Below are positions 1 through 18,605 of a DNA stretch of 18,605 nucleotides, in pieces (position 1 is the stretch's first letter; each line of letters begins with the position of its first letter). The position numbers and the translations under genes are program-made. The notes below the pieces were generated by a model, which made no database searches, was not told where the DNA came from, and saw nothing but the letters and a program-made list of their open reading frames with translations. Location: positions 1 through 18,605 of the forward strand of contig JBDRCX010000004.1 of the NCBI GenBank assembly GCA_043821365.1. Direction: 5' to 3'. The stretch comes from Candidatus Micrarchaeota archaeon. Lineage in GTDB: Archaea; Micrarchaeota; Micrarchaeia; Anstonellales; Bilamarchaeaceae.

Positions 1-997
<997 letters not shown>

Positions 998-1244
998 TAA
1001 TCTCAGTTGATCGTGCATTCTAAACACGAATTTGGTACGATAATTTTATATCTAATTTCCTTATAGAAATTGACATTGCACGGATCATTTACTCTTGAAG
1101 CATGAGTCAAATCTATAAGTAATAGATTTCCACATTTAATGACAAATTTTTTGTAAGATTTGTCAGAAGAGAAATACAATTTCCCTTAGATGACACATTC
1201 TGTGGCATTGAATTGCACTGAATGCGCAGAGGATATATAGCGAT

Positions 1245-1265
1245 GAACCTATTTATAAAGCTTTC
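1245..1265 (-). promoter_or_regulatory. 16S rRNA promoter (BRE + TATA)
   Basis: Minus strand reads GAAAGC-TTTATAAATA-GGTTC, about 250 nt upstream of the mature 16S, and matches the 23S promoter at 17/21 positions. Confidence 0.75.
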
Positions 1266-1368
1266 GTCTTATCCTCAGTAAAACTCAGATAAATTTACTT
1301 AATTGATAATTTAGGTTAAAACCACAAAATAACCAAAGTAATTAAAATAAACGCCATGGGTTAACATT

Positions 1369-1965
1369 ATGGACGATGATAAAATAGTCCTTGATCGTAA
1401 AAGTTTCGAAGCACTTGCAGTTGATAGTAGAGTACGAATTTTGAAATCATTAGAAAAAAGAAGAAAAACACTTTCTGAATTAGCTAAAGAACAAAAAATG
1501 TCAATCTCAGGTGTTAAGGAACACCTTGAAACACTTGAGAATGTTGGGCTAATTGAAAAAATTGATGATGGTCACAAATGGAAATATTATGAGCTAACAA
1601 GAAAAGGAAGGGAGATAGTTGCACCAAAAGAAATACGTGTTTGGATCTTACTTATCATATCCATGTTTGCTCTAGTTATTTCATTGAATAGCATGATCTC
1701 AATGCAAGAAGTACAAACTGCAGATGAACCAATCAGAGCATATGATGAACAATTTATGGTAGCTAGCACATTTGACAATAATACTGAAAATCTTGCTTTG
1801 AATACCGGCGTACAAAGTAAAACAACAAACAAAACAGAAATAGTACAAGATGATATTCCAGAACACACAGGTTTAGTAGAGATAATTATATGGATAAGTT
1901 CTTTGACAATGTTTGGTTGTATAATAGTTTTGATAAAGAACCGACTGAATCTTACCCCCAAATAA
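1369..1965 (+). CDS. Membrane-anchored ArsR-type winged-HTH transcription regulator
   Basis: Residues 1-85 follow the ArsR/wHTH pattern (ALAVDSRVRILKSL...TLSELAKE...VKEHLETLENVGLI...KWKYYELT), followed by a TM helix (VWILLIISMFALVISL), a polar loop and a C-terminal TM helix. Confidence 0.85.
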   Translation: MDDDKIVLDRKSFEALAVDSRVRILKSLEKRRKTLSELAKEQKMSISGVKEHLETLENVGLIEKIDDGHKWKYYELTRKGREIVAPKEIRVWILLIISMFALVISLNSMISMQEVQTADEPIRAYDEQFMVASTFDNNTENLALNTGVQSKTTNKTEIVQDDIPEHTGLVEIIIWISSLTMFGCIIVLIKNRLNLTPK

Positions 1966-1979
1966 TATCAATACTTTTT

Positions 1980-2009
1980 TAAAGTATATTACATAAATAA
2001 TCACTAATA
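1980..2009 (+). promoter_or_regulatory. Shared upstream motif TAAAGT-N16-CACTAATA (copy 1)
   Basis: Same two blocks with identical 16-nt spacing as at 8798-8769 upstream of the other orphan gene; the spacer is TATA-like. Confidence 0.5.
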
Positions 2010-2028
2010 GAAACAATCTGGTGTGGGG

Positions 2029-3144
2029 ATGGGTACTTTAAAACGACTTGAATTTAAAAAAGTAGATGTTGATCCATCAGCCTTAGCCAAACAAATTAGT
2101 GCTAAGTATTTACCATGTGGAACAGACAGGATAATTGATGAAATAACCAGAACTCACACAAGAAATATTGCAGTTTCTCATCCTGAAAAATTTGCTAGAC
2201 AACACGCGCTTAGGAAGTTGAAACATGATCATAAAACTTTAATAGACGTCATACTAACTTCTGAATTCGAAGATACTGTTTCTGAAGCCAAAGGATATAT
2301 TATGGAATTGGTAGAGCACATAAAGGATCCAAAAACATTATTTTTCATTAGTAGTTTAGGAGTAACAGATGCAGATAAAGTAATAATTGCAAGGTATATG
2401 GCAGTTCTTGAACCACGAGACACTGAGATGTTACGTTTCATTGTCCTAAATGCTGAAAATAGAGTGGTAATAGAAAATACCATATTGGCAATTAGAAACC
2501 TTGGACAATACGATGTTATTGCAGACATAAATGCAAATGCAAAATTTTTAGCAGAATATAGTGAAACTGGTTTTGATACATTTACCTATGATTTTACATT
2601 AACAGTATTAGAAGCAAATATTGATTCAATTACATCAGAAACAGCATTAATTGCAATTGTAAATGAAACAAAGAACCAACCATTACGAAGAATTGCAGCA
2701 GCAAAATTAGCAGATATGGTAGATGTATCAGATGAAATAAATCTTTTTGCAAATGCTAATCTTGAACTGTTGATTTGTGTTGTTCTTTACCATGTCCATG
2801 ATAAAAAATGGGAACACACAGTTGGGATATTGTCAACTATATGGGCGGATACCATATTAGAACGTCTAGAAACAGAGATGCCACCAGATTATATGAGTGC
2901 TTTGTGTTTGGCTTGTTATTCAGACGACCCAGAACATAGGAAAACAGCATACAATGCATTGCCATTAACTTATGCAGAAGAAGTTGCTATTAGAAGTAAA
3001 TACTTAGATAGTGCAACAACAGCACTAGATAGATTTGATCCAGAACGAGATACTCCGACTCTCAGAAGAATCTCAGAGCAAGCAACAATAGCAAGTATAC
3101 GTGAAATGGCACTTGAAAAGTGGTTTTTTACTGCTGGTTTTTAA
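2029..3144 (+). CDS. Hypothetical protein, predicted largely alpha-helical
   Basis: Long uninterrupted ORF (track start GTG 2023, ATG at 2029) with no recognisable catalytic motif; overlaps the 3' end of sufU tail-to-tail by 17 nt. Confidence 0.8.
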   Translation: MGTLKRLEFKKVDVDPSALAKQISAKYLPCGTDRIIDEITRTHTRNIAVSHPEKFARQHALRKLKHDHKTLIDVILTSEFEDTVSEAKGYIMELVEHIKDPKTLFFISSLGVTDADKVIIARYMAVLEPRDTEMLRFIVLNAENRVVIENTILAIRNLGQYDVIADINANAKFLAEYSETGFDTFTYDFTLTVLEANIDSITSETALIAIVNETKNQPLRRIAAAKLADMVDVSDEINLFANANLELLICVVLYHVHDKKWEHTVGILSTIWADTILERLETEMPPDYMSALCLACYSDDPEHRKTAYNALPLTYAEEVAIRSKYLDSATTALDRFDPERDTPTLRRISEQATIASIREMALEKWFFTAGF

Positions 3145-3511
3145 CAATAATCTTTATTGCATCAAAAGGTAAAAGAGCGCATTTTAATCTTGAAGGATTT
3201 TTACTAAGATCAATTTTCAATAAATGTAGTATGTCTTCTTTTTTGATCTGTTTTAATACACTGAATTTTTTACCTTTTAAATATTCAGTAAATAGGGATG
3301 TGCTTGCCTGACTGATGGCACAACCAGAACCAACAAATTTTACATCACTTATTTTTCCATTTTCTACTTTTAAAAATAATTCTATTTGATCTCCACAAGT
3401 TGCATTATGGATTTTAGTTTGGTAATTTGAGTTTTTTATTTTACCAAAATTCAACGGATTTTTGTAAAGTTCAATAATAAATTCCTGATAAATATCTTCC
3501 AGATCAAACAC
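3128..3511 (-). CDS. sufU: SufU/IscU-family Fe-S scaffold / sulfur-transfer protein
   Basis: NATCGD, GCAISQAS and RLKCALL supply the three conserved Cys plus Asp. Start uncertain (GTG 3511 or CTG 3502). Confidence 0.92.
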   Translation of the reverse strand: MFDLEDIYQEFIIELYKNPLNFGKIKNSNYQTKIHNATCGDQIELFLKVENGKISDVKFVGSGCAISQASTSLFTEYLKGKKFSVLKQIKKEDILHLLKIDLSKNPSRLKCALLPFDAIKIIVKNQQ

Positions 3512-3836
3512 CCACAAGACCATCTATTATTGATGGTGCTAAAAAGTATAAACCAAATCCAATAAGACCACCTAAAAATGCCAGTAAACCAACTAAACCA
3601 CAGAGAATAATCCCAATTTTGATTATTGTTTGTGCAGTTTTAACAAAAAAATGTACAACTGCCGCAATTGCCAGAAGTAAAAGACCCAAACCAAACAAAA
3701 GTACTGAACCAAAAAGCATGGTACTCCTAGTAGTTTCTTCTAGGTTTTCAATTGCACCTTTTATGTTAGATGATGACGATACTGCCAGGACTGTACCGAA
3801 TAATAGAATAACCACAAACAAATATTTTATTTCCAT
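3504..3836 (-). CDS. Small membrane protein, TrbC/VirB2-like pilin candidate (110 aa)
   Basis: N-terminal signal-like hydrophobic segment (YLFVVILLFGTVLA), an amphipathic helix, then two Gly-rich TM helices ending IGFGLYFLAPSIIDGL. ATG 3836 follows a GGTGA SD that overlaps the sufS stop. The pilin assignment is from pattern recall only. Confidence 0.6.
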   Translation of the reverse strand: MEIKYLFVVILLFGTVLAVSSSSNIKGAIENLEETTRSTMLFGSVLLFGLGLLLLAIAAVVHFFVKTAQTIIKIGIILCGLVGLLAFLGGLIGFGLYFLAPSIIDGLVGV

Positions 3837-3840
3837 AATT

Positions 3841-5058
3841 TCACCCAAACATTTTCCTAATCTTTATAAGAGAATCAATCAAAAGATCTATTTCGGATTT
3901 ATTATTATAAAGATAAACACTTGCCCTGGTACTTGCAACAATACCAAGCTTTTCATGTAAAGGCATTGCACAATGATGACCACTACGAACACACAGATTG
4001 TTTTCAGCTAATATGGCCGAGACATCATGTGGATGAATATTATCCAATGTAAATGATACTAAACTGCACTTGTTTTTCGTATTGGTTGAACCAAGAACTT
4101 TGACAAACTCCAGCTCAGTCATTTTTTTCAATGCATATCCAATAAGTGATCTATCATGCTCATAGATATTTTCCATACCAACATTGTTCAGGTAATCAAT
4201 TGCTGCTCCTAGCCCCACAACAGCAGAAACTTCAGGTGTACCTGATTCAAATTTATGCGGCACATCTGCCCAAGAACTCTCTTTTTCAGATACTTTCCTA
4301 ATCATTTGACTTCCATAAACAGCAGGATCCATACTTTCTAGTATGTCTTCTTTTCCATAAAGAACACCAACACCAAAAGGACCAAGCATTTTATGACCGG
4401 AAAATGCCAAAAAATCACAATCAGATTTCCTAACATCCGTAGGTAACGATGGGACTGATTGTGCACCATCTAGAACACAAATTGCGTCGTTCTCATGTGC
4501 TATTTTAGACAATTGTTTTGTATTATTTACAATACCAAGAACATTGGATATTGCAGAAACAGTCACAAGTTTTGCACCTTTGCATTTTCTTTCAAAATCA
4601 TTAATGTTTATTTCTCCTTTGCTATCAACATCAACAACTTCAAATTTGGCATTTTTTGATTTTGCTAAAAATTGCCATGGGACAAAGTTACTATGATGTT
4701 CTGCAATTGTGGTAACGATCTTATCGTTCTTTTTGATAAATTTCTCACCCCAACCACGCATTATGGAATTTATTGATGCAGTCGTATTTGCAGTGAAAAT
4801 AATTTCATTCTGATCTCTTGCATTAATGAATTTTTTTACTTTTTCCCTTGTTTTCTCGTATTCTGCTGTTGCATTCTCAGCAAGGCCATACAATCCACGT
4901 GATATATTTGAGTTTTTATTAGTGTAAAAATCAGTCAGAACATCAATAACTTGTTTTGGTTTTTGAGAAGTTGCTGCTGAATCAAGATAAACCAAACTTG
5001 GATTTGAATTAAAAATAGGGAAATCTTTACGTATTTTTTCAGTGTCAATCATTTTCAT
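3841..5058 (-). CDS. sufS: Group II cysteine desulfurase SufS
   Basis: YLDSAATSQKP, DGAQS, PLP-lysine motif FSGHKMLGP and catalytic RSGHHCA. Confidence 0.97.
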   Translation of the reverse strand: MKMIDTEKIRKDFPIFNSNPSLVYLDSAATSQKPKQVIDVLTDFYTNKNSNISRGLYGLAENATAEYEKTREKVKKFINARDQNEIIFTANTTASINSIMRGWGEKFIKKNDKIVTTIAEHHSNFVPWQFLAKSKNAKFEVVDVDSKGEININDFERKCKGAKLVTVSAISNVLGIVNNTKQLSKIAHENDAICVLDGAQSVPSLPTDVRKSDCDFLAFSGHKMLGPFGVGVLYGKEDILESMDPAVYGSQMIRKVSEKESSWADVPHKFESGTPEVSAVVGLGAAIDYLNNVGMENIYEHDRSLIGYALKKMTELEFVKVLGSTNTKNKCSLVSFTLDNIHPHDVSAILAENNLCVRSGHHCAMPLHEKLGIVASTRASVYLYNNKSEIDLLIDSLIKIRKMFG

Positions 5059-5782
5059 CGCCTAGATAAGAAGAATATCCTTTTTTCTCAATTTCATCTG
5101 CAAGTTTTGCATTTCCAGACTTGACTATTTTTCCCCCTGCTAGAACGTGAACGTTATTAGGACGAATATATTTCAGAATTCTTGGGTAATGGGTAACTAT
5201 AAGAAAAATTCTTTTTCCGTCATTCATTTTCTTTATTGCTTTTGCAATTATTTTTATTCCATCAACATCAAGTCCAGAATCAATCTCATCGAGAATTACA
5301 ACTTTGGGATTTAATGAGAGCATTTGAACTATTTCCATTCTTTTTTTCTCACCACCAGAAAAACCAACATTAAGTTCCCTTGATATGAATTTTTCACCAA
5401 GTCCAACATTCTTACTTGTTTTTACAAGTTTGGTGTGGTCTTCAACCATTTTGTCTAAATTTTGTTTATTTTTATTGGCCTTCCTTAATAGACTGCTAAT
5501 TTTTACCCCTTCAATTTCTTCTGGATTTTGGAATGCAAGAAAAAAGCCATTTTTAGCTCTAGCGTCTGCTTTTAATTTTATTATTTCTTTTCCTTCAAAT
5601 TCTATGCTTCCACTTGTCTCTAAAGAAGGATCACCCATCAATGCATTACATAATGTGCTTTTACCACTGCCATTGGGACCCATAAACGCATGAATTTGGC
5701 CTTGTTCAAGTGTAAGATCAATGCCTTTGATTATTTCTTTTTGATTTGTGAAAACATGAAAATTAGTAATATTAAGAACCAT
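5045..5782 (-). CDS. sufC: Fe-S assembly ABC-type ATPase SufC
   Basis: Walker A GPNGSGKST, FLAFQNP, signature LNVGFSGGEKKR, Walker B ILDEIDSGLD and H-loop IVTHY. ATG 5782 overlaps the lrp stop (TGATG). Confidence 0.97.
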   Translation of the reverse strand: MVLNITNFHVFTNQKEIIKGIDLTLEQGQIHAFMGPNGSGKSTLCNALMGDPSLETSGSIEFEGKEIIKLKADARAKNGFFLAFQNPEEIEGVKISSLLRKANKNKQNLDKMVEDHTKLVKTSKNVGLGEKFISRELNVGFSGGEKKRMEIVQMLSLNPKVVILDEIDSGLDVDGIKIIAKAIKKMNDGKRIFLIVTHYPRILKYIRPNNVHVLAGGKIVKSGNAKLADEIEKKGYSSYLGDEND

Positions 5783-6198
5783 CAATACACCTTTTCAACT
5801 AATGAGATTGGACAAAAATCCCTTACACCCTTTATCTTTTCTATATGAGATATCACTCCATTGACAACTCCAGCAGGACCAACTAATTCTATTGTAATTG
5901 CATATGGTCCAGTTGTTTGGTAAACAGCTGTGACCATAGAAAGTTTGTTAACTGAACTTAGAACAGAACGATAACTTTCCTTAGTAGTATTAATAGCAAC
6001 CAAAGCACGCTTCCAACCTATTTTTGATTGGTTTAGAATTATCGTACTACCGATTATGATTCCAATTGATTTTAGGCGTCTAATTCGCTTTTGTACTGCT
6101 GGTTGGCTTACCCCTAATTTTTTTGCAATTTTCGCAAGAGTAATTCTTGAATCCGTAAGTAAAAGATGGATAATTTTTAGATCGGATTGGTTTATCAT
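5782..6198 (-). CDS. Lrp/AsnC-family transcription regulator
   Basis: N-terminal HTH DLKIIHLLLTDSRITLAKIAKKLGVSQPAVQKRIRRL; C-terminal RAM-like domain with VYQTTGPY. Confidence 0.92.
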   Translation of the reverse strand: MINQSDLKIIHLLLTDSRITLAKIAKKLGVSQPAVQKRIRRLKSIGIIIGSTIILNQSKIGWKRALVAINTTKESYRSVLSSVNKLSMVTAVYQTTGPYAITIELVGPAGVVNGVISHIEKIKGVRDFCPISLVEKVY

Positions 6199-6252
6199 TG
6201 TTTATTTTATTAACCTTAATGGTTTAAAAATATAACTTATAAATTTTCCATT
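6199..6252. promoter_or_regulatory. Bidirectional promoter between lrp-suf operon and sufB
   Basis: 54-nt spacer with palindromic TTTAAA at 6223-6228, exactly 24 nt from each ATG, and the inverted repeat AACC-N5-GGTT at 6212-6224. Confidence 0.65.
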
Positions 6253-7569
6253 ATGCATCTTGATGAGCAGATAATAGAGAATATTTCTTCAACAAAAAAA
6301 GAACCAGTGTGGATGAAAAAGCGAAGGCTTGAAGCATACTCGGAATATTTAGAAACCCCCATGCATAAATTTGGGCCTGATCTATCAAAATTAGACTTTG
6401 ATGAAATTGAATGGTATCTTTCTGGACCACAAAAGAAAAAAACATGGGATGATGTTGATCCTGAAATAAGAAGAAAATTTGAAAAACTTGGAATACCAGA
6501 AACTGAAAGAAAATTTCTTGCTGGACTAGAAACACAAATCGAATCAGAAACTATTTATGGTAATTTGAAAAAAGAATGGGAAGAAAAAGGAGTAATTTAT
6601 ACAAATATGGATGAGGCACTGGAAAAATATCCTGAGCTATTAAAAAAATATATTGGGAAGGCAATACCTATTAATGATAATAAATTTACAGCACTAAATG
6701 ATGCGGTATGGAGTGGTGGTAGTTTTCTTTATGTTCCAGAAAATTTAGTGTTACAAGCGCCACTACATGCTTATTTTATGATCTCAAAAGAGGGAATAGG
6801 ACAATTTGAACGCACAATTATTATTGCAGAGAAAAACAGTAAAGTAACTTATATTGAAGGGTGTTCCGCACCCCTATATCCACGTAGTAATTTGCACACT
6901 GGTGTGGTGGAGATATTTGCAGAAAAAAATGCACACGTTAGGTACATTACGCTTCAAAACTGGTCCAATAATGTGTATAATTTAGTTACACAAAGAGGAA
7001 TTGCAAAACAAAACTCAATGATAGAATGGATAGATGCAAATATGGGTTCCGTTGTTACTCAAAAATACCCTTGTGTAATTCTTGCAGAAGAAGGTGCGAG
7101 AGGCAGAGTAATATCAATGACAACTGCTGGTGAAAACCAGAACATTGATTCTGGTGGAAAGATGGTACATCTTGCACCAAATACGTCTTCAACCATAATA
7201 TCCAAGAGTATAAGCTCAAAAGGAGGGACAAGTACCTTCAGAGCTGATGTTAAAATGAAACCAGAGGCTAGAGACTCGACGTCATTTACAAATTGCCAGG
7301 GATTGATGCTTGACCCAATATCAAAAAATAATTCAGTTCCTAAATTCTATATTGAAAATGGTGATTCTACCATATCCCATGAAGCAAGTGTTGGAAAATT
7401 AGATGAGAGAAAAATTTTCTACCTTATGAGCAGGGGAATCTCAAGAAAAGAAGCAGAAAATTTGTTAGTATTAGGATTTTTTGATTCTTTTATCAAGGAA
7501 TTGCCATTTGAATACGCAGTTGAATTCAATAGATTGTTGACTGTTGAAATGGAGGATAGTGCAATATGA
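6253..7569 (+). CDS. sufB: Fe-S cluster assembly protein SufB
   Basis: FEKLGIPETERKFLAG, AVWSGGSFLYVP, QFERTIIIA, YIEGCSAP, LHTGVVE, TQKYP, SHEASVGK and FYLMSRGIS are SufB hallmarks. Confidence 0.96.
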   Translation: MHLDEQIIENISSTKKEPVWMKKRRLEAYSEYLETPMHKFGPDLSKLDFDEIEWYLSGPQKKKTWDDVDPEIRRKFEKLGIPETERKFLAGLETQIESETIYGNLKKEWEEKGVIYTNMDEALEKYPELLKKYIGKAIPINDNKFTALNDAVWSGGSFLYVPENLVLQAPLHAYFMISKEGIGQFERTIIIAEKNSKVTYIEGCSAPLYPRSNLHTGVVEIFAEKNAHVRYITLQNWSNNVYNLVTQRGIAKQNSMIEWIDANMGSVVTQKYPCVILAEEGARGRVISMTTAGENQNIDSGGKMVHLAPNTSSTIISKSISSKGGTSTFRADVKMKPEARDSTSFTNCQGLMLDPISKNNSVPKFYIENGDSTISHEASVGKLDERKIFYLMSRGISRKEAENLLVLGFFDSFIKELPFEYAVEFNRLLTVEMEDSAI

Positions 7570-7572
7570 AAA

Positions 7573-8742
7573 TTAAAAACGAATTATAATATCTCCTAAA
7601 CGAATCCCCATTTGTTGTCGTCTATCAAAATCAACACTATATGCAGAAAAATCAACTGTTGATAATGGACGACCTAATTCATTTGCTTTATCTATTTCTA
7701 GAATAAGTGTAAGTGCTCTCCTCCAATGTGCTAGAACTGCAAAATCATCTTGAAGTAATTCCATAAGTGAAAGTTCACTGGCAGTGTTTGCAACGAAAGT
7801 TATTGTATTCTTTTGTTCTTGGGTTAATTCAAACCCATGGATCTCTGCCACTGCAGCCAATTCTAATGCGTGACCAATCCAGGATGGTATTGAATTGCAT
7901 TGATTACAAAAAACACCGAAACAAGCTTGTTCTTCATGTGTTCTGGCTGGTCGTCTCATCTTATTAACATTTGAAACCACCTTGGCAAGCAATGCACCAA
8001 TAACAGTTAATGTTTGTAATTGAAGATCAAGAAGTTCCTTCACTTGTTCACGCATGTGTTGCAAACCAGGAATAGATGCTGTTGCAAGAGTTAGACCCTC
8101 AGTTAAATGAAAATCAAAACATAATCTTGGTCTTTCATCATCTGTTTTGTGCACATTAAGTGCAATTTCAACTATTTGTTCTAATGTTAATCTTCTTCCG
8201 CTTAATGTAAATCCAAGTTTTCTATCTGGAGTTAATAGAGCTGCACCAACGAGTAAATGTCCCAAATCATGATATTCTGATGGTGGAAGTTCAACTACTC
8301 TACTATTCAATGCAAGATCCCTAAATGAAAGCCTAGAGCTAGCAATTATTTTATCTGGATGGACTCCAGCAAGTGCACCATATGCAAATGTTTGCCATGG
8401 GTGGTAATCACAAACTCCTGCACCATCCTGCCTTATGCAATGTTCAGAATGATGAGGACGTGATATAAGTGCACTGATCCTATCAGATGCACGAATCCCA
8501 CGGTATTTATAATCACCCAAACCAATCATTAGATGTGCAACATGGCTTGGTTCCATATCTAACAACATTGTATGCAAAACTAAAGTTGGAACATTTGCGT
8601 AGGTAGCTGAGAATTCTCTTAGAGTATCTGGATCAAGTTTCAATCTACTTCCACGCATAGCAGTGCTAAAATCACCCACAGCATTTCTGGTCTTGCGATC
8701 AAGATCTTTCGATGCAGATGGAGCATAGGTACGTCTGGACAT
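7573..8742 (-). CDS. Hypothetical protein with clustered Cys/His motifs
   Basis: 389-aa ORF with GAGG-like SD upstream (ATGAGGTTCAAAAATG) and motifs CDYHPWQTFAY, CFDFHLTEGL, CFGVFCNQC and GHALE. Confidence 0.8.
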   Translation of the reverse strand: MSRRTYAPSASKDLDRKTRNAVGDFSTAMRGSRLKLDPDTLREFSATYANVPTLVLHTMLLDMEPSHVAHLMIGLGDYKYRGIRASDRISALISRPHHSEHCIRQDGAGVCDYHPWQTFAYGALAGVHPDKIIASSRLSFRDLALNSRVVELPPSEYHDLGHLLVGAALLTPDRKLGFTLSGRRLTLEQIVEIALNVHKTDDERPRLCFDFHLTEGLTLATASIPGLQHMREQVKELLDLQLQTLTVIGALLAKVVSNVNKMRRPARTHEEQACFGVFCNQCNSIPSWIGHALELAAVAEIHGFELTQEQKNTITFVANTASELSLMELLQDDFAVLAHWRRALTLILEIDKANELGRPLSTVDFSAYSVDFDRRQQMGIRLGDIIIRF

Positions 8743-8768
8743 TTTTGAACCTCATTATTGTTTATGTT

Positions 8769-8798
8769 TATTAGTGGGAAAATATTAAAAACACTTTA
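8769..8798 (-). promoter_or_regulatory. Shared upstream motif TAAAGT-N16-CACTAATA (copy 2)
   Basis: Minus strand TAAAGT GTTTTTAATATTTTCC CACTAATA; 21/30 ungapped identity to 1980-2009. Confidence 0.5.
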
Positions 8799-8840
8799 GT
8801 TGACCTTTTAAAACAATTAAAAAAATAGATAATAAAAAAA

Positions 8841-10064
8841 TTATAATTTCATCTTATCTTTTGTAGCTTCATCAATCCTTCCTAAAGCAAGAACATATGC
8901 GGCAGTTCTCATATCAATTTTTTTAGAGGTATGAAGATCAAAAGTGGCATTAAACTCCTTTACCATTTTTTGTTCAAGTTTCTTATTTACCTCCTCTTCA
9001 GTCCAATAATACTCATTTAGATTTTGCACCCATTCAAAGTAAGAAACACAAACACCACCAGCATTTGCAAGAACATCTGGAATGATGAATTGATTATTTT
9101 TGTACAATACCTCATCTGCTTCTGGAGTTATTGGTCCATTTGCCAATTCAACTAACATTTTTGCTTTTACTTTAGATACATTTTCTTTGGTTATTGTATT
9201 TTCAAGTGCTGCCAAAACCAATATATCTACATCAAGTTCAAGCAATTGTTCATTTGTAATTTTTTTAGCTCCTGGATATGCATCAACTCTGCCTTCTTTG
9301 TTTTTAACTTCTTCAAGTTTTTTGTAATCAAAACCAGAGTCAAGCTGTATACCACCCTTTGAATCAGATACTGCAATTATTGTAAACCCATCGTCTGCCA
9401 TGAGTCTGGCCATATGTGCGCCAGCATTACCAAAACCTTGAACAGCAACTTTTTTACCAACATGTACTTTTTTGATTGCTTCTTTAGTTGCAAAATACCC
9501 ACCCAAAGCAGTTGCATAATTTCTTCCTAAAGATCCACCAACTGATAATGGTTTACCAGTAATAACTGCCGGAGTATACTCCCCAACTATTGTAGAATAT
9601 TCATCCATCATCCATGCCATTATTTGGGGCGTGGTATAAACATCTGGAGCTGGAATATCCTTATTTGGGCCAACAATTTTTAATGCTCCACGCATCCATC
9701 CACGAGATAATCGTTCTAATTCTGCTTTTGATAATTTGTGTGGATCAACAGCCACACCACCTTTGGCTCCACCATATGGAATATCAATTACCGCACATTT
9801 TATTGTCATCCAGAATGCAAGAGCTTTTACTTCATCTAAGGAAACATTTGGATGATACCTGATACCTCCTTTTGTTGGACCCCTTACATCATTATACCTT
9901 ACTCTAAAACCTTGGAACACCTTAATCGATCCATTATCCAACCTCACTGGGATGGAAAACACTAGTGATTCTTTAGGTGATTTCAATGTTTCTTCAGTTT
10001 CCTGCGCCAACTTTATGTGCTTCTTTGCTTTCTCCAATTGTTTCTCTGCATTTTCAAAGACCAT
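8841..10064 (-). CDS. gdhA: Glutamate dehydrogenase (Glu/Leu/Phe/Val family)
   Basis: RGPTKGGIRYHP, GGAKGG, DIPAPDV, ITGKP, QGFGNAG Rossmann motif, ELANGP and PDVLANAGGVCVSYFEWVQN. Confidence 0.97.
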   Translation of the reverse strand: MVFENAEKQLEKAKKHIKLAQETEETLKSPKESLVFSIPVRLDNGSIKVFQGFRVRYNDVRGPTKGGIRYHPNVSLDEVKALAFWMTIKCAVIDIPYGGAKGGVAVDPHKLSKAELERLSRGWMRGALKIVGPNKDIPAPDVYTTPQIMAWMMDEYSTIVGEYTPAVITGKPLSVGGSLGRNYATALGGYFATKEAIKKVHVGKKVAVQGFGNAGAHMARLMADDGFTIIAVSDSKGGIQLDSGFDYKKLEEVKNKEGRVDAYPGAKKITNEQLLELDVDILVLAALENTITKENVSKVKAKMLVELANGPITPEADEVLYKNNQFIIPDVLANAGGVCVSYFEWVQNLNEYYWTEEEVNKKLEQKMVKEFNATFDLHTSKKIDMRTAAYVLALGRIDEATKDKMKL

Positions 10065-10238
10065 GTTTTATCAACTCATTTAATAAGAATTTTATAGCTG
10101 TTTGAATGTTAAGAGTTAAAAAGCTTGTTTTAAACCCTACGTTGCGTATCGAATATTAGTTTTAAGGCAAACAGAGCAGAGAATACCTAATTGTTTAAAA
10201 AATTTAGCTGGTCTAGTGTGAACAATGGAGGTAGTATA

Positions 10239-11117
10239 ATGGCACAAGAAATGGGTTTTCAGGCAGGTATAAAAATGGCCATCTTCATGGTAATAGCATT
10301 CTTTCTTCTGATATTTTTGTTCATATTCTTTCCGATCAGAATAATTAATGCTGGTGAAGTTGGAGTATTATTGGAATTCGGTAAGGTAAAGGAAATATGG
10401 CATCCTGGTATGCACCTATTGATTCCGTTTATAAATGAAGTTAAATCAATGTCAACTCAGATACAAAAATTCGAAAGTGACGCATCCGCAGCATCATCAG
10501 ATTTACAGATTGTACAAACAACAATAGCCGTGAACTACAGAATCCAATCTGAAGATATAGATGTACAAAATCTTTATGAAAACTTTAGAGGAGATCATGA
10601 AGATAGGATAATAGATCCAATCGTACAAGAAGTTGTAAAATCAAATACAGCAAAACTTACAGCTGCAGAATTGATAACAAAAAGAGAAACAGTAAAACAA
10701 GTTATTACTGCCGATCTAAAACAAAAGCTAGCAGAATATGACATAACTGTTGTTGCAGTATCTATAACTAACTTTGATTTTTCAGCTGACTTTAACAAAG
10801 CCATTGAAGCAAAGGTGGTTGTAGAACAAGAACTATTACAAGAACAGCTTGAACTTCAGAAAAAACAGGTTGAAGTACAACAGACAATTGCAATAAAAAA
10901 TGCGACTGCAACTGGAATGGTTATTGAAGCTGAAGCATATGCAAAATCACAAGTGTTAATGGCACAAGGTGAAGCTGAAGCAATAGAAACAATAACCGAA
11001 AGTTTAACAGATGAATACATACAATATCTATACGTACAAAACTGGGATGGACAAGTTCCCAAAGTTGTCGGTTCTGGTGAAAGTATAATAGATATCAGTA
11101 GTCTAGTTGAACAATAA
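10239..11117 (+). CDS. SPFH/Band-7 (prohibitin-like) membrane protein
   Basis: N-terminal TM helix, GEVGVLLEFG, PGMHLLIPFI, SSDLQIV, ITNFDFSADFNKAIEAK, coiled coil and WDGQVPKV. ATG 10239 follows a GGAGGT SD (the track start at 10191 is too far upstream). Confidence 0.93.
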   Translation: MAQEMGFQAGIKMAIFMVIAFFLLIFLFIFFPIRIINAGEVGVLLEFGKVKEIWHPGMHLLIPFINEVKSMSTQIQKFESDASAASSDLQIVQTTIAVNYRIQSEDIDVQNLYENFRGDHEDRIIDPIVQEVVKSNTAKLTAAELITKRETVKQVITADLKQKLAEYDITVVAVSITNFDFSADFNKAIEAKVVVEQELLQEQLELQKKQVEVQQTIAIKNATATGMVIEAEAYAKSQVLMAQGEAEAIETITESLTDEYIQYLYVQNWDGQVPKVVGSGESIIDISSLVEQ

Positions 11118-11151
11118 TTTTTTATTTTATTCTTTTTTACGAGGTGGATAT

Positions 11152-11643
11152 ATGAAATTAGATAAAACAGTGGAAAGTGCTTTGAACAAGCAAGTAAATG
11201 AAGAGTTGTATGCTTGGTATCTATACTTGTCAGCAGCAATGCATCTTGAAACAAAAAATTTCGATGGATTTGCAGCTTGGATGAAACACCATGCAGATGA
11301 AGAGATGGAACATGCAAAAAAAATTATGGATTATATAAATGAACGTGGTGGTAAGGTAGTTTTGAAACAGATAACAGCACCAAAAACAGAATGGAAAACT
11401 ATCCAAGAAGTTTTTGAAGATGCTTACAACCATGAATTAAAAGTAACAGAAATGATATATGATCTAAGTAATATTGCAGATGATGAAGATGACTTAACAA
11501 CAGAAACTTTTCTTCAGTGGTTTTTAACTGAACAGGCAGAAGAAGAAAAAATAACAAGTGAATTAGTAGAAAAAGTAAAGATGGCAGGAAATAATATGGG
11601 CGCTTTGCTTATGCTTGATGGAAAAATAATGAAGAAAGATTAA
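11152..11643 (+). CDS. ftnA: Non-heme ferritin
   Basis: Ferroxidase ligands in QVNEELYAWYLY, DEEMEH, HELKVT and EQAEEE. ATG 11152 follows a GAGGTG SD. Confidence 0.95.
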   Translation: MKLDKTVESALNKQVNEELYAWYLYLSAAMHLETKNFDGFAAWMKHHADEEMEHAKKIMDYINERGGKVVLKQITAPKTEWKTIQEVFEDAYNHELKVTEMIYDLSNIADDEDDLTTETFLQWFLTEQAEEEKITSELVEKVKMAGNNMGALLMLDGKIMKKD

Positions 11644-12200
11644 ATTTTTCCTATTAAGTCTGTGCCTGGTTTTAAAGTTTCTTTGCCAGGTTCCCAACTA
11701 GCTGGGCAAACAAGACCGTCATTTTCCGCAACAAATTTTGCGGCTTTTAATTTTCTTATTATTTCTTTTGCATTTCTTCCTATACTATTATCATGTAATT
11801 CAATTGCTTTTACAATCCCTTCAGGATTAATGATAAAAGTACCACGAACAGAAAGACCTTCTTCTTCCATATATGTCCCAAATGCTTTGCAAATTTTACC
11901 TGATGGATCTGCAAGCATCGGATAGTTTATCTTTTTTATTGATGGTGAAGAATCATGCCATGCTTTATGTACAAATGCAGTGTCAATGCTTACACTTAAA
12001 ACTTCGCCACCTAATTTTTTTACTTCCTCGTGATTATCTGCCATTTCCGAAAGTTCAGTTGGGCAAATAAAAGTAAAATCTGCTGGATAAAATAATATCA
12101 ATAACCATTTTCCTTTATAATCAGAAAATTTTATTCTTTTTATTTCTCCACCCACAAATGCATCTGTTTCCAAATCTTGTATTTTATCTCCAATTTTCAT
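11640..12200 (-). CDS. ahpC: Typical 2-Cys peroxiredoxin AhpC
   Basis: FYPADFTFICPTE (peroxidatic Cys), RGTFIINPEG and VCPASW (resolving Cys); SD AGGTGA upstream. Confidence 0.96.
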   Translation of the reverse strand: MKIGDKIQDLETDAFVGGEIKRIKFSDYKGKWLLILFYPADFTFICPTELSEMADNHEEVKKLGGEVLSVSIDTAFVHKAWHDSSPSIKKINYPMLADPSGKICKAFGTYMEEEGLSVRGTFIINPEGIVKAIELHDNSIGRNAKEIIRKLKAAKFVAENDGLVCPASWEPGKETLKPGTDLIGKI

Positions 12201-12204
12201 CTTA

Positions 12205-12339
12205 TCACCTTGAATTAAATAAACATTTTACACATATCCATCCATCCCCACTACCAGAACCGCTTATTGATGAATTGAAATGTGCCTTAACAACAACGCT
12301 AGGAATACTACTGCCACAACAATTACATCTTTCGCTCAT
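12205..12339 (-). CDS. 44-aa CxxC...CxxC metal-binding micro-protein (not in ORF track)
   Basis: Manual translation gives MSERCNCCGSSIPSVVVKAHFNSSISGSGSGDGWICVKCLFNSR. TATA TTATAAAT lies 22-29 nt upstream, and its TGA stop lies inside the ahpC SD. Confidence 0.75.
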   Translation of the reverse strand: MSERCNCCGSSIPSVVVKAHFNSSISGSGSGDGWICVKCLFNSR

Positions 12340-12360
12340 GAAAATAGAATATCAATTAAA

Positions 12361-12368
12361 ATTTATAA
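12361..12368 (-). promoter_or_regulatory. TATA box for micro-protein/ahpC operon
   Basis: Minus strand TTATAAAT, at a spacing typical of a leaderless archaeal transcript starting at ATG 12339. Confidence 0.55.
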
Positions 12369-12380
12369 TAACAACGGACT

Positions 12381-13352
12381 TTATGTGGAATTTTTCAAAT
12401 ATTTATCAAAAAATATTAAAATTTCTTGTTTGTATGCTGTGGCTATTGCCCTGGTATGGTCATAACCTTCTGCCACCATAAATTTTGCTTCCACACCTGC
12501 ATTAGTCAAATTAGCATAAAAATTTTCACTTTGTGCTGGTGCAACTGTACCATCTTGGTCACCATGGATAATTAGAAATGGCGGATCATCTACTGATATA
12601 TAATTTGTTGCACTTGCAGCTTTAGCTTTATCTAAACATTGTGAAAGTTGACACCCGATTAAGTTTGATTCTGGTGATGTTGGAGAATCATGATCCATAT
12701 AACAAATACCAGAACAATCCCCAGTTAAAGTAACTAAATTAACTGGTCCATACAAATCAACAACTGCTTGTACTTTACTTGAATATCCTAGATTGCCACC
12801 GATATTTCCTTCCAGTTCCTCAACATCTCCAGATGTTCCTAATAAAGATGCTAAATGCCCACCAGCAGAACTACCAATCACTCCTATTTTCTCAGTAGTA
12901 TAATTGTATTTTGCTTCATTTGCCCTTAACCATCTAATTGCAGCTTTAACATCATGTATTTGTGCTGGAAATATTTCGTCTTGACTAAATCTATAATCAA
13001 TGGATGCAACAACATAACCACCATTTGAAATTGATGCTGCAGAGGAGATAACATCATTCTTTGAACCAGTTGTCCAGGCCCCTCCGTGTATCCAAACTAT
13101 TAACGGTAATTTTTCAGTTATGTTTACAGGGGTATATATATCTAGTAATAATGATGTGCCATCGACATTAGCATACTCAATGTTACTTGTTAGAACTACT
13201 TGGCCAGAATCAACTAATGGATTTTGTAAATATGTTGTATTTGATTTGTTGATTTTAGGAAGTTGATGTGATTGATTTTGTTCTTCTACAATCGGTTCTA
13301 TACAACCAAAAGCCAATATGAATATTAAAAATAAAAAGAGTAGTTTTTGCAT
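12381..13352 (-). CDS. Exported alpha/beta-hydrolase (esterase, HSL/BD-FAE-like), lipoprotein-type signal
   Basis: Oxyanion motif IHGGAW, nucleophile GSSAGG, IHGDQD and GYDH; signal peptide ending LAFGC. Confidence 0.9.
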   Translation of the reverse strand: MQKLLFLFLIFILAFGCIEPIVEEQNQSHQLPKINKSNTTYLQNPLVDSGQVVLTSNIEYANVDGTSLLLDIYTPVNITEKLPLIVWIHGGAWTTGSKNDVISSAASISNGGYVVASIDYRFSQDEIFPAQIHDVKAAIRWLRANEAKYNYTTEKIGVIGSSAGGHLASLLGTSGDVEELEGNIGGNLGYSSKVQAVVDLYGPVNLVTLTGDCSGICYMDHDSPTSPESNLIGCQLSQCLDKAKAASATNYISVDDPPFLIIHGDQDGTVAPAQSENFYANLTNAGVEAKFMVAEGYDHTRAIATAYKQEILIFFDKYLKNST

Positions 13353-13353
13353 G

Positions 13354-14766
13354 TTACTTAACCTCGATAAAAATAGGACTATCTGTTAGTTCTAGATTGT
13401 TTGTTTGTACAATTTCTATTTCTGGTTCTGTATTTATTCTATCTTCTATTATGTGTGTTATGAAAACTTTATCGCTAGTAGTATAATTACTCATATCTAT
13501 TGTTTCTGGAGTTTTTGCCCATCCTATAAATACCTTTTTGTTATCTTGATTGACAAATTCAAAAAGCCAGACATTATCACCTTGCAATTTTGTTGCTGTT
13601 TTAAAGAATCCAATTTTATCAACAACAAGTTTGAATGTATAATATGCTGGTTTTGGACCGGTCCAAGACATAAGACTGCACCCATAAAATAGATCATTTG
13701 GAGTATGATCGCCATAGGAATACCAAAACACTTTTTCTGCACCTTTTGCTGAAAAAATTGCAAGCCTTTTTACAACATCTTTTGCCTGTCTCTCTTCTGT
13801 ACCACCAGGAGATATTTGAGAACTGTTTGAGCTACACGTACTTGTTTCAGTAACCCAAATTGGCTTATCAATATCATGCTTATCAAGTATTGCTTTGTAC
13901 TCATCATATCTCTCTTCGAGTCTTTCTTCAAAGTCACCATTAAGATAACCATAATAATGGAAATTTGCAATGTCAAATGAATTTTGTGCACCTTTCGACA
14001 ATATAGTATCAAGAGCATTAATATTATCATAAAATGCCCAATCACCATCACCGCAATTGGCAGTAAGTAAAACTTTTGAATCAGGATCTATTTCTTTTAT
14101 CCATGGATATGTGTTGTATATAATATCAAATTTTTCAGGAGCTGGTAATCCTTCATTTCCACCAATTTCCCAATAATCTATCTGATCTTTATATCTACTA
14201 ACAAGTGTTTTAACAAAAAGTTCTGCATCTATTTTTTGTTGAGAATCTGAAAGATTAGTAGTATGTGAAGTTATGTATTGCATTACATCTGGCTTATTTG
14301 TAAGAGAACGTAAATAATCTGTAGAAAATCCACCAAACGGATAAACATTGCCAACCATTCCATAAACTGGAATTATCCACGGATGTTTATTGTTATTTAT
14401 AACTGCATCAAGTTTACTAAAATCCCAAGATGATTTTGTTGGTTGAATTTCGTACCAAGCAATGCCACCTCCGGGGTGTCTTAACCAAACATAGCCTAAT
14501 TTATCAACTTCTTTTGTAGCTGCATACAGCTCAGTATCAGTACTATATTTGTCTGGATAGATATAACCACCAACCCCAAATCTAATTGAGTAATTGATGG
14601 TTATGTTTGACATAGTGATATTGGTAGTATTTTGAACAATTTGTGTTTGATTATTTTGGATTGTTTGATTATTCATATGATTATTATTTGGATTATCACC
14701 AAAACAACCTGCGGACACTAGAAAAATTAATAATAAACCAACTGAAAATAGCGCTAAATTCTTCAT
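13354..14766 (-). CDS. Exported clan GH-A glycoside hydrolase (GH39/GH5-like), lipoprotein-type signal
   Basis: IAWYEIQP...WDFSKLD, acid/base WEIGGNE, FDIANFHYY, nucleophile KPIWVTET and KVFWYS; signal ending SAGC, then an N/Q/T-rich linker. Family number not determinable here. Confidence 0.82.
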   Translation of the reverse strand: MKNLALFSVGLLLIFLVSAGCFGDNPNNNHMNNQTIQNNQTQIVQNTTNITMSNITINYSIRFGVGGYIYPDKYSTDTELYAATKEVDKLGYVWLRHPGGGIAWYEIQPTKSSWDFSKLDAVINNNKHPWIIPVYGMVGNVYPFGGFSTDYLRSLTNKPDVMQYITSHTTNLSDSQQKIDAELFVKTLVSRYKDQIDYWEIGGNEGLPAPEKFDIIYNTYPWIKEIDPDSKVLLTANCGDGDWAFYDNINALDTILSKGAQNSFDIANFHYYGYLNGDFEERLEERYDEYKAILDKHDIDKPIWVTETSTCSSNSSQISPGGTEERQAKDVVKRLAIFSAKGAEKVFWYSYGDHTPNDLFYGCSLMSWTGPKPAYYTFKLVVDKIGFFKTATKLQGDNVWLFEFVNQDNKKVFIGWAKTPETIDMSNYTTSDKVFITHIIEDRINTEPEIEIVQTNNLELTDSPIFIEVK

Positions 14767-14869
14767 TTAATCAACCTATGCCATAACTACTTGAACAAGT
14801 TTATAACCATTTGGCCTTGATTTTGACCTGATTATGCCTGCTTTAATGACATAACGCGTTCGAAAGGAA

Positions 14870-14890
14870 GAAACATTTATAAATAAGTTA
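14870..14890 (+). promoter_or_regulatory. 23S rRNA promoter (BRE + TATA)
   Basis: GAAACA-TTTATAAATA-AGTTA, matching the 16S promoter at 17/21. Confidence 0.75.
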
Positions 14891-14904
14891 CTTCATAGTA
14901 TTGA

Positions 14905-15245
14905 TCCGCACTAACTTTTCGATGAGAACCTATACTCTAAGGTTCGATGAAAACAACAAGTTAGAGTTTTATATGTCTCTCCGATTTTCGGAGAATTTCA
15001 TGCGTGTGAAGTAACGACAAGTTGTTGTTTGTTTTTTTCTATTAAGATTCGCTTCGGCGAATTTTGTGGAATTGAACAAACAAAGGAGATAGTATCATAC
15101 GATAAAATGTTAGATACTTCAATATCTCTGGATTTTATTTGCGACAAGTTTCTTTTAGAAATTTTAGCAAATGAAGTGAAAAACTTAGTAATTAAGTAGT
15201 GTCATATATGCTGGTTTGTGTTGTCGCTTAGGCGATGATACAAAC
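14905..15245 (+). other. Structured 5' leader of pre-23S rRNA
   Basis: Non-coding, with tandem hairpins (GAACCT/AGGTTC, TCTCCGA/TCGGAGA, ATTCGC-TTCG-GCGAAT, and a 14-bp stem at 15214-15245). Confidence 0.6.
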
Positions 15246-16865
15246 AACTATACGCCATTTAGTGGATGGCTTGGCTTGTGCCCGCACAGTCACGCGGCAA
15301 GCGGCGAAACGCCATGGGTAGACGCACGCAGTCTTTGATCCATGGGTTTGACTGAGCACAGTAATGTGCAACAACCCCTTGAAATGAAGCATCTTAGTAA
15401 AGGGTGGAAAAGAAAGCAATGCGATCTGGTTAGTAACAGCGAGTGAAAGCCAGTTAGATCAAACCGAATTCCATCAGGGTAACCTGGTGGTAGATGTGGT
15501 GGGGAGTATCCTTTGTTTGAGTCGAAGTCCGTTGGAACACGGTACCTTAGCGAGTAACAGTCTCGTAGACGAAGGCCAGAGGAACGATCCAAGAAGAGTA
15601 GTGCCCGTTGGATAACGGACATGAACATGGGAGTATCAACTTCTAAATCTAAATATGGGGCGCAAGACCGATAGCGAATCAGTAGCGCGAGCGAACGCTG
15701 AAAAGCACTGCGGGAGCAGTGTGAAAAGAACCTGAAATTAAATGGTTACAGAATGGCAAGGCATAAAAGCGTAGGTTTGTGGAAGCGAATTTGGGTAACT
15801 GAATAAGCGACATGAATTAAGCAGTGTCTTGTCTTTCTTCTCGAAGCAAGAACCAGGGAGTTATTTGATGTGGCGAGACGAGAGTCAAAGCGAAAGCAAG
15901 TGTACGCAGCCCGCAAGGGTAAGGTACGTCGTGGTAATTCGCGATTAGTCACATTGAGTAGACCCGAAGCCATAGTGAGCTACGCCCGAGCAGGATGAAG
16001 CCAATCTGACGATTGGTGGAGGTCCGCAACTAGTGATGGTATATTCCTCTTAGGTGACTTGGGTGTAGGGGTGATAGTCCTGTCGAACATGGCGATAGCG
16101 GGTTCCCTCTGAAATGTCTCTCAGGACAGCGTCTCTGGAGAATGATATAGCGGTAGAGCACTGATCAGGTGGATTGGCTCCGAGAGGGGTCGCCATCTCC
16201 TCAAACTCCGAATGTTATATCTTCGTAGAAGGAGGCAGTCGGGGCGCCGGAGTAAGTCTGGTGTCCCTTACGGGAACGACCGTACGTGAGGCTAAGGGCC
16301 CTAAATGCTAGTTAAGTGTTAATCTGGAAGGAGTTTCTATTCGAAAACAACCGGGAGGTAGGCTTAGAAGCAGCCACCCTTCAAACAACGCGTAATAGCG
16401 GACCGGTCTAGAGTACAGATTCTGAAAATTCACGGGACTAAGCTAGCTTCCGATACCTCACCAATGTAAAAAACATTTGAGTAAGGGGGCGAACGGGTTG
16501 CCTAGAAGCACGGTGGTGACATCGTGTGGAGCGGCCTGTTATGAATATCCTGGTGTAAGTAGCAGCATATCCGGATGAGAATTCCGGACACCTTATAGAG
16601 CAAGGATTCCTCAGCCACGTTCTTCAGCTGAGGGTTAGGCGATCCTAAGGGCCATGGTAACTCCTGAAGCCCGAAATTAGGGAAACTGGTTAATATTCCA
16701 GTCCTATGAAGATAGGTTGCCGCAAGGCGCGCCACATTCTTGACGCTTTTGGATAGGTTGAACATCTTCGGATGTCTGAAGAGGGTAAATTCGCGGAGTC
16801 TTATTGTGAGGAGAAGCGAACGAATCTCGTAGGGGTAACTCGATCAAGTCCAGGGGCCCATGAAA

Positions 16866-16920
16866 GAAACTTTTTGGAAAAAGTTTCATCAAAAACTGAC
16901 CAAAAAGGGTCCATGATAAA
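16866..16920 (+). other. ~55-nt AU-rich insertion in 23S domain III (near E. coli 1570)
   Basis: Removing it restores GGGGCCCATGAAAAG, matching the archaeal GGGGCCCGTGAAAAG pattern. It contains hairpins GAAACTTTT-TGGA-AAAAGTTTC and GACC-N6-GGTC. Boundaries may slip within A runs. Confidence 0.7.
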
Positions 16921-17234
16921 AGATGTGGAACGATTCTTCATAATCGTACCTAGAACCAGTACAGGTGCTCTAGCTGAATAGGCTAAGGTGTGATAGGACA
17001 ACCTAGGTAAGGGAACTCGGCAAAATAGCCCTGTAACTTAGGAAGAAGGGGTGCCATAGCATGAGTAATGTTGTGGTTTCAATAACAAGGGGAGTGCGAC
17101 TGTTTACCAAAAACACAGATCATCGCAGAGCCGAAAGGCTGAGTATGATGGTTGACGTCTGCTCACTGCTAGTACCTGAATATCGGGTTCAACCGGAAGA
17201 AGGGCTAGTAAAGAGCGGGGGTAACTCTGACCCT

Positions 17235-17929
17235 CGACAAAGAGGGGGTCGCAATAAATCTCGCTATATGCTGGAAACCCTAACCGTTTAAAACGGGGAA
17301 GAATACAGATACCGAGCAGGTGAAAATTCTGTTATTCAATTGGGCAATCAGCAGGAAACTAAGGAGGTGGTTTTATGGAATTGAGTAAAATTCCTAAAGA
17401 AAGATACCTCAAATACTATATTGCTGGTTTTGTTGATGGTGAAGGTTGTTTCAGTGTTTCGTTAAAAAAACAAGAAACAACAAGATTCGGATGGGTATTG
17501 GATCCGATTTTTCATGTAACTCAACATAAAAATAGCATAGAAGTACTCGATCTAATAGAGAAGGTACTTAGATGCGGAAGAGTTATAGAAAAACACGGAC
17601 AAAAAGATACCTGTCAGTTCTTAGTAGATAACCGAAGACAACTAAGTGAGAAGATCATTCCTTTTTTTGACAATTATTTGATTGTGAAGAAAAAGGATTT
17701 CAAGATTTTCAAACGAATTGTCCAAGGTTTAGAAAACAAAGAACATACAAAACCAGATAGCTTCCTTGAGCTTGTGAAGCTTGCTTTCTTAATGAATAAT
17801 GAAGGAAAGCAACGCAAATATACATTCAAAGAAGTAGAAAATAGTATAAAAGGATCCTCAGAGACTACACGCGAGACACCAAAAGGTGATGATATAGTCC
17901 AATCCGTACAGTAATGTGCGATACGATTG
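17235..17929 (+). mobile_element. Group I self-splicing intron at 23S position 1923 (695 nt)
   Basis: Exons rejoin to GACCCT|CTTAAGGTAGCG. The 5' exon ends in U paired with G of the IGS (GGGGGTC, P1) and the intron ends in G. Core elements P (ATGCTGGAAA), Q (AATCAGCAGG), R (TCAGAGACTACA) and S (GATATAGTCC) are present, with P3 TCTCGC/GCGAGA, P7 GACTA/TAGTC and P9 GTACA-GTAA-TGTGC. Confidence 0.96.
17375..17914 (+). CDS. Intron-encoded single-motif LAGLIDADG homing endonuclease
   Basis: YIAGFVDGEGCFSV motif, FHVTQ, GRV and IIPFFD typical of the I-CreI/I-CeuI-type fold; strong SD AAGGAGGT upstream; frame intact. Confidence 0.95.
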   Translation: MELSKIPKERYLKYYIAGFVDGEGCFSVSLKKQETTRFGWVLDPIFHVTQHKNSIEVLDLIEKVLRCGRVIEKHGQKDTCQFLVDNRRQLSEKIIPFFDNYLIVKKKDFKIFKRIVQGLENKEHTKPDSFLELVKLAFLMNNEGKQRKYTFKEVENSIKGSSETTRETPKGDDIVQSVQ

Positions 17930-18605
17930 CTTAAGGTAGCGTAATACCTCGCCGCTTAATTGGCGGCTTGCATGAATGACGTAACGTCACTCCCACTGTC
18001 CCTACTTAGGACCTAGTGAAATCACTGGCCAGTGAAGATGCTGGCAACTTCCAGAGGGAAACGAAGACTCCATGGAGCTTTACTATAGTCTGATGTTGTG
18101 GTACGAGATATACTACCAAGCGTAAGTGGGAGCCGTTATGTTGCAGCTTCTGGGTTGCAAATAGGCGAAAGTGTTACACCACTTAGTATATATTGTATCG
18201 CTTACTCGAAAGAGAACAGCGTCAGGTGGATAGTTTGGCTGGGGCGGTACGCCCTCGATAAGGAAACAAGGGCGCCCAATGCTTTGCTCATTCCGGTCAG
18301 AAATCGGAAGTAGAGGGTTAAAGACAAATGCAAGGCTGACTGTATTTTTAAAAGCGTAGAATGCAGAGACGAAAGTCGGGCTTAACGAACCTTGAAATCC
18401 CTTTGATGAGGATTCAAGCTGTCAGACAAGCTACCCTGGAGGTAACAGGCTCGTCGCGGGTGAGAGTACACATCGACCCCGCGGTTTGGTACATCGCTGT
18501 CGGCTTGGGACATCCTGGTCGTGTAGGAGCGGCCAAGGGTTGGGTTGTTCATCCATTAAAGTCCCACATGAGCTGGGTTCAGTACGTCGCGAGACAGTAC
18601 GGTAG

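Follow-up and report, generated by a model that had tools for sequence, protein, structure and literature searches.

A selected Cys4 micro-protein gene upstream of ahpC in a Micrarchaeota archaeon: probably a stand-alone metal finger without a conserved AhpC partnership

The window (the whole 18,605-nt stretch analysed) carries, on its reverse strand, a 44-codon gene for a micro-protein with two cysteine pairs, ending inside the Shine-Dalgarno (SD) sequence of ahpC. On comparative evidence it is a genuine gene under purifying selection, member of an undescribed, very small family restricted to few Micrarchaeota (Anstonellales). The product is probably a stand-alone, treble-clef-like metal-finger micro-protein, behind which a ferritin-ahpC pair would have moved in. 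What is new is this family; its kind, the archaeal Cys4 micro-proteins, is known.

The micro-gene (type A of the family; assigned by ORF, ortholog and family alignment) occupies positions 12205..12339 (-), stop codon included. The frame runs over 44 codons from ATG to TGA (12339..12205) and encodes MSERCNCCGSS...GDGWICVKCLFNSR. Cysteines are at positions 5, 7, 8, 36 and 39, forming the motifs C5-x2-C8-G and W-x-C36-x2-C39, with C8 and C36 28 positions apart. Gly directly follows C8, Trp-Ile directly precedes C36, and residues 23-33 are Ser/Gly-rich. A hidden 44-aa Cys4 micro-ORF had been described here in the first-pass annotation, and its coordinates, Cys positions and spacing were all confirmed from the sequence. 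The motif is rare: of the genome's 3880 ATG-ORFs with 30-70 aa, only 8 contain CxxC-x15-35-CxxC, and shuffled genomes (n=5) give 0-2 each.

The spacer between the esterase stop codon upstream and the ATG of the micro-ORF is 41 nt long. It contains a TATA-like box, TTATAAAT (12361..12368 (-), read from the sequence), at -29..-22 from the ATG, and no SD in front of the ATG. The TATA-like role of TTATAAAT is suggested by its spacing, and the mRNA is probably leaderless, since an SD is absent; a promoter of its own at leaderless spacing had been proposed earlier and agrees with these readings. The SD of ahpC reads AGGTGA (12205..12210 (-)). Its 3' half is the TGA stop of the micro-ORF (12207-12205 within 12210-12205), as had been pointed out, and 4 nt separate it from the ahpC ATG (12200). 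Because of this short spacer and the stop codon inside the SD, co-transcription of the two genes in this genome is likely. As to the translational coupling claimed for the pair, the physical coupling stands and the coupling itself is possible: ribosomes terminating at the TGA may re-initiate on ahpC, which is mechanically plausible.

A six-frame search of relatives gave a single clear ortholog, in the MAG LFW-283_2, 'Ca. Bilamarchaeum dharawalense', Micrarchaeota, order Anstonellales (bioRxiv 10.1101/728089), hereafter G024. It is also 44 aa long and keeps all five cysteines, with an identity of 70% over 44 aa or 76% over 41 aa (tblastn). Nucleotide identity is 72% over codons 1-39 and 45-47% in the flanks, homology stopping right after Cys39, at the junction. 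The 44 nucleotide differences are distributed 11/7/26 over codon positions 1/2/3 (chi-square p 0.001); pS is 0.89 (saturated) and pN 0.20. A paralog pair, one from this genome and one from the relative G015, gives a dN/dS of 0.16. Between this genome and G024 the micro-protein (70-76%) and the neighbouring Band7 protein (70-71%) are equally conserved. Because the ortholog keeps frame and cysteines, synonymous sites are saturated and identity drops outside the ORF, these comparisons identify the micro-ORF as a real gene under purifying selection. Loss of the frame or of the cysteines in relatives had been named beforehand, together with a lack of translation evidence, as the outcome that would speak against the gene; G024 keeps both, and the dN/dS comparison proposed at the same time shows the selection described. 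The fifth cysteine, C7, had been singled out as a feature, and it is shared by the G024 ortholog only and not conserved across the family. The opposite reading, a chance open frame in an AT-rich spacer and no gene, draws on the shortness of the frame, its lack of a database family and a 5.8-billion-sequence collection in which the near-identical protein is its own record only. It is already contradicted by the comparative data, with frame and length conserved, substitutions biased by codon position, identity falling at the ORF borders, start signals carried by relatives and the motif rare in shuffled genomes, and its probability is negligible.

Ten proteins of 41-49 aa make up the family: this genome and G024 have two each, G015 has three and G158 one, and two are metagenome singletons. 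Paralogs number 2-3 per genome (one member found in G158); the second member of this genome is a 44-aa protein encoded on another contig (C6:745420-745554). In the alignment of all ten, C5, C36 and C39 are invariant, C8 is present in 9/10 and C7 is not conserved. The common pattern is M-x3-C-x2-C, a hydrophobic strand (V/I-V/I-K-x-Y/H/I-x-N), a Gly/Ser loop and [DE]-x-[WYF]-[VIL]-C-x2-C-[LFM]-[KR]. Gly follows the first Cys pair in 6/10 members (five with CxxCG; P0004 with Arg for the second Cys) and the second Cys pair in 0/10. GGTGA stands 6-9 nt before the ATG in the UbiX-side (type B) members and in the G158 member, GGTG in the G024 ortholog.

The family HMM matches 7 of 176 genomes of the order (E<=0.01), with intact members in 4 of the 7 on inspection; the other three matches are weak, two having internal stops and one being C-terminally truncated and antisense inside a 373-aa ORF. 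Across the phylum, a sample of 401 genomes gave matches in genomes of family f1 only. Among 1.84 billion representative proteins, a full HMMER pass retrieved 41-46-aa proteins only, besides one CRISPR-array artefact, and no fused or longer forms. No family model of Pfam or NCBIfam matches, with sub-threshold zinc-finger noise only; PHROGs gave nothing better than E>0.01 noise, a word-based protein search the window's own record only, a scan of JGI metagenomes with the two-ortholog alignment no relative, and a genome scan with the same alignment the G024 contig only. ESM Atlas features led to unnamed 'hypothetical' clusters and, at 0.91 with few shared features, to DUF2197, and provided no lead. 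Carrier genomes are 86-89% complete and the family is small, and absences are to be read as 'not found'. The family is young and narrow, with several copies per genome at different gene junctions.

The copies lie at the junctions UbiX/Hjc, ArsR-HTH, Band7, HisRS and HerA-like ATPase. Type B copies are found between UbiX and Hjc, in three close genomes only. The copy of this genome (C6:745420-745554; L009:2001-2135) has a GGTGA SD, a divergent UbiX flavin prenyltransferase gene and a convergent hjc; UbiX is followed by a 374-aa gene without a Pfam match and then by a UbiD-family gene. UbiX and Hjc abut in three relatives, and the type B copy adds ~135 nt at this junction, a clade-specific addition. 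This divergent UbiX ... UbiD row recalls the zinc-ribbon subunit VdcD/BsdD of UbiD decarboxylases, unlike which the micro-protein has no NCBIfam match and measures 44 aa vs about 75 aa. A UbiX/UbiD partner role for the paralog was rejected, the micro-gene being absent from 27 other UbiX loci of the archaeal family. One copy is divergent from an ArsR-type regulator gene that adjoins NifU. The paralog contexts have no common functional theme; the picture is that of a young, duplicating micro-gene settling at gene junctions.

The ahpC gene (11640..12200 (-)) encodes a typical 2-Cys peroxiredoxin of 186 aa (PF00578 6e-37, 1-cysPrx_C), scoring 264.5 bits against TIGR03137 AhpC, just below the 272-bit cut-off. 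The product has the features of AhpC/Prx1: an AhpC-TSA domain, the peroxidatic Cys in a PxxxTxxC-type motif, and VCPxxW. The peroxidatic (FTFICPTE; C46) and resolving (VCPASW; C165) cysteines are invariant in 14 orthologs. Convergent with ahpC is a ferritin gene (11152..11643 (+); PF00210 3e-42), preceded by a Band7/SPFH gene (10191..11117 (+); PF01145), whose ortholog converges on the micro-gene in G024. Upstream of the micro-ORF is an esterase (BD-FAE) gene (12381..13352 (-); PF20434 3e-69). Further genes of the window are two rRNA genes and genes for an ArsR-type regulator, NifU/SufS/SufC/SufB, an AsnC-type regulator, glutamate dehydrogenase (GDH) and a glycosidase. The earlier statement that ahpF, ahpD and trx are not adjacent holds for the whole window, in which none of the three was found. 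The stop codons of ferritin and ahpC overlap by 4 nt (window 11107-11643 / 11640-12200), and the longest ferritin frame (from 11107) overlaps the Band7 stop; the 1.1-kb ferritin-ahpC pair is tightly packed, spacers being absent on both sides. Ferritin mostly stands after ahpC on the same strand in relatives; in the window the two converge.

The pairing of micro-gene and ahpC is, among the genomes examined, unique to this genome, and the loci compared show no conserved partnership. The order in G024 is IU-nucleoside hydrolase, micro-gene, Band7 converging on the micro-gene, GDH, without ferritin and ahpC; the corresponding block of the window reads GDH, Band7, ferritin, ahpC, micro-gene, and the 1.1 kb of ferritin and ahpC is the sole difference. 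No AhpC was found in G024, G015 or G158 (E<=1e-20; completeness 86-89%), so that 3/4 family-carrying genomes are without an AhpC match. A search of relatives for a micro-ORF upstream of ahpC had been suggested with the first description; a co-directional Cys-rich micro-ORF within <=450 nt upstream was present in 0/22 ahpC orthologs of the same family. Ferritin lies downstream of ahpC in eight of these 22, and the antisense footprint of a conserved divergent gene upstream in about ten; this gene was read in one locus only (L035), from its sequence, as an Lrp/AsnC-like regulator. Neither ferritin nor ahpC stands behind Band7 at six other loci of the genus. The first suggestion, that the micro-protein serves AhpC specifically as electron donor, redox sensor or leader-type regulator, is not borne out: the ortholog is not beside ahpC, none of the 22 ahpC genes has the micro-ORF upstream, and the paralogs are elsewhere.

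GGTGA is found 3-7 nt before the ahpC start in 11/13 aligned relatives, the remaining two having GTGAA only. Since it precedes ahpC in relatives without a micro-ORF, the SD is ancestral to ahpC and came with it; the micro-ORF now ends there. In several relatives (L031, L034, L035, L036, L042) a TTTTAAA-type box within GTTCG...CGAAC-like repeats stands ~40-80 nt upstream of ahpC. It has the look of an operator, conserved in this archaeal family, that would control peroxide defence; box and repeats are absent before the ahpC of the window. A thioredoxin gene is present in this genome (C3:16964-17185). No thioredoxin reductase reaches the TIGR01292 cut-off (87%-complete genome), the only candidates being three pyridine-nucleotide-disulfide oxidoreductase frames of 435-476 aa. 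Nothing points to the micro-protein as the reductant of this AhpC, and neither Pfam nor NCBIfam finds a thioredoxin-fold, AhpD-type or flavoprotein domain in it.

In the AlphaFold2 model (8-sequence alignment; mean pLDDT 69), C5/C8 form a knuckle, strands 16-21 and 31-36 a hairpin, and residues 37-43 a helix whose start lies at the second Cys pair. This is the treble-clef order of knuckle, beta-hairpin and ligand pair at the helix N-terminus, seen at pLDDT 69 and with treble-clef domains as neighbours at Z<=3.3 only. In the model the fold looks treble-clef-like rather than like rubredoxin or a classical two-hairpin zinc ribbon. Its neighbours in structure and sequence, all of them weak, are zinc fingers throughout: ClpX ZBD, GATA, FYVE, RING, CsfB, HVO_2753, PHD and LIM; further weak structural neighbours are arenavirus Z, ZZ and eL24. 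No structural match reaches significance (Foldseek at best E about 1; VIA at best Z 3.3), and a PDB sequence profile search gave weak zinc-finger matches only, the best at E 0.0023 (PHD finger).

Rubredoxin and the micro-protein are alike in length, in a CxxCG near the N-terminus and in a Trp-x-Cys-x-x-Cys ~28 residues on. They differ in the aromatic core, missing in the micro-protein, and in the second knuckle: C5-N-C-C8-G fits the C-x-x-C-G of rubredoxin, whereas C36-V-K-C39-L departs from C-P-x-C-G, and the Pro and Gly occur in 0/10 family members. When all six frames of the genome, micro-ORF included, were searched with the rubredoxin HMM PF00301, nothing matched at E<=1, and PF00301 was absent among the E<=10 matches for 8 family members. 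Rubredoxin is absent from the top 50 of Foldseek and VIA-align, where matches are weak and the model has a pLDDT of 69. Of the rubredoxin- or zinc-ribbon-like geometry first ascribed to the protein, the Cys spacing stands; the HMM finds no match and the model is treble-clef-like.

Among known systems, the haloarchaeal C(P)XCG micro-proteins are similar: archaeal, <70 aa, stand-alone and often multicopy, with no obvious feature besides two Cys pairs. HVO_2753 appears as a weak structural neighbour (Z 2.7). In contrast, there is no detectable sequence homology, and the studied family is found in Micrarchaeota. Members of 41-49 aa, unfused, have the size of that class (<70 aa, single finger), but only the first motif is CxxCG, the second, W-x-C-x-x-C, lacking the Gly; the family fits the looser 'two CxxC' description only. 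The first-pass annotation had placed the frame among archaeal CxxC micro-proteins, and in that looser sense rightly: the gene is genuine and encodes a single small two-CxxC protein of that kind. In Haloferax, 9/14 purified C(P)XCG micro-proteins bound zinc, and zinc binding is not inferable from motifs or AlphaFold2 (PMC11241148). A metal finger that acts by binding a macromolecular partner would agree with what has been documented for further tiny C4 fingers, namely the haloarchaeal micro-proteins and Brz (PMC6562870, PMC10716476, PMC2253796) and, by fold, the ClpX ZBD and CsfB. Brz of Halobacterium salinarum is a small protein that has a zinc-finger motif and whose gene stands directly upstream of bop in the same orientation (PMC2253796). 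It regulates transcription of its neighbour, as tested by deletion (PMC2253796), whereas the neighbour relation of the micro-gene is not conserved in the ortholog. The N-terminal ZBD of ClpX and the CsfB/Gin of B. subtilis are similar in size and in predicted topology, in which the helix N-terminus carries the second Cys pair; both comparisons are below significance (ClpX ZBD 2ds5: Z 3.3, rmsd 1.9 A over 33 residues; CsfB 5n7y: Z 2.6). Pfam Gin matches one family member at E 0.0085, below significance, and homology is not claimed.

For the micro-protein we infer metal binding, a finger fold and a binding role, and for its gene co-transcription and possible coupling with ahpC. The two Cys pairs, C5/C8 and C36/C39, would most likely coordinate a single structural metal ion, probably Zn, in a predicted fold of N-terminal knuckle, beta-hairpin and second Cys pair starting a short C-terminal helix. 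By analogy with other single-domain finger micro-proteins, its action would most likely consist in binding a partner, protein or nucleic acid, rather than in catalysis or electron transfer. The ferritin-ahpC pair would have been placed between the micro-gene and its conserved neighbour Band7 in this lineage; insertion here rather than loss in G024 is the simplest history by parsimony over few loci. The ahpC gene would have retained its own SD and lost the regulated promoter/operator region found in relatives. As it lacks that region, it is probably transcribed from the TATA box of the micro-gene, or else by read-through from the esterase operon. The regulated promoter usual for ahpC appears in this way to have given place to the promoter of a micro-gene unrelated to it.

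A dedicated AhpC partner, that is a rubredoxin-like or thiol electron donor or a redox sensor made in step with AhpC via translational coupling, is very unlikely. Consistent with it are the 4-nt spacer and the stop codon within the ahpC SD, the lack of trx, ahpF and ahpD in the window, the lack of a canonical thioredoxin reductase above the cut-off in the 87%-complete genome, and the CxxCG and W-x-CxxC motifs, which we take to resemble rubredoxin knuckles. However, an ortholog is under purifying selection in a genome without detected AhpC and not beside any peroxiredoxin gene, 22 ahpC orthologs are without the micro-ORF, paralogs lie in unrelated contexts, PF00301 does not match, the second knuckle is without the rubredoxin Pro and Gly, and a thioredoxin gene is present elsewhere in the genome. 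Lineage-specific recruitment to peroxide defence, with the Cys4 centre as a redox-sensitive switch or an iron-centred electron carrier, is judged quite improbable. If true, co-expression with AhpC would replace both the Lrp/AsnC-type control of relatives and the missing classical reductase, and a new kind of peroxiredoxin partner would have arisen by gene juxtaposition.

The amino acids of the micro-protein are conserved, with synonymous sites saturated, in an ortholog without a downstream ahpC, its sequence is also conserved in paralogs at other loci, and folding of the RNA around the ahpC SD is no better than that of shuffles (z -0.23). These results make a cis-acting leader peptide or uORF, in which translating the Cys-rich frame tunes ahpC and the peptide itself has no role, extremely unlikely, although the frame is directly upstream, its stop overlaps the SD, and a separate ahpC promoter of the relatives' kind is absent. 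An SD-masking hairpin opened by upstream translation was dropped, the structure of the SD region not going beyond shuffles. A micro-gene that is mobile or selfish, perhaps derived from a virus or plasmid, and that spreads by insertion at gene junctions, any role in the cell being secondary and ahpC its current neighbour, is unlikely too. The patchy distribution, the 2-3 copies per genome, each at a different junction, and the type B copy as a clean ~135-nt addition between genes adjacent in relatives agree with such a history; but the flanks share no repeats or sequence (70 nt upstream, 50 nt downstream, by eye), there is no convincing PHROGs match, a transposase or integrase stands beside none of the copies examined, and purifying selection speaks for a function.

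With this family the small proteome of DPANN archaea, which is poorly charted, gains micro-proteins that are genuine and under selection; genes of this sort mostly escape gene callers and domain libraries. An operon-like junction, with a stop codon within the next SD, can come from recent rearrangement and not from functional partnership, which calls for caution in assigning function by adjacency. The bearing on AhpC biology is little, since the comparative data speak against a specific partner.

Some further features were recorded. The ArsR-type HTH protein of the window (1369-1965 (+)) has a long C-terminal extension, and its gene adjoins the NifU/Suf genes. Its G015 ortholog (L010:1511-2092) has a third-type Cys4 micro-gene divergently upstream; no remnant of such a third copy was found upstream of the window gene (998-1368). 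Two more small Cys4 paralogs of 46-47 aa (G000:C3:104334-104474 and G000:C6:783594-783737, G000 being this genome) are unrelated to the studied family and share CxxCG ... VPFKP ... RPVYCxxCYKPKSRF. The 23S rRNA match (window 15238-18605) extends over 3368 nt, against 2706 model positions, and a 179-aa ORF within it (17375-17914) is consistent with an intron-encoded homing endonuclease.

Follow-up and report, generated by a model that had tools for sequence, protein, structure and literature searches.

A group I intron, probably mobile and of the IB4 type, at LSU/1923 in the 23S rRNA gene of a Micrarchaeota archaeon

The window analysed here, a stretch of 18,605 nt, is contig C4 in the genome of a Micrarchaeota archaeon (DPANN), a 1.2-Mb assembly of six contigs that is 87% complete. 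According to Rfam, a divergent 16S rRNA gene occupies positions 1-997 and an archaeal 23S rRNA gene positions 15238-18605 (LSU_rRNA_archaea, 1963.6 bits), the latter cut by the contig end. This 23S gene, the sole 23S locus in the assembly, is interrupted: its sequence reads ...GGGGGUAACUCUGACCCU up to 17234 and resumes with CUUAAGGUAGCGUAAUACCU at 17930, leaving an insert of 695 nt at 17235-17929, and the Rfam 23S alignment places 700 inserted nucleotides here against 5 in the model. The insertion point directly follows the U that corresponds to E. coli U1923, at the 3′ end of helix 69. All features located below are on the forward strand. As a separate matter, the contig ends inside the 23S gene at about E. 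coli 2611, with its final two bases off consensus (window 18594-18605); the assembly also lacks the remaining 23S sequence (model positions 2707-2987) and the 3′ part of the 16S past model position 934. Further introns at the contig breaks are possible, and a study of CPR bacteria has a 23S insertion site at 2604 on its list (PMC11270868).

The boundaries of the insert carry an ambiguity of one base, a C opening both the intron and the 3′ exon, which is settled because the homologues L008 and L010 open the intron with U, and by the rule that such introns lie between U and G. These homologues come from a search with the intron's protein across 401 genomes of the phylum, which returned 14 close loci (55-73% identity) plus a distant set (27-37%). 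All 13 close loci in which both junctions are readable have the insert at the identical junction, after U and ending in G. The same U1923 junction is found in locus L012, whose coordinates and length are identical to those of the published LSU/1923 intron IB4.18. An initial sequence-only reading had placed the insert at 17235-17929, and both the Rfam 23S alignment and the homologue junctions make these positions exact to the base.

Rfam, homologue alignment and covariation all point to a group I intron of 695 nt at LSU/1923 (17235-17929). Its helices were assigned by hand as 62 pairs and mapped on an alignment of 14 Micrarchaeota introns. The 5′ exon strand of P1, GACCCU (17229-17234), is the 3′ strand of helix 69 and ends in U1923; it pairs with positions 17245-17250 of the internal guide (17242-17250), which consists of GAG, the P10 partner of the first bases of the 3′ exon (CUU, 17930-17932), followed by GGGGUC, the 3′ strand of P1. 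The 5′ strand of P3, UCUCGC (17259-17264), pairs with GCGAGA at 17871-17876. The P4-P5 domain (17269-17353) comprises P4 (UGCUG/CAGCA, 17269-17273/17349-17353), P5 (17278-17280/17342-17344) and, by hand assignment, a P5a hairpin (17284-17296) and P5b/c (17301-17337). P6 is formed by GGA (17354-17356) and UCC (17855-17857), with an endonuclease gene in the loop between the strands. The 3′ half of the core (17863-17899) holds the 5′ strand of P7 (GACUA, 17863-17867), the P3 partner strand, the P8 hairpin (CACC/GGUG, 17877-17888), J8/7 and the 3′ strand of P7 (UAGUC, 17895-17899). P9.0 (17901-17928; AAUC 17901-17904 with GAUU 17925-17928) encloses the P9 hairpin (17906-17919), in which GUACA/UGUGC is closed by a GUAA loop. 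Position 17929 is the terminal guanosine (omega-G), a G in 14 of 14 homologues and in both of the ORF-less introns described below. The core is compact: P2 is absent, P8 has only 4 bp and P6 has 3 bp.

Comparison across the 14 introns gives this fold substantial backing. The 62 pairs are 89.4% paired, a figure that falls to 34-45% once the 3′ partners are shifted by 1-3 columns, and both sides change in 34 of the 62; on four of five measures none of 500 shuffles reached the observed values, and on the remaining one, further pair types, a single shuffle did so (1/500). P1 is 94% paired and three of its six pairs change on both sides together with changes in the host exon. For example, C-G is replaced by U-A at two P1 positions in L007 and L008, tracking the exon, and in L012 and L013 a differently paired helix 69 stem is matched by an altered guide (GAGACU opposite GGGUCU). 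P3 and P7 are both 100% paired, with changes on both sides in five of six P3 pairs and two compensatory pairs in P7. Covariation is likewise seen in all four P8 pairs and all nine P5b pairs, and both-side changes occur in three of four P9.0 pairs and all five P9 pairs. P4 is invariant in 14 of 14 and P6 is 93% paired, neither showing covariation; these two helices are therefore uninformative either way. The elements first read from the sequence are all present, namely the U·G at the 5′ splice site (14/14), the terminal G, the core and the GAG/CUU P10. P10 is the weakest helix, at 83% paired, with 10-11 of the 14 rows paired at its two informative positions and no pair changed on both sides across the 14 introns.

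In a scan of the window at gathering level, Rfam reported the rRNAs but not the intron, the cut-off of Intron_gpI (RF00028) being 50 bits. With relaxed thresholds, the same model matches in two pieces: 17269-17418, covering P4-P6 (20.8 bits, E 0.0075), and 17781-17921, covering P7, P3′, P8, P7′ and P9 (29.3 bits, E 2.2e-5). The window's intron thus falls below the cut-off because its ORF splits the match. Two genomes of the same genus, G409 and G236, contain ORF-less introns of 254 and 251 nt at the same junction and with the same core, including the GUAA L9 loop, and these match RF00028 over its full length with 80.3 and 77.5 bits, above the cut-off. By comparative sequence evidence, then, the insert is a genuine group I intron, with a fold supported by covariation and ORF-less siblings in the Rfam family. 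It is probably of the IB4 type, an assignment made by homology along its whole length to L012, that is, IB4.18.

The endonuclease gene (17375-17914) encodes 179 amino acids with a single LAGLIDADG motif, YIAGFVDGEG, and matches Pfam PF00961 (LAGLIDADG_1) over residues 16-115 with 77.5 bits against a cut-off of 23.1 (E 1.6e-21). A Shine-Dalgarno-like GGAGGUG (17363-17369), read from the sequence, lies 5 nt 5′ of the ATG; no other ORF of the window has a stronger one, and GAGGUG-like sequences occur in most homologues. The form D[GA]EG of the motif is kept in 12 of 14 homologues, with D[SG]EG in L012 and L013. Among single-motif proteins of known structure, the best relative is I-Vdi141I (3e54; E 3.9e-26), followed by I-CeuI (2ex5; E 4.4e-23). 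The ORF is intact in all 12 homologues tabulated. Against 13 homologues, dN is 0.18-0.39 and dS is saturated; dN/dS, computable in two pairs only, is about 0.08-0.10. This low ratio implies that selection maintains the gene, and the sequence comparisons suggest that this selection is purifying.

Comparison with the ORF-less introns, which have a 30-nt hairpin instead, identifies the gene as an insertion in L6. Its reading frame continues through P6′, P7, P3′, P8 and P7′, and its stop codon, UAA at 17912-17914, lies in the GUAA tetraloop of L9. Because the frame runs on into the core, the last ~20 residues (GSSETTRETPKGDDIVQSVQ) are dictated by the ribozyme sequence; they are encoded by its conserved part and lie outside the region that aligns to solved structures. 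The frame stops earlier in homologues whose P8 loops are longer, and the tail therefore looks like read-through with no functional domain. Intron ORFs that reach into the core have been described before (Hausner et al., 2014; PMC3984707).

The distribution of the intron is patchy. Orthologues at 55-73% identity were found in only about 15 of the 401 genomes, and within the genus 25 of 40 genomes contain the relevant 23S stretch. In 17 of these 25 the site is uninterrupted and the exons abut, as was read directly in G288. The intron with its endonuclease gene is present in two, the window's genome and G144 (79% identity over the match), and the ORF-less intron in another two, G409 and G236. Of the remaining four, three have other inserts nearby and one is unclassified. 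As a sequence survey, this is the pattern expected from a homing cycle in which an intron invades, loses its endonuclease gene and finally disappears. The claim that had started this work, that L1923 holds a complete group I intron which is apparently mobile, is accordingly borne out by covariation, by ORF-less siblings in Rfam, by an endonuclease gene under apparent selection and by this patchy distribution.

Two peripheral helices are unevenly spread among these introns. P5a (17284-17296) occurs in the window's intron and in the ORF-less introns of the genus (L105:371-624; L106:369-619) and in none of the 13 other endonuclease-bearing introns, and a P2 hairpin is found in the ORF-less introns of the genus and in L003, not in the window's intron. 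Such a distribution hints at recombination between intron variants. The helix 69-71 stretch of the genus also holds other inserts, seen in L108 (G164:C25:33880-34780), L109 (G109:C9:8050-9500) and L110 (G303:C1:16350-17625). After GGGGGUAAU (about E. coli 1915) there is an insert of 45 nt in G164 and one of about 640 nt with a LAGLIDADG ORF in G109, and G303 has a further ORF-bearing insert after GGCGGCUU. Relatives in the genus additionally have an insert of ~30 nt inside CUUAA/GGUAG and one of ~170 nt with a long terminal stem, resembling a bulge-helix-bulge (BHB) structure, inside GCGUAA/UACCU. From these varied inserts it follows that several intron types stand side by side in a short region of the 23S gene.

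Taken together, the locus very probably holds a mobile IB4-type LSU/1923 group I intron in the single 23S gene of a Micrarchaeota archaeon. In the proposed mechanism, the guide would pair with the end of helix 69, and the resulting P1 would place the U·G wobble at the cut site. The P3-P9 core would then fold, and an external guanosine would attack after U1923. With P9.0 and P10 holding it in place, the exon end so released would in turn attack after the terminal G at 17929, and helix 69 would be rejoined. On this model splicing is autocatalytic. The 179-aa protein, presumably acting as a homodimer, would cut intron-less 23S genes around position 1923, whereupon repair would copy the intron in. 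Its activity and target are predictions, and cleavage of the intron-less allele is what we infer from the apparent selection on the gene and from the coexistence of empty and occupied sites within the genus.

Maturase activity occurs in some LAGLIDADG proteins encoded by organelle introns, and the most serious alternative starts from this role: the core would be real but would not splice unaided in the cell, requiring a protein helper such as the LAGLIDADG protein itself. The trimmed core described above, with its missing P2 and short P8 and P6, is compatible with such dependence, as is the passage of the ORF through the core, which means that translation and folding must separate in time, a situation of the kind described in the literature (PMC3984707). 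However, G409 and G236 retain, at the same site, ORF-less introns with the same core and a full RF00028 match; the core can therefore apparently be removed without an intron-encoded protein, and this leaves dependence on a helper a slim chance.

Much less probable is that the insert is a BHB intron, cut by EndA and joined by RtcB in the manner of the classic crenarchaeal rRNA introns that carry endonuclease genes. Introns in archaeal rRNA are usually of this type, BHB-like mini-inserts lie nearby in relatives of the genus, and I-Vdi141I, the best single-motif structural relative of the endonuclease, stems from an archaeal 23S rRNA intron. Nevertheless, when 50 nt around each junction were folded together, only the P1 and P9 hairpins formed and no BHB, and the covariation-backed group I fold and the Rfam matches of the ORF-less relatives speak against this origin. 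Equally improbable is an assembly or binning artefact in which a foreign intron was joined to the rRNA of this genome: chimeras arise easily in the rRNA regions of metagenome bins and this contig starts and ends inside rRNA genes, yet the guide fits the exon of this host, the closest homologues come from the same family and genus, and an independently assembled 864-nt contig in DNA run X1, which may be the source sample, spans 17096-17959 and both junctions on its own, with zero differences and no joint that skips the intron.

The autocatalytic group I intron favoured here can further be set against public read data, comprising a groundwater metatranscriptome (X2) and the DNA runs X1 and X4; uncovered stretches in X1, X3 and X4, and the runs X5-X20 with their small word shares, were not counted as evidence. 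X2 holds 78% of the sampled words. Its exon contigs with zero differences reach depths of 629-3561, and four of these six contigs carry the alleles of this organism where G288, the nearest intron-less relative, differs. Positions that separate the two include T17181, A17197 and A17198, at which G288 has A, G and G. The intron itself is covered by one 696-nt contig at a depth of 16.7, which also extends across the 3′ junction, so that intron depth in X2 is about 1-3% of exon depth. A joint 17234>17930, skipping exactly the 695 nt, occurs in X2 at a depth of 13050. Its shorter side measures only 22 letters, in sequence identical across the genus, and DNA run X4 has the same joint at a depth of 6.58, against 3.2 for the intron. 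The X4 joint implies that intron-less DNA exists in these communities; together with the short shared side, it indicates that intron-less relatives or strains contribute, and the X2 joint is therefore not assignable to this organism. Sequence lacking the intron, which the sequence-only reading had proposed looking for in the population, is present in the X4 DNA. The X2 depths and joint are as efficient splicing would produce them and suggest splicing, short of proof.

Several other features of these runs deserve mention. Further joints in X2 (16967>17930, 17233>17929, 17233>17930, 17235>17933 and 17976>18055) were rejected as products of other organisms or errors, on account of short sides and low depth, or of letters between the sides. 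The X2 intron contig differs by a G>T at 17444 and by one extra A in the A-run after 17463 (17463-17469), which would shift the frame of the endonuclease; it may stem from a strain in which the gene is broken, or be an error in the homopolymer. In addition, a 24.6-kb contig in X1 (depth 256), and similar ones in X3 and X4, share only the 18-nt motifs 17263-17280 and 17855-17872, about 600 nt apart. A related group I intron, differing in its insert, is thus present in another member of the community.

The relationship of the intron to those of other domains was also considered. Among the matches listed, relatives at 35-53% identity reside in introns at the L1923 junction in Bathyarchaeota, Hadarchaeum and Nanoarchaeota and in bacteria, the latter including Acidimicrobiia, Acidobacteriota, CPR groups, Omnitrophota MAGs and others, and distant Micrarchaeota matches (31-37% identity) are located at L1931. 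With the L1931 endonucleases as outgroup, a 52-row tree unites all 19 archaeal L1923 endonucleases in one starred clade (95/88), the successive sister branches of which are bacterial. A tree in which the bacteria are kept together is not rejected (AU p = 0.08); a direction from bacteria to archaea is therefore suggested by the rooted tree and not established. Since all archaeal copies group together, with 35-49% identity to the bacterial ones, a single old transfer suffices, as does an ancient split. Of the cross-domain traffic proposed at the outset, what stands is a lineage also present in many bacterial L1923 introns. From these sequences, the endonuclease lineage is common to Bacteria and Archaea through a link that looks old, with nothing pointing to recent traffic. 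In the same tree, two bacterial L1923 endonucleases, L037 and L038, are almost identical (branch lengths 0 and 0.0065) and come from MAGs labelled Acidimicrobiaceae and Spirochaetaceae, which points to misbinning or else to a very recent transfer.

A bolder account would combine a single entry into Archaea from Bacteria, active turnover at present within one genus, through gain of the intron and loss of either its endonuclease gene or the whole element, and X2 as the first in vivo evidence for removal of a group I intron from archaeal rRNA. This combination is tentative, and we consider it doubtful as a whole.

As to novelty, the initial reading was right that knowledge of archaeal group I introns comes chiefly from covariance-model searches, as a literature search found no splicing experiment on any of them, but it overrated the find. 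Nawrocki, Jones and Eddy (2018; PMC6125680) reported 39 archaeal group I introns, and Table 1 of that study contains at least eight of type IB4 at LSU/1923 (IB4.7,.9,.11,.13,.17,.18,.20 and.21), in hosts from the Micrarchaeota, Pacearchaeota, Thaumarchaeota and Aigarchaeota. Three of these (IB4.17,.18 and.20) are from Micrarchaeota, and one is part of the present alignment: L012 (G306:C56:9750-10442, minus strand, 693 nt) has the coordinates of IB4.18 (MNVH01000001.1 10442-9750), and the window's intron is therefore homologous to a published intron. G306 is a relative of the same class, and the annotation of its contig as Micrarchaeota in the 2018 study fits the placement of the window's genome. 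The two agree in site, phylum, size class and LAGLIDADG ORF, they align over the whole intron with every helix in common, and their endonucleases are 56% identical. They differ in host genus and in sequence, and the window's intron has P5a and no P2. This kind of intron has accordingly been published for this site and phylum since 2018, and the find is correct but ordinary. The 2018 study treated LSU/1923 without covariation analysis, population survey or RNA data (PMC6125680). The value of the present locus lies in a covariation-supported fold for the Micrarchaeota L1923 family, in one genus with every stage of the homing cycle represented, in a public metatranscriptome in which in vivo splicing of an archaeal group I intron is testable from raw reads, and in a candidate endonuclease whose target would be an archaeal version of the I-CeuI site.

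That position 1923 is the site of I-CeuI was recognised correctly from the start: the target of this enzyme is n.1923 of the LSU gene, and its source is the chloroplast intron Ce.LSU.5 of Chlamydomonas eugametos (PMC3315327). I-CeuI shares with the protein described here the rRNA site and the single-motif, homodimer-type LAGLIDADG architecture, with a similarity confined to residues 11-115. Its target differs at about 7 positions, the archaeal site reading TAACTCTGACCCT/CTTAAGGTAGCGTA and that of I-CeuI TAACTATAACGGT/CCTAAGGTAGCGAA. The putative link to chloroplasts would consist only of a shared site and family-level similarity to I-CeuI. I-Vdi141I, likewise a single-motif enzyme, aligns with 95 bits over residues 8-154 of the 179. 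Its host intron is presumably of the protein-spliced archaeal type, unlike the group I ribozyme described here. The enzyme comes from a 23S rRNA intron of Vulcanisaeta distributa and targets the helix 69 region of the rDNA (PMC2602781). Finally, bacterial L1923 group I introns, for which the rRNA insertions of CPR bacteria provide a comparison (PMC11270868), share the site, the U...G boundaries, a guide that fits the host exon and the endonuclease lineage; they differ in their bacterial exon context and in lying outside the separate clade of archaeal endonucleases.

What the first reader, a model, noticed from the sequence alone, without database searches (positions are those of the whole stretch)
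18431..18505. Divergent peptidyl-transferase centre: A2448G, C2499A, A2503C
GGGAUAACAGG reads GAGGUAACAGG (18439-18449) and ACCUCGAUGUCG reads ACAUCGCUGUCG (18491-18502). Numbering is anchored by intact U2449, A2451, C2452, G2505 and U2506. Nearby helix changes are compensated (U2064-A2446, A2067-U2443, C2057-G2611, U2589-A2605), so the gene is under structural selection and these are unlikely to be errors. A2503 is near-universal, is the RlmN/Cfr methylation site, and A2503C is a known chloramphenicol-resistance change. Divergent PTCs have been reported in some archaea; whether this triple is described needs alignment.
Basis: partly seen in the sequence, partly recalled or inferred. Interest (0 to 1): 0.75.

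Follow-up and report, generated by a model that had tools for sequence, protein, structure and literature searches.

The report
Micrarchaeota-wide variant ribosome active-site shell
The three unusual bases near the catalytic centre of this tiny archaeon's large ribosomal RNA are real, but they are an inherited signature of its whole lineage (Micrarchaeota), and the most striking one (C at position 2503) is also normal in several other archaeal groups, so this is a modest new variant of the recently described divergent archaeal ribosome active sites.

Summary
Observation confirmed. The window is a whole contig of a Micrarchaeota (DPANN) genome. Its only 23S rRNA gene (15238-18605, cut at the contig end) has G2448 (18442), A2499 (18493) and C2503 (18497), plus C2586 (18580). 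All substrate-contacting bases are canonical.

It is not an error or a pseudogene. All 98 listed matches from the window's order carry the same string. Contigs from four independent public runs, two of them RNA libraries, agree at every site. Neighbouring helices covary cleanly.

The interpretation needs correcting:
- A2503 is not near-universal in Archaea. C2503 is the rule in Thermococci (90 of 91 genomes), Altiarchaeota (27/27) and Iainarchaeota.
- G2448 recurs in other lineages.
- The 2453/2499 pair takes five forms (A/C, U/U, G/U, C/A, A/A).
- No RlmN gene was found.

What is specific to Micrarchaeia is the combination G2448 + A2453/A2499 + C2503. Sister orders add G2505A with G2576U, or C2507G.

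Closest known: the divergent PTCs of Thermoprotei and Methanomethylicia (Nissley et al. 2024), which involve other positions. This scan has reported analogous cases on other DNA (Aenigmatarchaeota, Parvarchaeum, Bathyarchaeia), but not this set.

Verdict: new variant of a known kind, moderate interest.

The parts
15238..18605 (+). Large-subunit (23S) rRNA gene, archaeal type. The only copy in the genome. Cut at the contig end at about E. coli position 2611.
   Evidence: RF02540, 1963.6 bits, model positions 1-2706 of 2987. The own-genome search finds LSU pieces only on this contig.
18442..18442 (+). G at E. coli position 2448 (A2448G), in the central loop of domain V
   Evidence: G2448 in all 99 Micrarchaeia-type loci that show both 2448 and 2499.
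18447..18447 (+). A2453, unchanged. It is the partner of position 2499, so the pair here is A/A instead of A/C.
   Evidence: 2453/2499 states in Micrarchaeia-type loci: A/A 93, C/A 5, U/A 1.
18493..18493 (+). A at position 2499 (C2499A)
   Evidence: Same in 98 of 98 listed matches from the window's order.
18497..18497 (+). C at position 2503 (A2503C), at the entrance of the exit tunnel
   Evidence: Same in 98 of 98 listed matches from the order. Also fixed in Thermococci, Altiarchaeota and Iainarchaeota.
18580..18580 (+). C at position 2586 (U2586C), tunnel wall.
   Evidence: C2586 in all Micrarchaeia-type loci tabulated.
18066..18068 (+). G2061, A2062, C2063: canonical inner-shell bases
18498..18501 (+). 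U2504, G2505, U2506, C2507: canonical in this window. Sister orders of the class have A2505 and/or G2507.
18577..18579 (+). G2583, U2584, U2585: canonical
18594..18597 (+). A2600, C2601, A2602, G2603: canonical
18069..18072 (+). U2064 and A2067, the 5' strand of helix 74. They pair with A2446 (18440) and U2443 (18437).
   Evidence: Within Micrarchaeia 2064/2446 is U-A in 33 loci and C-G in 59; 2067/2443 is A-U in 42 and G-C in 50; no mismatches.
18583..18599 (+). U2589 and A2605, a compensated pair in helix 93
   Evidence: U-A in 67 loci, A-U in 39, one mismatch.

Best explanation
This is the working, single-copy 23S rRNA gene of a Micrarchaeota (DPANN) archaeon. Every base that touches the tRNA ends or takes part in catalysis is canonical: G2061-C2063, G2251-G2253, G2447, A2450-C2452, U2504-U2506, G2553-U2555, U2584, U2585 and A2602.

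Three bases in the packing layer behind the A-site cleft and at the mouth of the exit tunnel are replaced, and the replacement is fixed across the lineage: G2448, an A2453/A2499 pair instead of A/C, and C2503. The tunnel-wall base C2586 is changed as well.

Shown here: the states are inherited across the window's order and most of the class, the helices around them are kept by compensatory change, and the sequence is present in RNA libraries.

Inferred:
- Peptide-bond formation is unaffected.
- The base layer 2453/2499/2500/2504 under the A-site cleft packs differently, in the same spirit as the rearranged base networks seen in the Pyrobaculum calidifontis ribosome.
- C2503 has no purine N7 and a smaller stacking surface. 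It therefore cannot form the A2062-A2503 contact that bacterial ribosomes use to sense certain nascent peptides, and it offers a poorer surface to ligands such as phenicols.
- The archaeal context tolerates changes that nearly abolish activity in E. coli in vitro assays.

Whether the set is adaptive (intrinsic insensitivity to natural PTC-binding compounds) or drift that became fixed is open. I favour tolerated, epistatically locked-in drift, with drug insensitivity as a side effect.
For: - Identity and numbering.
- Only LSU gene in the genome.
- Lineage-wide: about 30 relatives from the genus and 11 other families of the order are identical at the sites. 98 of 98 listed matches in the order read ACAUCGCUGUCGG. 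The taxon is named by the titles of matching public contigs.
- Independent samples: no other letter at 18442, 18493, 18497 or 18580 in contigs of two RNA-library runs and two DNA runs. 13 RNA-library runs hold the stretch; all 20 holders together come from 13 studies.
- Structural selection: compensated pairs 2064/2446, 2067/2443 and 2589/2605.
- Positions are known to be dispensable for bulk catalysis. The nucleobases of A2062, A2503 and U2586 are not needed for protein synthesis but are needed for ErmCL stalling, through N7 of A2503 (Koch et al. 2017). A2448, A2503 and U2586 score as mutationally flexible (d'Aquino et al. 2020).
- Context dependence: the E. coli single mutants C2499A and A2503C give 0.01 of wild-type activity in the iSAT in vitro assay. 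Yet C2503 is native in Thermococci, Altiarchaeota and Iainarchaeota, and U2499 is native in Thermoplasmatota.
- Precedent: divergent archaeal PTCs with rearranged base networks, tolerated because of archaeal protein context (Nissley et al. 2024).
Against: - No structure or biochemistry exists for any Micrarchaeota ribosome, so every functional consequence is inferred from bacterial work.
- The run data are assembled contigs. They show presence in RNA libraries but neither expression level nor transcription as such.
- The E. coli iSAT values for A2503C (0.01) conflict with the in vivo viability of E. coli carrying only A2503C ribosomes. Bacterial single-mutant data are therefore a shaky guide.
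- The 3' end of the gene, about 280 nt, is missing from the assembly.
- Most loci used for the position table were collected with a pattern that required C2503. That table cannot give frequencies for 2503 itself; the frequencies come from the unbiased pattern scans.
Confidence: 0.8

Rival explanations
1. Assembly or sequencing artefact. The sites lie 100-170 nt from a contig end inside a conserved rRNA, where metagenome assemblies often break or become chimeric.
For: The contig ends inside both rRNA genes. The window is the whole contig C4.
Against: Relatives carry an identical PTC sequence in the middle of long contigs. 98 of 98 listed matches in the order agree. Four independent runs show no other letter at the sites.
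Confidence: 0.02
2. A decaying or non-functional rRNA copy (pseudogene) that is accumulating changes at conserved sites.
For: The bit score is modest for the length matched: 1963.6 bits over 2706 model positions. The gene carries about 700 nt of insertions.
Against: It is the only LSU gene found in the genome. Helices are maintained by compensatory double changes. The first-shell bases are all intact. The same states are conserved across a whole order. The stretch is held by many RNA-library runs. The extra length is an intron with an intact LAGLIDADG gene.
Confidence: 0.03
3. An adaptive, selected resistance design. The set was fixed because it makes the ribosome insensitive to natural PTC- or tunnel-binding compounds (phenicol-, pleuromutilin-, lincosamide-, oxazolidinone-like molecules or proline-rich peptides) made by neighbours or hosts.
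For: - A2503C lowers chloramphenicol sensitivity about fourfold in E. coli and arises in chloramphenicol selections in R. marinus.
- A2503C raises resistance to Onc112, and C2499A is listed as conferring linezolid resistance (d'Aquino supplement).
- Sister orders of the class carry G2505A together with G2576U. From my own recollection, not checked here, both are linezolid-resistance changes in bacteria.
Against: The states are ancient and shared by lineages from very different habitats: groundwater, soil, acid mine drainage, hot springs. C2503 is also fixed in Thermococci and Altiarchaeota. Archaeal ribosomes already differ from bacterial ones at drug-relevant positions such as G2058.
Confidence: 0.15

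Closest known systems
[quoted passage not shown] 2024, bioRxiv 10.1101/2024.11.12.623245)
   Same: Clade-wide natural replacement of 'conserved' bases in the 2447-2453 and 2500-2504 strands of the domain V central loop in Archaea. The changes sit at positions where E. coli single mutants are inactive. They affect the packing network that includes C2499, A2453, U2500 and U2504.
   Different: The positions differ. P. calidifontis changes 2447, 2453, 2500, 2501 and 2504, and apparently 2061 (the paper writes 'A2061'); all of these are canonical here. Here the changes are at 2448, 2499, 2503 and 2586. The paper's text does not mention A2503, A2448, DPANN or Micrarchaeota. The set here is smaller (3-4 changes against 5-6), and the organisms are mesophilic or acidophilic DPANN rather than hyperthermophiles.
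Thermococci (Thermococcus/Pyrococcus group) 23S rRNA
   Same: C at position 2503 in 90 of 91 genomes with a match, complete genomes included.
   Different: Thermococci keep A2448, A2453/C2499 and U2586. That the solved Pyrococcus and Thermococcus ribosome structures show this C is an inference from the genomes. The coordinate files could not be inspected here, and I found no paper that comments on it.
Laboratory and clinical 23S rRNA resistance mutations A2503C, A2503U, C2499A
   Same: The same base changes at the same positions. A2503C gives reduced chloramphenicol and Onc112 sensitivity, and C2499A is linked to linezolid resistance.
   Different: Those are recent single mutations in bacterial ribosomes, often costly. 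Here the changes are ancient, combined, fixed across a class and set in an archaeal ribosome.
Other clade-wide divergent PTCs noted earlier in this scan (Aenigmatarchaeota, Parvarchaeum/ARMAN-4/5, Bathyarchaeia, Brockarchaeota relatives)
   Same: The same kind of phenomenon: an intact first shell and a lineage-fixed, altered second shell.
   Different: Those notes describe about ten changes each; this lineage has three or four. They are AI notes that I did not re-test.

Membership tests
Archaeal large-subunit rRNA (Rfam RF02540) | Covariance-model score above the gathering threshold (50 bits) over the conserved core | tested here: met
   1963.6 bits, model positions 1-2706 of 2987, cut only by the contig end
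Archaeal large-subunit rRNA (Rfam RF02540) | Canonical first-shell PTC, P-loop and A-loop nucleotides | tested here: met
   G2061-C2063, G2251-G2253, G2447, A2450-C2452, U2504-U2506, G2553-U2555, U2584, U2585 and A2602 are all as in E. coli
Divergent archaeal PTC as described by Nissley et al. 2024 | Clade-wide sequence variation at otherwise conserved positions within 2447-2453 and 2500-2504 | tested here: met
   A2448G and A2503C fall in these ranges and are fixed in the order
Divergent archaeal PTC as described by Nissley et al. 2024 | The specific changes of the described clades: G2447A, A2453C, U2500C, C2501A, U2504C | tested here: not met
   All five positions are canonical in the window
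Divergent archaeal PTC as described by Nissley et al. 2024 | Rearranged base triples and hydrogen-bond networks seen in a structure | not testable with these tools
   No RNA structure prediction or coordinate inspection is available, and I know of no Micrarchaeota ribosome structure
RlmN/Cfr methylation target (m2A/m8A2503) | Adenine at position 2503 | tested here: not met
   C at 18497
RlmN/Cfr methylation target (m2A/m8A2503) | RlmN/Cfr-family radical-SAM methyltransferase encoded in the genome | tested here: not met
   TIGR00048 finds nothing in the own genome (87% complete). It rings in 11 control genomes, 10 of them over the cut-off; these are the 10 listed bacteria plus M. jannaschii

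The most novel reading that the evidence does not exclude
The A2062-A2503 'sensor' and drug-contact surface at the tunnel entrance, usually called universally conserved, may be replaced by an alternative design in a large part of the Archaea. C2503 is fixed in Thermococci, Altiarchaeota, Iainarchaeota and most Micrarchaeota. Micrarchaeota go further: they have an A/A (or C/A, G/U) 2453/2499 pair and G2448, and sister orders carry G2505A with G2576U or C2507G. If these ribosomes really differ in nascent-chain sensing and in sensitivity to PTC ligands, they would be a natural series of working alternative active-site shells. They could guide ribosome engineering and help explain the drug insensitivity of archaea.
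Probability: 0.3. Interest if true: 0.55.

Novelty: new variant of a known kind. Interest (0 to 1): 0.35.

Why it matters
Position 2503 is still routinely called universally conserved in the antibiotic and stalling literature (for example, and the abstracts listed). The data here show that whole archaeal classes use C there. Micrarchaeota combine it with C2499A, a change that almost abolishes activity in the E. coli in vitro assay. This adds a new clade and new positions to the recently recognised diversity of archaeal ribosome active sites. It gives concrete natural combinations to test for epistasis in the PTC. It also warns against reading such changes in metagenomic rRNA as errors or as recent resistance mutations. 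It does not reveal a new kind of system.

Tried and rejected
- **E. coli reference.** A BLAST of the region against E. coli genomes returned only four odd short records. I used MG1655 rrlH by accession instead.
- **The genome search 'of'.** I obtained genome handles through 'handles' first.
- **Bayfield et al. 2004.** The paper on the A2453-C2499 wobble pair is not held, so I cite only its title from another paper's reference list.
- **C2503 in solved structures.** I found no paper commenting on C2503 in Thermococcus or Pyrococcus ribosome structures. That these structures contain C2503 remains an inference.
- **Run data.** All four runs were Logan contigs. They show the letters and presence in RNA libraries, but not expression level or RNA ends. 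The joints and loose ends listed there come mostly from other organisms' rRNA, and I did not interpret them.
- **Mis-binned contigs.** Some MAG titles, such as Hadarchaeum, Bipolaricaulota and one Thermococcaceae record (L070), sit on contigs with a Micrarchaeota-type sequence. I treat these as probable mis-binning; the Hadarchaeum MAG holds two different Micrarchaeota-type fragments. The Thermoplasmatota MAG G536 also looks like a foreign contig when compared with its phylum.
- **2056/2448 interaction.** I considered a direct interaction and rejected it. A2056 simply pairs with U2612 in helix 73.
- **U2586C.** I dropped it as a notable change. C2586 also appears in the bacterial loci, and U2586C keeps 0.44 activity in E. 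coli.
- **Iainarchaeota scan.** Only 17 of 151 genomes matched the pattern. The rest may lack the gene or be more divergent, so no frequency is claimed beyond the matching rows.

Full report
**What is in the window.** The window is the whole of contig C4 of a 1.2-Mb, 6-contig, 87%-complete genome. An archaeal SSU rRNA gene runs off one end (1-997, minus strand). An archaeal LSU rRNA gene runs off the other end (15238-18605, plus strand; RF02540, 1963.6 bits, model positions 1-2706 of 2987). Ordinary genes lie between them: ArsR-type regulator, cysteine desulfurase/SufBD, glutamate dehydrogenase, SPFH and an esterase. No other LSU copy exists in the assembly. Titles of public contigs with the same PTC string place the organism in Micrarchaeota/Micrarchaeia, a DPANN lineage.

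**The observation.** I aligned the region to the Rfam archaeal consensus and to E. coli MG1655 rrlH. This gives G2448 at 18442, A2499 at 18493 and C2503 at 18497.
- So is the rest of the first shell: G2061, A2062, C2063, G2251-G2253, G2447, A2450, U2500-G2502, U2504, C2507, G2553-U2555, G2583-U2585 and A2600-G2603.
- The compensated pairs it named are present.
- It missed U2586C (18580), C2496U, and G2056A. In relatives whose gene continues past this point, G2056A pairs with U2612.

**Real, not an artefact.**
- A DNA search of 60 relatives found the region in 46 of them. Every locus fetched, from the genus and from 11 other families of the order, has G2448, A2499 and C2503. Several of these lie in the middle of long contigs.
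- A neutral pattern scan of 400 genomes of the class (any base allowed at 2499, 2503, 2505 and 2507) listed 98 matches from the window's order. All 98 read ACAUCGCUGUCGG.
- Contigs of four independent public runs were laid on 17950-18605: two metatranscriptome libraries and two DNA runs. By accounting for every listed and unlisted difference, none shows another letter at 18442, 18493, 18497 or 18580. One DNA contig is 35 kb long.
- Thirteen RNA-library runs hold at least 58% of the sampled words. Because these are assembled contigs, they show presence in RNA libraries, not expression level.

**Under selection.** Within Micrarchaeia-type loci the helix pairs next to the changed bases covary without mismatches:

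| Pair | Form 1 | Form 2 | Mismatches |
|---|---|---|---|
| 2064/2446 | U-A, 33 | C-G, 59 | 0 |
| 2067/2443 | A-U, 42 | G-C, 50 | 0 |
| 2589/2605 | U-A, 67 | A-U, 39 | 1 |

This, the intact first shell and the single-copy status exclude a pseudogene.

Position 2503. The same neutral pattern gave:
- C2503 in 90 of 91 matching genomes of the class that contains the Thermococcus MAGs, many of them single-contig complete genomes. The one exception looks bacterial.
- C2503 in 27 of 27 matches in Altiarchaeota.
- In Iainarchaeota 17 genomes matched: 15 have C2503, one has U2503, and one has A2503 in a bacterial-looking sequence.
- Thermoplasmatota are mostly A2503, with two C2503 among 18 native-looking rows.
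- A few bacterial MAG contigs also carry C2503, among them one labelled Rhodothermus. That genome's only match to the pattern has it.

Position 2448. G2448 recurs in Iainarchaeota-type sequences and in two Thermoplasmatota.

The 2453/2499 pair. It is A/C in Thermococci and E. coli. It is U/U in Altiarchaeota and Thermoplasmatota. It is U/C in most Iainarchaeota-type loci. It is G/U in one Iainarchaeum and in one Micrarchaeia family. It is C/A in the family of the contig titled 'Candidatus Micrarchaeum sp.' (L124). It is A/A in the window's order.

The lineage-specific feature is therefore the combination G2448 + A2453/A2499 + C2503.

**The class is more varied than the window.** Three PTC types occur in Micrarchaeia:
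- the window's type;
- a type with an added G2505A, which goes with G2576U in 22 of 23 loci;
- a type that keeps A2503 but has G2505A and C2507G.

None of the 150 listed rows of the class scan shows the canonical ACCUCGAUGUCGG. A further 87 matches were not listed.

**What the changes probably do.** All of this is inferred from bacterial work.
- Koch et al. 2017 showed by atomic mutagenesis that the nucleobases of A2062, A2503 and U2586 are not needed for protein synthesis. N7 of A2503 and N6 of A2062 are needed for ErmCL-type peptide-dependent stalling. A cytosine has no N7.
- A2503 is part of a stack with 2058, 2059, 2061 and 2063.
- d'Aquino et al. 2020 list A2448, A2503, G2505 and U2586 among the mutationally flexible PTC-ring positions. 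Their supplementary table gives relative iSAT activities of 0.37 (A2448G), 0.01 (C2499A), 0.01 (A2503C), 0.44 (U2586C) and 0.10 (G2505A).
- E. coli living on A2503C ribosomes alone is viable and about fourfold less sensitive to chloramphenicol. A2503C also arises spontaneously in chloramphenicol selections in Rhodothermus marinus.

My reading is that catalysis is unchanged. The layer under the A-site cleft (2453/2499/2500/2504) is repacked. The tunnel-entrance surface is altered, with loss of the A2062-A2503 contact and probably lower affinity for ligands that lean on A2503. The archaeal context makes these changes tolerable. Nissley et al. argue the same for P. calidifontis, where a shorter uL3 loop permits changes at 2453, 2500 and 2504. 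I did not examine uL3 here.

**RlmN.** No homologue of RlmN (TIGR00048) was found in the genome. The model rings in 11 control genomes, the ten listed bacteria plus M. jannaschii, and 10 of these pass the cut-off. With C at 2503 the RlmN/Cfr question does not arise.

**Comparison with what is known.** The closest description is Nissley et al. 2024. That paper reports clade-wide variation at up to six positions within 2447-2453 and 2500-2504 in Thermoprotei and Methanomethylicia, with a cryo-EM structure. Its text names 2447, 2453, 2500, 2501 and 2504, and writes 'A2061'. The window is canonical at all of these, and the paper does not mention A2503, A2448, DPANN or Micrarchaeota. I found no paper on Micrarchaeota PTC sequence. 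Earlier notes of this scan report analogous, larger sets in Aenigmatarchaeota, Parvarchaeum, Bathyarchaeia and a Brockarchaeota relative. One first-reader note reports C2503 in another genome. None reports this set. One of those notes gave me the lead to the Nissley preprint, which I then read myself.

**Verdict.** However, A2503 is not near-universal in Archaea, the RlmN angle does not apply, and the triple is a lineage signature rather than a quirk of this genome. It is a new variant of a known kind and of moderate interest.

Noticed in passing
window 17269-17921 (ORF 17375-17914, + strand): The 23S gene is interrupted near E. coli position ~1925-1931 by an insertion of about 700 nt. It encodes an intact LAGLIDADG homing endonuclease (PF00961, E 1.6e-21). 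The ORF is flanked by sub-threshold group I intron matches (RF00028: 29.3 bits, E 2.3e-5; and 20.8 bits). This is probably a group I intron of the kind already known in archaeal LSU genes.
   Followed up: partly
Class of G411 (Thermococci); e.g. L080, L090, L101: Essentially all Thermococci sampled (90 of 91 genomes with a match, complete genomes included) have C at 23S position 2503 (ACCUCGCUGUCGG). The literature calls this base universally conserved A. I found no paper that comments on it.
   Followed up: partly
L035, L037, L040-L042, L044 and others (families f13, f18, f21, f22, f24 of the class): Sister orders of Micrarchaeia carry G2505A in addition to A2499 and C2503. It almost always goes with G2576U (22 of 23 loci), together with C2579U and G2574. 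This looks like a coupled change at a base normally regarded as invariant in the PTC.
   Followed up: partly
L036 and the rows of families f15 and f19: A third Micrarchaeia PTC type keeps A2503 but reads AC[A/U]UCGAUAUGGG, that is G2505A plus C2507G. In L036 the 2453/2499 pair is G/U.
   Followed up: no
L071 (MAG titled Rhodothermus sp.), L129, L130, L135: Bacterial-type 23S sequences with a natural C2503 (GGCACCUCGCUGUCGG). The genome holding L071 has this as its only match to the pattern. Spontaneous A2503C chloramphenicol-resistant mutants are known in Rhodothermus marinus.
   Followed up: partly
L011, L012, L014, L015, L017, L033 and many loci: In many relatives the distance between the 2437-2455 block and the 2497 block is 100-350 nt instead of 60. 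This means insertions or mini-introns inside helix 89. The window itself has none there.
   Followed up: no
window 1-997 (- strand) and 15238-18605 (+ strand): The 16S and 23S genes are unlinked, divergently oriented and separated by 14 kb of protein genes. No tRNA or 5S gene lies in the window. Both rRNA genes are cut by the contig ends.
   Followed up: no
L092 and G537:C41 (MAG titled Hadarchaeum); L070, L081, L089: Contigs with Micrarchaeota-type 23S sequence sit in MAGs labelled Hadarchaeum, Thermococcaceae, Bipolaricaulota and Thermoplasmatota. These are probably binning contamination by DPANN contigs.
   Followed up: partly
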